A stretch of 64,000 bases of DNA, taken from positions 1 to 64,000 of the IMG/VR virus record IMGVR_UViG_3300040801_001492. One strand, given 5' to 3'. The position numbers and the translations under genes were made by a program. This document shows, one piece after another, positions 1-64,000 of this stretch. The number at the start of each line of letters is the position of its first letter. Within the stretch, counting starts at the first letter, position 1. The notes beneath the pieces were generated by a model. The model searched no databases. It saw nothing but the letters and a program-made list of their open reading frames with translations, and was not told the DNA's origin. Origin of the DNA: a virus.

Positions 1-1131
1 CCCCCCTGAACTTACTGATATATCATAATCCTCATTATTATAGGATATGTTGTTTTTAAGTGTTCTTGTTTGTTCGAGGCTATCAGAGCTATCGGTATTC
101 CATAGCTTTATCCCATATGTTGTATATCCAAACCCATCATACCAACCATTGTGGTAAATAGTATTATTGAATATATAGCTGCTATTTGCTGCTGTTTCGT
201 TGTCATTGAAGTTTATTCCAGCATACCTATTATATGCAATAATAGAGTTAGTAATTTTCCTTCTTAATTCTATTGAGGGATCAAGATATACAAAGCCTAT
301 CTTAAACCCGTTACCCATAGCATACAGAGAACCATTATTAAATGACCAGCAACTATCAACCTCTACGTATCCCTGGTCAAAGAAAACAAAGCCGTTATCA
401 GAACAATTCCATGCTCTGCATCCTTTAAAGTATGTACTACTTAATTCATCGTCATCCTCAATAGTCGAAAACCCTGAACCCCTTTCTCCAGGCGTATAAC
501 TATACGGATCAATACAATTATAGGCGTCACAATTTATTACCTGAACATTTCTTGGTGTGCTTAACCGAAACGCTATACCCTGTATATTATATATAACACA
601 TTCCTCAAATATCACATCCTGCCCTCCTGTTAAAAACGCAAAGCACTGCACCGGCGTTCCGCCTATACCTCCCTCAACTTGATTAACATTTCTTATGTGC
701 AGTCCTTTAAACCAACAATAATCAGCAGCAGGCTCTCTTATCCCATAATGACCTGTAACTTCAGGCACAATATTTCCACAGTCTAATATAGGTGTCTGCT
801 CCGGATAAGCCCAATAATGCACATAATTGCCTTCTGTGCCTATTTGTGTTATTTCATAACCTGTTCCACCACTTGACCTGTTGGGATAATACCAGGCACT
901 TTCTCCCTCCTCTAAATCTTTATAATAGATACCGCCCATAAAGTAAATAGTATCACCAGGGTCTATCGCCAAATGATTAAATGCTTTCCCCCATGTAGCC
1001 CATGCACCGGTAGAAGATGAATCTGTACCTGCATTAGAATCGTTACCTCTGGGCGACACATACCACGTATCCTGTCCATAAATGTTTATGCCAAGAGTTA
1101 ATATAAATAATATCACTAAGTATTTTCTCAT
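1..1131 (-). CDS. Secreted right-handed beta-helix protein, PL9 pectate-lyase-like; runs off the window edge and is missing from the ORF track
   Basis: Manual translation from ATG at 1131: MRKYLVILFILTLGINIYG-QDTWYVSPRGNDSNAGT...AWATWGKA...PGDTIYFMGG...CRAWNCSDNGF...GNGFKIG...; open to base 1. The YVSPxGND, PGDTI and GNGFK motifs are typical of PL9/DUF1565 beta-helices. Confidence 0.8.
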   Translation of the reverse strand, partial: MRKYLVILFILTLGINIYGQDTWYVSPRGNDSNAGTDSSSTGAWATWGKAFNHLAIDPGDTIYFMGGIYYKDLEEGESAWYYPNRSSGGTGYEITQIGTEGNYVHYWAYPEQTPILDCGNIVPEVTGHYGIREPAADYCWFKGLHIRNVNQVEGGIGGTPVQCFAFLTGGQDVIFEECVIYNIQGIAFRLSTPRNVQVINCDAYNCIDPYSYTPGERGSGFSTIEDDDELSSTYFKGCRAWNCSDNGFVFFDQGYVEVDSCWSFNNGSLYAMGNGFKIGFVYLDPSIELRRKITNSIIAYNRYAGINFNDNETAANSSYIFNNTIYHNGWYDGFGYTTYGIKLWNTDSSDSLEQTRTLKNNISYNNEDYDISVSSGG

Positions 1132-1132
1132 A

Positions 1133-1894
1133 TTAATAAATTGAAAATTCACTATTTAACCATGTTCTTATTGATGCCTGATCCCCGCTGCTATCAGCAC
1201 CTTCTCTTACTATAACATAGAAATATGCCACATCGGAGTAATAACCAAGTGCCGCCCTGCTACCAAGCCTTATGCCGCTCATGTTCTCTGCCCCCACATC
1301 AAGACCCGTCTCTTCACTATCATTGTCTATCCTAAAGGTACTGGATGCCCCGTTGAACACTGCTGTCATCAAGTGCAACTGATCATAAACCATTGTTGCC
1401 GTTATGCCCGCCGTTGTGCCTGCATTAAGGTAAAGTTCAGTCGAATCTGACGACTGTGCCAAGCGAGGGTCTAAATTAGCATCCGATGAGCTAAAAAAAG
1501 CACCATATTGTTCATGGGTGTGTGCCCTGAGAACAAGATACACCGTAATGGGTTGGTCAAGGGTGTCTATGCCCGAATCATAATATATGTAATTATCAAC
1601 ACCATCAAAAAACACACTATCGCCTGAATGTCTTGGCATGTCTGTTAATGTTGATTGCTCTAAATGCCTATCGTTTCCAGACTTGTCATTCCATTGGTTT
1701 ATTGTGTCATTCGTTTCATAGGTCATATAAGTAGCTATAGCCTCAAATTCTGCATAGGTATTCCCATCATCCATACACGCTGGTCTGCCACTCGAAACAT
1801 AATGAGCCGAATTGACAATAAGCCCACCACTAACTTGCCCAAAGCAAATTATCGGCAGCAATAAAAGTAATATGCCAAAATATAGTTTTTTCAT
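1133..1894 (-). CDS. Signal-peptide protein with LamG/concanavalin-like lectin domain
   Basis: MKK plus hydrophobic stretch, cleavage CFG-Q; WNDKSGNDRHLEQ...VFFDGVDNY pattern of phage LamG-like domains. Confidence 0.65.
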   Translation of the reverse strand: MKKLYFGILLLLLPIICFGQVSGGLIVNSAHYVSSGRPACMDDGNTYAEFEAIATYMTYETNDTINQWNDKSGNDRHLEQSTLTDMPRHSGDSVFFDGVDNYIYYDSGIDTLDQPITVYLVLRAHTHEQYGAFFSSSDANLDPRLAQSSDSTELYLNAGTTAGITATMVYDQLHLMTAVFNGASSTFRIDNDSEETGLDVGAENMSGIRLGSRAALGYYSDVAYFYVIVREGADSSGDQASIRTWLNSEFSIY

Positions 1895-3282
1895 TCTAAG
1901 TGTCCAAATATGTTAATAATTAACTGTCGTGGTTTGGCTGTCGCCTCTTTGATGGTAGCCCAAAACCATTTACCAGCAGCAACAGTCCCATTTGTCATAC
2001 CTGTTGAGGAATCTCCCGAAGTAGTGCTTGTCACCGTAAGGTCACTTGTTAATACCTCAGTAGCCCCTGCATCTCTGTAATTGTCATCATAGTACAGGTT
2101 AATATCAACATCAGGCGAGCTGCCCTGAACAACAGCAGTAACAGAATCAATGACAAGACTGTAACCCCCGCCTATCTGAGTGCCAAATAAAACACTATCT
2201 ACATTGAAAAACAGAGTGTCATTGACATTGTTATATCCTATCGTATAAGAGTACATCGGTCTTACATCATCAATAAGCAGGGGCTCATCTGTTGACCTTG
2301 CTGAATAAGGAACATAAGGATTTAAGGTATCAGCACCATCGTAGAAATAAAGGTTGCTGCTAACATCAGAGGTGATACTGTCAAGCTCAACCATATCGCC
2401 TCCTGTTACCCCTACATTTAGCTTTGCAACGGTTAGGTCTGCTATTGACGTGTTACCCGTATGGCTCTCATTAGATATGTCTGCCTTTGCGTTTATCTGC
2501 GTCTGCACATCTGTACCCGATATTGTCTTTAATAGCTCTGCATCACCCTCGGTAATCACATCATCACCTATTGTTATCTGTGTGGTGAAGGTAGGAGATG
2601 AAAACATTGTAGCTTTACTTTCGTTAGTAACATTATTAAGAGATAGATCAGTCTTTAGCTCTGCTGCAGAGCGTGCAGTAATAGTATTATCTGCGTTAAA
2701 CCTTGGAAAAGTAACTGCCGAAGGATTAGTTAAGGTAAATATATTCTGTCCTATTGTTGTACCACCGAGACTTGTTCGTCCTGTAGCTGCCACTAAACCA
2801 GTAGCACCACCATCCCATTTAAGTCGGTCTGTATATGCAGTATTCCAGTTAGTAGAATTATCTGATACAATGGAATAACTTCCTGCACCTGTACGAGACA
2901 ATAATCCATTCGATCCAAAATCACCGTCTTCTAAATATCCTTGAGTACTGTGGTCTCCCCAACCATAGGCTGTATTCCAGTTAGCTGAGTTATTAGCAAT
3001 AGAAGAACCCCAAGCAGCTCCTGTTGAAAGAGCTATACCTGCATCTGGATATGTCATACTACCGCCACCTCCTGTACCAGCCAGTCTAACACCTTGAGAA
3101 TAGAAATAAATAGTATCATTACTTATTATAGCACTATCTATTTTTTGTATATTACTACCAGATACGGAATCACCTATCTGTATTCCACTGATAGCATTTA
3201 TTCTATATTTAAAAACATTCTGACTGAAAGCAGCAGATGCTATAAATAAAAATCCTATAATTATTAGTATTAATTTCTTCAT
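1891..3282 (-). CDS. Tail-fibre-like protein with N-terminal signal peptide
   Basis: MKKLILIIIGFLFIASAAFS-Q; fibre-type segments NWNTAYGWGDH and LSLNNVTNESKATMFSSPTFT; G/S/T-rich. Confidence 0.6.
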   Translation of the reverse strand: MKKLILIIIGFLFIASAAFSQNVFKYRINAISGIQIGDSVSGSNIQKIDSAIISNDTIYFYSQGVRLAGTGGGGSMTYPDAGIALSTGAAWGSSIANNSANWNTAYGWGDHSTQGYLEDGDFGSNGLLSRTGAGSYSIVSDNSTNWNTAYTDRLKWDGGATGLVAATGRTSLGGTTIGQNIFTLTNPSAVTFPRFNADNTITARSAAELKTDLSLNNVTNESKATMFSSPTFTTQITIGDDVITEGDAELLKTISGTDVQTQINAKADISNESHTGNTSIADLTVAKLNVGVTGGDMVELDSITSDVSSNLYFYDGADTLNPYVPYSARSTDEPLLIDDVRPMYSYTIGYNNVNDTLFFNVDSVLFGTQIGGGYSLVIDSVTAVVQGSSPDVDINLYYDDNYRDAGATEVLTSDLTVTSTTSGDSSTGMTNGTVAAGKWFWATIKEATAKPRQLIINIFGHLE

Positions 3283-3283
3283 A

Positions 3284-3577
3284 TTAACTTGGTTTCTTAA
3301 ATGATGTTAATGTCTCCCAGTCAGTATCTTCGTCACCATCCCAGCCTGTATCTGTTAGTTTAATATCTAAATACAGTGTATTATCAGCAAACCTAAATCT
3401 AAACTCATTATCGCCGTCTACAAACTTAATATTCTTTAGTTCTAACGTATCTTCGTCAGAGAATTTAGTATTTATAAAATCAGCTAAAGCACTAGCCCAT
3501 CCTCTTATGAAAGGCCGACCTGCTGTATAATAATACCTACGAAAAGTTAAGTCTGGAATTATTCTAAATATTCCCAT
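3284..3577 (-). CDS. Small structural protein, paralogous at its N-terminus to 9992..10927
   Basis: Shares the IFxIxPDL...W..A.ADFIN..F.DE..L motif. Confidence 0.55.
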   Translation of the reverse strand: MGIFRIIPDLTFRRYYYTAGRPFIRGWASALADFINTKFSDEDTLELKNIKFVDGDNEFRFRFADNTLYLDIKLTDTGWDGDEDTDWETLTSFKKPS

Positions 3578-3594
3578 GGTTATACTGATTGTTT

Positions 3595-3921
3595 TTAATT
3601 ATCTTGATAACTACCTATAATATGCACATAAATATCACTTTGATCCCCATGTATAGCATATATATCACTAAGTTTATTATGTTCTATTGTTACTTCTTCA
3701 CCAGCAGCTAATACATAACCATCGCTGGCAGTAATAGCAGATGTACCCACAGTAACAGAGGCAGCATTATCTGCATGTGCTTTAATAGTTATCCATCCTG
3801 ATTTATTTACATTATATACTTGTGTAATTGTAGTACCTACAGTTACTGTATCTGCAAAGAAAACAGTTGGATAAGATGTATTTCTAGCTATTCGTTGACT
3901 TGAATCTGGTATATTTCCCAT
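3595..3921 (-). CDS. Small beta-rich virion protein
   Basis: Pattern IKAHADNAASVTVG...GYVLAAGEEVTI...IYAI recalls small phage jelly-roll proteins; lies in the structural block. Confidence 0.5.
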   Translation of the reverse strand: MGNIPDSSQRIARNTSYPTVFFADTVTVGTTITQVYNVNKSGWITIKAHADNAASVTVGTSAITASDGYVLAAGEEVTIEHNKLSDIYAIHGDQSDIYVHIIGSYQDN

Positions 3922-3932
3922 TGTATTATATT

Positions 3933-4085
3933 TTAATGTCTTTTGTCAATAATCTTATCATCTTCATCTTCGGTTACATCAGGTAACTTAGGATCAACTT
4001 TTATACTTTTAAACTTTTTAGTTAAAAGAAACCCTAAAGCTACTAATATACCTACTATTCCTAAAAAAATTAATATATATTTCAT
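3933..4085 (-). CDS. 50-aa single-pass membrane protein (not in ORF track)
   Basis: MKYILIFLGIVGILVALGFLLTKKFKSIKVDPKLPDVTEDEDDKIIDKRH*; fills the gap between co-oriented genes. Confidence 0.7.
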   Translation of the reverse strand: MKYILIFLGIVGILVALGFLLTKKFKSIKVDPKLPDVTEDEDDKIIDKRH

Positions 4086-4096
4086 AATATGTTGTT

Positions 4097-4444
4097 TTAT
4101 TCTACGTGTATTTGTTGTGTTAAGGTAATATCTACTTGTGTGGCTTCGCCAGCATCGTCTGTTATACGTATAGTCATACTTCTAAGTGATCCTGTAGTAT
4201 TATTTTCACGTGCTTCGACTCTAAAAGAATAATCTCCTGTATCACCTGTAGTAGAAAGTATTCCCCAACCTGTACCATCACTAGTATCTACCTTTGCTAT
4301 AGAAGTATCCATATCATCAGGACTTACATCTATAGCACAATAATCGCTATAATCACCGCTATCTCCTCCGAGAAGCAGTTCGTTAGTATCTGTTGATATA
4401 ACAGGTTCTACTTCAGTATTATGTAATAAACTATGATGTATCAT
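4097..4444 (-). CDS. BACON-domain protein
   Basis: C-terminal ENNTTGSLRSMTIRIT...VDITLTQ BACON pattern. Start placed at the TAATG overlap with the upstream stop. Confidence 0.65.
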   Translation of the reverse strand: MIHHSLLHNTEVEPVISTDTNELLLGGDSGDYSDYCAIDVSPDDMDTSIAKVDTSDGTGWGILSTTGDTGDYSFRVEARENNTTGSLRSMTIRITDDAGEATQVDITLTQQIHVE

Positions 4445-7320
4445 TATAAAGGACTTACTGCTGTTGAACGTGTTGACCATAAATATCTTGTTGTTCCGCC
4501 ATCATCCCACCTAAGAACAGTAGCTAGAATTACCGCTGTTGATGTGTAGGCTATAGTTGATGGGTCTGAATTAGCTGGTAATGTGAGTGTACCATTGGTA
4601 TCACTCTTTATTATCAGCACACCACTATCGCCGTCTACCATGTGGGATATACTAAGTGTGCCTGTTGCCTGTGAGGTGGGAGCCCATGTGAAGTTATGTG
4701 AAGTATCAAAATCCCAAGAAGGATTAGCATCATTATCTGTTGTTATCCATGCTACATCACCTTCATCATATACTTCCTTACTGTCTACTGTCATTGTACC
4801 AACAACATTAAAAACTCCACCACTATAAGTTAGGTTACTTTCTCCTTCTACTTCACTAGCACTTGTCCATACAGCTAACTCATTATTAGAAGGACTACCC
4901 GCTACACTAGCATAGCCTGTATGCGTATGTCCTGGATTTGAGCCCGATGTTACATTAGCTCCTGTAACTGTTGTAGCAGCTAACGTACCAGTAATCTGCA
5001 ACGTTGCACCATCCCAGTTAAGTGAACTGGCTCCTTCAACTGCACTACTACTAGTCCAAACAGCAAGATAATTATTTTGTGGTGTTCCGCTTATAGTTGG
5101 TACACCATCTACTGCAAAAGTAATAGTATTACTTGAACGAGATACGCTCATACCAGAACCTTCAGAAAAAACTATTGTTTCTCCATCATTTATAGTAGTA
5201 GCTGCTTCATTATCAGTATCAATATTAAATGATCCCATTGCATTACTGATAGATAGTGGTACTGAAGTTATATTGTCCCAATGTACCTGGCCACCACTAC
5301 CGCTTGTATTAAGTTCAGTTTCTGTATAATATCTGGCATCAAAACCAGTATAAGAAGATAAATTACTTATAGCTGATGTTGTATGTGTATGTCCAGGATT
5401 ACTTCCTGTAGTAACATTAGCACCTGTAACAGTTGTTCCTGCTATAGTACCAGTTACCTGTAAAGTACTACCATCCCAAGTAAGATTAGCATCGCCACCA
5501 ATAGAATCACCGCCTAATGTACTCCAAAAAGCTAATTGGTTCTGTACTGGTGTTCCATCTATGGCAGGCACATCATCTATTGCAAAAGTAAGAATATCCT
5601 GTCCTGCATCTACTCCTGTAGTAGGAGTAATAGTAATATTACTTCCACCTACGAAATCTACATAGTCAGTGCCTGAAGAAGCACCAACAGTTCCTTTATC
5701 TACACCATCAACCTTAAGGTTCCATCCACCATAGTAATCTTTTGTATTAAAAGTAGACCAATCGGCTGATGTCAAATAACCACTCTGTACAGCACTAGCT
5801 GATTGAGTAGCTATAGTATGTTGTCCTGATGTTAAGTGATAATACTGACCAGCACTACCACCTTGCTTAGATGTTGTATCATTGTGTGCTATTACGCTGC
5901 CTATAAATATCCAATTACTACCGTCGAATGTATGCCATCCTACGTCATTAGTAGGAGTAATAGAGTTTTCTTCTACATTAAGAGTATCACCATCGCTAGG
6001 TGTAGTTTCATCCCAAGTACTACCTGTTGAATCCCATTCATATATACGATTAGCTACCATAGCCTGTGCCGTTACTGAACTATTACCAGTAGCAGTATTT
6101 ATATATCTATCTCCATCATCAGGAGCAGCGGGTTCATTAGTAGTAAAATTAATTATATCTGTAACCCCAGTTAACCATGTTATTCCTGATGCCATAGCAC
6201 CATCTACATAACCCTTATCTACTAAAGAACGTGCAGTATAATTACCAGAATAGTCTGCATCATACTGTAATCCTGCGGGTGTACCACTTCCATCTGTAAT
6301 GGTAGTAGCACTTGTAAAGCTTAAATCATTATCTTCTATAGTTAATCCTTCAATAGTTACACCAGCATCGGTTGTTGATTCGGTTATAGTATCTACATAA
6401 AGAGTACCTGATAATTCTGCTGATCCGAATACTTCAAGTGCATATGTGGGAGCACCAATACCAATACCTACCTTACTATCTTTTAATATAGTACCTTCTA
6501 TAGTAACACCAGCATCTGCTGTATATTCAGTAAGGTCATCTATCTTTAAAATATCTCCTGAACGGCCGTCTAATAAAGCATATTGACTATGATCATCATC
6601 CGATAACCCACCTAACTCATCATGATCTAAACTAGCTTCGGCGACTATACTAGCTACTGAGCGTTTGGTTAAAAATCCTGTACCATCATCAATAGCTACT
6701 ACATGAAGCTCTGCATCATCATCAGGTAGTTCAGGCATTGTTACAAATCCAGTAGGATATATAGAGAAAACAATATCTGTTGTATCTGGTTTATAAACGA
6801 CAAATGAATATGTATAAACAGGAGTATTGGTATCTCTAATAGACCAAAAAGCAGATGTACTATAAGTACCTGTTAAGACTCTTTTAGAAGAAATAGTTAT
6901 ATCAGTATCATCTAAAGCACTAATATTTAAACCATTAGTACTTGAATCTAACTCTATAGAAGCATGATCTGTAGTACCATCATTATTAGAAAAAATTATA
7001 CCCGGCGTACCTGAACTATCTTCTATATGTAGATATTTATCTGTAGTATCATAATAAAGATTACTTTGACTATCTATATCACCACCAGTAGCACCTATCA
7101 CCAAAGGTTGCTTACCTGATTCAGTACCCCAAACTACAGGATCAGATGACCAAACAAGATTAGTACCATCATTAGATAAAAAATCACCTATATGACCACT
7201 AAATTCCAACAATGATGCTGGAAAAGTTATAGAGCCAGAATACTCTAAAGGATCATTACCTGAAGGAGCACCTGAGCTACTATAAGTAAATGGACTATCA
7301 TTAATTGAAAAAGCACTCAT
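4444..7320 (-). CDS. Long tail fibre / fibrous virion protein (958 aa)
   Basis: G/S/T/D-rich; internal repeats (GTPxxNxLAxW...LxWDG..LQ.TG, GSNPGHTHT x2, DAGVTIEG x2); HxH motifs. Confidence 0.75.
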   Translation of the reverse strand: MSAFSINDSPFTYSSSGAPSGNDPLEYSGSITFPASLLEFSGHIGDFLSNDGTNLVWSSDPVVWGTESGKQPLVIGATGGDIDSQSNLYYDTTDKYLHIEDSSGTPGIIFSNNDGTTDHASIELDSSTNGLNISALDDTDITISSKRVLTGTYSTSAFWSIRDTNTPVYTYSFVVYKPDTTDIVFSIYPTGFVTMPELPDDDAELHVVAIDDGTGFLTKRSVASIVAEASLDHDELGGLSDDDHSQYALLDGRSGDILKIDDLTEYTADAGVTIEGTILKDSKVGIGIGAPTYALEVFGSAELSGTLYVDTITESTTDAGVTIEGLTIEDNDLSFTSATTITDGSGTPAGLQYDADYSGNYTARSLVDKGYVDGAMASGITWLTGVTDIINFTTNEPAAPDDGDRYINTATGNSSVTAQAMVANRIYEWDSTGSTWDETTPSDGDTLNVEENSITPTNDVGWHTFDGSNWIFIGSVIAHNDTTSKQGGSAGQYYHLTSGQHTIATQSASAVQSGYLTSADWSTFNTKDYYGGWNLKVDGVDKGTVGASSGTDYVDFVGGSNITITPTTGVDAGQDILTFAIDDVPAIDGTPVQNQLAFWSTLGGDSIGGDANLTWDGSTLQVTGTIAGTTVTGANVTTGSNPGHTHTTSAISNLSSYTGFDARYYTETELNTSGSGGQVHWDNITSVPLSISNAMGSFNIDTDNEAATTINDGETIVFSEGSGMSVSRSSNTITFAVDGVPTISGTPQNNYLAVWTSSSAVEGASSLNWDGATLQITGTLAATTVTGANVTSGSNPGHTHTGYASVAGSPSNNELAVWTSASEVEGESNLTYSGGVFNVVGTMTVDSKEVYDEGDVAWITTDNDANPSWDFDTSHNFTWAPTSQATGTLSISHMVDGDSGVLIIKSDTNGTLTLPANSDPSTIAYTSTAVILATVLRWDDGGTTRYLWSTRSTAVSPL

Positions 7321-7574
7321 ACTGTACGATATTTTCTACAACGGTTATATAATATCTGAACCTGCTCATTAATATAATCATAATGGTCATCTTGAAAAAT
7401 CAAAACTCCATACTTTAAAGCATTTAATAAATTAGAAGCATACAGTAATAGGTCTAGATTAGTATTAGAAGAACGTCCTAATTTACAGTCACGTGCTATT
7501 AATAAACCTAAATCTACTAATACTGTCTTAGCCTTAACAACTAATGCATCATAATAATCCTGTGTCCAGACCAT
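7317..7574 (-). CDS. Hypothetical structural-module protein
   Basis: ATGA overlap with the fibre gene; position. Confidence 0.55.
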   Translation of the reverse strand: MVWTQDYYDALVVKAKTVLVDLGLLIARDCKLGRSSNTNLDLLLYASNLLNALKYGVLIFQDDHYDYINEQVQILYNRCRKYRTV

Positions 7575-7580
7575 AATATT

Positions 7581-8171
7581 TTACCATAAATCGGTTAAAC
7601 TTCTAGCACTATAGAAACCATTTATAGTCTCTACTATCTCTTCAAAATCAGTATACCTACTAAGCTCAGCTGCCCTAACAGCAGCATCTAACATGGCTAT
7701 AATAAGAAACTGTAACCTACTTTCGTGATAATCTAAATCATCTACATCGAGCTCAAAAGGAAGCTGTGCTGCTTTACAGTATGCTTCAGCAAGAAAACCT
7801 TCCGTTTCAGTATCAGTCATACTGCCTTCAGTATCGTGTTCTACATCTAGTTTTATTGTATAATATCCATCAGGAAAGTAATCAGCATCTAGAGAAGCTC
7901 CGGTACCATCTAAGAGGTCTTCGGGGTTAACATCATAATATGAATTTATTGAATCCCCGAATAAATTTACAGAAGTAGCTCCTAAACTGATTAAATTAAT
8001 ACCTCCTACTGAATCATATAATTCTAATGTATAATCTGTACTATCATATGTAACTGTTAAATCAACTGAAGTAATATCTGCATCACTAAAACCTACCCAG
8101 TCGGTATTATCAGATAACTTAAATTTTGTTGCGTTTGTATATTCTTCTATTGCAATAGCTAATGTTGCCAT
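7581..8171 (-). CDS. Putative tail/fibre attachment protein
   Basis: Ig-like segment FPDGYYTIKL plus helical C-terminus; position upstream of the fibre gene as in crAss-like phages (inference). Confidence 0.45.
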   Translation of the reverse strand: MATLAIAIEEYTNATKFKLSDNTDWVGFSDADITSVDLTVTYDSTDYTLELYDSVGGINLISLGATSVNLFGDSINSYYDVNPEDLLDGTGASLDADYFPDGYYTIKLDVEHDTEGSMTDTETEGFLAEAYCKAAQLPFELDVDDLDYHESRLQFLIIAMLDAAVRAAELSRYTDFEEIVETINGFYSARSLTDLW

Positions 8172-8182
8172 TCTTTATTTTT

Positions 8183-8632
8183 TTAATTGAAATAATCTAA
8201 AAAACCATATTTTTTCCTTAACTTCCTATAACCAAGTAATCTATTCTTAGGATAACGCTTTATACAAACAGAAGAATCTTGATTGCCACCCAAAATATAA
8301 ATATATCTATCATCATGATTGATATAGAAACCTACATGTCCTTTCCACGATACTTTGCTCTCTCTCCAAAGAACAACAATACAACCTAATTCAGGTTCAT
8401 CTAGTTCAACACCTACATCAAGCCATGAACGTGCTGTTAATTTACCAGAACGCTCGTAATAATTTCTTTTACATAAGTAATTAATGAAAGCTGAGCACCA
8501 AGCAGTCTCATCTGTCTGTACCCAATTTTCGCCTATTTCTTCAAAAAAATCTAATATTTGTGGATTATGTTGCTCTCCAGTTATCTCTTCTAACCCATAA
8601 TACTGAAAAGCTTCATGAAGCAAATCAATCAT
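8183..8632 (-). CDS. TIGR02594-family CHAP/NlpC-P60-like peptidoglycan hydrolase (endolysin candidate)
   Basis: DETAWCSAF, ARSW, GHVGF and LGGNQ motifs. Confidence 0.88.
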   Translation of the reverse strand: MIDLLHEAFQYYGLEEITGEQHNPQILDFFEEIGENWVQTDETAWCSAFINYLCKRNYYERSGKLTARSWLDVGVELDEPELGCIVVLWRESKVSWKGHVGFYINHDDRYIYILGGNQDSSVCIKRYPKNRLLGYRKLRKKYGFLDYFN

Positions 8633-8645
8633 ATAAGATATAATA

Positions 8646-8674
8646 AAGTGTAGGGGTGGTATTCCCCTACACTT
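8646..8674 (-). terminator. Intrinsic terminator after the auxiliary capsid gene
   Basis: AAGTGTAGGGG-N7-CCCCTACACTT inverted repeat followed by TATTAT on the minus strand. Confidence 0.75.
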
Positions 8675-8688
8675 AAATTATTTTTATC

Positions 8689-9951
8689 TTAGGATACGCT
8701 GAGAACGGCATCAAAGTTAGTGTTGTCAGTAGTCAGGTCATCATCCAGAGCGATTATCATACGCCATTTAGATATTGGATTGTGTCCTGTAGTAGCAGAT
8801 GCATAATTACTTTCATGACATTCAAATGAATAAATGTCGTAAGTTTCACCGGCCACTGCTTCATCTATCCTTACATTAGGAGGATAAGCACTTACAATAC
8901 GGTCTTTATCTTGGAACTGTGCATAAGACTGCAGATAACGTATCTGGTCTTCAAGTCCTGATCCAAGAACAGGTGTTGTTGAATAAGTTACTTCTGCTGT
9001 ATTGAAATCATCAGAAGCTACATCAAACATAACCTGGAATACACTATCGGTAGCACCAACGAAGTCTCCTTCATCAGGTGTATTACCATCCATACGTACT
9101 CCCCAATTAGCAGCTAAACCAGTAGCAGAAGTAATAACTTCAGCCATATCACCAGCAGCGGTATAACTACCAGAGGCTACATTAATTGGCCTATCTACAG
9201 TTACTGTAAGAGTATCTATAGCAGTTACTTTATATACAGCACTGGTAAGTGAAGTAGCAGCGGCTGTTTTAGCTGTACCACCTAGCCTTACATAATCACC
9301 TACTGCAAGAGTTCCAGCAGCCGTGTTATACTGAAGGTTAGTACCTACAGTAAAGGTTTTAGCACCGTTAGTAATAGTTGCGTTGTTATCAAAGCAGTTA
9401 GCTGCAGTTACTGCAACATTACATACAGCATCAAAAATGACATCCCTATTCATCCTACCACGCCTAAAAGCTTTATCACCAGCAAGTGTAAGACCTAATG
9501 CAAGGTCTTCCTGGCTTGAACTAGATGCGGTTTTGTAAGGAATAGTTCTAATCAGAGGACTGTTATTCAGCGTACCAGCGGTATGCTTAAGAATAACTTT
9601 CAGTCCAAAATAGGTAGAATCGCTATCATCCATTGAACCGGATGTACCGTTATACCCAAGATAAGTTATTTGTTCTGTCCTTGCAAAGTCGGCAAGAAAA
9701 GTCTCGTTAAAGACATCTCCACCATCAAACAAAGGACTTTTATGTAACGAACCGTCAGCATCTCTCCATGCAAAAACATATTTACTGCCTGCAGCAAGAG
9801 CTGTGTCTTCTTCATAACCAAAGCCTCCTATAGCGTCCTGCTCAAGGAAAAACCCACCTGAACCATCAGGGAGATCACCTATCGCATCACCATCAGAGAG
9901 ACCATTAGCTATTGTAAGTACGGCTACATAAGTTACGGAATCTTCAAACAT
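8689..9951 (-). CDS. Putative auxiliary capsid / structural protein (crAss gene-73-like position)
   Basis: 420 aa, acidic and beta-rich; downstream of the MCP block and followed by a terminator; assigned by synteny. Confidence 0.55.
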   Translation of the reverse strand: MFEDSVTYVAVLTIANGLSDGDAIGDLPDGSGGFFLEQDAIGGFGYEEDTALAAGSKYVFAWRDADGSLHKSPLFDGGDVFNETFLADFARTEQITYLGYNGTSGSMDDSDSTYFGLKVILKHTAGTLNNSPLIRTIPYKTASSSSQEDLALGLTLAGDKAFRRGRMNRDVIFDAVCNVAVTAANCFDNNATITNGAKTFTVGTNLQYNTAAGTLAVGDYVRLGGTAKTAAATSLTSAVYKVTAIDTLTVTVDRPINVASGSYTAAGDMAEVITSATGLAANWGVRMDGNTPDEGDFVGATDSVFQVMFDVASDDFNTAEVTYSTTPVLGSGLEDQIRYLQSYAQFQDKDRIVSAYPPNVRIDEAVAGETYDIYSFECHESNYASATTGHNPISKWRMIIALDDDLTTDNTNFDAVLSVS

Positions 9952-9991
9952 AATTTTCTAAGTATTTAATTTAACAATATTTTATTTCTTT

Positions 9992-10927
9992 TTATCTACG
10001 CTCCTGTATAACAGTTACGTAATCAACTAACAAGCTTTCAGCATTAGTATCACCGGCTTTAACACCTATGACAATATGCATTTCTTCAAGCCCTGATATG
10101 GTAATGTTATGAGCATCACCAGCTACTCCATTAAGATAAGGTGTAATTATGCCAGTTGTACCGTCATTATAATCATACATGAAAGCAAGATTATAAGTAG
10201 TACCACTAACAAAATCTCCTAAATCATCGTTAGTTACTTGAGTAGCAGCATTCGATGTTTCAAACTGAATACTCATATCGCCATCTTCTTTGAAAAAGAC
10301 AGCACCATCATAGCTAGCTGCGGGGCCGTCTCCATCATCTTGAAGAAAATTAGCAGCAGCATTATCGGATAGACCGATTACCCAGTTAGCATCATCTGTA
10401 TTAGCTTCAGTAAGCTTTATACGACATTTGAACAGAAGTTTTTTGTCTGTATCAAATTTAAAAGCTTCAGTAGCAGAAGACAGGTAAGTTTCGTTATTAT
10501 CAGTATTAGTAGCATTCACTTCAAGCCATCCGCCTAGACCATCTTCAACACCTGTAGTTCCTATGGCATCAGTAACAACTGCATAACCCATAGACCCGTT
10601 AGCTATATCATCAATAGCAGGAGTGATAAAGTCATCCATAAAGATTATCCAGTCTGAAGGATCAACACCGTTCCAAACAGGAAAACCAGAGGCTGCCGAT
10701 AAATTACTTACCATAGCACCGTCTTTAAAGGTAACACTTTCTATCGTTACTCCGCTATTTTCAGTTGCTTCAGTAATAGTATCTACATTAAGATCATTCT
10801 CATCTGTAAATCTATGATTAATGAAGTCAGCAATAGCATTAGCCCAGTCTGCTATACGTGGTTTACTAGCCGCATGATACTTGGCAAAATTCAAGTCAGG
10901 GACTATTTTAAATATACTCATTTGCAA
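9992..10927 (-). CDS. Putative head fibre / decoration protein with lectin-like C-terminal domain
   Basis: N-terminal motif shared with 3284..3577; VDTITEATENSGVTIE shared with the long fibre; F.DDF...VDYV beta-sandwich pattern. Confidence 0.55.
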   Translation of the reverse strand: MQMSIFKIVPDLNFAKYHAASKPRIADWANAIADFINHRFTDENDLNVDTITEATENSGVTIESVTFKDGAMVSNLSAASGFPVWNGVDPSDWIIFMDDFITPAIDDIANGSMGYAVVTDAIGTTGVEDGLGGWLEVNATNTDNNETYLSSATEAFKFDTDKKLLFKCRIKLTEANTDDANWVIGLSDNAAANFLQDDGDGPAASYDGAVFFKEDGDMSIQFETSNAATQVTNDDLGDFVSGTTYNLAFMYDYNDGTTGIITPYLNGVAGDAHNITISGLEEMHIVIGVKAGDTNAESLLVDYVTVIQERR

Positions 10928-10939
10928 TTTTATTTTTAA

Positions 10940-11632
10940 TTAATAATTCAATCTTTGATCATCAGTTACAGTAAGCTGAAACCCATTAGGGTCTAGAACA
11001 GACATATGTGCTAACACTACTGCTTCTTTAACTATCTCACTCTGTACTCCTTCGTTGAGTACACAGTCAGAACCGCTTGCTATAGAATAAGTATCAGGAT
11101 GCTTAACACCAACAAACTTATAGGCTGTGGGCTCTTTACCGTCAGTAATAAACACAGGTCGGTGTGTATTATCATTATCCTCATCTAATACTGAGATAAC
11201 CCAAAACCCTTCTTCAACTGAAGGAGAAGTAAAAGGATTATCTAGGTTTTTTTGATAAAAATGGAAGCTTTTCCTTAGCAATGGTATACGTGAATAATTA
11301 GCTGTAGTAACATATTCATCTAATATCCAAAAATACTCATCATCAATCTGGCTGCTGCCAGTATCTAAAGTAAAAGCAGCTGTACCATCGCTATTTAAAA
11401 AATAACTATCGGTAGTAATAGTAGTTTCCGACTCTGATTCAATCAAAGGAGCAATAGCCGTCATACTGAGTATTCCTTTCTCAAGACCTTCCTCTAGTAT
11501 CTTACGTACTATACGCCTTTGTGCTACGGTAAATAAACTACCCCACTCTGTGTCTAAAAAACCTGGAGCATCGGAACTATTAATACTTTCATAAAGTATC
11601 TCAGCCTCTGCTCTCATCTGAGCAAACGTCAT
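10940..11632 (-). CDS. Putative tail tubular / ring protein (crAss gene-74-like)
   Basis: SSDAPGF..TE.....TVAQ N-terminus and CVLNE....EIVKEAV C-terminus resemble crAss ring proteins; synteny. Confidence 0.6.
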   Translation of the reverse strand: MTFAQMRAEAEILYESINSSDAPGFLDTEWGSLFTVAQRRIVRKILEEGLEKGILSMTAIAPLIESESETTITTDSYFLNSDGTAAFTLDTGSSQIDDEYFWILDEYVTTANYSRIPLLRKSFHFYQKNLDNPFTSPSVEEGFWVISVLDEDNDNTHRPVFITDGKEPTAYKFVGVKHPDTYSIASGSDCVLNEGVQSEIVKEAVVLAHMSVLDPNGFQLTVTDDQRLNY

Positions 11633-12516
11633 TATTTAATGTCTTTAGCTTGTGCAACTAATTTTAAATATATATCTTCTTTTGTCTTCTCTGCTCCAGC
11701 AAGATAATTAACAAGTTCTTTATATGAATATGATACATTTTCACCTACCACCATATATTTGTTACGTGCTTCTTTAATTATCGAACCTGCTCTTATAGAA
11801 GAGTTAATAAGTGTTTTTATCTTCGAAGCAGGATCATTTACTATCTTAATAAATAAATCTGTTTCATCCTTAACTACTTTATTAACTTCTTTCTGCAGAA
11901 ACTCTAATGATGCATCTTCAGGAACAAATTTCATCTCGTTCTTCTCTAAGAAGTAAACACCTAAGATGTTTTTAAGCTTAGGAATAGAGTTTCTTATTTC
12001 ACCATACTTAGTATAAGCTTCAGCCATCTTAGCACCAGCATCCAGCTCCTGTGCTTCTTCATAGCCTTCATCAACAAGAGCAAACTTATATTCACCCTTA
12101 TTAAATCTATCTTCCCAACTAGGAGCAACAAAGGCTTGCATCTTAGTTACTCTATAACGAAGGTTATCCATTGGGTCTGATAAATCAAACTTATATCCTT
12201 CATGCATCAAATTATAATCTTTGATAACCTTAACAAAAAAGGTATGCCAAAAATTATCTTTCTTTTTGTGGATACTTAAATCTATATCCAACTCTTTTTC
12301 AAAAAACTGTTTTTCTTCATCACCTAAAGGAAATGGATTAGCATATCCGCCACGCTCAGCCTTAGGCAGCTGAAACCAGTTTTTGGCTCCCTCAATCTGA
12401 AAATATGCTACGTGTTCTGGACTCTTTACTAATTTACCTCCTCTTGGTACTGGTTTTAAAAATACTTTTTTCTTCTGTAAATAGCCTTTATCAAAGGCTT
12501 CTCCTACTGTTGTCAT
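11632..12516 (-). CDS. Conserved crAss-like protein downstream of MCP (gene-75-like)
   Basis: DNFW...FDLSDPMD..RY...APSW pattern; synteny. Confidence 0.6.
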   Translation of the reverse strand: MTTVGEAFDKGYLQKKKVFLKPVPRGGKLVKSPEHVAYFQIEGAKNWFQLPKAERGGYANPFPLGDEEKQFFEKELDIDLSIHKKKDNFWHTFFVKVIKDYNLMHEGYKFDLSDPMDNLRYRVTKMQAFVAPSWEDRFNKGEYKFALVDEGYEEAQELDAGAKMAEAYTKYGEIRNSIPKLKNILGVYFLEKNEMKFVPEDASLEFLQKEVNKVVKDETDLFIKIVNDPASKIKTLINSSIRAGSIIKEARNKYMVVGENVSYSYKELVNYLAGAEKTKEDIYLKLVAQAKDIK

Positions 12517-12534
12517 ACTGTTATTTATTTAATA

Positions 12535-12564
12535 AAAAATAATGGGGGAGGGATGCTCCCCCAT
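12535..12564 (-). terminator. Intrinsic terminator after the major capsid gene
   Basis: Minus strand reads ATGGGGGAG-CATCC-CTCCCCCAT-TATTTTTT. Confidence 0.85.
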
Positions 12565-12572
12565 AATTATAA

Positions 12573-14066
12573 TTACGCTCTAAGAATAGAAGGAATTACC
12601 CTAGCAGTCTTCTTCATATTGGTAATTTTTATACCACCAATATATGCTTTATAGACAGAATAACCGTCTACTGAAGTAGCCATCATCCTAGGATCAGTCC
12701 TCTTATTATATGGAGAGAAAGGGTCTCTTAATCCAGGCATATAACCGAAGAACTCTTCTTCATCCTTCACACTAACCCTAACAATGTTAGATTCACCATT
12801 AGTAGTACCTACATCGAATATATCATAGATATATGAACTTGCAAGTCCACCATCAGGGTGAGTAAGTGTATTAGGATAACCATCTTTCATAGGATCAATA
12901 GTCAGCTTAAACTTAATACCGTTTACACTAACATAATTGAGGAATTGTCCTTCATCAAGAGTAAGTTTACCGTCCATAGTTTTGATGTTAACATCACTCT
13001 GCAGATAAGTAAAGCCAGAAGCTTTATTTACTGCATCCTTATGGAATTGGTATGCACCATATTCTCCTGTTGAGAGTACAAATTCACGCCTATCTTCGGG
13101 TATCTTGCCATAAGACATATCCATAGCGAAATCAGTCAGCATATCCAATGAGAATGAGCTGTAAGAAAGTATATTACCATATTCCATCTGATCATAAAGA
13201 CCAAAACCTGAACGTATAACATTACCTGATTCACCTGTATGTCCATAAGTACCATTGTCAAGCTTGTTAGACTTACCATAAACAAGAAGTCTAGCTTTAT
13301 CTCTTTCGAACTGTACGAAGAAGTCCCATCCCAGTTTATCTATCCAGCGGGTCTGCATCTTACCATCTTGGTCAACAAAAGCATAAGCAAGAGGCTTATT
13401 TTTACCTTTGCTAATCATGTTACCAGGAACATCATAATTCTTACGAATCATTGAACAGACATTCTCTAATTGATAAGGAGCAGTATGGTGAACACCAGTA
13501 CCTCTCTTGGAGAGTTCTTGTTCAACCATACCAAACATCTCTGAGAACAATATACCTGCAGCCAATTCTTCAGCAGGTACCCAGAGGGTATCATCACTGG
13601 TAAAGTTTTGTACTTTATATCTCCACAGGTTACCTACCTGTACAGGGTCTTCAACAACCCTAAACTGATAAACTTCGGGTTTTCTTCCTACAATATGTGA
13701 TGTAGCTTCAAAATACCTTTCGTTGAACCACAGGTAAAAATGACCACGGTTAAGTCCGGCTTGATCAGCATCTTCTACTGTATCTGTTTTAGTAGTAGAA
13801 GTAGAAGCAGCTACCAATGGTATACTACGTTCATCTGATCCTTGTAAGAACCATCTGTAAGGAACATCATCATTAATATACTCAACAGGAAGCTTATTAA
13901 CCATAGAAACTATGTTATCACTTCCAATATTGAGATCATATAAACGATACATAACCTTACTGATTACTTCAGGCTCTTGCATACCAAGCCATCCTAGGTG
14001 GGATTCTCTTGTGAGTCCACTCCAGTGTTTTTGATCTACAATCTGAAGGTCACTAATTTTATTCAT
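12573..14066 (-). CDS. Major capsid protein (crAss-like)
   Basis: 497 aa; WSGLTRESHLG N-terminus, VEQELS, TGEYGAYQFH and GLRDPF motifs recalled from crAss MCPs; synteny with portal. Confidence 0.88.
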   Translation of the reverse strand: MNKISDLQIVDQKHWSGLTRESHLGWLGMQEPEVISKVMYRLYDLNIGSDNIVSMVNKLPVEYINDDVPYRWFLQGSDERSIPLVAASTSTTKTDTVEDADQAGLNRGHFYLWFNERYFEATSHIVGRKPEVYQFRVVEDPVQVGNLWRYKVQNFTSDDTLWVPAEELAAGILFSEMFGMVEQELSKRGTGVHHTAPYQLENVCSMIRKNYDVPGNMISKGKNKPLAYAFVDQDGKMQTRWIDKLGWDFFVQFERDKARLLVYGKSNKLDNGTYGHTGESGNVIRSGFGLYDQMEYGNILSYSSFSLDMLTDFAMDMSYGKIPEDRREFVLSTGEYGAYQFHKDAVNKASGFTYLQSDVNIKTMDGKLTLDEGQFLNYVSVNGIKFKLTIDPMKDGYPNTLTHPDGGLASSYIYDIFDVGTTNGESNIVRVSVKDEEEFFGYMPGLRDPFSPYNKRTDPRMMATSVDGYSVYKAYIGGIKITNMKKTARVIPSILRA

Positions 14067-14099
14067 TAATATTTAAATTTAAAAAAGGTTTATATCTTG

Positions 14100-15362
14100 T
14101 TATTTCAAAATAGATTGAGTTGAATCAATTATTTTTCTTATGTTTTTTTCGTTATAACTGTCATTAGCTACAACTGAACGCCCTGATTGAGAGCCTGTAT
14201 TTTTCTTTTTACTGAGGTAGTTCTGTAGTTCGGAAGCTTTCTTAGTGTTTATAACTTTCTCTATCTTACTCCAAGGCTTATCCTTATCGAAGAATCCTGT
14301 TTCATATAAATAAGCTACCTTAGCATCAAAAGAGATGGGGTCTTCCGATCTCTTAGCCCATATAGCATTTGTTGTTCTGCCATCTTGAAGCTTAACAGGC
14401 TTAGTAATAAGATTATACATCTTTTCCTTAGTCTGCTTATTAATACGCTGCTCTGGTATAATCTCAGACAGAGCATTAATATGATCTTTCAGTACCTCAA
14501 GTTGGCGTTGTCTTTCTTGCTCACCAAGCTCACGTTGGCGTTGTGCTTCCTGCTTTTGAGTTTCTATCTGCTCAGTAATAAGAGATTTAATATTTTTTAA
14601 TGCATCCTTAGATTCATTAATATCATCCCCCATATCTACTGCATTCTGCACCAGCTTATCTATCTTAGCATCTGAAAAACGAGTGGTAAGCTTATAATAA
14701 TCTGTAAGAACAGATTTTCTTAGCTCATCATTAGTCTCGCTATCTAAATCTTCTTCGGCTATATTGCTAAACTTATCATTCAATCCTGATAAGGAAGCTG
14801 CTGCATCATCGGATACGCCCTGTCCTATCATCTCTAGATAGTGTTTGTACCCTTCATCGAGATCGGTCTTAGCTGCTTCTATACTTTCATTAACCTCACC
14901 TTCTATGAGACTATGAAAAGCTTCAGCTTCGCCTTTCTCTTCAATAATCTGCTGATATTTTTCTTCATCAAAATCAGATAGTATACCCCGCTCCATCAAA
15001 TCCCTAGCAAAAATAACAGTAAAAGGAGCATCAGAAGAAGACTTTTTTGTTTCGTCAGGAGCGGGGTCGCTATCTAAATCTTTATTATCGTCCTTGTCTT
15101 CATCATCGTCATCCTCGTCATCTTCATCATCACCGCCCGACTCTAGTTCGGACTTTGCCAGTACTTGATTAATATCACTCAGATCATTGTCTGTATCTTT
15201 ATTGTCTTTGTTCTTATCTGTTGAATCTTCTTCTTCATCATCAACAGTATTTTCTTCTTCATCTTCTATTGCAGGAGTTTGTTCCAACATATCGTTAATA
15301 TCAAAAGTATCTCCGAAATCTGCAACTTCTCCAAAATCTGCATTCAATCCTTTTTTGCTCAT
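14100..15362 (-). CDS. Acidic scaffold-like protein
   Basis: D/E-rich N-terminus and coiled coil; sits between portal and MCP. Confidence 0.65.
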   Translation of the reverse strand: MSKKGLNADFGEVADFGDTFDINDMLEQTPAIEDEEENTVDDEEEDSTDKNKDNKDTDNDLSDINQVLAKSELESGGDDEDDEDDDDEDKDDNKDLDSDPAPDETKKSSSDAPFTVIFARDLMERGILSDFDEEKYQQIIEEKGEAEAFHSLIEGEVNESIEAAKTDLDEGYKHYLEMIGQGVSDDAAASLSGLNDKFSNIAEEDLDSETNDELRKSVLTDYYKLTTRFSDAKIDKLVQNAVDMGDDINESKDALKNIKSLITEQIETQKQEAQRQRELGEQERQRQLEVLKDHINALSEIIPEQRINKQTKEKMYNLITKPVKLQDGRTTNAIWAKRSEDPISFDAKVAYLYETGFFDKDKPWSKIEKVINTKKASELQNYLSKKKNTGSQSGRSVVANDSYNEKNIRKIIDSTQSILK

Positions 15363-15379
15363 TTTTATGCTAGTTTATA

Positions 15380-15411
15380 CAAAAGTAATTATTATTATTT
15401 CAATATACAAA
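15380..15411 (-). promoter_or_regulatory. Bacteroidota sigma-A-type promoter for the scaffold/MCP operon
   Basis: TTTG-N20-TACTTTTG on the minus strand. Confidence 0.8.
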
Positions 15412-15448
15412 TCCTTAAACTAATTTAGTAGTTCTGGTATAACGAAAA

Positions 15449-17806
15449 CTAGGTTTTCTTTACCGCCGTTTTACGCTTTATACTCAGTTCTTTCTCTTTA
15501 AGGTCTTCTAATTTTTTATTTTTACGTATAGTTTCTTCAAGTTTATCACGCTCTAAAGCAATCTTCTCATCATTATCTTCTTCTGGTTCTTCTTGATTTT
15601 GACGCATACGTTCTATTTCAAGATCAGTCTGACTATCCAAATCAGCTTTATACTTCTCCATCTCAAGCTTACGATTCTCAAGGTCAGCCTGTGCAGCTGT
15701 TGCTTCTCTCTGTGCCTGTACAGCTTGTTCTTGCGACCTCATCTGCTCTTCACGAACCTGCTCTTCAAAAGCTTCAAACTTACGCTGCAGAGTAGCTACA
15801 TCTTGAGCACGGTACAGTTCCATTATCATTGAGAATGAACCACCATTCTGCATGAAAGGTTGTGCTAAAGTCTTTAGTGTCTGTAGCATCTCCCTATCAT
15901 TAACTGAATTAGTAGTAAAAATACCATATTCACTTTCAGCAAATATATCACCATCAAAATCTAGTATCTGTTGACTACCATCATCAAGAATAAATTGACG
16001 CTTAAACTTCTGATCTCTCCAAGCAACCTTAGCCGTTTCAAGGTAAGCAGTTAAAGCACGTACTCTAAAGTTATCATGGATTGAGAAGTACTTGGCTGTA
16101 TTAAGACTGGACTGTTTAACAGAACGCTCAACACCACCTACAGTCTCACGTGATTCAATAGCACCTTTTCGCTGAGGTGTTATACCTGTACTATCAGCTA
16201 ACCTATTCTCAAGAAACTGTAATATAGCTAATAGGTTTTGTATAATCTGTGGGTCACCGAACTCATAACTACCACTATTCTGGTTCATATTACCAGCCAA
16301 TTTACCCATAGCTGCTCCTTTGCGTCCTTCATTGAAGGGGTCTTCAAAAGCGATCTTCATCTGATCTATATAGAAGAGATACTGATCCATGGTAAAGCTA
16401 TCTGGTATGAGTGCAGTATTTAACCTAGGCACCTTACCTTTATAAGTCTTAAGCTCTTCTATAAGTTTATGCATGAAGTAATTATATGCTAACTGATAAT
16501 CTTTATTTAATCCAACAAAAGAGAGTGCACGTGAGCTATTAACATTTAGTATATTACCTACTATACCAGGTGAACACTTAGAAGGATTATCTAATGACCT
16601 GAACTGTACAGGACGTGGCCCCATACGTACAAAAATATCATCACCTAACTTGGTACCTTCGTACCATTCGCTAATCCATATCCATTCAACTTGATCTTTC
16701 TCTTCATCAGTAAGGGGATACTCTTCATCTATATGCTTCTTTTGCATATCACCTTGGTCATCAAAATATGATAATACACCTACCTTACGCATACCTTTCC
16801 ACAAAGCACGCAGCTTACGTATATTACCGAACTCATCAAAACTACCTCCTAAATACGTTGATTGTCTGGCATTAGCTTCAATAACACTACCTATACCTCC
16901 CTGTTGATTAATCCAAGTCTCTAAGTTAAGAGGCTGGTTAATAAGATTATTAGAGAATATACGATTGCTAGCAGATGTATTAAAAGAATAGCCTTCTTCA
17001 AGTTTCTTTATATCACCAGGCTTAAGCTCATCATAATACTCATCTATTGCTTTACCTACAGGTATATAAGATAGTTCAACAATCATATCTGATTCTTCTA
17101 TCTTATATGTTTCAGAACTGCGTATAGCAAATACGTTCAAAGGATTAAGTTTTCTTAATACAGGCTCACCACCTTCTATATCAGCAGCTACCAGTTCTTC
17201 ATCGCCTATAAGCAAATCTTCATAGCAACGACTAAACAACTCTTTCATATCTAACTTATGAAAACCATACTGTAATATCTGTGTAGCCATACGCTCACGT
17301 CTATCACGGTAATTAAATTTCATATACTTAGATTCTTTCTCTATGCGTTTACGTGCATCTTCCTCAGAAAAAGAAGAGGCTAATACTTGATCAATAATAG
17401 ACTGATTAAGCATAGAAGTCATATCTTCTAACTTTTGGTTAAGAAGATCAGGACTGGTCATGGTAACAAGAGGGTTAAATAATGTCTCTCGTTCTTCCCC
17501 AAGCAACACAGCCATAGCTGAATTAATAAGAGGATAATTTTTATAGTCAGCAGAAAATTCGGCTTCTAAATTATATGGATTAATAACACGTTTGACTTCT
17601 TCAGGGTCAACAATATTATTAATAAGATTATAATTGTTTATCTTCTCACGCATGGTAGACCTAAATCCGTTATCTATATCTAGACCAACGAACATATCAC
17701 AGGCTTCAACACAGTCTTTGAAGAATTTCTTACCCTTCTCCGAGCGTGTTCTTTTCTGACGTGGAAAAGACATTATGCCACCTGACATAACTTTACTTGC
17801 ACTCAT
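15449..17806 (-). CDS. Portal protein
   Basis: 785 aa; FPRQK...NYNLINN...KNYPLIN and GITPQRKGAIESRETVGGVERS motifs of crAss portals; adjacent to TerL. Confidence 0.88.
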   Translation of the reverse strand: MSASKVMSGGIMSFPRQKRTRSEKGKKFFKDCVEACDMFVGLDIDNGFRSTMREKINNYNLINNIVDPEEVKRVINPYNLEAEFSADYKNYPLINSAMAVLLGEERETLFNPLVTMTSPDLLNQKLEDMTSMLNQSIIDQVLASSFSEEDARKRIEKESKYMKFNYRDRRERMATQILQYGFHKLDMKELFSRCYEDLLIGDEELVAADIEGGEPVLRKLNPLNVFAIRSSETYKIEESDMIVELSYIPVGKAIDEYYDELKPGDIKKLEEGYSFNTSASNRIFSNNLINQPLNLETWINQQGGIGSVIEANARQSTYLGGSFDEFGNIRKLRALWKGMRKVGVLSYFDDQGDMQKKHIDEEYPLTDEEKDQVEWIWISEWYEGTKLGDDIFVRMGPRPVQFRSLDNPSKCSPGIVGNILNVNSSRALSFVGLNKDYQLAYNYFMHKLIEELKTYKGKVPRLNTALIPDSFTMDQYLFYIDQMKIAFEDPFNEGRKGAAMGKLAGNMNQNSGSYEFGDPQIIQNLLAILQFLENRLADSTGITPQRKGAIESRETVGGVERSVKQSSLNTAKYFSIHDNFRVRALTAYLETAKVAWRDQKFKRQFILDDGSQQILDFDGDIFAESEYGIFTTNSVNDREMLQTLKTLAQPFMQNGGSFSMIMELYRAQDVATLQRKFEAFEEQVREEQMRSQEQAVQAQREATAAQADLENRKLEMEKYKADLDSQTDLEIERMRQNQEEPEEDNDEKIALERDKLEETIRKNKKLEDLKEKELSIKRKTAVKKT

Positions 17807-17836
17807 ATGTTTTTAAATTTTTACAAATATACTATT

Positions 17837-20800
17837 TTAAATTAATTTTTCGTAATCTTTTTCTCCCCTGCTATAACGAAAATCGAATTTTTTCTTAAAC
17901 TTAGACCTATAATTAAAGCCTCCTAGTCTATTAAAAAAGTTATCCTTAAACCTATCATTAATCTTATCTTCAACATTTCTATTGATATATTTAATTCTAT
18001 CTTCTCTTAATACCATACACATACCCATAGCTGATACACGGTCAAAGTTACCATCGGGGTCCCAGGCTATAGCTTCTCTAAGATAGCCTAACGATCGTAT
18101 AGTATGTAAGTTAAGCAGTTGAGGTTTTTCTATCTTATTACCTTCCTCATCATATTCATCTTCTTCTAAAGTATATGCAGAACTAATCATCCAGTCAGCC
18201 TGTAGTTTACGACCCCAGGCATTAACAAATTTACTTGCTGTTGTGCCTTTTGAATTATGGGTAACAATAAAATCATTTATTAGGTAACATTCTGATTTAT
18301 TATTTACTGTAATACACTTAGCTTTTTCCCTATGAGAATATTTAATATCTATAATAGGTATTCCTAACATCCTGGCTTTTAATTTACCAGAAGGATTTTT
18401 AGAAAGTTTTTTTAATTTTCTAGGTAATTTAAATAAATTCTCATTAGTCCATATTTTTATAGCATAAGAATCATTACACTGTATATAGATATCTCCTTTC
18501 TTATAACCGGCCTTATTTAAATAAATCTTACTGTGATATCCTAAACTTCTAGCAATAAAGCATACATCTTCTGCTAATTGTTTTGAAATAGTATTAAACA
18601 CTGGGGTACCTTGTCCAACATATCCATCTGTATCTAATAATCCTTTTAATATATTAAGTCTAATTTCAGATGTATTAAATTTATATATATTAGGAATGAA
18701 TTTATTTATAGAAGTTTTATTATTTAAGTTTAATTTTTTTAAATATGATTCGGCATTTGGAATCCTTATATAACAATGTCTATCATCGCTTGGTGTAGTA
18801 AATTTATATATATTAGGAATGAATTTGTTGTATTCTGTTAAATCACAATAGTTAGAAGTAAATCTAACAGTATTACCTTTAGTACTTTTAACACTACCAT
18901 CTCCTAACAATAATCCAAGTGTATATGGGTCTATAGGTACATCCTGTTTATTAAATTCTACCTTAGAACTAGAAGGAATCAAATATTCATGTGTTGAATA
19001 TCCTGATTTGTGTAATCTTTTATATTTATAAAATAATTCCTTAGTAGATAATGTACTTCTTTGTTTAGTGCTTGGTTTTAAAACATCCCAAAGGTGATTA
19101 TTTGAAGCATATACTATTCTTCCGTCAAACAAAGTAATTTTATAAATATCAGTAAAATCATCAAAAGGAATATCTACTACTTTTGTAGATTGTCCATTAT
19201 CAGCGAATATTATATCTCCTATTTTAATATCTTTCCATTGTTTTTTACCAGAAGGAGTGTATATATATTCAGAATAAGGATGAGCTGTGTTGCCGAATCC
19301 TGCTCCTTTAATTAAGTCCATATCACGTAGTATCTGAGGTGTATCAGATAGATACTGCAGCAGATTCATATTCTCAGCATAGGCAAAGAATCCTTTAATA
19401 TTATTCTCATAGTTAGCTTGTGCATTATAATAACGTATAAGGCGTAAAGCAGTATCATAAAAATCAGTTGCTCTAGGTGGTCTACCTGAATACTCAGCTA
19501 CTATCCTATCTGTCCATAGGTCGAAAATAAAACATGAGCCTAATGATACTGTATAGGTTCCTTCATCACTATCAATAGGGTCTACTCCCGCTATATACCT
19601 ACCAAAAGGTACTCTACCTTCACTATCTCTCTTAGGTAACTCAAATATCTCAACACAGCCTGTTCTATCTATATCATCCTTAATAGGAAATTCACGTAGC
19701 ACAGGATGATTTTGCTGCATATCCCAATCTATCTGACCATCGGCTTTATTCTTTAATGTACCTACATAGTGAGAAGCAGTAAATTTATTAATATCTACTA
19801 CTGCTTCGGCTACCATATCCTTCAAGTCAACAACAGGAAATATATTACCTTCCCTACGCATCACGGCGTCCTGGGGCGTAATACACATTTCGGCCTTATG
19901 CTGCACTAAAGCGTTAGTATCTGTAGAACCATATTTTATCTTTATACGCTCTTCTAAGATTCTTAACAAAGCAGCAACAACATCTGAGTTACCGTTCTTA
20001 TCATAACAACCTGTACGGTTAAGATATGCGGGGAAGAAAAAAGCACATTTAGTTTGTCCTATGGCATTCTTATCATATATATTAGGTATAGCTCTTACAT
20101 GGTAACCACCTGGGCTATAAAACAAAGTTTCTGCTCCTTTGAAGTCAGCAGATTCTGTACCTCCTGTACCTCCCCCAATAAGCTGTCCTACAGATATATC
20201 ACCATCTTCTACTGAGTGTCTTGCTATCTCCCATGACTGTAATAGATAAGGATTTTTACCAAACTCTTCCCAATAAACTAAGGGGCCTCGTTTACCACGA
20301 GCCTTATCGGGGTCACCCTGTGTAGTAACACCTATAACACTATTTTGCGTACCTTTAACTAATCCTTCTCTGTTTTTATACCCCATAACCCACTGCATCT
20401 CATTATATGAGTCCTTGAGCTTTAACCTTGACCATGGAGTATGTTCAGCACACCAGTTAACATGGTGTACAAATTTATTTAATATACCATCTTTAGTAAG
20501 ATATTCTTTCTCATTAGCTATAGCAAAACAGGTTACATTATTAGTATTAATAGAAGATTCTCCGAGAATAAATGCTCTTGCTAGGTCTGAACCTGATTTA
20601 TAAGAAAATCCAACACCACGTCTCTTAAGCATAGCTACATGCTCACCTTCTTTACGTGCCTGGTCTTTATAGTGATAATATAGATAATCACCATCATAAA
20701 CATGAGGAAAATCTAATATTTTTGTACCAGACTTACCTGACTTATTTATTTTAGAAGTAAGTAGTATAGGACTATAGTTAAGATAAAAATAGTACGAGCC

Positions 20801-21172
20801 TGGTATCCATTCGCCGTCCTCACGTACTAATCCATCACGACACCTACGAGCTTCTTCTTTCCAAAAACGTGCGTAGCTTGAGTTGGGATGGGTATTAGGG
20901 TGTATTCTAGTAAATGTTTTATATTGTTGAAAATGTATAGCTGCCTGTCTAAAATAATCCATATCCTCTAATATATGAGGATTAGATATATCAACCTCTA
21001 TCTTACCTTCTTCATCTTTTGGTAAATCAGCTATACGTGGTCTATTAGGACTAATAAGCCTTTTAACAAACTCAATAGTATCTATAACATCAAATATTTC
21101 TTCTTTTAGTTCTTTAGATAGTTCTTTTAACAGAGTATCATCTAAAGGTGTTTGTATTTCATTTAGTTTCAT
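17837..21172 (-). CDS. terL: Terminase large subunit with intein
   Basis: LKRRGVGFSY Walker A region, EEFG, GGTGG, nuclease GVDPID and GNFDRVSA. Confidence 0.92.
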   Translation of the reverse strand: MKLNEIQTPLDDTLLKELSKELKEEIFDVIDTIEFVKRLISPNRPRIADLPKDEEGKIEVDISNPHILEDMDYFRQAAIHFQQYKTFTRIHPNTHPNSSYARFWKEEARRCRDGLVREDGEWIPGSYYFYLNYSPILLTSKINKSGKSGTKILDFPHVYDGDYLYYHYKDQARKEGEHVAMLKRRGVGFSYKSGSDLARAFILGESSINTNNVTCFAIANEKEYLTKDGILNKFVHHVNWCAEHTPWSRLKLKDSYNEMQWVMGYKNREGLVKGTQNSVIGVTTQGDPDKARGKRGPLVYWEEFGKNPYLLQSWEIARHSVEDGDISVGQLIGGGTGGTESADFKGAETLFYSPGGYHVRAIPNIYDKNAIGQTKCAFFFPAYLNRTGCYDKNGNSDVVAALLRILEERIKIKYGSTDTNALVQHKAEMCITPQDAVMRREGNIFPVVDLKDMVAEAVVDINKFTASHYVGTLKNKADGQIDWDMQQNHPVLREFPIKDDIDRTGCVEIFELPKRDSEGRVPFGRYIAGVDPIDSDEGTYTVSLGSCFIFDLWTDRIVAEYSGRPPRATDFYDTALRLIRYYNAQANYENNIKGFFAYAENMNLLQYLSDTPQILRDMDLIKGAGFGNTAHPYSEYIYTPSGKKQWKDIKIGDIIFADNGQSTKVVDIPFDDFTDIYKITLFDGRIVYASNNHLWDVLKPSTKQRSTLSTKELFYKYKRLHKSGYSTHEYLIPSSSKVEFNKQDVPIDPYTLGLLLGDGSVKSTKGNTVRFTSNYCDLTEYNKFIPNIYKFTTPSDDRHCYIRIPNAESYLKKLNLNNKTSINKFIPNIYKFNTSEIRLNILKGLLDTDGYVGQGTPVFNTISKQLAEDVCFIARSLGYHSKIYLNKAGYKKGDIYIQCNDSYAIKIWTNENLFKLPRKLKKLSKNPSGKLKARMLGIPIIDIKYSHREKAKCITVNNKSECYLINDFIVTHNSKGTTASKFVNAWGRKLQADWMISSAYTLEEDEYDEEGNKIEKPQLLNLHTIRSLGYLREAIAWDPDGNFDRVSAMGMCMVLREDRIKYINRNVEDKINDRFKDNFFNRLGGFNYRSKFKKKFDFRYSRGEKDYEKLI
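18254..19285 (-). mobile_element. LAGLIDADG intein (344 aa), class 3 signature
   Basis: Begins AHPYSEY and ends IVTHN followed by Ser; HLW in block B, KCITV in block F; LGLLLGDGS and LKGLLDTDG endonuclease motifs. Confidence 0.9.
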
Positions 21173-21785
21173 TATATCCCATACTATAAAAAGAAACCAA
21201 TCTTTTAATCCATATTAAAAAATCTTCTCTACTAAGATTTCTTTTTGCTTTATTACAAATTTCACAACAAGGTACACAATTTGACTTAATATATCCTTTT
21301 AAAGAATCAATCCTATCTATACCATTAAAAACATACTTTTCATTGTTAGGTCTATTTAAATCTGCTTTACTAATCTGTAGTGGTTTTACTCCACAGTAAA
21401 TACAATTTTGACCTGTTAATTTTTTAAATTCAGCTTTTGATAATTTAAACTTAATGTTTTTATATTTAGCTCTACTCTTATATACACCATATATATGATT
21501 AAAAGATGCAGTATTTCCAGATAAATAAGAACCTCTTTTTTTATACACCCTATTGGTATTTCCTCTACACCCACAAGTTAAAGAGTTTGAAAAACAGTCT
21601 CTAGGTTTTTCAAATGTATTACCACAATCACATCTTAATAAATATATACTAGATTTTTTACCAGAGTACATTCTAACACTTCTACCTGTATATTTTATTA
21701 CAGTAGAATGTCCAAATCTTTTTCCAATAAGTTTAGCTGCTCTTTCTTCAGTAAGTTCTTGTCTAGTTTTTGTCTTTTTTTTCAT
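21159..21785 (-). CDS. Free-standing HNH homing endonuclease
   Basis: RCDCGN...CGC N-terminal module; CIYCG...GIDRIDSLKGYIKSNCVPCCEICNKAK. Confidence 0.85.
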   Translation of the reverse strand: MKKKTKTRQELTEERAAKLIGKRFGHSTVIKYTGRSVRMYSGKKSSIYLLRCDCGNTFEKPRDCFSNSLTCGCRGNTNRVYKKRGSYLSGNTASFNHIYGVYKSRAKYKNIKFKLSKAEFKKLTGQNCIYCGVKPLQISKADLNRPNNEKYVFNGIDRIDSLKGYIKSNCVPCCEICNKAKRNLSREDFLIWIKRLVSFYSMGYNETK

Positions 21786-21804
21786 AAACCACTGATTATC
21801 AACA

Positions 21805-22356
21805 TCATATCCCGTCTTCGAACACAGCCTTAGTTTTGCCTCCCACCTTATCTTCTTTCTCCTGCAGTTCTTTCTTAACCATCTCTTCTAAATCAGATAG
21901 GCTCTTAAGAAGAGCACCTGATTTTTCTATCGTACCAGCTAATTTAGCAGGATCATATATAGGCTTACCTTGATTAGTAAGCTTAGTAAAATCAACATTC
22001 CTAAAGTATGTACGCATCTGGTTAACAGCATAGCGTGCATCCTTAAGAAAAGCTAATGCTAAGATATTATTTATTTTCGTTCTGTAAAACTCTCTGGCTG
22101 TTGTTACTTCTTTACTCTCTTTATAATCTTCACCAAGCGTAAGGTTAACTAATATGTCTTTTCTACGCTCTTCTTCATCTATTATCTCTGTAAAGTCGGA
22201 TTTGAAGTCTTCCATAAAGAAGACATAGGCTAATTCATCCAAAGCCTTATTCTTAGTCTTAGACCTATCTTTATCCCAGATAGCACGAAAAGGCTTAAGT
22301 CTATAAGCCTCTTCTGAGATTGTTACCTGATGATTTACTAAATCAAATAATTTAAT
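21805..22356 (-). CDS. Conserved crAss-like protein upstream of TerL (small-terminase candidate); probable ATT start
   Basis: Frame is open 38 codons upstream of the annotated TTG: IKLFDLVNHQVTISEEAYRLKPFRAIWDKDRSKTKNKALDELAYVFF. AAGGAGG lies 9 nt before the ATT; TAA TAG lie upstream in frame. Confidence 0.7.
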   Translation of the reverse strand: MKLFDLVNHQVTISEEAYRLKPFRAIWDKDRSKTKNKALDELAYVFFMEDFKSDFTEIIDEEERRKDILVNLTLGEDYKESKEVTTAREFYRTKINNILALAFLKDARYAVNQMRTYFRNVDFTKLTNQGKPIYDPAKLAGTIEKSGALLKSLSDLEEMVKKELQEKEDKVGGKTKAVFEDGI

Positions 22357-22358
22357 AA

Positions 22359-22493
22359 CTACTTCCCTCCTTTTCTATTAAGTACTTTAAACAATAGTTT
22401 ATTCAATTCTCTATCGCTTAAATGTTTAAAATACTTAGGTTTTCCCTCTTTAGGTATACAATCATATATACCAGCTTTGGTTATTGTTTTCAT
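22359..22493 (-). CDS. 44-aa hypothetical (not in ORF track)
   Basis: MKTITKAGIYDCIPKEGKPKYFKHLSDRELNKLLFKVLNRKGGK*; ATGA overlap with the upstream gene. Confidence 0.55.
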   Translation of the reverse strand: MKTITKAGIYDCIPKEGKPKYFKHLSDRELNKLLFKVLNRKGGK

Positions 22494-22789
22494 ACTTCAA
22501 CACAATAAGTAGGTGGTTGATGAACAGTGAGAGTATGATTATCATAGCCACTATAACGAACTGTACCTGTTCCATCATAATAAACAGGATTCCACCATGG
22601 ATACCAAGGATGTTCCCATCTATCAATATAAATAGGACTATTCCAATTAATAATAGTCTCTGTCTTTAAAGTATATTCTTTCCACTCACCTTTAGGAAAT
22701 AGTCTGTCTAGTGCTTCTATAAGCTCATTCAGCTTAATATTCTGCTCAACAGCTATTGTTTGTTCTTTCGTATCAATCTGTATTTTCAT
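22490..22789 (-). CDS. Hypothetical protein
   Basis: ORF track; tightly packed. Confidence 0.65.
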   Translation of the reverse strand: MKIQIDTKEQTIAVEQNIKLNELIEALDRLFPKGEWKEYTLKTETIINWNSPIYIDRWEHPWYPWWNPVYYDGTGTVRYSGYDNHTLTVHQPPTYCVEV

Positions 22790-22940
22790 ATGTTTTTCTA
22801 CATTTTAAGCATAAATAACTAATAATCTTAGCTTTTCCTGTTTTATAATAATAATCCAAGTCAAAATATCGTATATGAGGAGTTTTTTCTCCGCAATAAG
22901 GACATATTTCAGGTTTACTATCAGCATTACTTCTTAGCAT
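22773..22940 (-). CDS. 55-aa zinc-ribbon protein (not in ORF track)
   Basis: MLRSNADSKPEICPYCGEK...YLCLKCRKTYENTD*. Confidence 0.6.
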   Translation of the reverse strand: MLRSNADSKPEICPYCGEKTPHIRYFDLDYYYKTGKAKIISYLCLKCRKTYENTD

Positions 22941-23163
22941 CATTCTTCTTCTTTAAGCGTTTCTTATGCCAGTCAGGACAGTAAAATATACCGAAGTATG
23001 GAATACGCAGGGAAGGAAAATGTAAGATGCTCCTCTTACATCTATTTTTCATATTATATGCCTGAAGTTTAAAGGGAGCTTCGAAGGCTTTCTCCAAGTC
23101 AGAAAACTTCAAGTCTTTCTCCTTAGCTATCTTCTTCAGCAACACTTTCACTTCCCTGTTCAT
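22927..23163 (-). CDS. HU/IHF-like DNA-binding protein
   Basis: LLKKIAKEKDL...SLRIPYFGIF; basic. Confidence 0.6.
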   Translation of the reverse strand: MNREVKVLLKKIAKEKDLKFSDLEKAFEAPFKLQAYNMKNRCKRSILHFPSLRIPYFGIFYCPDWHKKRLKKKNDAKK

Positions 23164-23305
23164 ACTCCTTTATATATAATAAATATAATTCTTCGTCCTT
23201 TACTTCCTGTAAACAAACGCTGCAAATCGGGGTGAAATCATCTATATAGTATAATTCATCCGACTGCTGTTCCCTCCCCAGAACTTCACAGCGTGTACAT
23301 TTCAT
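23123..23305 (-). CDS. Small zinc-finger protein
   Basis: CTRC...CSVC. Confidence 0.55.
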   Translation of the reverse strand: MKCTRCEVLGREQQSDELYYIDDFTPICSVCLQEVKDEELYLLYIKEYEQGSESVAEEDS

Positions 23306-23307
23306 GA

Positions 23308-24264
23308 TTATCTAGCTAATGTAGTTAATAAATTCTTTCTTTTCTCTTTATCATACGAAGTTCTACGCTCTCTTGAAAACGAGCCGCAGACTTCACATCT
23401 ATAAACCTTATACTTACCTGTCTGTGTATAGTAGAAATTATCAGTCTTAGTAATATCTTTATTACCACATACAGAGCATACAGGCTTATCTGACTCTAAG
23501 TACAGCCCAATATTAGGATGTGACTTAATCCAAGGAATAAGCGTAACATACACTTCTTCAAGAAGCTTAACATCTTGCTTATTATACCTCTCCATCTCTG
23601 CCAATGCCTTATCGCTTCCCCTAACACATCTATCCCATAATTCCATACTAGTCTTTATCTTACCTTCGATACCTAAAAATGTAGCAAGGTCATCAAGCTT
23701 ATTACTAGGAAATTCGAACTGACGTTGTGCTATCTTCAAAGTATCTATCTGTCTATAAGGAGATGGAGGCAACAGGTTGTGCAAAAGAAGTCTTGCGTTT
23801 ATTCTTGGTAAATCAAACACATTACCATTATGTGCAATCACTATATCTGCTTCATCAAGGTAGTGCCACAACTCCTCTGTTATACGTGAATCATCTTCAG
23901 CCAGTGCTTCTTTTGATGTCAGCTTGGAAGCAAAAATATTATCTTCAAATAACCACTTGGCTGACCAGGTTAAAATAAACCAATTAGATAATATCTGATC
24001 TGAATATATGTTCTGTCTCCACCTGCTCCATACATATGCCTTCAAAGGAGCTGTTTCTATATCCAACAGCAGTATCTTAGGCATATTGGATGATTTTGCT
24101 TTAGGCGGTTTATAACTTCTAACTACTTGTTGTCTTATTTCTTGCTTAGCTTCTTTAATCAGATCAGGTGTAGTATTCCACCATCGAGAGAGTTTACCAG
24201 CACCCATCCGTAAAGTATAGGGCTTATCTAACAGTTTTTGTTTAATCTCTGTTTTATCTATCAT
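23308..24264 (-). CDS. DnaQ/RNase H-like 3'-5' exonuclease with C-terminal Zn ribbon
   Basis: LDIET, AHNGNVFD, DTL and YNKQDV; CSVC...CEVC. Confidence 0.85.
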   Translation of the reverse strand: MIDKTEIKQKLLDKPYTLRMGAGKLSRWWNTTPDLIKEAKQEIRQQVVRSYKPPKAKSSNMPKILLLDIETAPLKAYVWSRWRQNIYSDQILSNWFILTWSAKWLFEDNIFASKLTSKEALAEDDSRITEELWHYLDEADIVIAHNGNVFDLPRINARLLLHNLLPPSPYRQIDTLKIAQRQFEFPSNKLDDLATFLGIEGKIKTSMELWDRCVRGSDKALAEMERYNKQDVKLLEEVYVTLIPWIKSHPNIGLYLESDKPVCSVCGNKDITKTDNFYYTQTGKYKVYRCEVCGSFSRERRTSYDKEKRKNLLTTLAR

Positions 24265-24291
24265 ATTTTATTTGTTTTTAAGTACCTCTGA

Positions 24292-24660
24292 TTACTCCTC
24301 ACCGTTATCTTCACTAAAAACAAATATTATTTGCGGTACCTTATTAATTATATATCTAGGAACCAATTCCTTCCCTTCTATAAGCCCCAGCTTACGTAAC
24401 CTAGATAAACAGGCATCTACCCTTGTAGTAGATAGATTAAGCTTATTGGTTATCAGTTCCTTATTGTCTTTATTAAATATTAACATGTTACGCTCCGTAA
24501 AGGGTATCTTACGATGCTGATAGTTCAATAGAAGAAGCTCAGCATAGACACTAAGCTCTGTATTACTCAGCCTGCTAAAGGGATTAATAACGCTGAGTAC
24601 TAACAGAAGCTTACTGAAATAATTATCATCCGTTACGTTTACGTTTATTTTTAAGCTCAT
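24292..24660 (-). CDS. Winged-helix DNA-binding protein
   Basis: LSNTELSV...KLNLSTTRVDACLSRLRKLGLI. Confidence 0.65.
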   Translation of the reverse strand: MSLKINVNVTDDNYFSKLLLVLSVINPFSRLSNTELSVYAELLLLNYQHRKIPFTERNMLIFNKDNKELITNKLNLSTTRVDACLSRLRKLGLIEGKELVPRYIINKVPQIIFVFSEDNGEE

Positions 24661-25407
24661 TGTATTTATTTCTTTTAGTACGGCTAAGTGCCCAAAAGAG
24701 CCCTAACTGCACCTGTGTAAGCTCACTTAGCATTTCTCCATCACGAAGAACCGAATCAACTAAATCAACAAAATAAACCGATTCATCCTGATATACTTTC
24801 TTAACATACTGACCGAGTTCATTATATACACAGTCACCTGCTCCTATCCTTTCCTCTGTAACCTCACTAAGAGGCATCGAATCAGTTATATAATATTTCA
24901 TTCTATTTAGTGTTAAATCCTTTTATATTGCCTTTACTGTCAACTTTCTCATGTGTAGTATCTTCTGATTTCTCATTTAGAAGAATCCCGAAGAAATATT
25001 TTCTATGCTTTATATCTCTATCTGCTATATTCTTCTCTATATCATGCCATACTAGATGACTAATAATTTCTGTTTTAAATAGCGACCTACTTTTCTTCTT
25101 CTTGTCTTGTGTCTTTGACATATGATACTCCTTTTTGCTTTAAATTTTTCTTTATATCATGCTTATCTAAAAATTCTCTCCATGCTGATGGTGTCATCTT
25201 AGAAACATGTTTTATCTTACCTTTCTTATATAAATCTATATTAGACTGTATCTGCTTAGATAACTGCTTGAAGACTTCTTTACTCATATCCTCAGGGCGA
25301 TGACCACTAAAAATACTCCAGTACATATCTTTATCTACTTCTATACGCTGCTCCTTATCATCAACAACAACGCTCATAGTTATTGTACTATTTTTTTGCT
25401 TTTCCAT
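24626..25407 (-). other. Three small hypothetical genes (24626..24901, 24903..25121, 25087..25407)
   Basis: ORF track; co-oriented and overlapping or abutting. Confidence 0.6.
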
Positions 25408-25717
25408 CAGCCATCTTCAGTTTAAAGTTATCTGGCTTAACAGCTATACGTATTGAATGTCGTGGTACTATAGCAAAGAAAAAATCATCCCACTTAAATC
25501 CATAAGAAGAAGCAAAGTCTGCTACTATATCTCCTACTTCTATATCATCTATAGATTCTGTTACAGCTACTACAGTAGCATAATCAATATCACCTGTTGA
25601 TTCATCACTATCAGGCATTATAATCTTAGATTTCTTCTTATGTATCTGTATCAATACATTACCATCTACCATTCTAATCTTTGAAATATCTTTTACTCTT
25701 TCCATACTAAAATACAA
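25388..25717 (-). CDS. GroES-like co-chaperonin
   Basis: NVLIQ...KIIMPD...ATVVAV..IDDIEVGDIV. Confidence 0.65.
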   Translation of the reverse strand: MYFSMERVKDISKIRMVDGNVLIQIHKKKSKIIMPDSDESTGDIDYATVVAVTESIDDIEVGDIVADFASSYGFKWDDFFFAIVPRHSIRIAVKPDNFKLKMADGKAKK

Positions 25718-25961
25718 AATTTGGTTGACCTTCTTTTACTTGCCAATATAAATGTTTCCATCCAGAAGGTATATAATGAGAAACACCTTGTGCGTCATAT
25801 ATTCTATGACTATGCCCACTTTTTTTAAAAGTTACGTGTAACTTTAGTGGATTTTCTATTCTTATTTCTATATCTGAAAAAACATATACTCTATATGTTT
25901 CATCACTTATATCTTTAAATTCTAAATCCGTTCCATTTATAAAACCTGCTACTCTTTCCAT
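25707..25961 (-). CDS. Conserved phage hypothetical protein
   Basis: FKDISDETYRVY...SHRIYDAQG.SHYIPSGW pattern recalled from other phages. Confidence 0.6.
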   Translation of the reverse strand: MERVAGFINGTDLEFKDISDETYRVYVFSDIEIRIENPLKLHVTFKKSGHSHRIYDAQGVSHYIPSGWKHLYWQVKEGQPNFVF

Positions 25962-25967
25962 ACTAAT

Positions 25968-26207
25968 TTATTTATCGTTTAAAAATTCTTCCCATTTATA
26001 GAGAAGGTTATGTTTAGTTAAAAATTCTCTCAGTTTATTCTCTCTACGTAATATTATAGCTTTCTGTATCATATTAAAACTAAGATAACCTATGCCTAAG
26101 AAGACAGCACCTGCTACTGCATAGCCATCATTAGTTACCAAATAGTGTATAAAAGCTGATATATAAAAACCTAAAAAGAATATATCTATCCATCCTACTT
26201 TATTCAT
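25968..26207 (-). CDS. Two-TM membrane protein
   Basis: Two hydrophobic stretches. Confidence 0.6.
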   Translation of the reverse strand: MNKVGWIDIFFLGFYISAFIHYLVTNDGYAVAGAVFLGIGYLSFNMIQKAIILRRENKLREFLTKHNLLYKWEEFLNDK

Positions 26208-26209
26208 AA

Positions 26210-26509
26210 TTATTCTTGTTTATCTTTCCAAAGAAGAAATACCACATTACATAATACATGTGCCATCGAAGGTAATCCAGACTCATCATCTACTCTCTCA
26301 CCTTTTCTCCATGATGTCAAATGTCTCATTAATGCTGCATAGTATCTATCTTCAAAGTTATCTAATGTTTTCCAATTATCGGGGCCATATTTACCAGCTC
26401 CAAAAGTAAGTATCTTTACACAGTCTTCTACACATTCGATAGGAAGCAAATCCCATCTAAGCTTATCTGTATCATACTTAATACCAGGCTCAGTCTTTCT
26501 CGACTCCAT
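26210..26509 (-). CDS. dATP/dGTP diphosphohydrolase-like protein (DUF5664)
   Basis: KYDTDKLRWDLLP, FGAGKYGPDNW, AALMRH and DDESGLPSMAH. Confidence 0.85.
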   Translation of the reverse strand: MESRKTEPGIKYDTDKLRWDLLPIECVEDCVKILTFGAGKYGPDNWKTLDNFEDRYYAALMRHLTSWRKGERVDDESGLPSMAHVLCNVVFLLWKDKQE

Positions 26510-26954
26510 ATAGAACTGCTTTATCTATATACCTATAAACAGCTGTAATCTCTCCTTCAACTGTTTCAAAATCTATAATGCTATTAGTACGTTTACCTGT
26601 CTCAAAATACTTATTCATCTCATTAATCTGTTCAAAGACAGGAATATTATTCTCTATAGCTAGTTTTATCTCCATCTGAGTACCCTTAGAGGTCTCATAT
26701 CCTGGAGTAAGTATCACTGCATCAGAAGCCAATAGCCATACCTGACCCATATCAAAATAATTGTGGTAATCGTCATATCCAAACTTAATCCCCATTAGAA
26801 GATCAATAGCTGGTATATAAGGCGAATAGCCTTCTTGACGTACTTCCTCTGCTCTCTCCATCATCTTGTGCACATTATGCAAGTAGTTCACTGCGTCAGC
26901 ATTCAACTTACCCGCTACATACACTCTCTTAATCTTACTGTAATTCTTCTTCAT
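26490..26954 (-). CDS. DUF4406/DUF1937 nucleoside deoxyribosyltransferase-like protein
   Basis: VYVAG...GYSPYIP...SDAVILTPGYETSKGTQMEIKLA...IPV. Confidence 0.75.
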   Translation of the reverse strand: MKKNYSKIKRVYVAGKLNADAVNYLHNVHKMMERAEEVRQEGYSPYIPAIDLLMGIKFGYDDYHNYFDMGQVWLLASDAVILTPGYETSKGTQMEIKLAIENNIPVFEQINEMNKYFETGKRTNSIIDFETVEGEITAVYRYIDKAVLYGVEKD

Positions 26955-26978
26955 ATGCTCCTTTTACTTTTGCTTTAG

Positions 26979-27050
26979 CAGTCTGTGGGAGATTCGAACT
27001 CCTAACCCCAGCTTGACAAGCTGGTATGTTACCATTACACCACACAGACT
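26979..27050 (-). tRNA. tRNA-Asp(GTC)
   Basis: Acceptor AGTCTGT/ACAGACT; anticodon arm CCAGC-TTGTCAA-GCTGG; T-loop TTCGAAT; no encoded CCA. Confidence 0.92.
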
Positions 27051-27056
27051 AATGCC

Positions 27057-27185
27057 TTACAAGAGATTTAAAGTTTCTCTAAGCTTTACTTCTATAAGAT
27101 TTTTAACAGGTTCAGAAAGTTTATCTCCCATAACATAAAAATCTAATAGTAATTCTAATAATCTAATACGCTCCTTTGTTGTCAT
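27057..27185 (-). CDS. 42-aa hypothetical (not in ORF track)
   Basis: MTTKERIRLLELLLDFYVMGDKLSEPVKNLIEVKLRETLNLL*. Confidence 0.55.
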   Translation of the reverse strand: MTTKERIRLLELLLDFYVMGDKLSEPVKNLIEVKLRETLNLL

Positions 27186-27187
27186 TT

Positions 27188-27445
27188 TTATAACCAATTT
27201 ATACTTGTTTCTTTACTGTTACTATCTTCATAAATAAATACTCTATATCCATCTATTACAGCTGTAAGATAACTACGTACCTTATCTATAGTAGGTAACT
27301 TAGCTTTTACATTAAACGAATAAGTATCATTAAAAGATTCAAAGTCCTTCTTCAGCTGCTTATAGTCTTCTGACGTACAAATAACCATTACTGTATGGTT
27401 ACTCTTAGTATCTGTATGAATAAATTCTTTTATTTTATCTAACAT
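27188..27445 (-). CDS. Hypothetical protein
   Basis: ORF track; directly downstream of a promoter. Confidence 0.65.
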   Translation of the reverse strand: MLDKIKEFIHTDTKSNHTVMVICTSEDYKQLKKDFESFNDTYSFNVKAKLPTIDKVRSYLTAVIDGYRVFIYEDSNSKETSINWL

Positions 27446-27466
27446 ACTGTAAATCTTTAATTAATA

Positions 27467-27498
27467 CAAAGGTAAACATAATAATCGAGAAAACCAAA
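27467..27498 (-). promoter_or_regulatory. Bacteroidota-type promoter
   Basis: TTTG-N20-TACCTTTG with upstream A-tracts. Confidence 0.85.
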
Positions 27499-27527
27499 TT
27501 TTTTAACAACTTTTTTTAATTTTTTTA

Positions 27528-27560
27528 TAAAAAAGAACCCCAGGATCGTAACCCTGGGGT
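27528..27560 (-). terminator. Intrinsic terminator after tRNA-Gln
   Basis: ACCCCAGG-N8-CCTGGGGT-TCTTTTTT on the minus strand. Confidence 0.85.
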
Positions 27561-27592
27561 GGTCATAGACTACTAATCTATGAGGGGGTATG

Positions 27593-27663
27593 TTGCCTTA
27601 TCAGGATTCGAACCTAAAACTCCAGATTCAAAGTCTGGTGTGTTGCCATTACACTATAAGGCA
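27593..27663 (-). tRNA. tRNA-Gln(TTG)
   Basis: Acceptor TGCCTTA/TAAGGCA; anticodon arm CCAGA-CTTTGAA-TCTGG; GGTTCGAATCC. Confidence 0.92.
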
Positions 27664-27668
27664 GTTTG

Positions 27669-27736
27669 AGCCGGTGAGGAGAGTCGAACTCCTGTCACAT
27701 CCTTACAAGGGATGCTCTTAGACCATTTACACCGGC
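27669..27736 (-). tRNA. tRNA-Thr(TGT) with truncated or unpaired D-arm (68 nt)
   Basis: Acceptor GCCGGTG/CACCGGC; CATCC-CTTGTAA-GGATG; AGGAG-TTCGACT-CTCCT; only 13 nt in the D region. Confidence 0.75.
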
Positions 27737-27738
27737 AT

Positions 27739-27775
27739 AAAAAAAGTGGCCCCACCAGAACGGCAGTAGCCACTT
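27739..27775 (-). terminator. Intrinsic terminator closing the putative large ncRNA
   Basis: AAGTGGC...GCCAC-TTTTTTT. Confidence 0.8.
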
Positions 27776-28127
27776 GTATCTAAGGGGAAGGAATCAACAC
27801 AGTAATACCTTTTTATTATATTAATACTAATAATACTAATAACCTAATCTTTAATATATAATCTAATCCCTAGGACTCTCACCTAACCTACAGTTTTACA
27901 TCATGTTAGATTTTAGAATATCACTTGTCATAGTTAGTCTTTCACGCCCCTACCTTTCGGTACTTTTCGATTAGCTTTCCCTTAACGCTGTCCTTCGTAG
28001 TAATCCCTATAACTTGATCAATTCCTTTTGAGACTGAGAGGACTTTATCCCCTCATGCAGCCTGTCGCTACTTTTTGCATTGGTGCTACCAGGCGACTGT
28101 TATATTTAGACACTATAACTCTCAATT
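27739..28127 (-). ncRNA. Putative ~390-nt structured non-coding RNA of unknown family
   Basis: Own promoter and terminator, no convincing ORF, multiple nested helices, a GAAA tetraloop, a T-loop-like hairpin and long-range pairings. Confidence 0.7.
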
Positions 28128-28131
28128 TTCA

Positions 28132-28163
28132 CAAAGATAAAAATAATAATTGACATTTCCAAA
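28132..28163 (-). promoter_or_regulatory. Bacteroidota-type promoter for the ncRNA/tRNA island
   Basis: TTTG-N20-TATCTTTG with upstream A-tracts. Confidence 0.85.
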
Positions 28164-28213
28164 TTTTTTAGCAACTTTTTTATGTATAAAAATCTTAGGT
28201 TTCCCCAGAAAAT

Positions 28214-28933
28214 TTAAAATAACTGTCCCTGAGACTGTTGTGCCTGTATACGATCATTGCACTGCTTAGCATAATTAGCACTAATCTCACTTCCAACCCA
28301 GTTTCTATCTAAAATCATAGCTGCTAAAGCTGTTGTTCCACTACCCATAAACGGATCATACACCAATTCTCCTGCTCTACTAAAGTTCTTTACAAAGAAT
28401 CCAGGTATATTAAGTGGAAATATTGCTCCATGACCTTCTATCTTATTTCTAAGCTTAGTATTTTTACCTTCCCTAATAACATTACTCAAACTACCTCTTC
28501 TAAAATTACCTTTATCAAAATATCTCTTATCAGCCCCATTCTTAGCAAAAACTAATATAAATTCAAACTGACTATTCAATACCTTATCTGATATAGCAGG
28601 CTCAGCATGTATCTTATCCCATATAAGCACCTCCTTAAGGTTCTTACTAAAATACCCTATCAGCTTCCATAAAGCCTCCTTATTGCCTGATACCATCTGT
28701 ACATTATAAAATACATAGTTCTTAGTAACCCTCATCATCTCCTGTATAATATTCTTCTGCCAGACAAAATAATCATTCTGATCTAAACTATCCTTATATA
28801 CCCCATCATACTTATATATCCTATCTGTACTAAGATTATATGGCGGTGATGTAATAGTTATATCAACGAAATTATTACTCATCTTCTGCATAGTCTCCAT
28901 ACAGTCTTCTACATACAATTTATTAATCTCCAT
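28214..28933 (-). CDS. Orphan DNA methyltransferase, beta class (N4-C/N6-A)
   Basis: TSPPY catalytic motif precedes the DPFMGSGTT SAM-binding motif. Confidence 0.92.
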   Translation of the reverse strand: MEINKLYVEDCMETMQKMSNNFVDITITSPPYNLSTDRIYKYDGVYKDSLDQNDYFVWQKNIIQEMMRVTKNYVFYNVQMVSGNKEALWKLIGYFSKNLKEVLIWDKIHAEPAISDKVLNSQFEFILVFAKNGADKRYFDKGNFRRGSLSNVIREGKNTKLRNKIEGHGAIFPLNIPGFFVKNFSRAGELVYDPFMGSGTTALAAMILDRNWVGSEISANYAKQCNDRIQAQQSQGQLF

Positions 28934-29297
28934 CCCACTTAATTATCATATAATTACTATCACTCCAATACTTACTGGCATCTATATGCCATACATCCTT
29001 ATCCTCCTGCTCTAATGCATCCATAAAAGCTTTAATTAAATTATCTAAATCAGGCTTCTGATGGTGAGGCTTACCTAAAAATTCACTCCTCTTCTTCTTA
29101 CTCCAGCTCTTAGGCATAGATAAATAAAAATCTATCTTAAAATTCCTGGGTAGACTAAACTTAATTTCATTAGCTAATATATTTAATCCATCCTTATATA
29201 TATAATACCTCTCTACTACAGACCTACCCCTCCATCTATCACTCTGTGTCATCCTTGGCTTAGGTATAGGCTTAATATCAAACTTTACTTCCTTCAT
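28923..29297 (-). CDS. rusA: RusA-family Holliday junction resolvase
   Basis: PIPKPRMT, MPKSWSKKK and KPDLDNLIKAFMDAL..ED; start adjusted to MKEVKF. Confidence 0.88.
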   Translation of the reverse strand: MKEVKFDIKPIPKPRMTQSDRWRGRSVVERYYIYKDGLNILANEIKFSLPRNFKIDFYLSMPKSWSKKKRSEFLGKPHHQKPDLDNLIKAFMDALEQEDKDVWHIDASKYWSDSNYMIIKWDGD

Positions 29298-29589
29298 CTC
29301 CAAATCCTTTAGGTATAACACTAAACCCTTCCTCTGCCTTAACATCATCTACCTTGAAATATAAAGTACAATCATGCCACTTCATAACCTCAATAGTATC
29401 TATATCATACTCCATCTTACTACCATGTGACGGTACATAATAACCATTGATGTGACTTAAAAACTCCTCATACGCCCATGGTGTCATATATACATAATAA
29501 TCACAATGCCTAACATCATGCTTAAACTCAATATTAACTATCCTCTCCAAAAGAGCTTCCTCCAACTTCTTCATTATATTCTTAGCCAT
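29278..29589 (-). CDS. Hypothetical protein
   Basis: ORF track. Confidence 0.6.
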   Translation of the reverse strand: MAKNIMKKLEEALLERIVNIEFKHDVRHCDYYVYMTPWAYEEFLSHINGYYVPSHGSKMEYDIDTIEVMKWHDCTLYFKVDDVKAEEGFSVIPKGFGDEGSKV

Positions 29590-29600
29590 AATAATAATTT

Positions 29601-29756
29601 TTAATTAACCCCTACTTCCTGTATCAACTTTATCTTTACCTCCTCTATAACCGACCTGATAAATTCTCTGTAAGCATCATCACCTAACCAACCCCTCAGC
29701 TGTATTATAATATGTGAAAAATCCTTACCTTCCTCCTGTTTATTATATTCATCCAT
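29601..29756 (-). CDS. 51-aa hypothetical (not in ORF track)
   Basis: MDEYNKQEEGKDFSHIIIQLRGWLGDDAYREFIRSVIEEVKIKLIQEVGVN*; directly after a promoter. Confidence 0.6.
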   Translation of the reverse strand: MDEYNKQEEGKDFSHIIIQLRGWLGDDAYREFIRSVIEEVKIKLIQEVGVN

Positions 29757-29779
29757 ATATACAAATTTTAATTATACCC

Positions 29780-29811
29780 CAAAGATAAGTATAATTTTTG
29801 TAACCACCAAA
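29780..29811 (-). promoter_or_regulatory. Bacteroidota-type promoter
   Basis: TTTG-N20-TATCTTTG. Confidence 0.85.
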
Positions 29812-29848
29812 TATTTTGACACTTTTTTTCAAAAAAATAAGGAGAATT

Positions 29849-30055
29849 TTACTTCTCCTTAATCTTCTTACTACAATCAGCTATCTCATCATCCACCTCA
29901 AGTATTAAATCCTGTAAATACTTCTTGTACCTCTCTAACTTATCTACCCTCTCCTTTAGGTAGCTCTTCTTAGGTACCACATCGTGAGTATTTGGATTAT
30001 AAAAATACCTGTCTAGATTAGTAGCCCAATCACCAAAATGCCATATGCTCATCAT
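29849..30055 (-). CDS. Small coiled-coil hypothetical; first gene of the left arm
   Basis: ORF track. Confidence 0.6.
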   Translation of the reverse strand: MMSIWHFGDWATNLDRYFYNPNTHDVVPKKSYLKERVDKLERYKKYLQDLILEVDDEIADCSKKIKEK

Positions 30056-30214
30056 AATTACTATATTTTAAAGTTCAATAATAACTATCAAAATCTATAC
30101 CTCCTAAGAAGACAGACATGATGACACTCCTTTATATAAACACCCCGTACACTTTGTCATATATAAAACATACCCCCGGTACTTTCTGTCAGATAAAATT
30201 TATATATACTGTCA

Positions 30215-30348
30215 AGTGTGTAGGTCTTATACTATGTTTTTTTATTATGGTATTGACGAGTGTGTAGGTCTTGTTATTAAAATATACTTCGTAGTCGAGA
30301 GTATAGGTATAATGATAATTTTTTATACACTATAGAGTGTGTAGGTCT
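30215..30348. repeat. Four 13-bp direct repeats AGTGTGTAGGTCT at ~40-bp period
   Basis: Exact copies at 30215, 30259 and 30336; degenerate AGAGTATAGGTAT at 30298. Confidence 0.85.
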
Positions 30349-30454
30349 ATTCCTAAACACACCCACGCTTATTTTGAGATTGGGTTATGGCCCGCTTTGT
30401 TGGTGGTGTTGTAACTTATTATTTATTTATTAATTAAAATTTGGAGGATTTAAA

Positions 30455-30745
30455 ATGAATTTAACTAAATTTCAACCTGCTGAAGCAAGGAAAGCTCTTA
30501 AGCTTATCGAAATTGATGCTGATTGGACTGAAGGACAAAACCGTGGTATTGTCACTGTTCAGGAGTTTGTTGGTGGTGAGCCTGGTGTTAAAGCCAGATG
30601 TGAGTGTTTCTTTATGAATGAGCTTGGTGATCACCTGAAGGATGAGGATGGTAATCTTGAAGGACTCTATCTGAGTTCTAAGAAGGATTACTTGCTTAAG
30701 CCTGGTGGTTATGAAAGACCTGATGGACTTGGTGTTGTTGAGTAA
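30455..30745 (+). CDS. First gene of the right (early) arm; acidic 96-aa hypothetical
   Basis: GGAGG SD, strongly T-ending codons, followed by a 13-bp hairpin. Confidence 0.8.
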   Translation: MNLTKFQPAEARKALKLIEIDADWTEGQNRGIVTVQEFVGGEPGVKARCECFFMNELGDHLKDEDGNLEGLYLSSKKDYLLKPGGYERPDGLGVVE

Positions 30746-30750
30746 TCTTG

Positions 30751-31172
30751 TGTGGAGGGTAGCTTAGGCTACCTTCCATAACCTATCATAATAACCTATT
30801 AACATCTATTATACTTCTATGACATAGTTGTAGTTAGTTTCGATTTGTTTTCATAATTAAACTTTTTAGTGACATAATAAGTATTGGTTCTTTAATTACT
30901 GGTATAACTATCATAGTAGTAATAGATTGAAGAGATTGTCTTAGTTTTTCATAGTTAATAGGTTTTATGGTTTGGTTAAGCTGTTATGAGTGATACTAAT
31001 TGATGTAATTAACTGTTTATCAGAGTAGTTAATGGAGTATTGGCTTCATCCTTACTATTTCACATCTTTTATTTATCATTCATAACAGCTTTCATTTAAT
31101 AGTTATAACTAAAACTATACTTTTTATTCATGTTCGATATTGATTAATCAGGCTCGGAACCTGACTTGAATA
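30751..31172 (+). ncRNA. Tandem long G.U-containing hairpins (structured leader or ncRNA)
   Basis: Stems 30751-30780, 30779-30978, 30979-31090 and 31125-31172. Confidence 0.6.
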
Positions 31173-31650
31173 CTAATTTATAAACCTTAAAACTAAATGT
31201 TATGAGATGGTTATCTAAAGAATCTCCTAAAATAGGAGACACACGTATCAAGTCACATTTTCTTTGGTTACCTAAATGTGCTACAAATGTTAATGATAAA
31301 AAAGAATGGAGATGGTTTGAAGATGCTACATATGAACAAGAATATTGTGACGGTTGGGATGATATTAGTTGGTATAATACTATTTGGATAGATAAATCTA
31401 ATTTATAAACCTTAAAAACTATACATCATGACTTACACACAAACAATTTATTCAGCTCCTCGTAGGATATTTTCACATCGTGGTTTATCTCCTAAGGGTC
31501 ATAAACTATTGGTTACAGCTAGTAGTAAGAAAGAAAAGAAAGCTATATGGGATAAGTATGGTAAGAACTATTATAAAGATAATCCTCTTGCCAGACCGTT
31601 ACATCAGATTAAACATGATTAGTAATATGTAGCTTGCCGTGAGTATGATT

Positions 31651-31714
31651 AATAGTAAGTATTGTATAAGATGCTTATCAACAAGGTTGGTTCCCTTATA
31701 TGATGCTTACTATT
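31651..31714 (+). promoter_or_regulatory. 20-bp RNA stem in an intergenic leader (processing-site candidate)
   Basis: AATAGTAAGTATTGTATAAG / CTTATATGATGCTTACTATT; all three deviations are G.U pairs. The downstream gene probably starts at ATG 31751. Confidence 0.65.
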
Positions 31715-34700
31715 TTTGTTAGTATAAATATAACTAAAACTATAAATATTATGAAAAAGTATAAACCAGAGATTACAGTAGATAGAGAAACATCTACTGA
31801 ACCAGAAGATATTTTCTTTGCTGGTAATATAGTAGAATTTGTACCAGAAACGAAAACACAAAAACCATATATTGTAATGGTTGTAGAACACAGATTTATT
31901 GGGCGACCAATAGATAATAAACATTTTAAAGGTGTTATCCTTGATGAATCTGATAGTATTTATGTTACTCAAGGAGAATACAGTGAATCTTTTCATAAAG
32001 ATTCATTTAGACAATTTCATGGAACAATAACTATAAAAGTATAATTATGAAAAAGAAATTAAATTATAAACCAGGTTCAATAAGCTTTGCTGATGGATTC
32101 TTAGGAGCATCAGCTTTAGGAAGGCAAAAACATGAGGAACATACTATGGTATATGACCATAAGAAAGCTCTATCTATACTTGATAAGCTTGATAAGGATC
32201 ATATAATAAATGTAGAATGTGGTCTTGATGGTGATTGGGGTTGTAATTCTCAAACTATCTATGATAAAAAGGAGGGTTATGATAACGATATATGGTTTCA
32301 TGATGCTAGTACATGGGCTACTCCTATTATGATAGTAAATTATGATGATAGGCCAAGTGAGACTTATGAAGTATATAAAAAACTTAAAAATACATAGTTA
32401 TGAAAGATATTGATGATATTGCTGTTGAGATAGCAGCTGGATTAGTTACACATAAAGAAATGGTAAATATGATAGGTAATAACAATCATGTATTAGCTGA
32501 AAAAGCCTATGAAATAGCTGAAGCTTTAATAGAAGAAAGTAAAAGACATAAGAGTATTTTTAGTGAAAGTAAAACTAAAAAGATAACCAAACTGCCTTCA
32601 ATGGCTAGATGTATTAAAACAGGTTATGTTAAATATTTAACCTTAGATAGTTTGTATTCTGTCTATGGTTATTATAAGGATATAGACTCTTGGGATGATA
32701 ATCATAGAGGAGTTTTTGAGATAGAAGAAGCAGATCGTATTCTTATTTTAGATGATAATGGTCAACTTTTATATGCACCTATTCATTGGTTTGAATTTTA
32801 ACGTTATGAATGAACAATTTAACTTAGGAGATAAAGTATATTATAGTAAAAAGAGCTATGGTATACATACTGTTACTGATCATTTAATTAAACATATTAA
32901 TGATGAAGTAATAGAATACTATCAGCTAGATATAGGAGGTGATAGGTTTTGGGCTAAGACAGATAGAATTATTAAACTATAAAAACTAATTATTATGGAA
33001 TTAAAACTTATTTTGGCATTAATAGCCATAACACTTGGAATTATTACAATTATTTTAGCAATAGTTGATTATAAAAGAGATTTTGTTTGGACAGAAGAAT
33101 TTAATTTTATTGCCCTTCTTCTTGGTATACTTTCTATACTATCTATTGTTACTGCTGCTTTATATCTTTTTGATAAAGATTATTTAGTAGGAAGTATCTG
33201 GATATATAATACTTGTATGTTTACATATTCATTTTATAAAGCTTTAGAATTAAATAATTAATTATTATGAAAGATATAGTAAAATGTATTAATACTTTTG
33301 GTAAACATGATGATTTAACTATAAATAGATTCTATAAGGTAAATTATTATAGAACTCATAACGGAACAAAAACTTTAGCATTTAATATTGCTAAATTTGT
33401 AGACATTAAAGATGATTCAGGCTATGATGCACTGCACCCTATAGAAAAATTTGTTTTTCATAGTTGTAAATCAGATTATCAACCTGGTAACAGATATATA
33501 GGCGATTTGGATAATTTTACTAACAAATATACTTGGCAAGTTATACCTTTTAATGTTAAAGAAAAACCTAAGTTTAAAGTAGGTGATATTGTACAATACT
33601 GTACAAACAATGCAAAAGATAATTATTTAGTATTAGTTACTGGCTTTGCTGAATATTATGATAATCTGTTCGAAGGTGTATTACTTACTAAAGGAATAGG
33701 TGAACATCAGATTCCTGGATATTACAGTGGTAACTTTGGAATACAATGTTTTAAGAAATTTAAAGGAAAACTAATAATAGAACAATCATGAAAACTAATG
33801 TACATGCGTTTAAGAGACTTATTAAGCTTTATGAATCTATTTCTTATAAAAAGATAGAAGATAAGTTTAAGACAACTCCTTTTACAGAAGAAAATAGAGG
33901 TTTCTGCAAAACTAAAGGAGGATATATAGCTAACAACCTAACTGGTTTTGGACAAAGCCATCGATGTTTACTTTGTAAAGAATCTGATAAACTATATAAT
34001 GACTATCACATGTGTTTTACTTGTTTACATAGCATGATAAGGTGTAAAGAAGGATATCCGGATTATGAATCTCTAAAACTTAGTTGTTTAAGAAATAGTT
34101 TTGATGATTCTTATTATGATATTAGTAAATCTAAAACACCTAAAGAACTATATCTTGCCTTCAGGAGGAGAGCAAAGGATTTGAGAAAGATACTTGATGA
34201 ATTAGGCTATAAACAGCCTAAGTAAAAATATTTATTAACCTTAAAAAACTACATGCTATGAATGTCAATGAATTAAAAGTTATTATTAGCTATTCTATAC
34301 CTGGAGCTATAAGAAATAAAGGCAGGTATAATTATGTTGAGAAAACTAACCAAGGTAATCTATTGCCTGAGAAGAAAAGACTCAGAACACTCAGACCTGT
34401 TGAGTATCATAAGTGTACAAAGACTATTACTCTTGGTACTGAGTTTATTAAGCACGCTATCTCTAATGATAGCAGACCATCACGTAGAGATAATGACCAT
34501 GTTAATCTTTACTGGAAAACTATGTCATGGGAAGATAAGCTATATTATCATGTACATAAATATGTCATGGATATGTATGGTAGGCTTGAATCATATTCTT
34601 TAATATAATAACTAAAACAGTAAAATTATGTACCTTTTATTAGGAATACTAACAGCAATATGTATTGGAATACTTCTAATACTATGTACCCATAAGATAC

Positions 34701-37700
34701 TAATAAGTAAAGAACTTGTTAATGATATAAATTATGATCCTAGAAAAATACCAGGATCAAAATCAAATTTACTTTATGAAACAATAAATGTAACAAGGTA
34801 TAAATATACTTGTACACATCTTTTGTCTAATAAAACTACTATTAAGTATAAAACTTTTGTTACTTTTATTAGTAGTATGTATGCAAGTGAACAAGATTCT
34901 GCTTTTAGAGGTACTATGGAGTTAGAGAAATGGAAATTTGATAGTATACTTGAACCAGATTTTTATATTCGTTAAATAAATAATATTATGGAAAGAATAT
35001 ATAGAATACTTAAGGAAACAGAACCTAACGGTAGTGTTAGATACACTCCTCAGTATAATGATTGTTATGGTGAATCTGATGCTTGGCGTTATTTAATATT
35101 AGAGAGTATTGATCACGGTTCAGATTATCAAACTTTACTTTGGGCAAAGAGATGTATAGACAAGAATATTGAAGAACAAAACTATATTAATAAAACTAAA
35201 GTTGAATATATTGAATATCCTCCCAATCAAGATTTAGAAGATTATTGGGAAATATGTGATGAAAAATTTCCTACAGAGGATGATGCCATTGATAGAGCTA
35301 AACAATTATTAGGTAAAAAGTGGAATAAACATACTACATTGACTCATTATTGGTGGAATCCTGAAGATGAATGTTATGAATCTGAAGAATATTCAATGTA
35401 AATAAATAATATTATGAATATGAATAACATGATAAGCTTTCGTAAGATTATAGCTGTTCCTAATATTAAGATTGTAACAATATGGAATTTGCGTAGGAAA
35501 CTAAGACCTCATGATACTATTCTTATTGAGTATAGAAAAGTATTCGATGGTAAGACTCATTATTATCTTAAAGAAGAATACATTGATTTAAACTAATTAC
35601 TATGAAAACAATAAAGATTAAAACAGATTATGGTGAATGGAAAGAGATTGAAGTCTCTGATGAATCCTTTAAAAACATTGAGAAAGAAGTTAAACCTAAA
35701 TTCAAAATAGATGATTGGGTATATTTTGCACATGCCTATAATCAACCGTCTGTAAGAAAGGTTAAAGTTATTGAAGGAGATCACGTTTGGATGGATAATG
35801 GTTTCAGACTTCATTATTGTTATCTCCGCCACGCTACCCCCGAAGAGATCAAAGAGCATCTTATAAAAGAAGCTGAAGAGAGAGGGTTTAAAATAGGAGT
35901 AAAAATAAAATTTATTGGTGGAAAAGGTACTGCTATTCTTAAATATAATGAGTTTGTATATCATTCGGAAGATGATGAACTATTTCTAGCACATTGGCGA
36001 ATCTACGCACAAGGAAGATGGGCTGAGATAATCGGAAGCGACACAATAAAGATAAATGGTCACGAAATCGCCATTTATCGTAATAATATAATAGTTGATA
36101 GCCTCTTAATAGAGTTTGATACAGTCAAAAAGATATACAAGCAAATGAAAAACTGAGGAGGTTATGAAAACATTTTGGGAAAAATTAATCCATATATTAT
36201 TCATTGTGTGTTTATCTATAACTACATTATTATTATTATTTATACTTATTATGAGTATAATATTAATATGGAATGACAAATTAAATATAGAGTTATATAC
36301 AAATTTAATATATACTAGTTTGATTATGGTTGCAATTTTTGGTATACCTACTATTATTACAGGAGTTTATGAATTATAAATAATTATTAACCAAGGGAAG
36401 ATAAAGAGGAGAAGGCAAATAACTAAAAATAAAATGTATAATAAAAAATATTCAGAAGAACAAAAACTTAACGCTTTTATAGCATATGCTTCAAATGCTA
36501 ATAAATCTTGGGGAATAACTACATTAGTAAAGATGTTTATAAAGGAAAATCCTCACCTTAAGTTTAAAAACTATATGCACATTAGTAAAGCAGTATTAAA
36601 TGCTAATATAGGAACTAGATTTAAAAATAGTGTTATTATACCTTATAAATATTGTAATGGTATATCCCCATCAGAATCTAGTACTCTTAAAGAAGAACTT
36701 TCTAAAATAGCTCATTCATATTATAAGAAAAAGAAACAACAGCCTAAAAAGGTTAATAAATCAGTTTCTGCATCTTTTACTTTTCATTTTAAAGTAGGTT
36801 CTTTGGTAGTATATAAGAATAGATATACCGATACTGTTTACATAGTGATTCATACAGGAAATCATACTGTTAATCTTAGAATTATTTATTCTCCTAACCT
36901 ACATTCAATAGGTACACCTTATTATGCTGTAGATATAGATAAACTGGAACTCTTCCAAGGAACATGTACTATTACATCTGAACATAAATGTACAGTTGAG
37001 CAGGTTATTAAAACAAAAGTATTACAATGAAAAAACTATTTATTGTTATTTTATTAGGCTTATTATCGCTTAATACAGCAGAAAATACTAATAATACTGA
37101 GAAAAGTAATTTCTTTGTAATAAATACAACTATTATTTATTATAAGAAAACATATGTACGCATAAGGTCATACTATAATACTTATTATGTACAGGAGAAG
37201 AAACTTTATCAAGCATATGATGGTAGATATTCTAGTTGGCATATGAAACCTAGTAAGGCAATAAATGAATTAAAACAAAAATCATGAGTAAAATAAGAAA
37301 TATTAATGAATTATTAACTATTCTTCAAATTGTTTTTAGAGATATACATACTACAGGTTCAACTTCTCCAACAAGTAAATGCCTATGTGCTACTATTCTT
37401 GACCTAAGGGATAAAGGTATAATAAGTGTAGAAGAATATGATTATCTTGATTTATATATAGATAAGAATCAACCATTTACTTTTTATAATTTATTTCATT
37501 CCAATGGATATTATTGGAAACCTTATAAAACAGAACCACGTCTTCGTTGGTTAAGTAAGCATATTAAAAAAACATTAAAACAATAATTATGGAAACATTT
37601 GAAGTATATTCTAAAATATTAGATGAAAACATCAAGAAAGATGTTGTTAACTCACCTATCTGGAAAGAATGTTATCATCTAGAAGAAATTGACCCCGATG

Positions 37701-37770
37701 AAGACTTCTATTGTTATACTATCAAATTTGATGGTGTAAAACCTGTTCAATGTACTAAATATAAAAAGAT

Positions 37771-38160
37771 ATGAAAAAATTATTATTCTTATTACTATTT
37801 ATACCATTCTTTATAGGCTGTGAAAAAGAACCTATAGATGATGAGGTATGTTGGGAATGTACTATTACCGAAACATTGACACTAAGTGATAGTGATGATT
37901 TACAGTATTTTCTTGACCAAGGATATACTGAGGACGATCTTATTTGGCTAAAAGAAGTAAATACATACTGTTATAGTTCTTCTGCTCTTAATAACGAAGG
38001 ATATACTGTAAAACAATGGGAATATATACTTGAAGATTCTTTTAATCATTACAGTTCTACAAGAGCAGGTGTACCTGTATATTTTCAAGACGATAGTTTT
38101 GTTTTCTCTAAAGTAAGTTATAAAGATAGAGAAGCAGAATGTGTATTAATAACCAATTAA
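37771..38160 (+). CDS. Lipoprotein
   Basis: MKKLLFLLLFIPFFIG-C-EKEPIDDE: lipobox-like site plus an acidic post-Cys stretch. Confidence 0.8.
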   Translation: MKKLLFLLLFIPFFIGCEKEPIDDEVCWECTITETLTLSDSDDLQYFLDQGYTEDDLIWLKEVNTYCYSSSALNNEGYTVKQWEYILEDSFNHYSSTRAGVPVYFQDDSFVFSKVSYKDREAECVLITN

Positions 38161-39782
38161 AACCATATAATCATGTTAAAAGTTAATAACCTTAAAGTAA
38201 GATGGGCACATAGGTTGCCGTCAAATAATATTGAAGGACTGTCTGTATGCAATGTTTCTGATGAGAAAGAAACTATACTAGGCTCAGGTACATCAACCTG
38301 TTCTAAAGAAGATAATTTTTGCTATGATACAGGCCGTAAAATATCATTAGCAAGAGCACTTAAACAGTCTAATCTTTCTAAAAAAGAAAGAAATGAGATA
38401 TGGGAAGGATATAGAAATATGACTGAAGAATTAAGATGGTAATATATTATGAAAAAGATATTAATACCAGTTGAAACTAAAGACCGACTACCAGACAAAG
38501 ATGGCGTTTATAGGACAGACCATGGCTTCGCTATTTTCAATAATGGCAAATTCACGTCATGTAAATACGGTGATGTTTTAACTTGGCTTGAAGAAGTGTC
38601 AGAGGAAGAATATTTGAAGCAGAAGATGAAGGAAGTAAATGATGATAGCATTTATTCAATAGACGATATAAACGATCTACTTTATTGTATTCAGTCTTTT
38701 ATTAGATCATTTTTCATGACTCAAAAATGGAATCATTTTAGAGAAAATTGGGATCATATTAAAAATGACAATACAATTCTTGGGGAATCAACACAGGAGG
38801 AAGAACAATGAAATTTATTGACTATATAATAGAAAAGATAGTATGGTTAGCAATAATACTATTTATTGTTGCTATGGTAGTATCAATAATAAAAATATTT
38901 TGGTAATATGAATGGAGCTGATATATTCTTAATATTTATACTGATATGGATTATTGGTAATATTATTGCTATGATTATATCAGTAACTAAAAATAGATAT
39001 AAATGAAAGTAATAAAAGACTTTAAATTTAATATATATAAAGTAACTACTGAAGATTTTACTGTTAAATGCAATAGAGCACCATTACCTGGTACTTGTGC
39101 TACAGATGTACTGATAGAATGGGAAAGAATTAATCATTCAGGTTCTGATAACAGTAAAAAATTAGCAGAAGCTATAAAAGCTATAGTTAATTATATTATT
39201 GAAGATGAAGAAATATATTGTATAGTATTTACTGATTCAGGTGGTTATGATAATATCTATTCTGTACTAACAGATAAATATTTTACTAAAAAAGAAGGAT
39301 ATACTGTTTTTCAGTATAGACCACATGGAAAAGATAAAGATTATTATATGAGACATATAGTATATGTAAAACCTGAAAATTAAGTTATGAAAAAATTTAT
39401 ACTAATATTTATAGGTATAGTTAGTATACTTATAGAATTTTTATTAATATTAGCTGTAGTAAATATTATTATAGCTGCTATAGGAAAACCATTATTGTTG
39501 TCTATAATATTATATGTAATAGCTATATTAATATTATTTTTGTTTGTATTAGGAGTAGTATTTATTAGTGAATATATTAATACAATTATTCAACTATTTA
39601 AATATGAAAAAGCATTGAAAAAACATAATGACTTTATTAATACTAATTTAAAGAAAACTAAATAAAGATGTTATCTTTCGTTGTTTTGTAATAGTTTGCA
39701 ATATGGTTTTTTTATAATCGTGTTACATTCTAAATAAATGGCGAATTAAAGCTGGCTGCCTAGTAGGTAGTTTTTAAGGTTG

Positions 39783-39814
39783 AGAGGGGAAGACGGCAAA
39801 CTTCCCCTCTTTTT
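39783..39814 (+). terminator. Intrinsic terminator
   Basis: AGAGGGGAAG-ACGGCAAA-CTTCCCCTCT-TTTT. Confidence 0.88.
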
Positions 39815-40192
39815 ATTAACTAAAAATTTATTAAAATGAGAGATTCATTGAAAATTATGCTTTACCTTATTATGAGTGTTGTTATATTAGTCATAGTATG
39901 GGTTATTATCTGTCCTATTTTATTAAATGGAGAAACTGTTCTAGAAAAAGTAGGAGGATTTGTTCTTCTAATAGGTACTCCTGCTATTATATTATTAGCT
40001 TCAGATAGATTTATTAACTAACTAAATATAAAACTATGAAAACTACATCCGACGAAATGAAGAAAGCCAAACGTATAGCTATGCGTGATATGCTTAGCGA
40101 ATCTGTTAGTGATAAGCTAGCAATGGGAGTTGTTAAACCTTTCTTTCTAATACATGAGAAAGATATTTTATTGTATTCTAAAAGTAATATAA

Positions 40193-40666
40193 ATGAAACG
40201 TATCCATTATACCAATAAAGACTATATAGACGTAACTAGAGAATATCATTCAACTGATATGTGGCTTAAACCGATAGGATTATGGTATTCATTAGACTAT
40301 GTATGGGAACAGGTATGTATTGGTTACAATGTACCTTGTGGTAAGAATAAACTTTTACTGGATATTATTGATGAAGGTATATTTATTATTGATTCATTAG
40401 ATAAGCTAAGAGTATTTATAGATAAATATGCTGACCTAGATAAAGGATTTATTAACTGGACAAGTGTACAGAATAAATATGATGGTTTCGAAGTACGTAA
40501 CTATAACTATATACTAAGCCAGATAAGAAAATATTATCCTTATGAGCTTGAATATATTTGGTTTAACTCACTTGATTGTGCTAGTGGATGTTTATGGAAT
40601 TTGTCAGCAATTCATAGTATTACAAAATTAGAGGAAAGCTTACAGAAATCTGGGGTTTTCTCATAA
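40193..40666 (+). CDS. Conserved viral protein, possible ADP-ribosyltransferase-like fold
   Basis: IHYT...KPIGLWYS...YDGFEV...DCASGCLWN. Confidence 0.4.
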   Translation: MKRIHYTNKDYIDVTREYHSTDMWLKPIGLWYSLDYVWEQVCIGYNVPCGKNKLLLDIIDEGIFIIDSLDKLRVFIDKYADLDKGFINWTSVQNKYDGFEVRNYNYILSQIRKYYPYELEYIWFNSLDCASGCLWNLSAIHSITKLEESLQKSGVFS

Positions 40667-43137
40667 AATATATATAATTATGGAGAAATTAAAATTAGAT
40701 GGCTACAAACATGATAAAAGACAATCATTACGTACTTTTATTACTAATTTTCTTAAAACCTATAATCGAGAATATCATACCTTATATGCAGAAGGAGAGA
40801 ATGAAGGATTATTACAGACACCTTGGCGATGCTCACGTTCACTAGGTGATATAACAGCTATATGTAACTATTACTATCCTGATACAACGAAAGAGGAAGT
40901 AAAGGAAATACTATTAGGATCGGGTAAGAATCTAGTAGGACATTATTGTAGTGATATACATAAAAGAGTGTATGAACATTTATCTATACATCCTGGTTGG
41001 GTTCAAGCTGATAATGGTATGTTTGATGAATATGGTGATGAAATAACATATAATGACTATGAAGATAAGAATACATGATGAATTAAATTATCCTTTTAGT
41101 TCAATAGAAAAAGAATTATTTATAAGAGCACATGCTGACATAAAAAGTATACACTTAGCACACTCTGATAGTATAAATACCATTGATTTAATACGTAAAA
41201 TATCTAAATATTTACATTTAACAGGCTTATATACTCTTTATGATGAAAAATCTAAATATATACTAGATAGGAAATTAACTGATATACAGTGGATGGGTTT
41301 ACATACATTAGTAATACTTACTGTATCAGCATTAAATCAATATTCTGATAATATTATTTACTATAAACCAGGTAACCATATAGAAACTCCTTTTAGTACA
41401 ACACTAACAACATTAGTAAAAGTATTAGATTATCTATGTGGTAAAATATTCTATGTTAATGAAATTGAATATTCCGTATGGTTTAATATTTATCATAATA
41501 TATTAGGTAGTATATTATGTCCTGATGTTGGTGCTAGAGTTTTCTTTAATGAGAATATATATATATCACTAGAATTAGTTAAAAATCTCCTTAGTCAGGA
41601 TAATATAAAAGATATTTATAGAATTATATTAATAGAATCCGATGAACCGAGTAAATATGCTCTTAGTTTAGGCGACCTTGATTATAGAGATGAATTTGGA
41701 TATACAGTATATGATATATTAGATAGTTTAAAGAGAACTATTGTTTTTGATAAGGAGATAGATGATGATATGTATCATATAAATGAGGATGTTACTGGTA
41801 TCCTTAAATGTAACACTAATATTATAAATTATACTAATTACGATAAAATGGTTAAAAAATATACAGATGAAAAGAAGACTTAAAGAAAATATTGCAGATA
41901 ATTCAGATGGAACAACTTCATTTACTACTTCCAATGGTGCAAGTTGGAATATATATGATGTAGAACAGGTTAAGTTTGATACTTTACAAGAATACTTAAA
42001 AGAAAGCAGAGAAGCAATGAAAATACAAAATTTTGAAGCACGACAACCTTTTATACCAGAAGAAGCTGTAAAAGAAGAACCGAAAACCAAATTACCAAAG
42101 AAAGTGAGTAAGTTTATTAATGATATGAGAGAGAAATATGAGCAGTTACAGCAAAATAAAGAACTATCTGTATCTTCTTTGTCTAATAAAGAAAGCTCAT
42201 TAGAAGATTTATTTGAAACAGATATATTGTCCTGCGTATATAATAGTTCTGTATCTTATTATCTATGGCATTCTTATCGAACTACTAAGAATCCTATATA
42301 TTTATTAGCTCTTTTTATAGGTGCTAATATTTTAAGAACTGATATACACATTAGGATAGCTTACCAATGTGCATCTAGTTTACCTTTAGATGATAGTACA
42401 GAAAGTAAGAAAAAGTTTGAATCTGTTTTGAATAGAATATATGCTCCTGGTAATTTTGATAGACGTATAAGAGGATTATTAACAAGTATACCTGGATATA
42501 AGGCTAGTAGTGATACTGAACTAATAATAGATAGTAAAAACATGTTAGAAGATATTTTACCTATAATGTTAGAACATTTTAAAAATGGTGTAGTATATCC
42601 TGAGTTTAATATCAGCGATTACTATAGTTTATTAGAACTAAAACGTACAATACGTAAGTATAATATAACTACATGTAAGCTATTAGATAAAATATTATCT
42701 TTTAAAAAAAGCATGGAATTTGAATCTATTATAATGGGTTTAACTATAGTATATATGCCCTATGAAAATATGATGATAGCATGTTTTGCTGAGGTAAATA
42801 ATGTATTATCTTCTATTAAATTATCACGCCATCATATAAAAAGTTTTAATATGTTTTTGGAAAAATATAATACAAATAATTTGGTTAAGAGCAAAAAAAG
42901 TAGTATGTTAGAACCAGTAACTATTGATGGTAAGGTATATGATAAGCATATTATTAACCAAGCTATTGAAGATTCTTTAGATGATGTATTGTTAAATGTT
43001 GAAATAGAGGAGGAACTAAATGAAGAAGAAGAAAGCTAAAAAGCCTATAATAGGTTTAGGTAAAAGTAGTTTACCTAAGGGACATCTTATATATGATGAG
43101 AATGAGTTAGAGAGAGAAACGCTTAAAATTAAATATT

Positions 43138-43719
43138 ATGAGAGGATTAAGATTAATTATTGATCTTACACGTGTAGTAGCTAATGAAATAACAATAACT
43201 GAGTATTTATCTTTATATTATATTAAACTAGTTAATGCAGGCGAAGATCATAAATTATTCTTTAAATCGTTTTTACCTTCTGATAAGGATTATACATATT
43301 TAGGACAGAAAGGATTTGTTGTCACATCTGCTTTTAGTAAGTCACAATATGAACTAACAGATAAAGGTAGAAAACTATTTCCTAACATAGATAATTCATT
43401 TGAAGAATTTTATAATATGTTTCCACATAAAGTACCTGATAGTACAGGGCACTATAGACCAGTATCTACTAAGGATATAACAAGTGTAAGTGCTCAGGCT
43501 ACTCGTAAGCTGTGGAATAGAATAATTGGGTCTAATCCTTCATTACAGGATAATATTATTGAAGGACTAAAGAAAGAGTTGAAATATAGAGAACGTAGTG
43601 GTACAATGATGTACCTTAATAATATAGATACGTGGTTACGTAATTATACATGGGAAAAATGGTTAGCTGATATTAATGATGAGGAGAAAAATGTGAATGG
43701 TAGTATGACAAAAATTTAA
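43138..43719 (+). CDS. Putative replication initiator / helicase loader (wHTH plus helical domain)
   Basis: YELTDKG wing; FEEFYNMFPHKV...TWLRNYTWE; immediately upstream of DnaB. Confidence 0.6.
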   Translation: MRGLRLIIDLTRVVANEITITEYLSLYYIKLVNAGEDHKLFFKSFLPSDKDYTYLGQKGFVVTSAFSKSQYELTDKGRKLFPNIDNSFEEFYNMFPHKVPDSTGHYRPVSTKDITSVSAQATRKLWNRIIGSNPSLQDNIIEGLKKELKYRERSGTMMYLNNIDTWLRNYTWEKWLADINDEEKNVNGSMTKI

Positions 43720-43736
43720 ACTTTTTTAATTAAAAA

Positions 43737-43768
43737 TTTGTAATTTTCGCATATTTTAGTTATATTTG
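43737..43768 (+). promoter_or_regulatory. Bacteroidota-type promoter for the replication operon
   Basis: TTTG-N20-TATATTTG. Confidence 0.85.
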
Positions 43769-43792
43769 TAGAAAGATTTGTGGGGAGAAAAT

Positions 43793-44926
43793 ATGCACTA
43801 TAAAGAGACGTTAAAACAATTACAGCTAAATAAACAGAAACGTTTAGCTGGTGATGTAATATCTATACCATGGTCATTACCTAGATTATCTAAGATATTA
43901 CCTGGTATTGAAAAATCAAGATACTATTTAGTTACTGCAAGTGCCAAAGCAGGAAAATCGCAACTCACTGATTATCTGTTTGTTTACCAACCTATCGAAT
44001 GGTTGATGAACAATATGGATTCTAATATATCACTAAAGATATTCTATTTTTCTTTAGAGATGTCTATTAAGGCTAAGTTGCTATCTGCTATGTGCTATAA
44101 GCTTTTTCAGGAGCATCAGATTGTTATTAGTCCTCAGGATTTAAGTTCGGTATTTTCATCTTATATTATGGATGATGAAATTGAACAGCTTATTCAAGAG
44201 GAGAAATTTACTCATTGGTTTGATACATTAGAATCGGTAGTTACCTATCATGATGATGTACGCAATCCTTATGGTATATTTAAAGTAATAAAATCTTATG
44301 CTGAACATCCTGATAATGGTAGATACACATATAAATCTATACCATGGCAGAATGATGACGGTACGTTTATTCAAAAGACAGTAAGGGATAAATATATTCC
44401 TGTCCGTCCTAATGAATATGTACTTATTATTGTTGACCATATAGGTTTATTACAGCCTAAGGCTGGTGATAATCTACACCAGGCTATTAGTGAGTTTAGT
44501 AGCGGATATTGTCTTGAGATGCGTGATAGATGGGGTTATTCGCCTGTAATAGTACAGCAACAAACAGCCGATTCTTCTAAGGCACAATTTACTGTCAGAG
44601 GAGATACTATTATAGATAAGATTAAACCTGATCAAGAAGGGCTGGCTGATAATAAATATACAGCCAGGGATGTAGACTTGATGATTAGTTTATTCTATCC
44701 TAAGAGATATAATATAAATTTCTATGAAGGAATAGATTTAACTAAGATCGGAGAGCAACATAGAGAGTTTGCAATTAATTTAAACAGAAATGGTATATCT
44801 AATGCATCATTACAGTTATTTTTTGTAGGTTCAAATTCTTATTTTGAAGAATTACCTAAGGAGATAAATGATTTTGATTATGAAAGATATAATCAACTGT
44901 TAACTAAAAATAAGAGGAATAAATAA
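43793..44926 (+). CDS. dnaB: DnaB-like replicative helicase
   Basis: ASAKAGKS Walker A, FSLEMS, IIVDHIGLL, VQQQ; start adjusted to ATG. Confidence 0.85.
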   Translation: MHYKETLKQLQLNKQKRLAGDVISIPWSLPRLSKILPGIEKSRYYLVTASAKAGKSQLTDYLFVYQPIEWLMNNMDSNISLKIFYFSLEMSIKAKLLSAMCYKLFQEHQIVISPQDLSSVFSSYIMDDEIEQLIQEEKFTHWFDTLESVVTYHDDVRNPYGIFKVIKSYAEHPDNGRYTYKSIPWQNDDGTFIQKTVRDKYIPVRPNEYVLIIVDHIGLLQPKAGDNLHQAISEFSSGYCLEMRDRWGYSPVIVQQQTADSSKAQFTVRGDTIIDKIKPDQEGLADNKYTARDVDLMISLFYPKRYNINFYEGIDLTKIGEQHREFAINLNRNGISNASLQLFFVGSNSYFEELPKEINDFDYERYNQLLTKNKRNK

Positions 44927-44927
44927 T

Positions 44928-45632
44928 ATGTCAGAATTAATAGGAATTGTAGGAGCAACTGGTACAGGAAAAAGTACAGCTATCATGCAAGACCCTGATT
45001 TAGGTATTGAAGGATTAAATCCTAAGGAAACATTTATTATCAATATAGCAAATAAACCATTGCCATTTAAAGGATGGAAGAAACACTTTATTCCTTTGAA
45101 TAAGGATGGGGAAGGAAACTTGCTTAATTCTGATAATCCAATAGATGTACTAAAAGTACTGGATTATATAGATAAGGTAAGAACAGATATTAAATATATT
45201 ATAATAGATGATTTTCAATACGTACTTGCCTTTGAATTTATGTCTAAAGCTTTAGAAAAAGGCTTTGACAAGTTTTCTATAATGGCAAAAAATGCTTTCG
45301 ATATACTTAATAAAGGACGTAAGCTAAGAGATGACCTTAAAGTATTTGTACTTACTCATTCAGAAGAGTATCAGAAAGATTTTGAAACTGTACGTAAGAT
45401 GAAAACAATCGGCAAACTTTTGGACGATAAGGTAACATTGGAAGGCTTATTTACTGTATTATTATATACCCATTCGGAATGGGATGATAAGGCAGAAAAA
45501 GGCAGTTACTTCTTTGTTACTAATAGAACAAATGATTACCCCGCCAAGAGTCCTGTACGTATGTTTGATAGTATAAAGATACCTAATGATTTGGGCTTTG
45601 TTAGCCGTAAGATTGATGAATATAATAAATAA
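44928..45632 (+). CDS. AAA_24/Sak4-like P-loop ATPase
   Basis: GATGTGKST, IIIDDFQY, KTIGKLLD and AKSP. Confidence 0.85.
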   Translation: MSELIGIVGATGTGKSTAIMQDPDLGIEGLNPKETFIINIANKPLPFKGWKKHFIPLNKDGEGNLLNSDNPIDVLKVLDYIDKVRTDIKYIIIDDFQYVLAFEFMSKALEKGFDKFSIMAKNAFDILNKGRKLRDDLKVFVLTHSEEYQKDFETVRKMKTIGKLLDDKVTLEGLFTVLLYTHSEWDDKAEKGSYFFVTNRTNDYPAKSPVRMFDSIKIPNDLGFVSRKIDEYNK

Positions 45633-45649
45633 TAATTTAATTAAAAACT

Positions 45650-46261
45650 ATGAGTGGAATTAATTTTAACAATGAGAGCGAGTTTATTAATGAAGTGAGT
45701 ATTTTTAACAATGGCGAACCAGGTATTGTTGAGAATGTTAAAGTGAGAGTAGAGGTGAAGTCTCCTGAAGATGAAGATAAGAAACCTGCATATAAGTTTA
45801 TTGCTCAAGATAAGCATGGAGAGATTAACGAAGGATTTTTCTATTATGAATCAGCCGAAGATAAAGGATTCAAGAATTATCAAGCACAGAGACTTATAAG
45901 GTTAGCTAAGGGAGTACTTGGGGATGATGTTGAATTTCCAGTTTTTAATACACCAAAAGAGGCACTAGATAATATTATGAAGATGGTTGCTAAAGGTTGT
46001 AAAGATAAATATTATCGTGTAGCTGTATGCTACGGTACAACCAGAAGGCCCGATTCATATCTACGCTTTAGATCATTTGGTCGTTTTATTGAGCCTATGT
46101 CGGTTGAACCGGCTACATTAAAGTTTGATAATAGCGATAATATGGTTAAGAAAGCTATAGAACCTACTAGTGAACAGTTGTTAGTACAACAGATGAACCA
46201 AAACCTACCAGAACAACCATCACCTTCTCCAGATGAAGAGAAGAGTGATCTACCGTTCTAG
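45650..46261 (+). CDS. Single-stranded DNA-binding protein
   Basis: Acidic C-terminal tail ending SDLPF; follows the Sak4-like ATPase. Confidence 0.7.
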   Translation: MSGINFNNESEFINEVSIFNNGEPGIVENVKVRVEVKSPEDEDKKPAYKFIAQDKHGEINEGFFYYESAEDKGFKNYQAQRLIRLAKGVLGDDVEFPVFNTPKEALDNIMKMVAKGCKDKYYRVAVCYGTTRRPDSYLRFRSFGRFIEPMSVEPATLKFDNSDNMVKKAIEPTSEQLLVQQMNQNLPEQPSPSPDEEKSDLPF

Positions 46262-46297
46262 GTAGAATATTTTCTCAGTATAATTATATAACCATTG

Positions 46298-46332
46298 AAA
46301 GTAGGCTCCTATATTGGGGCCTACTTTTTTTA
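46298..46332 (+). terminator. Intrinsic terminator
   Basis: AAAGTAGGCTCC-TATATT-GGGGCCTAC-TTTTTTTT. Confidence 0.88.
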
Positions 46333-46343
46333 TCTATCTATAT

Positions 46344-47393
46344 ATGGATAAATCAATTATTGATTTTAACGATCCTATCTATGCTAATAGGTCTTTTGTT
46401 ACTAAAGAATCTTTATTGGAATATGTCAGTGAATATGATATTCTTAAGAATTATTATCCCGATATTGAACTAGGCACTGTAATCAATAGTCCTCTTCGTA
46501 AAGATAACCATCCTAGCTTTAGCTTATTCTATTCAGAAGCTAATGATTGTATTCTTTATAAAGACCAGGCTACAGGTGATATAGGTAATATCTTCGATTT
46601 TATACAAAGACTATACAATATACCCAGTTATGCTGATACCTTAGAACAGATAGCTACTGATTTTGGTATAGATAAATATTTTATTATCTCTAAACCAAAA
46701 ACTAAAAAACTTAAGGCAACTAAAGCATATCACACGTCTTATAAAGAAACATATACGTATGAGCTTAAGATAGTAGCTAGAGACTGGAAAGAATCAGATT
46801 TAGTTTTTTGGGATTCATTTGGTATATGTCTGGACACATTAAAACGATTTAATGTAGTACCTATAGAAGGTTATTATTCTAATAACCAAGGTACTTCTAT
46901 TTATGTTAATACAAGGGATTTAAGCTATGCTTTTTTAGAATATAAAGATTTACAACTTACTTATAAGATATATAGACCATTTCAGAGTAAAGAACGTAAA
47001 TGGCGAACTAATCATCCTTATGGTGTTCATCAGGGATATAACCAGTTACCTCATATAGGTGAACATCTGATAATCACCAAATCATTGAAAGATGTAATGT
47101 CTTTATATGATGTAGCATCTATTCCTTCTATTGCTATACAAGCAGAAACTAATTCTATTAAGCCTCAAGTTATGAATGAATATATCAGTAGGTTTAATAA
47201 TGTTTATACACTCTTTGATACTGATATAACAGGATTAGAAAGTATGCTTAAATATCTCAAAAAGTATAATATTATAGGTATTAGTATTCCTATAAAAAAA
47301 TATCCATTAGCAAAAGATTTTAGTGACTTAGTAAAATTTTATGGTAGTGAAAAAGCATTATATTTCTTAAATAACAAATTAAAAATTTCTTAA
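46344..47393 (+). CDS. DNA primase (DnaG/TOPRIM, crAss type)
   Basis: SPLRKDNHPSF, IITKSLKDVM, FDTDITG and KDFSD; start adjusted. Confidence 0.88.
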   Translation: MDKSIIDFNDPIYANRSFVTKESLLEYVSEYDILKNYYPDIELGTVINSPLRKDNHPSFSLFYSEANDCILYKDQATGDIGNIFDFIQRLYNIPSYADTLEQIATDFGIDKYFIISKPKTKKLKATKAYHTSYKETYTYELKIVARDWKESDLVFWDSFGICLDTLKRFNVVPIEGYYSNNQGTSIYVNTRDLSYAFLEYKDLQLTYKIYRPFQSKERKWRTNHPYGVHQGYNQLPHIGEHLIITKSLKDVMSLYDVASIPSIAIQAETNSIKPQVMNEYISRFNNVYTLFDTDITGLESMLKYLKKYNIIGISIPIKKYPLAKDFSDLVKFYGSEKALYFLNNKLKIS

Positions 47394-47395
47394 TT

Positions 47396-48100
47396 ATGGT
47401 AACAAAACTTATTTGTAAGACGCCTAAACATTATCAACTTACTGAAGGTAAAGTATATGAAGTAGTTGAATTTGTTAATGGTGAAACAAGTGTATTATTA
47501 ACTAATGATTTAGGTGTTCTAAAACGCTATTCCATGAAACTTTTTGAAAAAGAAGTAAGTGTAGATACTCTGTTTGATGAAATAATAAAAGAACTTAATT
47601 TTAAAATGCCTGTTACTCGTCCTCAAGGCAATTCTTCAGTAATTTACTTTGAAATTTTAGGACAACCTAATAATGGATTAACCTTATTTCGCTCACAGAC
47701 AAGTTGTAGCGTAAAAGATATAGAAGGTATAAATTCATTGATAGGTAGACTAAGAAGACTTATAGATCAGTATTTAGATCATAATGATAAGGTTAAACTA
47801 TTATCTGCTAATGACCGATATGAATTAAAGTCTATGTTAGGTACAGCATTGGCTGATAAAATAAACTGGACTGATATAATACAAGAAATAAAAGCAGTTA
47901 CCTTTTATTTTGTTACTACTCACTATGATAAACAAGATGGTGAAGATGTTTTTGGAGAAAATTTCAGAAATGTTTTAATGAAAACATTGCATTCTATATC
48001 TACTACACGTAACGAGAATATTAAAAATATAATAAGAAGAACTAAAAATTATTCAGGTCAAAATCTTATTGCATTAGTAATTCCAAATCCTATAAAATAA
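47396..48100 (+). CDS. Hypothetical with N-terminal SH3-like (DUF6501-like) domain
   Basis: LTEGKVYEV...NDLG....YSMKLF. Confidence 0.5.
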   Translation: MVTKLICKTPKHYQLTEGKVYEVVEFVNGETSVLLTNDLGVLKRYSMKLFEKEVSVDTLFDEIIKELNFKMPVTRPQGNSSVIYFEILGQPNNGLTLFRSQTSCSVKDIEGINSLIGRLRRLIDQYLDHNDKVKLLSANDRYELKSMLGTALADKINWTDIIQEIKAVTFYFVTTHYDKQDGEDVFGENFRNVLMKTLHSISTTRNENIKNIIRRTKNYSGQNLIALVIPNPIK

Positions 48101-48107
48101 TAAAATT

Positions 48108-48896
48108 ATGAAAATTCCGAAGATTGGTATTCCATTTTGGAGAATGGGAGATAATAGTTTAGGTGTAACATTGCCTTACTATACATATTTTGAACGTTTT
48201 GGTTATATTGTAGTGCTTAATCCCATGGTTGAACCAAATCAAGAATTATATACTGATATTGACCTATTAGTATTGCCTGGTGGTGCTGATATACTACCAG
48301 AAAGGTATAATCATATGCCTAGCCTGTTTACAGGTAAGCCGGACTTGATAAAAGATTATTTTGATATGCATGTACTTCCTAGGTATATTGCTGATACAGA
48401 TATTCCTATATTTGGTATATGTAGAGGTTTTCAATCTATAGCTGTACATTTTGGATATCCATTAATACAGGATATGTATCATGAAACTAATAAACCCGAT
48501 AAGAGGTGGGAAAATGTACATAAGCTGTCTGTTAATTCAGCTTTTGTAGAAGAGATGGCAAAATTTAACGAAAAAATAGAAGATAATTCTGATAAAATAT
48601 ATGATTCACTATATAATATTAAATTACCTTTTAATCGTGAATATGACAAAATTAAGAAAAGAAATCTTATTACTTTTTCAGTTAATTCATTGCACCATCA
48701 GGCTGTATCTAGTACACAGATAGAAGAAGATAAATCTTTTAATATTATAGCCAAGTATCAAGGTGCTTTTGCTCCTTTTATTGAAGCAATGGTTTCTGAA
48801 GATAGCAGAATAGCAGGAGTACAATATCATCCTGAAGAGCTGTTTGACGAACCAATAGCTAAGTATTTAATTTATAAATTATTATATAAAGTATGA
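48108..48896 (+). CDS. Class I glutamine amidotransferase, peptidase C26 (PuuD-like gamma-glutamyl hydrolase)
   Basis: LPGGADI, GICRGFQ, VNSLHHQAV and GVQYHPE. Confidence 0.92.
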   Translation: MKIPKIGIPFWRMGDNSLGVTLPYYTYFERFGYIVVLNPMVEPNQELYTDIDLLVLPGGADILPERYNHMPSLFTGKPDLIKDYFDMHVLPRYIADTDIPIFGICRGFQSIAVHFGYPLIQDMYHETNKPDKRWENVHKLSVNSAFVEEMAKFNEKIEDNSDKIYDSLYNIKLPFNREYDKIKKRNLITFSVNSLHHQAVSSTQIEEDKSFNIIAKYQGAFAPFIEAMVSEDSRIAGVQYHPEELFDEPIAKYLIYKLLYKV

Positions 48897-49270
48897 AAAA
48901 AGAAAGAATTTTTGTTTATGGTACCTTACTAGAAGGTTGTGGTAATCATCAATATTATCTGCGTGATGCTAAGAAACTAGGCGAACATATAACAGATTCA
49001 CAATTTACTATGCTACATTTAGGTGGTTTTCCTGGAGTTATAGGAATAGGTAATACAGCTATTAGAGGTGAAGTATATGAGATTACTGAAAATGAGTTTA
49101 GGGATATAGATGGTTTAGAAGGATATAATCCTAATAATCCTTCTTATGGTCTGTATGATAGAACACAAATAAAAACTCCATGGGGTAATGCATGGATATA
49201 CCTATATAATCATCGTGATAATCATCATTTTAATAAAATAACCTCAGGATCATGGAGAAACAAAGACTAA
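48893..49270 (+). CDS. Gamma-glutamylcyclotransferase (GGCT/AIG2-like)
   Basis: FVYGTL, GEVY, DGLEGY and YDR. Confidence 0.92.
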   Translation: MKKERIFVYGTLLEGCGNHQYYLRDAKKLGEHITDSQFTMLHLGGFPGVIGIGNTAIRGEVYEITENEFRDIDGLEGYNPNNPSYGLYDRTQIKTPWGNAWIYLYNHRDNHHFNKITSGSWRNKD

Positions 49271-50046
49271 GAAAACGCCGTGTACAGATACGTACAAGAA
49301 ATCATTCAGCTAGACCATTAAGGGGTAATATAATGGCTGACCGTTCAGCTATTGTACGATTAGGTTCACTTACTACATTAGAGGATGCCTATACAAGAAA
49401 GAAAAATCTTAATAATATTGTTGAGATAAATACTGTGGAAGCTGTACAGAACAGTAGAGATAAATTTGCTATGAAAAAATGTTTTGATAATGCAAAAATC
49501 TCTCATGCAGACTATTACATTGATTCTACTAAAATAGATGATAGTATAGATTATCCTATTGTAGCTAAACGTAGATTTGGTTTTAAAGGTAGAGGTATGT
49601 ATCTACTATTTTCCAGAGGTGAATTTTTAAACTTTATGGAAAAGCAATATGATAAAGACTACTTCTTTGAAAAATTCTATAATTATGCACGTGAATATAG
49701 GCTACATATATGTAATGGTCAAATATTTATGGTGTGGCGTAAGTTACGTAAGAAAGATGCTGAAGAAAGGTGGTATTTTAATGATTCTAACTGTAACTGG
49801 GTAAGTGAACAGCATGAGTTATTTAACAAACCAGTTAACTGGAAAGATATATGTAAGCATAGTATAAAGGCAATGAAAGCTGTTGGATTAGATTTAGGAG
49901 CTGTTGATGTGAGGGTACAATCTGATAAGCACGAAACACCGTTATTTATTATTTGCGAAGTAAATAGTGCTCCTGCCTTAGGTAATAGGGGCATTGAAGA
50001 ATATAAAAAACAAATCCAAAATTTTATTGATAATTATGAAAAATGA
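49252..50046 (+). CDS. RimK-like ATP-grasp ligase
   Basis: SRDK, YPIVAK, GRG, EYRLH, GLDLGAVDV and EVNSAP. Confidence 0.9.
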   Translation: MEKQRLRKRRVQIRTRNHSARPLRGNIMADRSAIVRLGSLTTLEDAYTRKKNLNNIVEINTVEAVQNSRDKFAMKKCFDNAKISHADYYIDSTKIDDSIDYPIVAKRRFGFKGRGMYLLFSRGEFLNFMEKQYDKDYFFEKFYNYAREYRLHICNGQIFMVWRKLRKKDAEERWYFNDSNCNWVSEQHELFNKPVNWKDICKHSIKAMKAVGLDLGAVDVRVQSDKHETPLFIICEVNSAPALGNRGIEEYKKQIQNFIDNYEK

Positions 50047-50932
50047 TATTTTTATTTTTGATAGTATAGGATCAGACCCTGAGTTTTTCTTAACTGATGA
50101 GAATGGTAAATATGTTTCTGGTGCTTTAGTCACTACAGGAGGTAAGCGTAAGCCGGAAAAATTAGATAAATTAGGTTTTAATATCTTTACTGATAATCTG
50201 GCAGTAGAAGGTAATATACCACCAGCATCAACATTTGATAAGTTTAATAATAATATGCTTAAGCTTATTGATTATATAGGTGAAAGAGCAGAACAGAAGA
50301 ACCTTAGTGTAGCTCATGTTGGTCAGGCTGAGTTTAGTACAGAAGATTGTAATAGTATACAAGGACAGGAATTTGCCTGCTCAGCATCATTATATGCATG
50401 GCAGGGTATATATTATAAAACATTTGATGCTGTATCTATCAATGCCTGTCGTACTACAGATTTTTCTAGAGATAGAATGAGAACAGCTGGTTTTCATATT
50501 CATATAGGCTATCATGTAGAAAATAAAACTTTTACTGATCCTTTAGTATATGACTTACTAGTGGCTAAAATATTTGACCTGTTTGTTAGCTTACCTACTC
50601 TTGAGATACAGAATAAAGAAACGTTCAGAGAAGAAAATTTTGGTTTATTAGGTAACTTTAGAAGCAAAAGATATGGTGTTGAATGTAGGTCGTTAAGCGG
50701 TTATTTTACTCATCCTACTTATTATAAATGGCTGTGGACACAGATACAACACATGTTTGAATATATCAACTCATTAAGTAAAGATGAGCTTACAGAGCTT
50801 CTGGAACTGCATATTTTTGATGCTCCTAATAAAGCTATGGTAAAACAAGAGTTTGAGAAATTTTCACCAGAGACTCCTGATATGATACATCACTTTTCTA
50901 ATTTAATTAATATTAATACTTATGCAATATAA
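50036..50932 (+). CDS. phiEco32-like COOH-NH2 ligase (type 2)
   Basis: GSDPEFFL, DNLAVE, RTAGFHIHIG and GNFRSKRYGVECRSLS; start adjusted. Confidence 0.88.
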   Translation: MKNDIFIFDSIGSDPEFFLTDENGKYVSGALVTTGGKRKPEKLDKLGFNIFTDNLAVEGNIPPASTFDKFNNNMLKLIDYIGERAEQKNLSVAHVGQAEFSTEDCNSIQGQEFACSASLYAWQGIYYKTFDAVSINACRTTDFSRDRMRTAGFHIHIGYHVENKTFTDPLVYDLLVAKIFDLFVSLPTLEIQNKETFREENFGLLGNFRSKRYGVECRSLSGYFTHPTYYKWLWTQIQHMFEYINSLSKDELTELLELHIFDAPNKAMVKQEFEKFSPETPDMIHHFSNLININTYAI

Positions 50933-52916
50933 TAAATACAACCTTATTCTTCTTGTTATTGTTGTAATCTTCTATATCATGTTGCCTGAAGATATAACAG
51001 CTGCGTGTGGTTTATTTGCTTTCTTCGGTTCTAATCCTACCAAATATTTTAGCTGGAAAGATTTTAAGATATTAGGTGTTTTTAATGATGCCAGAGGTAA
51101 TGATGCGTGCGGTATAACAACAAACGATAATGTACAGAAATATTGGCATCAGGGTATTGTTGAGTTTAAGGATGCTATAATAAAGAAAGAGATAATACAC
51201 AATTTTACTGTTAAAGACCATATCTTAGGACATACAAGAAAAGCATCTAGTGGAGGTAATTGTATAGACACAGCACAACCTTTAATATTCTATAAAAACG
51301 ATGGCCCCCCATTATCGAAAGCATATAAAGATGAAAATTATAGGCTTTGGTTGAAAAAACAGCCTAAGAAAAGTATTGTTTTTAGTGGTATACATAATGG
51401 TACAATACATAATATAGATAAGTTAGCAGAAAAATATCATGTTAAAACGAAAGATAAGAATGACACTGCTATGTTATTTGAGATACTGTTTAAAGGACAT
51501 TATGAAGTACTAACTGAATATGAAGGTACAGCATCATTAGTTTTTTATGATTACTATACCGAACAGATATATATCTGGAGAGGCGAATCCTTGGCTTACA
51601 GCAGTAGTGTTGCTGTTTCTGAAGAAAGACCATTATTTTATTATGCCCCTGCTAAGAATAATTTCTATTTATCTTCTTTAAAAAACTCATTACTATTTAT
51701 AGGAGCTCCTGAGAACCATGCAATGGAAGTACCTTCTAATACTCTGTTTGTATATCATAAAGGAAAACTGGTAAGTAATGTAGCTTATGATAGGTCGAAA
51801 GCTAAACAGGTAGTTACATATTCTTCTACAGGTAATGCATGGAATTACAGAGATAGTAATAATTCATGGGATAGGTATTCTGCAAGACATTATACGCCTG
51901 CTATACAAGGATTTCATAATAATAAGTATGGTAATAATAATACAACAGATAAGCTACGTAAAGATGATACTAAGCGTCTTTATCTTGTAACATCTGGTTC
52001 ATTCTCTAAAGGAGCTTATAGGCTAATAAATGAGAATGTAGCAGCTATTGCAATAAATAACCCACGCAGATTAGCTTTTTGTAAAGGTAGATATTGGTAT
52101 GGTAATAATTTAGCACATGGTCTATTGCCTGTTAATACTTTAGGTATCATACCACATAAAAAACAATTACCTCTAGCTATTTCTAAAGCTAAACTATATG
52201 GGTTTATTGAAGGTGTACTGGTAGAAGATTTAGCATCATATTTTATTATGCAAGATACTTATAATAACATATTAGCAGATTTAATTGAAGCAGATAAGAT
52301 TGATATAAATGATATTATTCTAAAAGAGAGGGATTTACTAGAAAATTTAGCTTTCTTTACTGACCATTTTACTGATAGTATAGTATCAGTAAGTGAGATT
52401 GAAGCAGTTAAGTTTTTAAACAATCGTAATGAATATCATTATTATACAGGTGTTACACATCCTAAATTCTCTAATAGGAAATATGCTTTTGAAAATGGTG
52501 ACCTTAATTACATAGAATATATGAGTAATATATCTTATGATCTTAACCATACACAGGAAGATGTTACTGAAGTATTGGATTATATAGAAACACCTATGGA
52601 ATTTTATGCAGAGAAAGGACAAGCTGAATCAGATATAGATGCTATAGGTAGAATACTTATACAACAAAAAGACAAAGATATACCTATTTCTTTCTTTACT
52701 AAAGTTTTAAGAGGTGAAATAGAATATGATATAAATACTAGTCTTAAAGAAGAATTTCTTTTAGCTAAATCAATATATTATAAAACATTCTATTCACATC
52801 TAAAATTTAATAGATGTGATAAAGACCAGTGTAAAGACTGTTCTTATTATGAGAAATATTTAGAATATTGTATACGTTGTGTACAAGAATCAAGTTTAAA
52901 AATTGTTACAAAATAA
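50922..52916 (+). CDS. Class II (Ntn) glutamine amidotransferase with N-terminal leader and long C-terminal extension
   Basis: CGLF at residue 29; RGNDACG, GHTRKAS, HNGTI, NDT and ERPL. Confidence 0.88.
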   Translation: MQYNKYNLILLVIVVIFYIMLPEDITAACGLFAFFGSNPTKYFSWKDFKILGVFNDARGNDACGITTNDNVQKYWHQGIVEFKDAIIKKEIIHNFTVKDHILGHTRKASSGGNCIDTAQPLIFYKNDGPPLSKAYKDENYRLWLKKQPKKSIVFSGIHNGTIHNIDKLAEKYHVKTKDKNDTAMLFEILFKGHYEVLTEYEGTASLVFYDYYTEQIYIWRGESLAYSSSVAVSEERPLFYYAPAKNNFYLSSLKNSLLFIGAPENHAMEVPSNTLFVYHKGKLVSNVAYDRSKAKQVVTYSSTGNAWNYRDSNNSWDRYSARHYTPAIQGFHNNKYGNNNTTDKLRKDDTKRLYLVTSGSFSKGAYRLINENVAAIAINNPRRLAFCKGRYWYGNNLAHGLLPVNTLGIIPHKKQLPLAISKAKLYGFIEGVLVEDLASYFIMQDTYNNILADLIEADKIDINDIILKERDLLENLAFFTDHFTDSIVSVSEIEAVKFLNNRNEYHYYTGVTHPKFSNRKYAFENGDLNYIEYMSNISYDLNHTQEDVTEVLDYIETPMEFYAEKGQAESDIDAIGRILIQQKDKDIPISFFTKVLRGEIEYDINTSLKEEFLLAKSIYYKTFYSHLKFNRCDKDQCKDCSYYEKYLEYCIRCVQESSLKIVTK

Positions 52917-52922
52917 AATATA

Positions 52923-54395
52923 ATGACAGCATATACAAAAGATATAGACGCAGTAGTTACTACCGTACAAGGAAAGAAAACCTTACGCAAATATTGTCGT
53001 TATATAGGCAAAGAGTATCATGAGATTAATGTAGATTGTTTTAAAATTAATGGTACATGGTATAGAACTAAAGGTGATAAAATTATTTATGATTATGAAC
53101 TATATAAATGGAGACTTAAATCAGATGCTCCTTTTGTAAGAGGTGTAATTGATATTCTACCTAATAATGAATATCAATACGGTCATTTTACTCCTTTGAA
53201 AGGAAAAAATATTGATATTATGGTAGGTAAATCATTATATAGAATAATGACTGGTATAGATATATCATTGATAGAAAAAGGTAGCCTTATTGAAGGTCGT
53301 AATGGTGTCTTCTATTCAGCTGAAATAAAAGATTCTTTTAAAAAAGAATTAGACCAGTATGTTAATATTGGTGGAAGACAAGCATCTTTTTATAATATAT
53401 CATGGGATTATAGCTCTGAATATAATATACCTGAATTTCAAAATGTATTTAGTAATACAAAACTAAAAGGTAAACTATATAATAATTATTATAATTATCT
53501 AAAATATACTTTCGGGATTGAGTTTGAAACAGATAATGGTGCTATTCCTGAGAGGTATCTTAGACCGATGGGTTTAATACCTTGTAGAGATGGTAGTATA
53601 GGTGGTTTCGAATATGTTACTGTACCGTTATATCAGGAGAAAGGTATACAGGCTGTACATGAGCACTGTAAATTATTATCTTATTTTTGTGTTATCAATA
53701 AATATAATTCCGTACATCTTCATCTAGGAGGTTATCCTAGAACAAAAGAACATGTTGTGGGATTATATAGAATGTTAACATTTTTACAGGACGATATATA
53801 TAAATTATTTCCTTCTGCATATAGAAATACTAGTTTATTTAAAAGACGTTCTTATTGTGAGCCTTTAGCTTATGTACCAGGTTCGCAAGATATTGATAAC
53901 TCATTAAGTAATATTATTGCAAGATTAGGAGGACGTTATGATGGTACTTTACCAGAAGGTCAACATCATCCTATGGATTTTACAGGTGAACATAAGTGGC
54001 AAATTAGTCCTAGATATAAAATAATAAATCTTATTCCTCTAATCTGGGGTAATAGAGGTACTGTCGAGTTTAGAGTACACACACCTACTATAGATTTTAA
54101 TAAAGTTATTTATTGGTTATTTATATGTTCAGCTATTTTACAATATGCAGAACAAAAATATATGAAATTTACTGTACCAACAAATAATTTTCAAAAATCA
54201 GTATCGTTATCTAAGATTATGAAAACTGTTTATCCTCTTGATATAGCTAATAAGATTATTGACTATATAGATGTTAGGACAAAATACTATGCAAATGGTA
54301 ATGATCCTTCAGGTGAACACGAAGTATTAGATGAGACTAAGCTTAGAACACTTCCTGTTAATAATATTAACCCTTTAATTAGAGTATATGAATAG
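52923..54395 (+). CDS. Amidoligase (COOH-NH2 ligase, Amidoligase_2-like)
   Basis: TFGIEFE, DGSI, EYVT, SVHLHLG, RY..INL and TVEFR. Confidence 0.88.
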   Translation: MTAYTKDIDAVVTTVQGKKTLRKYCRYIGKEYHEINVDCFKINGTWYRTKGDKIIYDYELYKWRLKSDAPFVRGVIDILPNNEYQYGHFTPLKGKNIDIMVGKSLYRIMTGIDISLIEKGSLIEGRNGVFYSAEIKDSFKKELDQYVNIGGRQASFYNISWDYSSEYNIPEFQNVFSNTKLKGKLYNNYYNYLKYTFGIEFETDNGAIPERYLRPMGLIPCRDGSIGGFEYVTVPLYQEKGIQAVHEHCKLLSYFCVINKYNSVHLHLGGYPRTKEHVVGLYRMLTFLQDDIYKLFPSAYRNTSLFKRRSYCEPLAYVPGSQDIDNSLSNIIARLGGRYDGTLPEGQHHPMDFTGEHKWQISPRYKIINLIPLIWGNRGTVEFRVHTPTIDFNKVIYWLFICSAILQYAEQKYMKFTVPTNNFQKSVSLSKIMKTVYPLDIANKIIDYIDVRTKYYANGNDPSGEHEVLDETKLRTLPVNNINPLIRVYE

Positions 54396-54651
54396 AGAAG
54401 AACAAATACAATATAGTAAAAATCTTGTTAGTAAAGAGCTTATACTACTTTATGGAACTGCTATACAGGATTTATATGCTTATCAAGAGATGAATGATGA
54501 TAATATTAATCCATTACGGCTATTTATTGAGAATGAGATAGAGAAATGCGATTTGATAAGTGAAAATGAAAAATACTATAGCTTAACAGTAATTGATTCG
54601 TTAATTTTACATTTAATAGAACTAATAGAAGATGAAAGAAAAATACAATAA
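54388..54651 (+). CDS. Hypothetical protein
   Basis: ORF track; overlaps both neighbours. Confidence 0.6.
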   Translation: MNREEQIQYSKNLVSKELILLYGTAIQDLYAYQEMNDDNINPLRLFIENEIEKCDLISENEKYYSLTVIDSLILHLIELIEDERKIQ

Positions 54652-55750
54652 TTTATTGGCTGATTATTTAGCAGAAAGACAAGTACTGAAAACACCTGAA
54701 GAATATTTTAAATATCCAGCACTATCTTCTTCTATAATAAAGAATGTCTGTTATGATCCTTCTGTATTAGACAAGCCACGTGATACACTACCTAGCTTAT
54801 ATATGAATCTAGGTAGTGCTGTTGACCTAATGGTCACACAACCTGATAATACAGAAGATATAGTTGTAATGGATAGTATACCCAGTGATAATAATATTCA
54901 AATGATTGAGTTAGTATTACAACATTATCCTGATATACAGTCTTTGGAAGAACTGAATGATGAACAGGTGTCTTATCTTTATGATACTATAGGTTCACGT
55001 GTTAATTGGGGTATAAAAGTTAAAAAAGATAAGCTGGTTGATTATTCTAATGATTATTTTGTTAAGATAAAAAATAATAAAAATAAAATTATTTTAACAA
55101 AACCTTTATATAGCCTTGCTACAGATATAAGTTTAGCATTACAGACATATCCTACTACCAAACATTTGTTTAATGGTAGTAATGAGAGGTTTACTATTTT
55201 TTATCAATATAAGGTAACATTTAGTTTTAGTGGTTTAGAATTTAAAAGTATGTTTGATATATTGGTTATAGATAATGTACATAAAACAATATCTATCTAT
55301 GACCTTAAGGTAGGTGGTAATCCTTTTCTCAGTAGTTTTTATAAATTCAAATGGTATTATCAGGCAGGATTATATCAATTAGCATTATCAAAACTAATGT
55401 TTGAATTTAAGAAAATATCAAATGCTCATAAATCTTTTGGAGAAGAATATAATGTTGAAGATTTTACTTTTATACATGTTAATACAAACAATATAAAACA
55501 CATCTTCCAATATAGTGTACCTGAAGAACTACAAGATACAATAGTTAGTACAGGTTTATCAGAAGGGTTTAAATATATATATTCTTTACGTGGTATTATA
55601 AAAGCTATTAATTATTATATGGAAGCTGTAGAAGGAAATGAAAATTCATCTGTTACATATGATAATGTTATGCCATATGTATTACATATAAATAAGGGAG
55701 TAATTCCTTTATTTTATTATATGGACACAGACCTAGGTATTTTGCAATAA
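54632..55750 (+). CDS. PD-(D/E)XK exonuclease (RecE/ExoVIII-like)
   Basis: LSSS.IK, GSAVD, FKSMFD...YDLK and YYQAGLY. Confidence 0.75.
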   Translation: MKEKYNNLLADYLAERQVLKTPEEYFKYPALSSSIIKNVCYDPSVLDKPRDTLPSLYMNLGSAVDLMVTQPDNTEDIVVMDSIPSDNNIQMIELVLQHYPDIQSLEELNDEQVSYLYDTIGSRVNWGIKVKKDKLVDYSNDYFVKIKNNKNKIILTKPLYSLATDISLALQTYPTTKHLFNGSNERFTIFYQYKVTFSFSGLEFKSMFDILVIDNVHKTISIYDLKVGGNPFLSSFYKFKWYYQAGLYQLALSKLMFEFKKISNAHKSFGEEYNVEDFTFIHVNTNNIKHIFQYSVPEELQDTIVSTGLSEGFKYIYSLRGIIKAINYYMEAVEGNENSSVTYDNVMPYVLHINKGVIPLFYYMDTDLGILQ

Positions 55751-55779
55751 TTTTAGTAACTTTGTATAAAAATTTTTAT

Positions 55780-58254
55780 ATGATATATACAAAAAAACAT
55801 GTTTATGAAGAAACTTTAAAATTCTTTGATGGTGATGATTTAGCTACTAATGTATGGATAGATAAATATGCTTTAAGAGATAAAAAAGAGAATTTCCTGG
55901 AAAATAATCCTATGCATATGTATGAACGTGTGGCATCGGAATTGAATAGGATAGAAAGAACTTATGATAATCCTTTATCTTATGGTACTATACTTAGGTT
56001 ACTATTAGAAAGGAAGTTTATACCTGCTGGTAGTAACCTTTTTGGTATAGGTAATGATTATCAATATACTTCACTGGCTAATTGCTTTGTTATAGGTAAT
56101 ACAGAAGATAGCTATTCAGGATTACTACAGACAGATGCTGAGCAGGCTCTTCTTATGAAGAGAAGAGGTGGTGTAGGACACGACATATCACACTTACGTC
56201 CTAAAGGTAGCTTAGTACAAAATGCTGCTAAAACATCAACAGGCTCAGTATCTTTTATGAATAGATTTTCTAATACTACACGTGAAGTAGGACAGGGAGG
56301 ACGTAGAGGAGCGTTAATGCTTACCATGATAATTACTCATCCTGATATATTTGATTTTATTACAGCTAAGGATGATTTAACAAAGATTACTGGTGCTAAT
56401 ATATCAGTACGTATAACTGATGAGTTTATGGAGGCTGTTAAAAAGGACAAGGACTTTGTTTTACGTTATCCACATATACCTAATCTAGAAGGTGATATTG
56501 ATGAGCTTCCTTTGAATGAAACTATTACTAATAAGTATGGTTATATGTTTCGTAAGATAAAGGCAAGACAATTATGGAATGTTATCATTAAACAGGCTCA
56601 TAAAAATGGTGAGCCTGGCTTATTATTCTGGGATAATATAGTTAATAATTCGCCTGCTGATTGCTACGAACAGTTTCAAACAAAATCAACCAATCCTTGC
56701 GGAGAGGTACCACTCTCATTCTATGATAGTTGCAGACTTGCTTCTATGATATTACCTTCATATGTAGTTGATCCATTTACTAAAAATGCTAGATTTGATT
56801 TTGATTTATTTGCTGAGGATGTAGAGAAAGCACAGCGGTTAATGGATGATACTATTGATTTAGAAAAAGAACGTATAGAAGCTATCTTAGAAAAGATAAA
56901 TAAGGAGTATTCTGTTAATAATATTGAATCTGTACTATGGCAAAAAATACTAACATCATTATTAGACGGTCGTAGGACAGGCTTAGGTACTCTAGGATTA
57001 GCTGATGCATTAGCTATGCTTAATATACCTTATGGTAGCCCTGAGTCTATTAGAATAGCTGAGGATATACATAAATCATTAGCCTTAGGTTCTTATAGTT
57101 CATCTATTATATTAGCTAAAGAAAGAGGTTGTTTTACTGCTTATGATTATAAGAGGGAAAAAGACCATATTTTTATTAGAAAAATATATGATAAACTATC
57201 TAACAAGCTGCAGAAAGAATATGAAAAGTATGGTAGACGTAATATTAGCAATCTATCTATAGCACCTACAGGTACATTAGCTATCCTTACAGGTTATTCA
57301 AGTGGTATAGAACCTGTTTTTAAACTGTTTTATAACCGTAAGAGACGGGTAGATGAAAATCATCCTAACAAATCCTTTAAAGACGATAGTGGTGACTGGT
57401 GGGAAGAATATAAAGTATTACATCTACAGTTTAAAAAATATCTTAAGCAGTTTGGTGATATAGATGAAAAAGATTTACATAAATATATAGAAAAATCGCC
57501 TTATTATAATGTTACTACTGAAGATATTTATCCTGTGGATAAAATTAAGTTACAATCAGCTATACAACAATGGATAGATCATAGTATAAGTATTACACAT
57601 AATGTTTCTGAAGATACTACTTATGAATCTATAGAAAGTATCTATTTTAAGGCTTGGGAAACAGGATGTAAGGGTTCTACTGTATATAGGCAAAACAGCA
57701 GATTAGGTGTTCTTACATCAGGCAAACCTGAAGAGAAATTTAAACAGCATGATTCAATAAAAAGACCTAAAGATGTACCATGTGATATTTACATACCTAC
57801 CAGCAAAGGACAGAAATATGTCGTCTGTATAGGTATTATAGATAATCATCCTTTTGAGATATTTGCTTTTGATTATGATGATAATTTTAAGATACCTGAA
57901 GATAAAGGTATTCTTAGGAAAGTTAAGAAAGGATATTATGATTTAATTATACCTAATGGTAGCAATATAGTTATTAAAGATGTTACATCTAAGATGAGCC
58001 AGTCGGAAGAAGACCGTACACGTATGATTTCAACTGCCCTAAGGCACGGTGCTGATATTAAATTTGTTGTTGAACAACTTAGAAAATCTAAAGGAGATAT
58101 TACTACATTCAGTAAAGTTATTGCTAGAGTATTAAGTAAATATATTAATTCAGGTACTTTACAAAAAGCTACCTGTCCTGTATGTAATGCTACGTTAGTT
58201 TATGAAGGCGGTTGTAATATATGTAAGAATTGTGGCTTTTCAAAATGTGAATAA
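55780..58254 (+). CDS. nrdJ: Class II (B12-dependent) ribonucleotide reductase
   Basis: SLANCF, GQGGRRGALM, TNPCGE, IAPTGT and KGSTVYR; C-terminal CPVC...EGGC..C..CGFSKC; no small subunit nearby. Confidence 0.92.
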   Translation: MIYTKKHVYEETLKFFDGDDLATNVWIDKYALRDKKENFLENNPMHMYERVASELNRIERTYDNPLSYGTILRLLLERKFIPAGSNLFGIGNDYQYTSLANCFVIGNTEDSYSGLLQTDAEQALLMKRRGGVGHDISHLRPKGSLVQNAAKTSTGSVSFMNRFSNTTREVGQGGRRGALMLTMIITHPDIFDFITAKDDLTKITGANISVRITDEFMEAVKKDKDFVLRYPHIPNLEGDIDELPLNETITNKYGYMFRKIKARQLWNVIIKQAHKNGEPGLLFWDNIVNNSPADCYEQFQTKSTNPCGEVPLSFYDSCRLASMILPSYVVDPFTKNARFDFDLFAEDVEKAQRLMDDTIDLEKERIEAILEKINKEYSVNNIESVLWQKILTSLLDGRRTGLGTLGLADALAMLNIPYGSPESIRIAEDIHKSLALGSYSSSIILAKERGCFTAYDYKREKDHIFIRKIYDKLSNKLQKEYEKYGRRNISNLSIAPTGTLAILTGYSSGIEPVFKLFYNRKRRVDENHPNKSFKDDSGDWWEEYKVLHLQFKKYLKQFGDIDEKDLHKYIEKSPYYNVTTEDIYPVDKIKLQSAIQQWIDHSISITHNVSEDTTYESIESIYFKAWETGCKGSTVYRQNSRLGVLTSGKPEEKFKQHDSIKRPKDVPCDIYIPTSKGQKYVVCIGIIDNHPFEIFAFDYDDNFKIPEDKGILRKVKKGYYDLIIPNGSNIVIKDVTSKMSQSEEDRTRMISTALRHGADIKFVVEQLRKSKGDITTFSKVIARVLSKYINSGTLQKATCPVCNATLVYEGGCNICKNCGFSKCE

Positions 58255-58256
58255 AT

Positions 58257-58454
58257 ATGAGTAACTATAATAAAGTAATATGTCCTTTTTGCAACAAACA
58301 AATACCTTATATATATGAGACTGTTTATATCTATAAAAAAAAGAAAAGACGACGGCATAAGCCAAAGAAACAGAAAATAGTTGTAGGTATTGATTTCGAA
58401 GGACATAAAAATAACTGTTCTCAATACAGAGAATTTATAAATAAAAATAAATGA
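58257..58454 (+). CDS. Small basic Cys/His protein
   Basis: CPFC...H...C; K/R tract. Confidence 0.5.
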   Translation: MSNYNKVICPFCNKQIPYIYETVYIYKKKKRRRHKPKKQKIVVGIDFEGHKNNCSQYREFINKNK

Positions 58455-60430
58455 TTTATTATTTAGGAGTAGAGAGACAAGATAATCAGTTTGGAATAGC
58501 TACTATAGCTATGATATATGATTATTTTAAAGATAAGAAGGAGATTGCTTTTGATACAGAAACGACAGGATTATCCCCGCAGGATAATTCTGTTCTTCTG
58601 TACCAATTAGGAGATGTAGATAATCAATTTGTTGTTAATGCTAAAGAATATGATTTATCTATCTTTAAAGATTTATTTGAAGATGAAGATAAGGTATTCT
58701 TAATGCATCATGCTGCTTTTGACTTAGGTTTTCTTTATAAGTATAAAATTCTACCTGTTAATATATGGGACACTTACTTAGCTGAAGCTGTTCTTTATAA
58801 AGGTAATAAGAAGATGCGTAAATCTTTAGATGAGGTAGCATATAGATACTGTAAAACAACCTTAGATAAGAGTATACGTGGTATAATACATAAGGTAGGT
58901 ATTACTTCTGAGGTAATAAAATATGGAGCTGATGATGTTGCTTATCTACATAGTATTAAAAGACATCAATATGCACTATTAGAAAAGAAGGAATTATTAC
59001 TGTCTATACGTCTTGAAAATGAATTTGTTAAAGCATTAGCTTATACAAGTTTTTGTGGTATCTATCTTGATAAAAACTCTTGGATAGCTAAGTTTCAAGA
59101 AGACTACGATAGTATGTTGAAGTATAAGGAACAGCTTGATGATTATATTATTGAACATGGTTATACTAAATATATAGACCAACAGCTATCATTAGATTTT
59201 GGTAATAGTAAAAAAGCATCTTGTCTTATTAATTGGTCATCACCTTTACAGGTAGGTTCGTTATTTAAAGATATAGGTATTAATATTATTGATGCTAAAG
59301 GTAAAGAGTCTGTTAATGTTAATAACCTAAAGTTTCAGGTAAATAAGTTTGATATTCTTCCTATTTATATGGAATATAAGAAGTATGAAAAATCTACTTC
59401 AACTTATGGTATGGGAGTATTAAAAACTATTAATTCTGTAACAGGCAGGATACATACTGTTTTTAGCCAAGTTAAAGATACGGGGAGAATTTCTTCAGGA
59501 GATAAAAAACGTGATAAAAATTCTATCAATTTACAGAATTTACCGGCAGAAGAACGTACTCGTAAATGTTTTCAAGCTCAGGGAGAAAATATTCTTATTG
59601 ATGCCGACTATAGTGGTCAAGAACAAATTATCTTTGCTAATTTTACTAAAGAACCTAATCTAATTAAATTTTATGAAAATGATTTAGGTGATATGCATAG
59701 CTATATAGCATCGTTAATCTATCCTGAACTACAAGGATTATCTCTATCTGAAATAAAAGAAAAATATCCTCAGTTAAGACAGAATGCTAAGGCAGCCGGT
59801 TTTGCTATCAACTATGGGGGTAATGGACGTACTATAGCTAATAATTTAAATATACCAGAGGAAGAAGGCAATGAGATTTATGAAAAATATTTTAAAGCAT
59901 TTCCTCAGGTAGAAGAATATTTTAAGAGGGTTACTTATGATGCACTTACTAAAGGACATATTTTAATAAATGATTTTATTAAAAGTAAATGTTATATTTT
60001 TCAGTATCATGAGTATCTTCAGTTAGTTAAACAGGTTAATCAGCCTGGTTTTTGGACTAATTATAGAGCATCTAAACAAAGTACTTTAACCAGAGAACGT
60101 GAATATTATAAAAGTATTGTAAGTAAATATTTTGGATTAAAGGGTGAATTTACTCGTATGTCTCTAAATTATCCAATACAGGGTACAGGTGCAGAAATGA
60201 TAAAAATGGCTACGATATTTTTCTTTAATCATTTAGTAAAAAATAATTTACTATTTAAGGTATATATAGTTAATCTTATTCATGATGAGATATTAATTGA
60301 AACACCTAAAGAATTAGCTGAAGAATTAAAAACAGTTTTACAAGATTGTATGGAAAAAGCAGGTGGTTATTTTTGTAAAACTATACCAATAAAAGCAACA
60401 CCTGTTATTTCTAATCATTGGACACATTAA
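58451..60430 (+). CDS. polA: Family A DNA polymerase with 3'-5' exonuclease
   Basis: FDTETTG, DYSGQE, RQNAKAAGFAINYG, NYPIQG and IHDE. Confidence 0.95.
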   Translation: MIYYLGVERQDNQFGIATIAMIYDYFKDKKEIAFDTETTGLSPQDNSVLLYQLGDVDNQFVVNAKEYDLSIFKDLFEDEDKVFLMHHAAFDLGFLYKYKILPVNIWDTYLAEAVLYKGNKKMRKSLDEVAYRYCKTTLDKSIRGIIHKVGITSEVIKYGADDVAYLHSIKRHQYALLEKKELLLSIRLENEFVKALAYTSFCGIYLDKNSWIAKFQEDYDSMLKYKEQLDDYIIEHGYTKYIDQQLSLDFGNSKKASCLINWSSPLQVGSLFKDIGINIIDAKGKESVNVNNLKFQVNKFDILPIYMEYKKYEKSTSTYGMGVLKTINSVTGRIHTVFSQVKDTGRISSGDKKRDKNSINLQNLPAEERTRKCFQAQGENILIDADYSGQEQIIFANFTKEPNLIKFYENDLGDMHSYIASLIYPELQGLSLSEIKEKYPQLRQNAKAAGFAINYGGNGRTIANNLNIPEEEGNEIYEKYFKAFPQVEEYFKRVTYDALTKGHILINDFIKSKCYIFQYHEYLQLVKQVNQPGFWTNYRASKQSTLTREREYYKSIVSKYFGLKGEFTRMSLNYPIQGTGAEMIKMATIFFFNHLVKNNLLFKVYIVNLIHDEILIETPKELAEELKTVLQDCMEKAGGYFCKTIPIKATPVISNHWTH

Positions 60431-60440
60431 TAAATAAGTT

Positions 60441-60872
60441 ATGAAAACAAGAGAAGATTTTTGGGAAGTAGATAAGCAAATGTCAAAGAAAATAAGAGAT
60501 GAAATTGAAAAAGAAGCATTAATCGAAAATAACAATCGTATACTAAACTTTATGGATTTTCTTTATGACCCTGTTACAGGTACTATGAGCACACGTAGTG
60601 GAATAAAAACAAATATTAAAGAATATATATTATGTACTTGTTCTGAACTAGAATCTCCTTGTAGCTATTGTAAAGGAAAAATTGATATGAAATTTAATTC
60701 TTCATGGGATTGGCTTATGCCTATAATTGAGGAAATATTTAATCTCGATAAAGACTTGTGGGAAGCAAGAGAAAACATAAAAGATGCATTGATGACTTTT
60801 AATATAGAAGAAACCTATTCTGAAGTTATTGAATTTATTAAGAGGTATAATAAAAATAAAGATGAAAACTGA
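60441..60872 (+). CDS. Hypothetical phage protein
   Basis: FNSSWDWLMPIIE motif common in Bacteroidota phages (from recall). Confidence 0.6.
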   Translation: MKTREDFWEVDKQMSKKIRDEIEKEALIENNNRILNFMDFLYDPVTGTMSTRSGIKTNIKEYILCTCSELESPCSYCKGKIDMKFNSSWDWLMPIIEEIFNLDKDLWEARENIKDALMTFNIEETYSEVIEFIKRYNKNKDEN

Positions 60873-61464
60873 AATATTACACGAAGATAGACAGAATATA
60901 TTTTTTACCTCAGATTTACATCTAAATCATGAAAGAGTAATTGAATATTGCAATAGACCTTTTTCTAATGTTATAGAGATGAATAAAACTATAGTAAATA
61001 ACTGGAATAAGGTTGTTGATACTGGAGATATAGTTTTTGTATTAGGTGATTTTTCTTTTGGTAATCAGAAGACATGGTTATATTTTATTGAACAATTAGA
61101 AGGATTTATTTATTTAGTAAAAGGTAATCACGATAAAAGTATACCTAAAGAAAATACTAATCTTAATGATAAGTTCAAATGGGTTGATGGTTTTCTTAAT
61201 ACCAGAATAATAGATACTGAATTTGATGGTAATGAACAACGAGTAACATTATGTCATTATCCTATGTTATCCTGGTATCATTCACATAAAGGAGCATGGC
61301 AACTATTTGGACATATACATTCGAATGATTATAATAAATTACTACATACAAAAGAATCTCCTTTTAAAACTTCTCAGTATGATGTAGGAGTAGATAATAA
61401 TAATTTTACTCCTGTACATTGGAATGAAATAAAAAGTATATTAACTAAACAAATAAGGTCATGA
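60862..61464 (+). CDS. Calcineurin-like metallophosphoesterase
   Basis: TSDLH, LGDF, GNHD, CHYP, GHIH and DVGVD. Confidence 0.9.
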   Translation: MKTEILHEDRQNIFFTSDLHLNHERVIEYCNRPFSNVIEMNKTIVNNWNKVVDTGDIVFVLGDFSFGNQKTWLYFIEQLEGFIYLVKGNHDKSIPKENTNLNDKFKWVDGFLNTRIIDTEFDGNEQRVTLCHYPMLSWYHSHKGAWQLFGHIHSNDYNKLLHTKESPFKTSQYDVGVDNNNFTPVHWNEIKSILTKQIRS

Positions 61465-61628
61465 GTAAAGATGTAGCTACTTGTCCACTTTGTGGATCAG
61501 ATTTACAAAAAATAAATGATATTACTTACGAATGTTATGAATGTAAAATAATCGTTACATTAGAAATTGATACAAGTAATATGGAAGACGAACCTGATTA
61601 TATTAAAGGAGTAGACTATTATGATTGA
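61461..61628 (+). CDS. 55-aa zinc-ribbon protein (not in ORF track)
   Basis: MSKDVATCPLCGS...YECYEC...*. Confidence 0.65.
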   Translation: MSKDVATCPLCGSDLQKINDITYECYECKIIVTLEIDTSNMEDEPDYIKGVDYYD

Positions 61629-62125
61629 TAAAATAGATAAATTACAAGATGTATTTGATAATGGATTAACCGAAGTATGGTTTGTATCTACTCCTACTGG
61701 TAAATTATATAAATATGTTGGCTCTATAAATAACGTATTACAAGAATTTATAGTAGAAATTGATAAAAATAATGAAGAAGATATAAACATCTATGGTTCT
61801 GATACTATTTTGGAAATTTTTGCGTAATTAGAGAAAAATGACTTAACCAGATGGTTTCTGAGAGACTTTCTATATACCAGTAATGGTATTATATCAAAAA
61901 ACATGAAAGTCTCTTAAATCGTCTTAAAATAGCTTTAAAATGGATTTAGATAAAAAAGAACTATATACAATAGTAATTTGGCCAGAATCACAATATTTTA
62001 TAGGAAAACCACATTGTTACCTAATAAATGATGAGCATGGTTATATAAATTTTGGAGATTCTGCTTATTTTGTTAGATTAGATATTTATGAAAATATGGG
62101 TGCTGATACAAAATTTAATAAGTAA
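61621..62125 (+). other. Two small hypotheticals (61621..61827, 61940..62125)
   Basis: ORF track. Confidence 0.6.
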
Positions 62126-62137
62126 ACAATAATAACT

Positions 62138-62551
62138 ATGAGAATAATTAAATTTAGAGCTTGGGATGAAAATGCTGAGGTTATGTTTTACTCAGACCAA
62201 GACAAAGGAGATTATTATTTCTTTTTAGATACAGATGGGTTACACGCTGGATGCCCAGAATTAACATATTCGAGTGGCCCTATGGAACCACCCCAGTACG
62301 AACACAGGGAAGTTGGCAATATCATGCAGTACACTGGGTTGTTTGACAAGAACGGCAAAGAGATATATGAATCAGATATAATGATTGCTATGATAAACTC
62401 AACCCTTGCTGAAGCTGAAGTTAAGTTCTATAATGGTTGTTTTTATTTACAGCACATAGGAGTTGAGAAAATGGCTGTGCCATTAGCTGAACAACACTAT
62501 TGGCAAGAAATTATCGGCAACATATACGAAAATCCAGAATTACTAAAATGA
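62138..62551 (+). CDS. YopX-family protein
   Basis: IKFRAWD, MQYTGLFDKNGKEIYESDI and EIIGNIYENPELL. Confidence 0.92.
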   Translation: MRIIKFRAWDENAEVMFYSDQDKGDYYFFLDTDGLHAGCPELTYSSGPMEPPQYEHREVGNIMQYTGLFDKNGKEIYESDIMIAMINSTLAEAEVKFYNGCFYLQHIGVEKMAVPLAEQHYWQEIIGNIYENPELLK

Positions 62552-63303
62552 AAACATTTGCAGTAGGAGATATTCATGGTGCTTATAAAGCATTACTACA
62601 AGTATTAGAGAAATCTAACTTTAGTAAACAAGAAGATAGATTAATCTGCTTAGGTGATGTAGCCGATGGTTGGTCTGAAGTGCCTGAATGTTTTGATGAA
62701 TTATTAACTATTAATAATCTTATCTATATAATGGGTAATCATGATTTGTGGCTTTATGAGTGGCTCAAATTTGGTACTTCTCCTGATATATGGACTCAAC
62801 AAGGTGGACAAGCAACTATTGATGCTTATATAAGACGATTTGAAAAAGAAGGTAATCAATTTGCTAAAAGTCATGAATATTTTTTACATAAAGCACCTCA
62901 TTATTATATAGATGAAAAGAATAGACTATATGTACATGGTGGCTTTAATTGGCATATTCCAATAGAAGAAAATGAACCTTATGATTTAAGATGGAATAGA
63001 CATGCTTATGAAACAGCCTGCATGTGGGAAACGTATAATAAAAATTCATTATATAAATCTGATAAAGAAAAAGATTCTTTTAAAGATTATAGTGAAGTAT
63101 TTATAGGACATACTGCTACTAATTATTCTACTAATTGGAGAATACCAGCAACTGATAAACCTGTACATGTAGCTAACTTATGGAATCTTGACCAAGGAGC
63201 TGGTTGGGATGGTAAACTTACATTAATGAATGTAGACACTAAAGAATATTATCAAAGTGATATAGTTACAACACTATATCCAGAATCAAAAGGAAGGAAT
63301 TAG
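62548..63303 (+). CDS. Ser/Thr protein phosphatase-like metallophosphoesterase
   Basis: GDIHG, LGDVAD, GNHD, VHGG, GHT and LDQG. Confidence 0.9.
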   Translation: MKTFAVGDIHGAYKALLQVLEKSNFSKQEDRLICLGDVADGWSEVPECFDELLTINNLIYIMGNHDLWLYEWLKFGTSPDIWTQQGGQATIDAYIRRFEKEGNQFAKSHEYFLHKAPHYYIDEKNRLYVHGGFNWHIPIEENEPYDLRWNRHAYETACMWETYNKNSLYKSDKEKDSFKDYSEVFIGHTATNYSTNWRIPATDKPVHVANLWNLDQGAGWDGKLTLMNVDTKEYYQSDIVTTLYPESKGRN

Positions 63304-63306
63304 ATT

Positions 63307-63744
63307 ATGAAAAAACTATTATTAACATTAGCAATTATTGCCTTGCCTTTGATGGGGTATGGGCAGATTATAAAAGTAGATGATGAATCTCATTTGGTTG
63401 TTGACAGTACCACATACAACCCAAAGACCAAGACTTTCTCTTTTTGGAGTGCGAACCAAGAATATTTAGTGATTAAAAAAGAGAAAACCACCTTTGTTGT
63501 TGATACCGTTGGCTCATCATGGAAGTATTATCATGGTGATCGTATTATTCTCCAAGACCTAATAGACTATCAAGAGTATTGCTATAATGATAGTACTGTT
63601 AGCTGGGAATATCAATTTGAAGAGATTGATAAAGGAAGCGGAGTTGGGTTTACAAACTATAACAAACCAAAGAAAAGAGTTGTTAGGCACAAAATACCAA
63701 CTTTCAACGGCTTTATTGAATGGATGAAAAATAAAGAGAAATGA
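63307..63744 (+). CDS. Secreted hypothetical protein
   Basis: MKKLLLTLAIIALPLMGYG-Q signal peptide. Confidence 0.7.
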   Translation: MKKLLLTLAIIALPLMGYGQIIKVDDESHLVVDSTTYNPKTKTFSFWSANQEYLVIKKEKTTFVVDTVGSSWKYYHGDRIILQDLIDYQEYCYNDSTVSWEYQFEEIDKGSGVGFTNYNKPKKRVVRHKIPTFNGFIEWMKNKEK

Positions 63745-64000
63745 AACAATATAAATTAACAATGGATGATGTTGTTAACTGGTGGCTAGATAAATATCAT
63801 AATACTAATATTAAAAAAGTTATTTCTGACCATCCTGAATGGGATATGGATAATTTTGATTCACATATTTTTTATGAAGAATATCAAGTAACACAGGAAC
63901 AACATGATGAATGGAGAGAATGGTTAGTTAAGAGATTAATGAAAGAATATAAATTACCACGTAAGGCAGTAGAAAAATTTTTATGGTCTATATATCTAAA
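63741..64000 (+). CDS. Hypothetical protein, truncated by the window end
   Basis: MKQYKLTMDDVVNWWLDKYHNT...QEQHDEWREW; open to the edge. Confidence 0.65.
   Translation, partial: MKQYKLTMDDVVNWWLDKYHNTNIKKVISDHPEWDMDNFDSHIFYEEYQVTQEQHDEWREWLVKRLMKEYKLPRKAVEKFLWSIYL

Follow-up and report, generated by a model that had tools for sequence, protein, structure and literature searches.

Three consecutive minus-strand genes of an uncultured crAss-like phage with a Bacteroidota host, here denoted A, B and C, are translationally coupled and each encodes a protein that begins with a basic hydrophobic leader followed by glutamine. Judging from their sequences, these host-recognition parts, which resemble a fibre, a lectin and a polysaccharide lyase, very probably mature in the periplasm and not in the cytoplasm, where the particles of tailed phages are built. 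We are confident that the leaders mark A, B and C as exported proteins; whether at least A ends up on virions is a question on which we find the indications evenly poised. The genes lie at the beginning of the window, that is, the whole analysed stretch of 64,000 nucleotides (positions 1 to 64,000 of the IMG/VR record IMGVR_UViG_3300040801_001492), and the 101-kb contig is circular, with a 10-nt terminal overlap. The coordinates are collected in Table 1.

Table 1. Coordinates of the genes and sites discussed in the text
Feature	Position	Strand	Remarks
Gene A	1891..3282	-	463 aa; ORF and translation
Gene B	1133..1894	-	253 aa; ORF and translation
Gene C, N-terminal 377 residues (from the ATG at 1131)	1..1131	-	ORF and translation
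97-aa leaderless protein	3284..3577	-	directly upstream of A, 1-nt gap
Leaderless 958-aa tail-fibre-like protein	4444..7320	-	same operon as A-C
Strong bidirectional hairpin	8646..8674		sole convincing terminator-like site in 1..8700

Leaders and the glutamine rule

An earlier note on this DNA had claimed three genes in a row with leaders exposing Gln (AFS-Q, CFG-Q and IYG-Q), and all three are present as claimed. The leaders start with MKK or MRK, continue with 12-15 hydrophobic residues, and comprise 20 residues in A (3223..3282, with the Gln codon at 3222..3220), 19 in B (Gln codon 1837..1835) and 19 in C (1131..1075, counted from the ATG at 1131; Gln codon 1074..1072). The predicted cleavage sites, between the terminal AFS, CFG or IYG and the Gln, are preceded, at -3 and -1, by residues that are small or neutral. 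The calls rest on a custom heuristic that weighs charge, hydrophobic core and the -3/-1 rule and cannot tell membrane anchors from cleavable leaders; by this measure, 4 of the 124 ORFs of the genome have a leader followed by Gln, and 7 of the 124 have a Sec-type leader of any kind. The run of three leader-bearing genes exceeds chance, such a row arising in 1.3% of random gene orders. In the AF2 models, the leader is a detached N-terminal helix.

The leaders, whose conservation the earlier note had proposed as a check, are kept across homologues. In particular, 53 of the best 120 homologues of A possess one, and Gln21 of A, the residue at +1, is among only two invariant columns of a 27-sequence alignment (A1; 31-53% identity). 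The preference for Gln after the cleavage site (the Q-rule), which has been described together with the periplasmic cyclisation of this residue (PMC5837995), is obeyed by 50 of the 52 leader-bearing homologues. Among the homologues of B, the leader is near-identical while the mature part diverges, and most homologues of C carry signal peptidase I or lipoprotein signals.

The same features bear on the possibility that the leaders stay uncleaved and act as signal anchors like those of SAR endolysins, so that A-C would remain tethered to the periplasmic side of the inner membrane up to lysis. The length of the hydrophobic cores would suit such anchors, and the heuristic does not separate the two classes; however, the small residues at -3 and -1 and the invariant Gln at +1 fit cleavage by signal peptidase I, the n-region and the length of 19-20 residues are typical of cleavable leaders, and most members of the C family are predicted to be cut immediately ahead of the start of the beta-helix cap, so that anchoring appears unlikely.

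As to the destination of the exported proteins, A, B and C lack a lipobox, having Gln and not Cys at +1, and an identity as lipoproteins (substrates of signal peptidase II) was rejected for this reason. An identity as T9SS cargo was rejected as well, since neither A nor B nor the two halves of C gave a match to a C-terminal sorting domain (PF18962 / TIGR04183), or to any other sorting signal, at thresholds of E<=0.01 for Pfam and E<=0.1 for NCBIfam. With neither a lipobox nor a T9SS domain match, A-C should therefore stay periplasmic until lysis.

O-glycosylation sequons

Bacteroidota possess a general periplasmic O-glycosylation with the sequon D-(S/T)-(A/I/L/M/T/V), which was scored here as D[ST][AILMTV]. 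The mature parts of A, B and C together contain 17 such sequons versus 7.6 expected (P=0.0004); the corresponding numbers for the leaderless structural arm are 53 and 66.7. In all three families, those of A, B and C, the leader-bearing members contain 2.5, 2.5 and 1.85 times the expected number of sequons and the leaderless members 0.9, 0.6 and 1.15 times, and across 80 viral loci the ratio is 1.82 in proteins with a signal peptide followed by Gln versus 0.95 in leaderless ORFs. Conserved family motifs, and not selection for glycosylation, could account for part of this excess; on the strength of the sequons, A-C are probably O-glycosylated. The export that had been suggested from the sequence alone thus gains support from three independent sides, namely, the conserved leaders with their invariant Gln, the sequon enrichment that tracks the leaders, and the detached leader helices of the AF2 models.

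A trivial explanation would be an annotation artefact, in which translation would in fact begin beyond the hydrophobic stretches and A-C would be ordinary cytoplasmic tail parts. Indeed, the public gene call for B (P0124, 213 aa) begins at the internal Met41 and omits the leader. However, dozens of homologues share the leaders at the protein level, with the invariant Gln, the upstream ATGs of A-C are located 1-4 nt from the stop codons that precede them (the start of B overlaps the stop of A as ATGA), and the enrichment in sequons follows the presence of a leader, all of which makes an artefact most improbable. For C, an alternative start is a GTG at 1152, which adds merely 7 residues to those counted from the ATG.

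Predicted folds and families

By its repeats and by the model of its tip, A is predicted to be a fibre. After the leader (residues 1-20) comes a small beta domain at the N-terminus; the shaft, which is long and holds the tail-fibre repeats, spans about residues 75-260, and a jelly-roll tip closes the protein at about residues 335-463. The single-chain AF2 model is confident in the tip only, with a pLDDT below 50 in the shaft. Structural comparison pairs the tip best with that of the tail fibre of Agrobacterium phage 7-7-1 (Z 9.4) and with the jelly-roll domain of PBSX XepA (PDB 6i56; Z 9.0). XepA, which a phage-like element encodes beside lysis genes, is exported; however, a Z of this size is in the generic range for jelly rolls, and XepA comes from a Firmicute host and lacks a fibre shaft, so that it can serve as a lead only. 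The homologues of A number 1500; a comparison with cultured phages gave one weak match. Leaderless proteins with tail-fibre Pfam domains share 60-70% identity with A in the central repeats, and 'minor tail proteins' in 266 phage records are matched by the tip of a leader-bearing member of the A family. Both segments that had been singled out as tail-fibre-type (NWNTAYGWGDH and LSLNNVTNESK) are located in A, but on their own they are weaker evidence than was assumed, because repeats of this type occur in cellular secreted and surface proteins as well.

In B, the leader (residues 1-19) precedes a modelled jelly roll of the ConA/LamG type (AF2 pLDDT 89), which bears out its designation as lectin-like; sugar binding is predicted from the fold. 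A Pfam LamG match was not obtained for B. Foldseek retrieved the lectin domain of a trans-sialidase (1.7e-8) and the tailspike of cyanopodophage Pan3; for trans-sialidase lectin domains and related jelly rolls, the probability is 1.00 and the TMq about 0.6. The family of B includes virion structural proteins (the match to phrog_10356, 'virion structural protein', is at 1e-5) and, among cultured phages, is represented in two Erythrobacter phages.

The third leader-bearing gene is present as the earlier note had it, but does not end at base 1: it crosses the circular junction into the contig end (L003:17803-18435), which encodes the last part of the helix, followed by an Fn3-like domain and a short tail. 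The full protein comprises 594 aa from the GTG or 587 aa from the ATG and consists of the leader, a right-handed beta-helix of the PL9 type and the Fn3-like domain. It matches PF22842 (Pfam Pel9A-like beta helix) at 4.5e-16 (59.2 bits, cut-off 25.2), the N-terminal domain of BT0360 at 8e-12 and a rhamnogalacturonan lyase (PDB 5olq) at 3.8e-17, and both its halves match NCBIfam PelN, with 101 bits as compared to a cut-off of 740. The matches to the Pel9A-like helix and to PelN agree with the label 'lyase-like', and by sequence C is assigned to the PL9 family but not to the PelN orthologues. As in the PL9 lyases (Pel9A/PelN; Bacteroides 5olq), the family models are matched across the whole helix, an export signal is present and the Lys of the GFK motif is retained; at three positions aligned with acidic residues of the DGF and DDGFD motifs of 5olq, C has Ser, Asn and Val. 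We take these to be the catalytic Lys and the Ca-binding acidic residues of PL9; given that three aligned acidic positions are replaced, the lyase chemistry of C is putative. The nearest relatives include cellular secreted enzymes, several with PF18962 (T9SS), whereas C is phage-encoded and has the Fn3-like domain where some relatives have that of T9SS cargo; the phage records of the family are six, all from uncultured phages.

Leader-bearing tail-end proteins in other phages

Runs of leader-bearing genes for a fibre, a small protein and a beta-helix recur in other viral contigs (L005/L031, L007, L009 and L055). In the cultured Cellulophaga phages phi10:1 (gp091-gp094, KC821618) and phi18:3 (gp085-gp087, KC821620), consecutive tail-end genes likewise encode proteins with Q-rule leaders, and in GenBank these products are labelled structural, 'based on experimental MS/MS proteomics'. 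Next to them in phi10:1 come gp095, a pectate lyase with a leader and with no MS-detection annotation, and then small membrane proteins, the same order as here. The virion detection is that of the GenBank notes, and co-purification with the virions could account for it. Furthermore, phi10:1 and phi18:3 belong to other families (Assiduviridae and Pachyviridae), and their leader-bearing proteins are not homologous to A-C: a BLAST comparison of A-C with the tail proteins of phi10:1, phi18:3 and phi14:2 yielded nothing below E=0.01, and the MS-annotated Cellulophaga proteins are depleted in sequons (8 observed versus about 22.7 expected), in contrast to the enrichment in A-C. By analogy, these annotated proteins add weight to the joining of the virion by A-C.

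The closest cultured relative, phi14:2, belongs to the same virus order as this phage and encodes fibres (gp091-gp097) downstream of the capsid, portal and terminase genes, in the same gene-order position and with related repeat motifs; all its MS-verified tail proteins, however, are leaderless, unlike A-C. Phages of Porphyromonas gingivalis encode proteins with Q-rule signal peptides, which the authors consider an adaptation to the secretion system of the host (PMC10367356). Like A-C, these would be signal peptidase I substrates that expose Gln; yet their genes are prophage genes of unknown function, unconnected with fibres, lectins or depolymerases, and a conserved triad in the tail module is not part of that description (PMC10367356). 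A literature search on leaders of tailed-phage fibres returned this paper and unrelated work; no paper was found that comments on the leaders of phi10:1 and phi18:3 or describes a leader-bearing module of fibre, lectin and lyase.

A possible route to the virion through the periplasm

The following scenario can be envisaged. A-C would be made late, from the coupled structural operon, and exported into the periplasm, where each leader would be cut off before the invariant Gln, the Gln would cyclise to pyroglutamate, and the proteins would, probably, be O-glycosylated. Having no lipobox or T9SS domain, they would be confined to the periplasm up to the moment when lysis breaches the inner membrane and brings them together with the particles from the cytoplasm. 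Fibre A would then dock as an accessory receptor-binding fibre, perhaps accompanied by lectin B, and the beta-helix enzyme C, virion-bound or free, would cut a host surface polysaccharide. We infer export, cleavage and glycosylation from the conserved leaders and the sequons; the docking is the least certain step. To the scenario in its entirety, in which A-C are Sec and signal peptidase I substrates that remain periplasmic until lysis, A (perhaps with B) docks and C acts on polysaccharide, we would give an even chance.

An alternative, which we regard as possible though rather doubtful, accepts the export but keeps A-C out of the virion altogether, so that they work on the host envelope first from the periplasmic side and later, once the cell has lysed, in free form: the lyase would strip capsule or debris for the escape of progeny, and the fibre and lectin would attach to, or mask, the receptor glycans of debris and of cells nearby, in the way of a receptor-destroying or receptor-blocking factor such as Llp of T5. 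Llp is a small receptor-masking lipoprotein that is made early. Both Llp and the free depolymerases of phages are extracytoplasmic proteins that are encoded beside receptor-binding genes and act on the receptor or capsule, as this alternative would have it; A-C, however, are large, late and fibre-, lectin- and enzyme-like proteins with leaders of the signal peptidase I type. This alternative is favoured by the closest relatives of C, which are cellular secreted enzymes, some with T9SS domains, by the cellular surface proteins that contain the fibre repeats, and by the sequon enrichment, which is like that of host secreted proteins and unlike that of the MS-verified Cellulophaga virion proteins. 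It is supported, in addition, by the leader-bearing pectate lyase of phi10:1 with no MS-detection annotation, by the small membrane proteins, typical of lysis cassettes, next to A-C, and by the leaderless fibres of this phage. On the other hand, the architecture of A is that of a fibre plus a tip, the place after the tail fibre genes is conserved and the genes are translationally coupled, and the analogous leader-bearing proteins of two cultured phages are annotated as MS-detected in virions. Superinfection exclusion, in particular, is poorly suited by late expression and looks less likely because A-C sit within the tightly coupled late structural operon. Receptor masking by means of a duplicated fibre tip is unsupported, since A and the leaderless 958-aa fibre share no significant similarity.

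Against the scenario that we prefer, in which A docks as an accessory fibre, speak the fibre candidates of this phage that have no leader (958, 862 and 635 aa), which make A-C dispensable for a complete particle. The 958-aa protein, in which sequons are not enriched (7 observed versus 9.4 expected), shows that the phage also owns conventional cytoplasmic fibre candidates.

In the textbook view, the assembly of tailed phages is wholly cytoplasmic. A conserved, Sec-addressed module of fibre, lectin and depolymerase would add a periplasmic maturation step for the host-recognition parts. With somewhat less than even confidence, we suggest that many tailed phages of Bacteroidota possess a second, extracytoplasmic assembly line, in which Sec-exported, pyroglutamate-capped and O-glycosylated fibres, lectins and depolymerases join the particles at lysis. 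If so, the infectious virion would bear host-glycosylated parts, and the pyroglutamate and O-glycans made by the host could alter the stability, antigenicity and host range of phage proteins. For the engineering of gut and marine Bacteroidota phages, this would mean that fibres expressed in the cytoplasm may be immature; besides, gene callers can trim leaders, as happened with B, and predictors of receptor-binding proteins ignore signal peptides. The question is open to direct testing in the cultured phages phi10:1 and phi18:3.

Other features of the neighbourhood

Small membrane proteins typical of lysis cassettes adjoin A-C. Sigma-70 promoter-like sites are at chance level (34 found versus 38.2 expected). 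A role of the 97-aa protein upstream of A as a conserved docking adaptor was considered but is speculative and unsupported, since a search of five other contigs with leader-bearing fibres yielded no homologue, and with it no docking partner; the first 50 residues of this protein share 50% identity with the start of the 311-aa protein encoded at 9992..10927. The hairpin listed in Table 1 is located upstream of the co-directional gene run that holds A-C.

Genome context and operon

The window covers the initial 64 kb of an IMG/VR virus contig of 101,445 nt (completeness 99% by CheckV). This contig has the same 10 nt at both ends, and therefore the genome is a circle, although the contig is classed as 'linear'; the arbitrary contig break splits gene C. 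Capsid, portal and terminase match those of crAss-like phages, the capsid protein sharing ~34% identity with its counterparts in Cellulophaga phage phi14:2 and gut crAss-like phages, and the gene order follows that of phi14:2. Downstream of a strong hairpin lies a closely packed series of co-directional genes. The first encodes a TIGR02594 hydrolase; next come, in order, the genes of two proteins (196 and 85 aa), a leaderless 958-aa fibre, a BACON-like protein (127 aa), a small membrane protein (50 aa), two further proteins (108 and 97 aa), the fibre A, the lectin-fold protein B and the beta-helix protein C, and then those of another membrane protein (105 aa) and of an 862-aa protein. Since the stop codon of one gene overlaps the start codon of the next or is only 1-2 nt away from it, A-C are part of the late structural operon.

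Positions of the features discussed (window coordinates unless prefixed by G000, the whole contig, or L003, another stretch of it)
Feature	Position	Strand	Length
Terminal identity, CCCCCCTGAA	1-10 = G000 101436-101445 (L003:18436-18445)		10 nt
A	3282..1891	minus	463 aa
B	1894..1133	minus	253 aa
C	1131 to 1, on across junction to L003:17803-18435	minus	587 aa from ATG
97-aa protein	3284-3577		97 aa
Hairpin	8646-8674		
311-aa protein	9992-10927		311 aa
86-aa leader protein	37027-37287		86 aa
Lipoprotein	37771-38160		129 aa
Q-rule protein	63307-63744		145 aa
207-aa protein	L003:9932-10555 = G000 92932-93555		207 aa
160-aa protein	L003:12767-13249		160 aa
862-aa protein	L003:14897-17485		862 aa

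Besides an E1_FCCH-like domain (4.3e-8), the leaderless 862-aa protein shows weak LRR matches; it is possibly a further host-binding protein. The 97-aa and 311-aa proteins share 50% identity over their first 50 residues, and the N-terminus of the 160-aa protein looks similar by eye; the 97-aa and 160-aa genes lie directly upstream of fibre-like genes (A and that of a 635-aa protein, respectively). A search of five other contigs gave no homologue of the 97-aa protein.

Evidence for export

Three independent lines of evidence, namely leader conservation, sequon enrichment and the modelled leader helices, lead us to predict that A, B and C are very probably exported. The basic-hydrophobic leaders and exposed Gln described in the earlier note are present in all three proteins: MKK or MRK at the N-terminus precedes a stretch of 12-15 hydrophobic residues, position -1 is small and position +1 is Gln (the Q-rule). 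This pattern occurs in only four ORFs of the genome, and any Sec-type leader in seven; a run of three leader-bearing genes appears in 1.3% of random gene orders. The leader proved to be conserved, being present in 53 of the 120 best homologues of A, with Gln at +1 in 50 of the 52 leader-bearing ones (A itself left out); when 27 A sequences (31-53% identity) are aligned, only two columns are invariant, and one of them is Gln21. Relatives of B retain a nearly identical leader in front of a divergent or replaced mature part, and nearly all relatives of C carry SPI or lipoprotein signals.

The Bacteroidota O-glycosylation sequon, D[ST][AILMTV], is enriched where leaders are present. Mature A, B and C together contain 17 sequons vs 7.6 expected (P=0.0004), and 21 leaderless proteins of the structural arm contain 53 vs 66.7 expected. 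Leader-bearing homologues of A, B and C show 2.5x, 2.5x and 1.85x the expected number, and leaderless homologues 0.9x, 0.6x and 1.15x; across 80 viral loci, the values are 1.82x for proteins with a leader and Gln and 0.95x for leaderless ORFs. In the AF2 models, each leader is a helix of its own, with a disordered linker behind it. Neither a lipobox nor a T9SS domain, the latter found in some cellular relatives of C, was detected in A, B or C, so that these proteins should stay periplasmic until lysis.

Architecture of the proteins

In the AF2 model of A, confidence is limited to the leader helix and the C-terminal jelly roll (residues 335-463). The latter resembles fibre tips, with a Z of 9.4 to that of the tail fibre of Agrobacterium phage 7-7-1, and also, in BFVD, collagen-like phage fibres in their C-terminal domains; these Z values are near the generic jelly-roll range. 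The central repeats, including the motifs quoted in the earlier note as tail-fibre-type, are common to 1500 database proteins. Many Bacteroidota MAG proteins (loci L109, L142, L150, L155-L162 and others) combine a Q-rule leader and an N-terminus of the type QSPQKMSYQAVIRN with the same repeat, which is also found in giant leader-bearing proteins of CPR bacteria; it is a general extracellular fibre element, not a phage-specific one. Q-rule leader fibre proteins that share 37-52% identity with the N-terminus of A are encoded on short contigs (L089, L108) assigned to Thermoleophilia and Clostridiaceae MAGs; these contigs are probably mis-binned Bacteroidota phage fragments.

B is modelled as a ConA/LamG jelly roll (pLDDT 89) and is distantly related to virion structural proteins. 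C consists of a PL9-type beta-helix and an Fn3-like domain; among relatives with a solved structure, a Bacteroides rhamnogalacturonan lyase is the closest. The GFK lysine of this lyase is kept in C, whereas three aligned acidic positions differ, and the lyase chemistry of C is putative.

Virion part or free protein

The earlier note envisaged that the exported proteins either join the virion at lysis or remodel or mask the host glycan. Export itself is supported by the leaders, sequons and AF2 helices; superinfection exclusion is the least likely of the proposed roles because expression is late. Whether A reaches the virion is, in our estimate, an evenly balanced matter. Its fibre-plus-tip architecture and operon position, together with the homology between minor tail proteins from cultured phages and the tips of family members, speak for incorporation, as do precedents in two cultured Cellulophaga phages: gp091-094 of phi10:1, behind which a pectate lyase, itself leader-bearing, and small membrane proteins are encoded, and gp085-087 of phi18:3 all have Q-rule leaders and are labelled in GenBank, on the basis of MS/MS, as structural proteins. 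However, these proteins are not homologous to A-C and, opposite to the uncultured-phage families, are depleted in sequons (8 observed vs ~22.7 expected for phi10:1 gp091-095 and phi18:3 gp085-087; Poisson P ~4e-4), and the verified tail proteins of phi14:2 have no leaders. Incorporation is further disfavored by the leaderless fibres that this phage also encodes, by the cellular secreted enzymes related to C, and by the occurrence of the fibre repeats in proteins that cells of Bacteroidota and other phyla secrete.

Recurrence and related export signals

A gene order similar to that of phi10:1 recurs in other viral contigs: leader-bearing fibre-like genes come first, then a small gene and a beta-helix gene, both likewise leader-bearing, in L005/L031 (a 92.5-kb contig with ten leader-bearing genes), L007, L009 and L055, the middle gene being variable. 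In L034, a 2754-aa leader-bearing fibre precedes two small leader-bearing genes, with no beta-helix. Our literature search found no description of Sec leaders on fibre modules of tailed phages; phage-encoded Q-rule proteins have been noted in P. gingivalis phages, with no link to fibres (PMC10367356).

In the public gene call, B (P0124, 213 aa) begins at the internal Met41 and loses the leader; automatic gene calling can hide signal peptides on phage proteins. Further export signals are found in the replication arm: a 145-aa protein obeys the Q-rule and a 129-aa one is a lipoprotein (lipobox FIGC), both without Pfam matches, and an 86-aa protein carries a leader. Finally, the 207-aa protein, which has an N-terminal membrane anchor, contains 6 sequons vs 0.8 expected; the anchored gp087 of phi14:2 and gp099 of phi10:1 have a like excess (4 vs 0.6 each). 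All three are candidates for glycosylated lysis or spanin-like proteins of the periplasm.

What the first reader, a model, noticed from the sequence alone, without database searches (positions are those of the whole stretch)
27739..28127. Large, apparently pseudoknotted non-coding RNA with its own promoter and terminator, upstream of the tRNAs
Seen (minus strand, manual folding): ~390 nt with no convincing ORF between a consensus promoter (28132-28163) and a U-tailed terminator (27739-27775). Domain 1 is closed by UUGAGA(28125-20)/UCUCAA(28033-28) and holds three hairpins: GUUAUA/UAUAAC, GUCGC/GCGAC and UGAGGGGA/UCCUCUCA. Domain 2 is closed directly next to it by AAGGAAUUGA(28027-18)/UUGAUUCCUU(27797-88), extended by AGUUAUA/UAUUACU. 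It contains GAUUA/UAAUC, UACC-GAAA-GGUA, AAUCUAA/UUAGAUU and a T-loop-like UAGG-UGAGAGU-CCUA. The first hairpin loop GUGUCUAA(28113-06) is complementary to UUAGAUAC(27783-76) just before the terminator, an 8-bp end-to-end pseudoknot. Established: phage tRNA islands host large ncRNAs of unknown function (GOLLD, ROOL); this one is shorter and I do not recognise it as tmRNA, RNase P RNA or an intron. Inference: a possibly new phage ncRNA class (ribozyme, scaffold, decoy or replication RNA). This is the best candidate for a novel system in the window.
Basis: partly seen in the sequence, partly recalled or inferred. Interest (0 to 1): 0.88.

Follow-up and report, generated by a model that had tools for sequence, protein, structure and literature searches.

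The report
Orphan noncoding RNA before phage tRNAs
A crAss-like phage has a promoter-driven, protein-free stretch of about 385 bases ending in a terminator just before two tRNA genes; it is probably a real non-coding transcript, but the elaborate fold proposed for it is not supported and no relative of it could be found.

Summary
The sequence features are real. The 389 nt are ORF-free under three genetic codes. The promoter is a genuine crAss-type tripartite middle promoter, with three copies in the window and copies in relatives. A strong hairpin-U8 terminator abuts tRNA-Thr*. No Rfam family matches.

The proposed two-domain pseudoknotted fold is not supported:
- The full length folds no better than shuffles (z -0.64).
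- "Domain 2" folds worse than shuffles (z +1.0).
- Only the first 100 nt stand out (z about -3.7), a value that 1.7% of random windows of this genome also reach.

No homologue turned up in IMG/VR, JGI metagenomes, GTDB genomes, INPHARED phages or 20 whole related phage records. Searches used BLAST, nhmmer and covariance models, so covariation cannot be tested. One relative with an 80%-identical methyltransferase lacks the element at that position.

Related crAss-like phages carry two other structured RNA families of about 300 nt, with covariation support and no Rfam entry, starting at the same promoter type in the same genome zone. Neither model hits this window. Unchecked earlier notes of this scan report similar promoter-driven RNAs in other crAss-like phages; none shares sequence with this one.

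Verdict: a probable lineage-specific ncRNA or leader of a tRNA transcription unit, with fold and function unproven.

The parts
28130..28174 (-). Tripartite crAss-type middle promoter: A-rich TTGCTAAAAAA block, TTTGG (-33) and TATCTTTG (-7). The inferred start site is about 28128-28124.
   Evidence: an 81%-identical 58-nt copy lies at 27459-27516 and a third copy at 29822-29778. The same motif occurs in relatives L088, L015, L059, L021, L066 and L085. Drobysheva et al. report such a motif, read by host RNAP and often placed upstream of tRNA genes.
28028..28127 (-). 5' domain ('domain 1'): closing helix UUGAGA/UCUCAA around hairpins GUUAUA/UAUAAC, GUCGC/GCGAC (ambiguous) and UGAGGGGA/UCCUCUCA.
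   Evidence: MFE -31.3 against -19.8 +/- 3.2 kcal/mol, z -3.66, 0 of 200 shuffles. z -3.86 on this strand against -1.92 on the other. GC 43%. Background rate of such z-scores is 1.7%.
27870..28027 (-). Purine-rich, GC-elevated middle part (39% GC) with several GAAA-type loops. No fold better than chance.
   Evidence: z +0.3 to +1.0; other intergenic stretches have 22-30% GC.
27798..27869 (-). AT-rich low-complexity tail (18% GC).
   Evidence: It is the only part that gives spurious BLAST and Rfam sRNA-like matches.
27739..27775 (-). Intrinsic terminator: 13-bp stem with one bulge, then U8.
   Evidence: -16.8 kcal/mol; z -2.1. No alternative partner exists for its 5' arm, and blocking the hairpin costs 12.5 kcal/mol.
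27669..27736 (-). tRNA-Thr(UGU) lacking the 5' strand of the D stem. It starts 2 nt after the U-tract and has no promoter of its own.
   Evidence: Rfam tRNA 46 bits. ARAGORN finds it only at relaxed thresholds.
27592..27663 (-). tRNA-Gln(UUG), the last gene of the unit.
   Evidence: 70.9 bits.
27537..27560 (-). Second terminator, closing the RNA-tRNA unit. It is followed by the next promoter copy (27509-27465) and an 85-aa ORF.

Best explanation
The stretch is the non-coding first ~385 nt of a middle-phase transcription unit of an uncultured, environmental crAss-like phage (Crassvirales).

Proposed sequence of events:
1. Host RNA polymerase starts at a conserved tripartite crAss-type promoter (28174-28130).
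2. It makes an ORF-free RNA whose first ~100 nt form a stable multi-hairpin domain that sequesters the 5' end.
3. Most transcripts stop at a strong hairpin-U8 terminator (27775-27739).
4. Read-through transcripts carry tRNA-Thr* and tRNA-Gln, which have no promoter of their own.
5. RNase P cutting at the tRNA 5' end, 2 nt past the U-tract, would release the same ~385-nt RNA with the hairpin as a protective 3' end.

I read it as a lineage-specific, fast-evolving non-coding RNA gene. It is of the same general kind as the structured RNAs that related crAss-like phages keep at this promoter type. It most likely acts in trans, by binding or titrating a protein, rather than as a switch.

Shown: the promoter, the lack of an ORF, the terminator, the tRNA adjacency, the above-chance fold of the 5' domain, the raised GC content and the absence from Rfam.
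Inferred: that it is transcribed, the read-through and RNase P processing, its stability, and any function.
For: - Promoter: identity and conservation. Published evidence shows that this motif class is used by host RNAP in crAss-like phages and precedes tRNA genes in 12 of 14 phages.
- No ORF under three codes, and no protein-level similarity to 1 Mb of relatives' DNA.
- Strong terminator abutting a promoter-less tRNA pair.
- L084/L086 show the same layout, promoter - ~350 nt - hairpin+U - tRNA-Gln, so hairpin-tRNA junctions recur in this clade.
- The 5' 258 nt have 40% GC, against 22-30% for other ORF-free stretches. That is the top 1.4% of windows in the 20-64 kb part.
- The 5' domain has z about -3.7 and is strand-specific.
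- Relatives carry two covariation-supported ~300-nt RNA families starting at the start site of the same promoter type, 5.5-8.7 kb upstream of TerL. This RNA lies 6.6 kb upstream.
Against: - No homologue anywhere, so there is no covariation and no evidence of conservation.
- A relative with an 80%-identical methyltransferase has a protein gene where this RNA sits.
- Whole-molecule folding is at chance level and 250 of the 389 nt show no structural signal.
- The z-score of the 5' domain is reached by 1.7% of random windows.
- Models of the relatives' RNA families do not match it.
- No expression data could be obtained.
Confidence: 0.45

Rival explanations
1. It is a functionless spacer or long leader. 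A rearrangement (promoter duplication plus insertion of a terminator-tRNA cassette or a methyltransferase cassette) left ~350 nt of transcribed junk between a promoter copy and the tRNAs. The hairpins are chance or left-overs.
For: - The two promoters at 28174 and 27509 are 81%-identical duplicates.
- The methyltransferase is a mobile cassette with a different neighbourhood in L088.
- The region upstream of TerL shares no genes with relatives.
- Whole-length folding is at chance level, and there are no homologues.
Against: - GC is 10-18 points above other ORF-free stretches of this AT-rich genome.
- The 5' domain has z -3.7 and is strand-specific.
- Gene-dense phages rarely keep 390 nt of junk: this window has only four ORF-free gaps of 250 nt or more.
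Confidence: 0.28
2. It is a cis-acting attenuator or leader that sets or regulates expression of the downstream tRNAs: a riboswitch-like element or protein-dependent antitermination at the hairpin-U8.
For: - The layout is promoter - long leader - terminator - promoter-less genes.
- In fam1 of the relatives, the structured RNA is a 5' UTR placed directly before a small gene.
Against: - No antiterminator exists. With the 3' arm blocked, the 5' arm stays unpaired and 12.5 kcal/mol are lost.
- The structured part lies 250 nt away from the terminator.
- No known riboswitch family matches.
Confidence: 0.1
3. It is a decayed remnant of former genes, either degenerate tRNA genes of a once larger array or a small protein gene like the one at this position in L084.
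For: - Relatives have arrays of up to 21 tRNAs.
- The adjacent tRNA-Thr is itself damaged.
- ARAGORN at a 70% threshold draws a poor tRNA-like shape at 27862-27937.
- L084 has a 98-aa ORF in the equivalent slot.
Against: - No tRNA model hit at E<=10 inside the stretch.
- No nhmmer or tblastx similarity to relatives' tRNA arrays or ORFs.
- Stop codons of all three kinds occur in every frame.
Confidence: 0.07
4. One reading: a ~390-nt two-domain RNA locked end to end by an 8-bp pseudoknot, possibly a ribozyme or scaffold.
For: All the named complementary segments exist, and the 8-bp end-to-end pairing has probability 0.4-0.6 in the ensemble.
Against: - Domain 2 has z +1.0 and its closing helix has p about 0.2.
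- GUUAUA occurs twice, so alternative pairings compete.
- No covariation is possible, and no ribozyme family matches.
Confidence: 0.05

Closest known systems
Two structured RNA families found here in related crAss-like phages. fam1: e.g. L049:2897-3203, with L063, L050, L042, L038, L036. fam2: e.g. L040:1317-1668, with L035, L060, L031, L085.
   Same: All are ORF-free, 300-350 nt and absent from Rfam. They begin at the start site of the same tripartite promoter, lie on the TerL-sense strand 5.5-8.7 kb upstream of TerL, and have raised GC.
   Different: fam1 and fam2 have covariation support: 19 and 12 pairs with double changes, 0 of 500 shuffles reaching these values. The window RNA has none. 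Their HMMs and covariance models do not match it; the best hit is 9.7 bits, for a closing stem only. fam1 is a 5' UTR of a small membrane-protein gene and is not tRNA-linked.
Long non-coding RNAs of Cellulophaga phage phi14:2 (g004-g005 and g005-g006 intergenic regions; Drobysheva et al., bioRxiv 10.1101/2020.03.07.982082)
   Same: Both are non-coding transcripts of a marine crAss-like phage whose function is unknown.
   Different: The phi14:2 RNAs are early, rightward transcripts at the start of the early arm, and the paper found no common promoter motif for early transcripts. There is no sequence or model similarity. The window RNA sits behind a middle-type promoter in the structural arm.
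GOLLD (RF01998) and ROOL (RF03087) large RNAs
   Same: Phage-associated and often next to tRNA genes (my own knowledge), with unknown function.
   Different: There is no covariance-model match, even at E<=10. The window RNA is about half their size and has no demonstrated conserved fold.
Phage T4 stable RNAs C and D in the tRNA gene cluster (my own knowledge; not checked in a paper here)
   Same: Small non-coding RNAs of unknown function, co-transcribed with phage tRNAs and released by tRNA-processing enzymes.
   Different: The T4 RNAs are shorter, at about 120-140 nt. There is no sequence relation, and the host and phage family differ.

Membership tests
Any Rfam 15 family (incl. tmRNA, RNase P RNA, group I/II introns, riboswitches, small ribozymes, GOLLD, ROOL, HEARO, raiA, 6S) | Covariance-model score at or above the family's gathering threshold | tested here: not met
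   Only tRNAs pass. Inside the stretch the best hit is RprA at 26.5 bits against a gathering score of 70; it reflects only the AT-rich tail plus the terminator.
GOLLD / ROOL-like large phage RNAs | Located beside tRNA genes in a phage or prophage | tested here: met
   tRNA-Thr* begins 2 nt after the U-tract. The genome is a crAss-like phage.
fam1 RNA of related crAss-like phages (model R2) | Match to the covariation-supported 3' domain model | tested here: not met
   Best hit 9.7 bits at 27855-27923(-), closing stem only. nhmmer profile gives no hit.
fam2 RNA of related crAss-like phages (model R3) | Match to the covariation-supported model | tested here: not met
   Nothing above 6 bits in 27400-28400. 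Iterated nhmmer does not reach the window.
fam1/fam2-type promoter-proximal RNAs (functional kind, not homology) | ORF-free RNA starting at the start site of the tripartite crAss middle-type promoter, upstream of the TerL block | tested here: met
Stand-alone bacterial/phage sRNA gene | Own promoter, no ORF, intrinsic terminator | tested here: met
Conserved structured RNA (general) | Fold more stable than dinucleotide shuffles | tested here: inconclusive
   Whole molecule z -0.64. 5' 100 nt z -3.7. Remainder z +1.0. Genome background 1.7% at z <= -3.7.
Conserved structured RNA (general) | Compensatory base changes among homologues | not testable with these tools
Riboswitch / transcription attenuator | Mutually exclusive terminator and antiterminator pairings | tested here: not met
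   The 5' arm of the terminator finds no alternative partner; ddG is 12.5 kcal/mol.
tRNA or tRNA-like remnant | Cloverleaf recognised by the tRNA model or ARAGORN | tested here: not met
   Only a poor shape appears, at a 70% ARAGORN threshold.

The most novel reading that the evidence does not exclude
The window RNA is the local, rapidly diverged representative of one superfamily of large structured RNAs that crAss-like phages place at the start site of their middle promoters. fam1, fam2 and the RNAs noted elsewhere in this scan would be other branches. Such a superfamily would be a widespread, uncatalogued RNA with a common, still unknown role in the middle phase of infection. Here it would be fused to the tRNA unit, so that tRNA processing makes its 3' end.
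Probability: 0.2. Interest if true: 0.7.

Novelty: new member of a known kind. Interest (0 to 1): 0.35.

Why it matters
Taken alone, this is one more orphan non-coding transcript in an uncultured phage. It cannot be tested at the bench and no comparative test is possible yet, so it matters little.

Its context matters more. Environmental crAss-like phages repeatedly keep large RNAs without an Rfam family directly behind their conserved middle promoter, and two such families are shown here with covariation. If this RNA belongs to that set, the set evolves so fast that sequence and covariance models miss members. Surveys of phage RNAs would then under-count them.

The hairpin-tRNA junction also suggests a simple way for phages to make defined 3' ends for non-coding RNAs, using the host's RNase P.

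Tried and rejected
**Homologue searches, all negative**
- blastn 'distant' against 50,697 phage records.
- nhmmer against 1.0 and then 1.6 Mb of loci from relatives, found through TerL, MCP, methyltransferase, RusA and deoxyribosyltransferase.
- BLAST against 20 whole related records. Only AT-rich low-complexity hits appeared.
- Single-sequence covariance model of the 5' domain (R1) against 21 records and 68 loci.
- Exact 18-20-mers in IMG/VR and GTDB genomes. The nine hits do not extend beyond the seed.
- Smith-Waterman against all ORF-free gaps of relatives, which scored at the shuffled level.
- This scan's own index by sequence and by place.

**Readings considered and rejected**
- Coding: six-frame translation, TAG=Q and TGA=W codes, and tblastx against relatives.
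- Decayed tRNA: relaxed ARAGORN.
- Antiterminator.
- Trans-antisense: a 23-nt, 83% complementarity between 27889-27911 and the start region of the 85-aa ORF. That ORF ranks only 33rd of 126 start regions by duplex energy, so I rejected it.
- Relation to the phi14:2 lncRNA region.
- Membership in fam1 or fam2.

**Tools unavailable**
The contigs of the nearest TerL relatives, such as P0002 at 80% identity, could not be fetched.

Full report
**Context**

The window is the first 64 kb of a 101,445-bp IMG/VR virus record rated 99% complete. Its major capsid protein, portal and an intein-bearing large terminase match crAss-like families. The capsid protein is about 35% identical to those of uncultured gut crAss-like phages, Cellulophaga phage phi14:2 and Bacteroides crAss phages. 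It is therefore an environmental member of Crassvirales with 32% GC.

The candidate lies on the minus strand in the structural arm, 6.6 kb upstream of the terminase gene. A DNA methyltransferase gene (28214-28933) lies on one side. On the other side are tRNA-Thr* (27669-27736), tRNA-Gln (27592-27663) and a terminator (27537-27560).

**Checking the observation**

- *No ORF.* The 389 nt hold no ORF worth the name in any frame. Reading TAG as Gln or TGA as Trp does not change this. tblastx against 1 Mb of DNA from relatives finds nothing.
  - The 45-nt element at 28174-28130 has an A-rich TTGCTAAAAAA block, then TTTGG, then TATCTTTG.
  - It has an 81%-identical copy at 27509-27465 and a looser one at 29822-29778.
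  - The same three-block motif sits in non-coding DNA of at least six related phages.
  - Drobysheva et al. describe an 'extended tripartite motif' upstream of middle genes of phi14:2. Purified sigma-70 holoenzyme transcribed DNA fragments bearing such promoters in vitro, starting at the same 5' ends as the RNAs of infected cells, and the authors conclude that host RNAP transcribes the middle and late genes. The motif is conserved in other crAss-like phages and stands upstream of a tRNA gene in 12 of 14 phages.
- *Terminator.* The terminator at 27775-27739 has a 13-bp stem (-16.8 kcal/mol) followed by eight U.

**Is the fold more than chance?**

- For the whole molecule, no. The MFE is -91.4 kcal/mol against -87.6 +/- 5.9 for dinucleotide shuffles (z -0.64).
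- The 252 nt of 'domain 2' fold worse than shuffles (z +1.0).
- Ensemble probabilities of the two domain-closing helices are 0.2-0.3.
- The supposed pseudoknot helix is used by the MFE as an ordinary closing helix, at the expense of hairpin 1. This works because GUUAUA occurs twice and offers an alternative partner.
- Only the first 100 nt (28028-28127) stand out. They give z -3.7 to -3.9, no shuffle out of 200 folds as well, and the signal is weaker on the opposite strand.
- I calibrated that value on 418 random 100-nt windows of the same genome. Seven (1.7%) reach z <= -3.7.
- A second intrinsic hint is composition. The 5' 258 nt have 40% GC. Other ORF-free stretches of the window have 22-30%, and the tRNAs have 42-53%.

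**Known families**

Rfam 15 gives nothing at gathering thresholds. Nothing meaningful appears at E<=10 either, even when only the 396 nt are searched with lax filters. ARAGORN finds no tmRNA, and it finds a tRNA-like shape only at a 70% threshold.

**Search for relatives**

Every route was negative.
- Routes tried: blastn against INPHARED phages; nhmmer against up to 1.6 Mb of loci collected through five different neighbouring or hallmark proteins; BLAST over 20 whole related records, five of them near-complete; a covariance model of the 5' domain; and exact words in IMG/VR and in 185,579 GTDB genomes.
- The terminase search shows why. The nearest terminase in 5.8 billion proteins is 80% identical, and the next are 68% or lower.
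- The one close neighbour I could read is a 1,955-bp metagenome contig whose methyltransferase is 80% identical. It loses all similarity at the stop codon and continues with a protein gene. Upstream it carries the same promoter motif in front of the methyltransferase.
- So the methyltransferase is a mobile cassette, and that contig says little about the RNA beyond showing that it is not tied to that gene.
- Covariation, the test that would settle the matter, cannot be done with the data at hand.

**How the unit probably works**

- The two tRNAs have no promoter of their own. No -33/-7 motif lies in the last 150 nt of the RNA, and tRNA-Thr* begins 2 nt after the U-tract. They must therefore be made by read-through from the promoter at 28174.
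- A related phage (L084/L086) has the same layout: promoter, about 350 nt, a hairpin with a U-run, then tRNA-Gln at once. There the 350 nt encode a 98-aa membrane protein.
- I infer that hairpin-tRNA junctions are a design of this clade. Termination and RNase P cleavage at the tRNA 5' end both leave the upstream RNA with a 3' hairpin that protects it.
- I tested the riboswitch-like alternative. With the 3' arm of the terminator blocked, the 5' arm stays unpaired and the molecule loses 12.5 kcal/mol, so there is no antiterminator.
- A 23-nt complementarity to the start region of the next gene is not exceptional. That start region ranks 33rd of 126.

**An unexpected result from the relatives**

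- Comparing all ORF-free gaps of the terminase-centred loci revealed two conserved non-coding families.
- fam1 has eight loci and fam2 has five or six loci.
- Both begin right after the -7 box of the same tripartite promoter and lie on the terminase-sense strand, 5.5-8.7 kb upstream of the terminase gene. Both are about 300-350 nt long and have no Rfam match.
- Both have clear covariation.
  - In the fam1 3' domain, 95.8% of cells are paired, and 19 of 45 pairs change on both sides, against 8.7 +/- 2.0 in shuffles (0 of 500). Slid controls give 1-4.
  - In fam2, 89.9% of cells are paired, with 12 of 34 such pairs against 5.5 +/- 1.7 (0 of 500).
- fam1 is followed directly by a small membrane-protein gene. 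One fam2 member ends in a terminator.
- Each family is confined to a sub-lineage. A remote fam2 member scores only 28 bits, which shows that these RNAs diverge fast.
- Neither their HMMs, iterated nhmmer nor their covariance models (R2, R3) hit the window or the rest of its genome. With filters off, the best hit in 27400-28400 is 9.7 bits for a closing stem alone.
- Earlier notes of this scan, which are unchecked AI notes, also report promoter-driven structured RNAs in other crAss-like phages, some heading tRNA clusters. None shares sequence words with this one.

**Verdict**

The stretch is most likely a real non-coding transcript: a lineage-specific RNA made from a crAss middle-type promoter and joined to a small tRNA unit. 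I give this about 45%. The main rival, at about 28%, is a functionless leader left by rearrangement, given the duplicated promoter and the mobile methyltransferase.

Only the first 100 nt look structured, and modestly so. The RNA belongs to no described family, but with a single sequence it cannot be called a new class.

Noticed in passing
L049:2897-3203, L048:2897-3203, L063:2431-2736, L050:2527-2847, L042:1762-2075, L038:3576-3882, L036/L037:3578-3889: fam1 is a ~305-nt conserved ORF-free RNA in related crAss-like phages. It starts at the start site of the tripartite promoter and is followed directly by a ~70-aa membrane-protein ORF. Covariation is strong (19 of 45 pairs with double changes; 0 of 500 shuffles) and no Rfam family matches. 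It is a candidate new structured 5' leader or ncRNA.
   Followed up: partly
L035:1540-1900, L060:1379-1738, L040:1317-1668, L031:933-1252, L085:1436-1758; remote: L074:2402-2589, G008:55516-55716: fam2 is a second, unrelated ~320-350-nt structured RNA behind the same promoter type. It has 12 of 34 pairs with double changes (0 of 500 shuffles) and no Rfam match. The L040 member ends in a terminator. Remote members score only about 28 bits, which shows rapid divergence.
   Followed up: partly
window 29778-29822, 28130-28174, 27465-27509 (all minus strand): There are three copies of a tripartite promoter (A-rich TTGnTAAAA block, TTTGG, TAnnTTTG). The last two are 81% identical over 58 nt. The motif is shared with relatives L088, L015, L059, L021, L066 and L085, and fits the crAss-like middle promoter of Drobysheva et al.
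   Followed up: yes
L084:4500-4960 (the same in L086): The layout is promoter, 98-aa membrane-protein ORF, short hairpin plus U-run overlapping the stop codon, then tRNA-Gln at once. This is the architecture of the window's unit, but with a coding insert. It suggests that hairpin-tRNA junctions are a recurrent design.
   Followed up: partly
window 27669-27736 (-): tRNA-Thr(UGU) lacks the 5' strand of the D stem. Rfam scores it 46 bits and ARAGORN finds it only at relaxed thresholds. It may be a pseudogene or an unusual tRNA, and it depends on read-through of the upstream terminator.
   Followed up: partly
L088:1-1955 (Ga0307433_1018254): The methyltransferase, 80% identical to window 28214-28933, sits in a wholly different neighbourhood with its own copy of the tripartite promoter. 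The gene therefore behaves as a mobile cassette among these phages.
   Followed up: partly
window 28046-28056 and 27580-27590 (minus-strand RNA): AUGAGGGGAUA in the 5' domain is complementary to UACCCCCUCAU, which lies just after tRNA-Gln (10 of 11 pairs, 8 in a row). This could be a leader-trailer stem of the read-through precursor, or chance. I ran no significance test beyond noting that about six perfect 8-mers are expected in 900 nt.
   Followed up: no
window 27889-27911 vs 27437-27459: A 23-nt segment of the RNA is 83% complementary to the start-codon region of the next gene (85-aa ORF). It is not above background: that start region ranks 33rd of 126 by duplex energy.
   Followed up: yes
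L017:2089-3083: This is a ~1-kb ORF-free divergence zone between the two genome arms in one of the nearer relatives (TerL 62%). It corresponds to window 29.6-31.2 kb and is unrelated to the candidate RNA.
   Followed up: no

Follow-up and report, generated by a model that had tools for sequence, protein, structure and literature searches.

The crAss-like phage analysed here encodes, as judged from profile matches and a predicted structure, a class II (Ntn) glutamine amidotransferase whose nucleophilic cysteine is preceded by a conserved hydrophobic leader, and we consider the protein to be very probably a membrane-targeted zymogen of some kind (probability about 0.85). The window, by which we mean the whole stretch of DNA that was analysed, comprises positions 1 to 64,000 of IMG/VR record IMGVR_UViG_3300040801_001492 (64,000 nt), and its relevant features are collected in Table 1.

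Table 1. Features of the amidotransferase gene and of the neighbouring cassette in the window
Feature	Position	Strand	Remarks
Class I GATase / Peptidase_C26 (gamma-glutamyl hydrolase type), cassette partner	48108..48896	+	
Gamma-glutamyl cyclotransferase (GGACT), cassette partner	48893..49270	+	Pfam PF06094, 6e-22
RimK-like ATP-grasp ligase, cassette partner	49252..50046	+	phrog_2599, 1e-28
phiEco32-type COOH-NH2 ligase type 2, cassette partner	49994..50932	+	PF14395; phrog_3815, 5e-38
Predicted pre-pro class II (Ntn) amidotransferase, whole gene	50922..52916	+	664 aa from upstream ATG
Leader n-region MQYNKYN	50922..50942	+	One Lys; K/R-rich in relatives from the clade
Leader hydrophobic core, residues 8-21	50943..50984	+	14 uncharged residues; KD17 = 2.52; h-run 14; AF2 helix 5-20
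Internal ATG (Met20)	50979..50981	+	Start of public gene call; would leave a 9-residue soluble propeptide
Leader c-region PEDITAA	50985..51005	+	Predicted cleavage site Ala28/Cys29; -3 Thr, -1 Ala; Pro at -7
Cys29 (TGT), predicted Ntn nucleophile, Cys1 of mature enzyme	51006..51008	+	Opposite residue 1 of mature PurF in the alignment
Class II glutaminase (Ntn) domain, residues 29-300	51006..51821	+	Pfam GATase_6, 2.5e-8; R106, N159-G160, D181
Linker, residues ~301-357	51822..51992	+	Poorly conserved; pLDDT 34-57; gappy alignment columns
Conserved C-terminal domain	51993..52811	+	Motifs KGRYW, F-x-EG, YTG, FS-x-R-x-Y; AF2 pTM 0.81
CxxC-x9-CxxC motif, zinc-ribbon-like (C637, C640, C650, C653)	52830..52880	+	Nearly invariant in alignment of relatives
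Amidoligase_2 (glutamine-synthetase-like), cassette partner	52923..54395	+	PF12224, 2e-9

The amidotransferase gene and its catalytic cysteine

The 664-codon frame is opened by ATG 50922, with an in-frame stop (TAA) upstream at 50904-50906, and translation from this codon gives a 28-residue leader followed by CGLFAFFG. Between this ATG and Cys29, the only in-frame starts are ATG 50979 and TTG 50982. The initial annotation had stated that the Cys codon has no adjacent start and that the nearest ATG and TTG lie 9 and 8 codons upstream, and the translation agrees with it in both respects.

In a profile search against PDB, Cys29 was aligned with residue 1 (mature Cys1) of PurF chains, while R106, H158-N159-G160 and D181 align with the PurF motifs GHVR, HNG and DSE. 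All of these residues, Cys29 included, are invariant in 111 aligned relatives. The AF2 model of the Ntn domain (residues 30-300) has pLDDT above 90, and its top Foldseek matches are GlmS, PurF and AsnB (E 2e-9 to 1e-7), which points to the four-layer alpha-beta-beta-alpha fold of the class; Cys29 is, by alignment, the nucleophile. Ntn amidotransferases require a free alpha-amino group on Cys1, as is known from the enzymology of PurF, GlmS and AsnB, so the leader must be removed exactly at the Ala28/Cys29 bond.

The leader shows the n/h/c layout of Sec type, with one Lys, a 14-residue hydrophobic run and a 7-residue c-region, and its Thr and Ala at -3 and -1 satisfy the (-3,-1) rule of signal peptidase I. 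Its Kyte-Doolittle hydropathy is 2.52 over 17 residues, and a value of 2.0 is reached by only 7 of the 83 window ORFs (at least 80 aa long). The presence of such a leader before Cys29 is far beyond chance.

The C-terminal domain, where an acceptor (synthase) domain for the ammonia would be sought, is conserved and was modelled with confidence. Searches with it gave no Pfam match, no Foldseek PDB match at E<=1e-3, nothing at Z>=2 across VIA and no lead in the ESM Atlas. The amidotransferase subfamily carrying this domain matched only three phage genomes among 50,697 records, and a scan of genome contigs gave only 6 homologous loci, each of them in a MAG contig of probable phage origin. The CxxC-x9-CxxC tail is found also in some Met-Cys members (those in which the catalytic Cys directly follows the initiator Met) and in some members with leaders of opposite polarity. 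Mature proteins of the window clade contain 4-17 scattered Cys without an even-number bias (15 odd vs 11 even), parity being considered as a possible marker of the periplasm; DsbA is absent from many anaerobic hosts.

Conservation and charge polarity of the leader

The family was sampled as about 172 representatives of 50% clusters, and a hydrophobic leader of at least 15 residues is present in about 130 of them. By N-terminal class, 86 representatives have leaders of opposite polarity to that of the window protein, about 32 belong to the window clade and 41 are Met-Cys forms. In homologous loci taken from IMG/VR and metagenomes, the open frame upstream of the Cys is bimodal in length: in 84 Met-Cys loci it has a median of 4.5 codons and never exceeds 13, and in 64 leader loci the median is 39 and the minimum 27. 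For example, in L081, L082, L083, L086 and L089 the sole start codon of the open upstream frame lies before the hydrophobic core. Of the unique clade loci, 27 in number, 20 lack an ATG downstream of the point where the core begins, and 10 lack ATG, GTG and TTG alike in that part. As no other start exists there, the leader must be translated in many homologues, and we show here, by comparison of these reading frames, that it is real, conserved and translated. The leader is therefore no start-calling artefact, and an artefact of T-rich DNA, which was also considered, is rejected because of the bimodal upstream frames and the single-start loci.

The initial annotation had described a zymogen with a TM- or signal-like leader removed at Ala28/Cys29 and had named conservation among homologues as a check; such conservation is seen throughout the family, and often the only start lies upstream of the hydrophobic core, both of which support that description. 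Homologues beginning with Met-Cys, or a short soluble propeptide, had been named there as evidence to the contrary. Neither was found in the window clade, and the Met-Cys forms make up 41 of the about 172 representatives in the family as a whole.

Two leader types of opposite charge polarity are found. In the window clade, a K/R-rich n-region and a c-region of D/E/N/S form a tripartite pattern across 40 leaders, the -1 residue is Ala or Gly in 34 of 34 loci, and the cleavage motif is [DN]-[ILV]-[ITS]-[YLW]-[AG] then C, in which positions -5, -4 and -2 are conserved beyond what the specificity of signal peptidase explains. In the larger group, K/R follow the helix and the -1 residue is mostly Asn, Tyr, Ser or Phe. 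The (-3,-1) rule is satisfied in 39 of 40 clade leaders but in only 27 of 107 leaders of the other type, and K/R in the first 11 mature residues stand at 0.38 in the window clade versus 1.22 in Met-Cys forms. The clade leaders thus look like Sec signals, and their flanking charges predict an N-in/C-out orientation. For the opposite-polarity leaders, N-out/C-in with a cytoplasmic domain is predicted, together with self-cleavage, since their -1 residues are not acceptable to signal peptidase.

The small -1 residue of the clade may simply be inherited, because a nested sub-lineage (P0020, P0041, P0043 and P0044) retains it although its charge polarity is reversed. P0133 and P0148 count in favour of export: they have clade-like polarity and a similar cleavage motif, and the tree places them, at weak support, outside the clade among Met-Cys forms. 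On the tree as a whole, leader forms are intermingled with Met-Cys forms, which indicates that the leader is a dispensable add-on, apparently gained and lost repeatedly in its two polarities. Gene callers truncated the leaders of P0002, P0008, P0010, P0014, P0015, P0019 and P0040, and databases therefore hide this feature; an upstream ATG followed by a basic and a hydrophobic stretch is present in the DNA of all relatives with short gene calls.

The amidoligase cassette and comparison with known systems

All five phiEco32-type cassette partners lie beside the amidotransferase gene (GAT-II) within 48108-54395, and no hydrophobic segment or signal was found in the other cassette proteins of the window. 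In related loci, GAT-II co-occurs with Amidoligase_2 in 94 of 94 cases, with the COOH-NH2 ligase in 89 of 94 and with the ATP-grasp ligase in 83 of 94. Met-Cys, opposite-polarity and window-clade enzymes are all found in the same cassette of Amidoligase_2, COOH-NH2 ligase, ATP-grasp and C26 proteins. The suggestion in the initial annotation that the chemistry of the whole cluster takes place at the envelope finds no support in that form, as the partners are ATP-dependent ligases without a signal and leaderless enzymes share the cassette.

The same enzyme set (Amidoligase_2, COOH-NH2 ligase type 2, ATP-grasp, C26 GATase, GGCT and GAT-II) makes up the "peptidoglycan modification" cassette of the phiEco32/LUZ24/RIO-1 type, which is placed among replication genes. 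Since 2009 this cassette has been recorded in hundreds of phages, and we know of no product or target for it. Published hypotheses give it a role in altering the cell wall and blocking superinfection (PMC5498523, PMC10580990). The leader on the catalytic Cys would be the first sequence-level clue to where the cassette works, pointing to the inner membrane or the envelope, and it makes activation by proteolysis a testable step.

Bacillus subtilis PurF is likewise the precursor of a class II Ntn amidotransferase in which removal of a propeptide exposes Cys1. Its propeptide is soluble and 11 residues long, whereas the phage leaders are 22-63 residues long across the family, with a hydrophobic core of TM grade and two opposite charge polarities. 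The mature PurF chain in PDB 1ao0/1gph begins at the residue aligned with Cys29 of the window protein, in which a propeptide of PurF type (about 10 residues, no hydrophobic core) could arise only from the internal ATG 50979.

In periplasmic Cys-Ntn hydrolases of Gram-negative bacteria, such as penicillin V acylases, removal of a signal peptide directly exposes the nucleophilic Cys. These acylases belong to the choloylglycine hydrolase fold family and have neither the glutamine-binding triad nor an ATP-ligase cassette, while the window enzyme is predicted to be a class II GATase. Literature searches on Cys-Ntn hydrolases exposed in this way gave no usable precedent. In the accessible literature, to which Iyer et al. 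(2009) and the 2013 paper of Hardies et al. do not belong, we found no class II amidotransferase with a TM-grade pro-leader and nothing about a leader in the GAT-II of the cassette.

A homologous GAT-II with the same cassette order comes from a cultured crAss-like phage, Cellulophaga phage phi14:2 (gp051; AGO48929.1, annotated as glucosamine-fructose-6-phosphate aminotransferase), in which a 31-residue hydrophobic leader stands directly before CGLFGW. Its polarity is opposite to that of the window leader: it lacks a basic n-region, has KKRR behind the helix and carries Ser at -1. With Cellulophaga baltica as host, gp051 offers a cultured model for leader-bearing enzymes of this kind.

Localisation and unmasking of the enzyme

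Translation from ATG 50922 would give an inactive, membrane-targeted precursor, and its leader, with the anatomy of a cleavable Sec signal, would direct it to the inner membrane. The catalytic part would then be translocated and Cys1 freed at the periplasmic face, where the Ala28/Cys29 bond may be cut either by signal peptidase I or by an N-to-S acyl shift within the enzyme itself. We favour inner-membrane targeting and translocation because the clade leader is Sec-like and its charges predict N-in/C-out. Published speculation that the target of the cassette lies in the cell wall (PMC5498523, PMC10580990) also speaks for this reading. For the window clade we lean slightly towards export over unmasking on the cytoplasmic side, and we hold the export reading tentatively, at a little under even odds: the partners need ATP and have no signal, and the cassette is shared with Met-Cys enzymes, which are necessarily cytoplasmic. 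What we infer from these features is how the window enzyme inserts into the membrane, its topology, its export and the agent that cleaves it.

It is possible, though we are inclined to doubt it, that the pro-enzyme is held by its leader on the cytoplasmic side of the inner membrane, or that the leader serves as a hydrophobic inhibitory pro-helix, that Ntn autoproteolysis removes it, and that the mature enzyme stays in the cytoplasm with the ligases of the cassette. The family can self-process, because the opposite-polarity leaders, that of phi14:2 gp051 among them, cannot be substrates of signal peptidase. The identical cassette in all three N-terminal classes, the lack of signals on the partners and the interspersion of Met-Cys and leader forms also fit a cytoplasmic enzyme, as do the survival of the cleavage motif in the nested reversed-charge lineage and the conservation of positions -5, -4 and -2 in the clade. 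Moreover, the mature proteins are Cys-rich with a zinc-ribbon-like tail, and the intact glutamine-binding residues suggest ammonia delivery to a cytoplasmic ligase. However, the basic residues before the helix and the acidic ones after it in the clade predict N-in/C-out, a strongly hydrophobic N-terminal helix of this polarity would normally drive export, and nearly all clade leaders obey the (-3,-1) rule.

We think it unlikely that this one orphan enzyme works on different sides of the inner membrane from phage to phage, with N-in leaders in the window clade, N-out leaders in most others and no leader in the rest. Such a pattern would fit a membrane-embedded envelope precursor that flips between leaflets as the target of the cassette, a candidate being a lipid-linked cell-wall or surface-glycan intermediate with a gamma-glutamyl-type group, and Ntn cleavage would then be a built-in switch by which the enzyme becomes active only once at the membrane. 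The hydrophobic peptide of 25-30 residues that is released might also have a function of its own in the membrane.

A start at the internal ATG 50979 or at TTG 50982, with a 9-residue soluble propeptide and the hydrophobic stretch as an untranslated T-rich spacer, is improbable. The public gene call P0002 (645 aa) does begin at ATG 50979, and no Shine-Dalgarno motif was found at either ATG to tell the two apart. However, the closest relative, P0003 (51% identity), has no Met at this position and shares the M-x-Y-N-K-Y start with the window protein, and 20 of the 27 clade loci have no ATG there. No leader locus has an open frame of fewer than 27 codons and no Met-Cys locus one of more than 13, and the short gene calls of relatives are all preceded by an ATG and a basic and hydrophobic stretch. 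Between ATG 50922 and the stop codon (50930-50932) of the COOH-NH2 ligase gene before it there is an 11-nt overlap, and overlapping starts are the rule in this operon.

A lipoprotein signal, with Cys29 lipidated through Lgt and signal peptidase II to give an anchored enzyme with a blocked thiol, is very improbable in spite of the -1 Ala or Gly followed by Cys after a hydrophobic leader, since the clade has acidic residues at -5 to -7 and Tyr, Trp or Leu at -2, and since the modification would put a nucleophile out of action although its partners in catalysis do not vary. The PROSITE-style lipobox (no D/E/R/K in the six residues before [LIVMFWSTAG](2)-[LIVMFYSTAGCQ]-[AGS]-C) is matched by 2 of 40 clade leaders, and the window leader, with Asp at -5 and Glu at -6, fails it. 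The initial annotation had likewise remarked that lipidation of this Cys would inactivate the enzyme.

Nucleophile and leader of the amidotransferase

The class II (Ntn) amidotransferase of the window (GAT-II) is, with a probability of about 85%, a membrane-targeted zymogen of some kind. Judging from alignment and modelling, its catalytic nucleophile is Cys29. This residue is aligned to residue 1 of mature PurF chains in a profile of 111 relatives. C29, R106, H158-N159-G160 and D181 are invariant in GAT-II relatives, with R106, N159-G160 and D181 corresponding to the motif Arg, the Asn-Gly oxyanion hole and the Asp of PurF. The AF2 model has pLDDT >90 across residues 30-300, and GlmS, PurF and AsnB are matched by Foldseek (E ~1e-9).

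The initial annotation had read a hydrophobic leader followed by CGLFAFFG, and this reading, start positions included, is borne out by the window DNA and its translation. Cys29 (TGT 51006), the first residue of CGLFAFFG, directly follows the leader, and the other in-frame starts ahead of it are ATG 50979 and TTG 50982. Upstream of ATG 50922 lies an in-frame stop (TAA 50904), and there is an 11-nt overlap between this start and the stop of the preceding gene. The closest relative, P0003 (51% identity), shares an M-x-Y-N-K-Y start with the window and lacks an internal Met. In 160 fetched loci, the sequence 5' of the Cys codon was examined. The in-frame stop lies a median of 4.5 codons (maximum 13) upstream of Cys in leaderless Met-Cys loci (n=84), the open frame in leader loci (n=64) has a median length of 39 codons (minimum 27), and no intermediate length occurs among these 84 + 64 loci. 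In loci L081, L082, L083, L086, L089 and others, the sole start codon of the frame lies 5' of the hydrophobic core; an ATG after core onset is absent in 20 of 27 unique window's-clade loci, and ATG, GTG and TTG are all absent in 10 of the 27. Given these upstream frames, the single-start loci and the P0003 start, we take ATG 50922 as the translation start; the leader genuinely belongs to the protein and is conserved.

Of some 172 representatives sharing the CG[LI]F motif, 41 start Met-Cys and the remainder carry a hydrophobic-core leader (Kyte-Doolittle about 2-3.4 over 15 residues), counts that take in related sequences and are not independent events. Both forms are interspersed on the GAT-II tree, implying repeated leader gain and loss. 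Public gene calls P0002, P0008, P0010, P0014, P0015, P0019 and P0040 begin within or past the leader, with GTG or TTG as the start codon in some. For all four of the short calls P0008, P0014, P0019 and P0040, the DNA has an ATG upstream, as well as a basic stretch and a hydrophobic core. Truncation of this kind is common in automatic gene calling and hides the leader from protein databases.

Features of GAT-II and its cassette neighbours in the window
Feature	Position	Strand	Extent	Remark
GAT-II ORF	50922-52916	+	664 aa	
Leader	from ATG 50922	+	28 codons	MQYNKYN, 14-residue uncharged hydrophobic run, PEDITAA
Segment of GAT-II			residues 301-357	poorly conserved, low model confidence
C-terminal domain	51993-52811		residues 358-630	conserved; confident stand-alone model, pTM 0.81
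C26 class I GATase	48108-48896			cassette neighbour
GGACT gamma-glutamyl cyclotransferase	48893-49270			cassette neighbour
RimK-like ATP-grasp ligase	49252-50046			cassette neighbour
phiEco32-type COOH-NH2 ligase	49994-50932			cassette neighbour
Amidoligase_2	52923-54395			cassette neighbour

Two leader types and one cassette

The window's clade (31 members, tree support 0.90) has leaders with a K/R-rich n-region, a core of 11-25 residues and an acidic or polar c-region, ending in [DN]-[ILV]-[ITS]-[YLW]-[AG]|C. Ala or Gly occupies -1 in 34/34 loci, and 39/40 leaders satisfy the (-3,-1) rule. By the positive-inside rule such a leader is predicted to lie N-in/C-out, as a Sec signal does.

The larger, opposite-polarity group (86 representatives) includes gp051 of the cultured Cellulophaga phage phi14:2. 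Its core comes straight after Met and frequently has an acidic residue and a central His; a K/R-rich stretch (e.g. F-K-P-K) follows, position -2 is Leu, and position -1 is Asn, Tyr, Ser or Phe. This arrangement predicts an N-out/C-in topology. Signal peptidase cannot cut at a site with these residues, and the nucleophile would therefore have to be freed by Ntn self-cleavage. Many of these leaders (e.g. L034, L055, L161:4917-5009) have a conserved His, sometimes Asn, in mid-core and, immediately behind the core, an F-K-P-K-type motif; this suggests a specific role beyond anchoring.

The GAT-II gene lies in a co-directional operon, with primase on one side and exonuclease, RNR and PolA genes on the other. 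The gene set is the phage amidoligase cassette reportedly predicted in 2009. It was later named a "peptidoglycan modification cassette" and supposed to block superinfection, without an experimental product (PMC5498523, PMC10580990). In loci with adequate flanks, the partners are Amidoligase_2 (94/94), ATP-grasp (83/94), COOH-NH2 ligase (89/94) and C26 (86/94), and the cassette is alike across all three N-terminal classes. A GGACT/GGCT gene co-occurs with leader-bearing GAT-II: among loci L001-L160 it is present in 12/12 window's-clade, 20/23 opposite-polarity and 13/59 Met-Cys loci, as raw counts that ignore kinship, many Met-Cys loci being near-identical gut crAss phages. As listed, the COOH-NH2 ligase ORF has a TTG start and a 53-nt overlap with the ATP-grasp gene; its real start may lie further downstream.

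Where the enzyme would work

Export of the window's-clade GAT-II has slightly less than even odds. In its favour are a uniform charge polarity, agreement with the (-3,-1) rule, a helix breaker (Pro, Asn or Asp) in the c-region, and a lower content of basic residues in the first stretch of the mature protein (0.38 vs 1.22 in Met-Cys forms). Moreover, P0133 and P0148, which sit among Met-Cys forms (weak tree support), have this polarity too and a motif resembling that of the clade. However, one cassette serves all three classes, and the partners are ATP-dependent or of cytoplasmic type, with no hydrophobic segment in the window. P0020, P0041, P0043 and P0044, nested in the clade, pair a small -1 residue with reversed charges, so the small -1 may simply be inherited. 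Positions -5, -4 and -2 are conserved beyond signal peptidase needs, which suggests docking of the pro-segment on the enzyme. Mature proteins hold 4-17 scattered cysteines without even-number bias, and the CxxC-x9-CxxC tail is found in Met-Cys members too. A tether at the cytoplasmic face with self-cleavage is tentatively considered, with odds of about one in three.

The C-terminal domain has no match in Pfam, Foldseek solved-structure or VIA searches, and the ESM Atlas offered nothing to go on; its fold may be new. Nothing in the domain points to nucleotide binding, and it therefore does not decide the location.

A short propeptide starting at ATG 50979, where public call P0002 begins, is improbable, and this ATG is not conserved. 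A lipoprotein is the least credible reading; no more than 2/40 window's-clade leaders match a PROSITE-style lipobox.

Distribution and other reading frames

The enzyme family and cassette are already known; the leader fused to Cys1, its two polarities, the repeated gain and loss and the GGCT link find no mention in the accessible literature, whose coverage stops short of two key papers. Matches to the subfamily number three phage genomes in 50,697 phage records and six MAG contigs in 185,579 genomes, and it hardly occurs outside crAss-like phages and their uncultured relatives. The genome behind the window (about 101 kb, 32% G+C) is a crAss-like phage, with a family A DNA polymerase that shares 37-40% identity with its counterparts in cr108_1, IAS virus and crAss001; PHROGs are matched by its terminase, portal and major head genes. 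We infer its host from this crAss-like affinity alone.

Two adjoining ORFs, 1133-1894 (-) and 1891-3282 (-), have no PHROG match, and each opens with a signal peptide of textbook Bacteroidota style (MKKL..., then a hydrophobic core and small residues ahead of a Q). The 1111-aa ORF at 17837-21172 (-) resembles a composite terminase, with one TerL PHROG matched by residues 68-619, and different TerL PHROGs as well as P-loop primase or helicase-loader families by residues 635-974. It could be a fusion, duplication or insertion.
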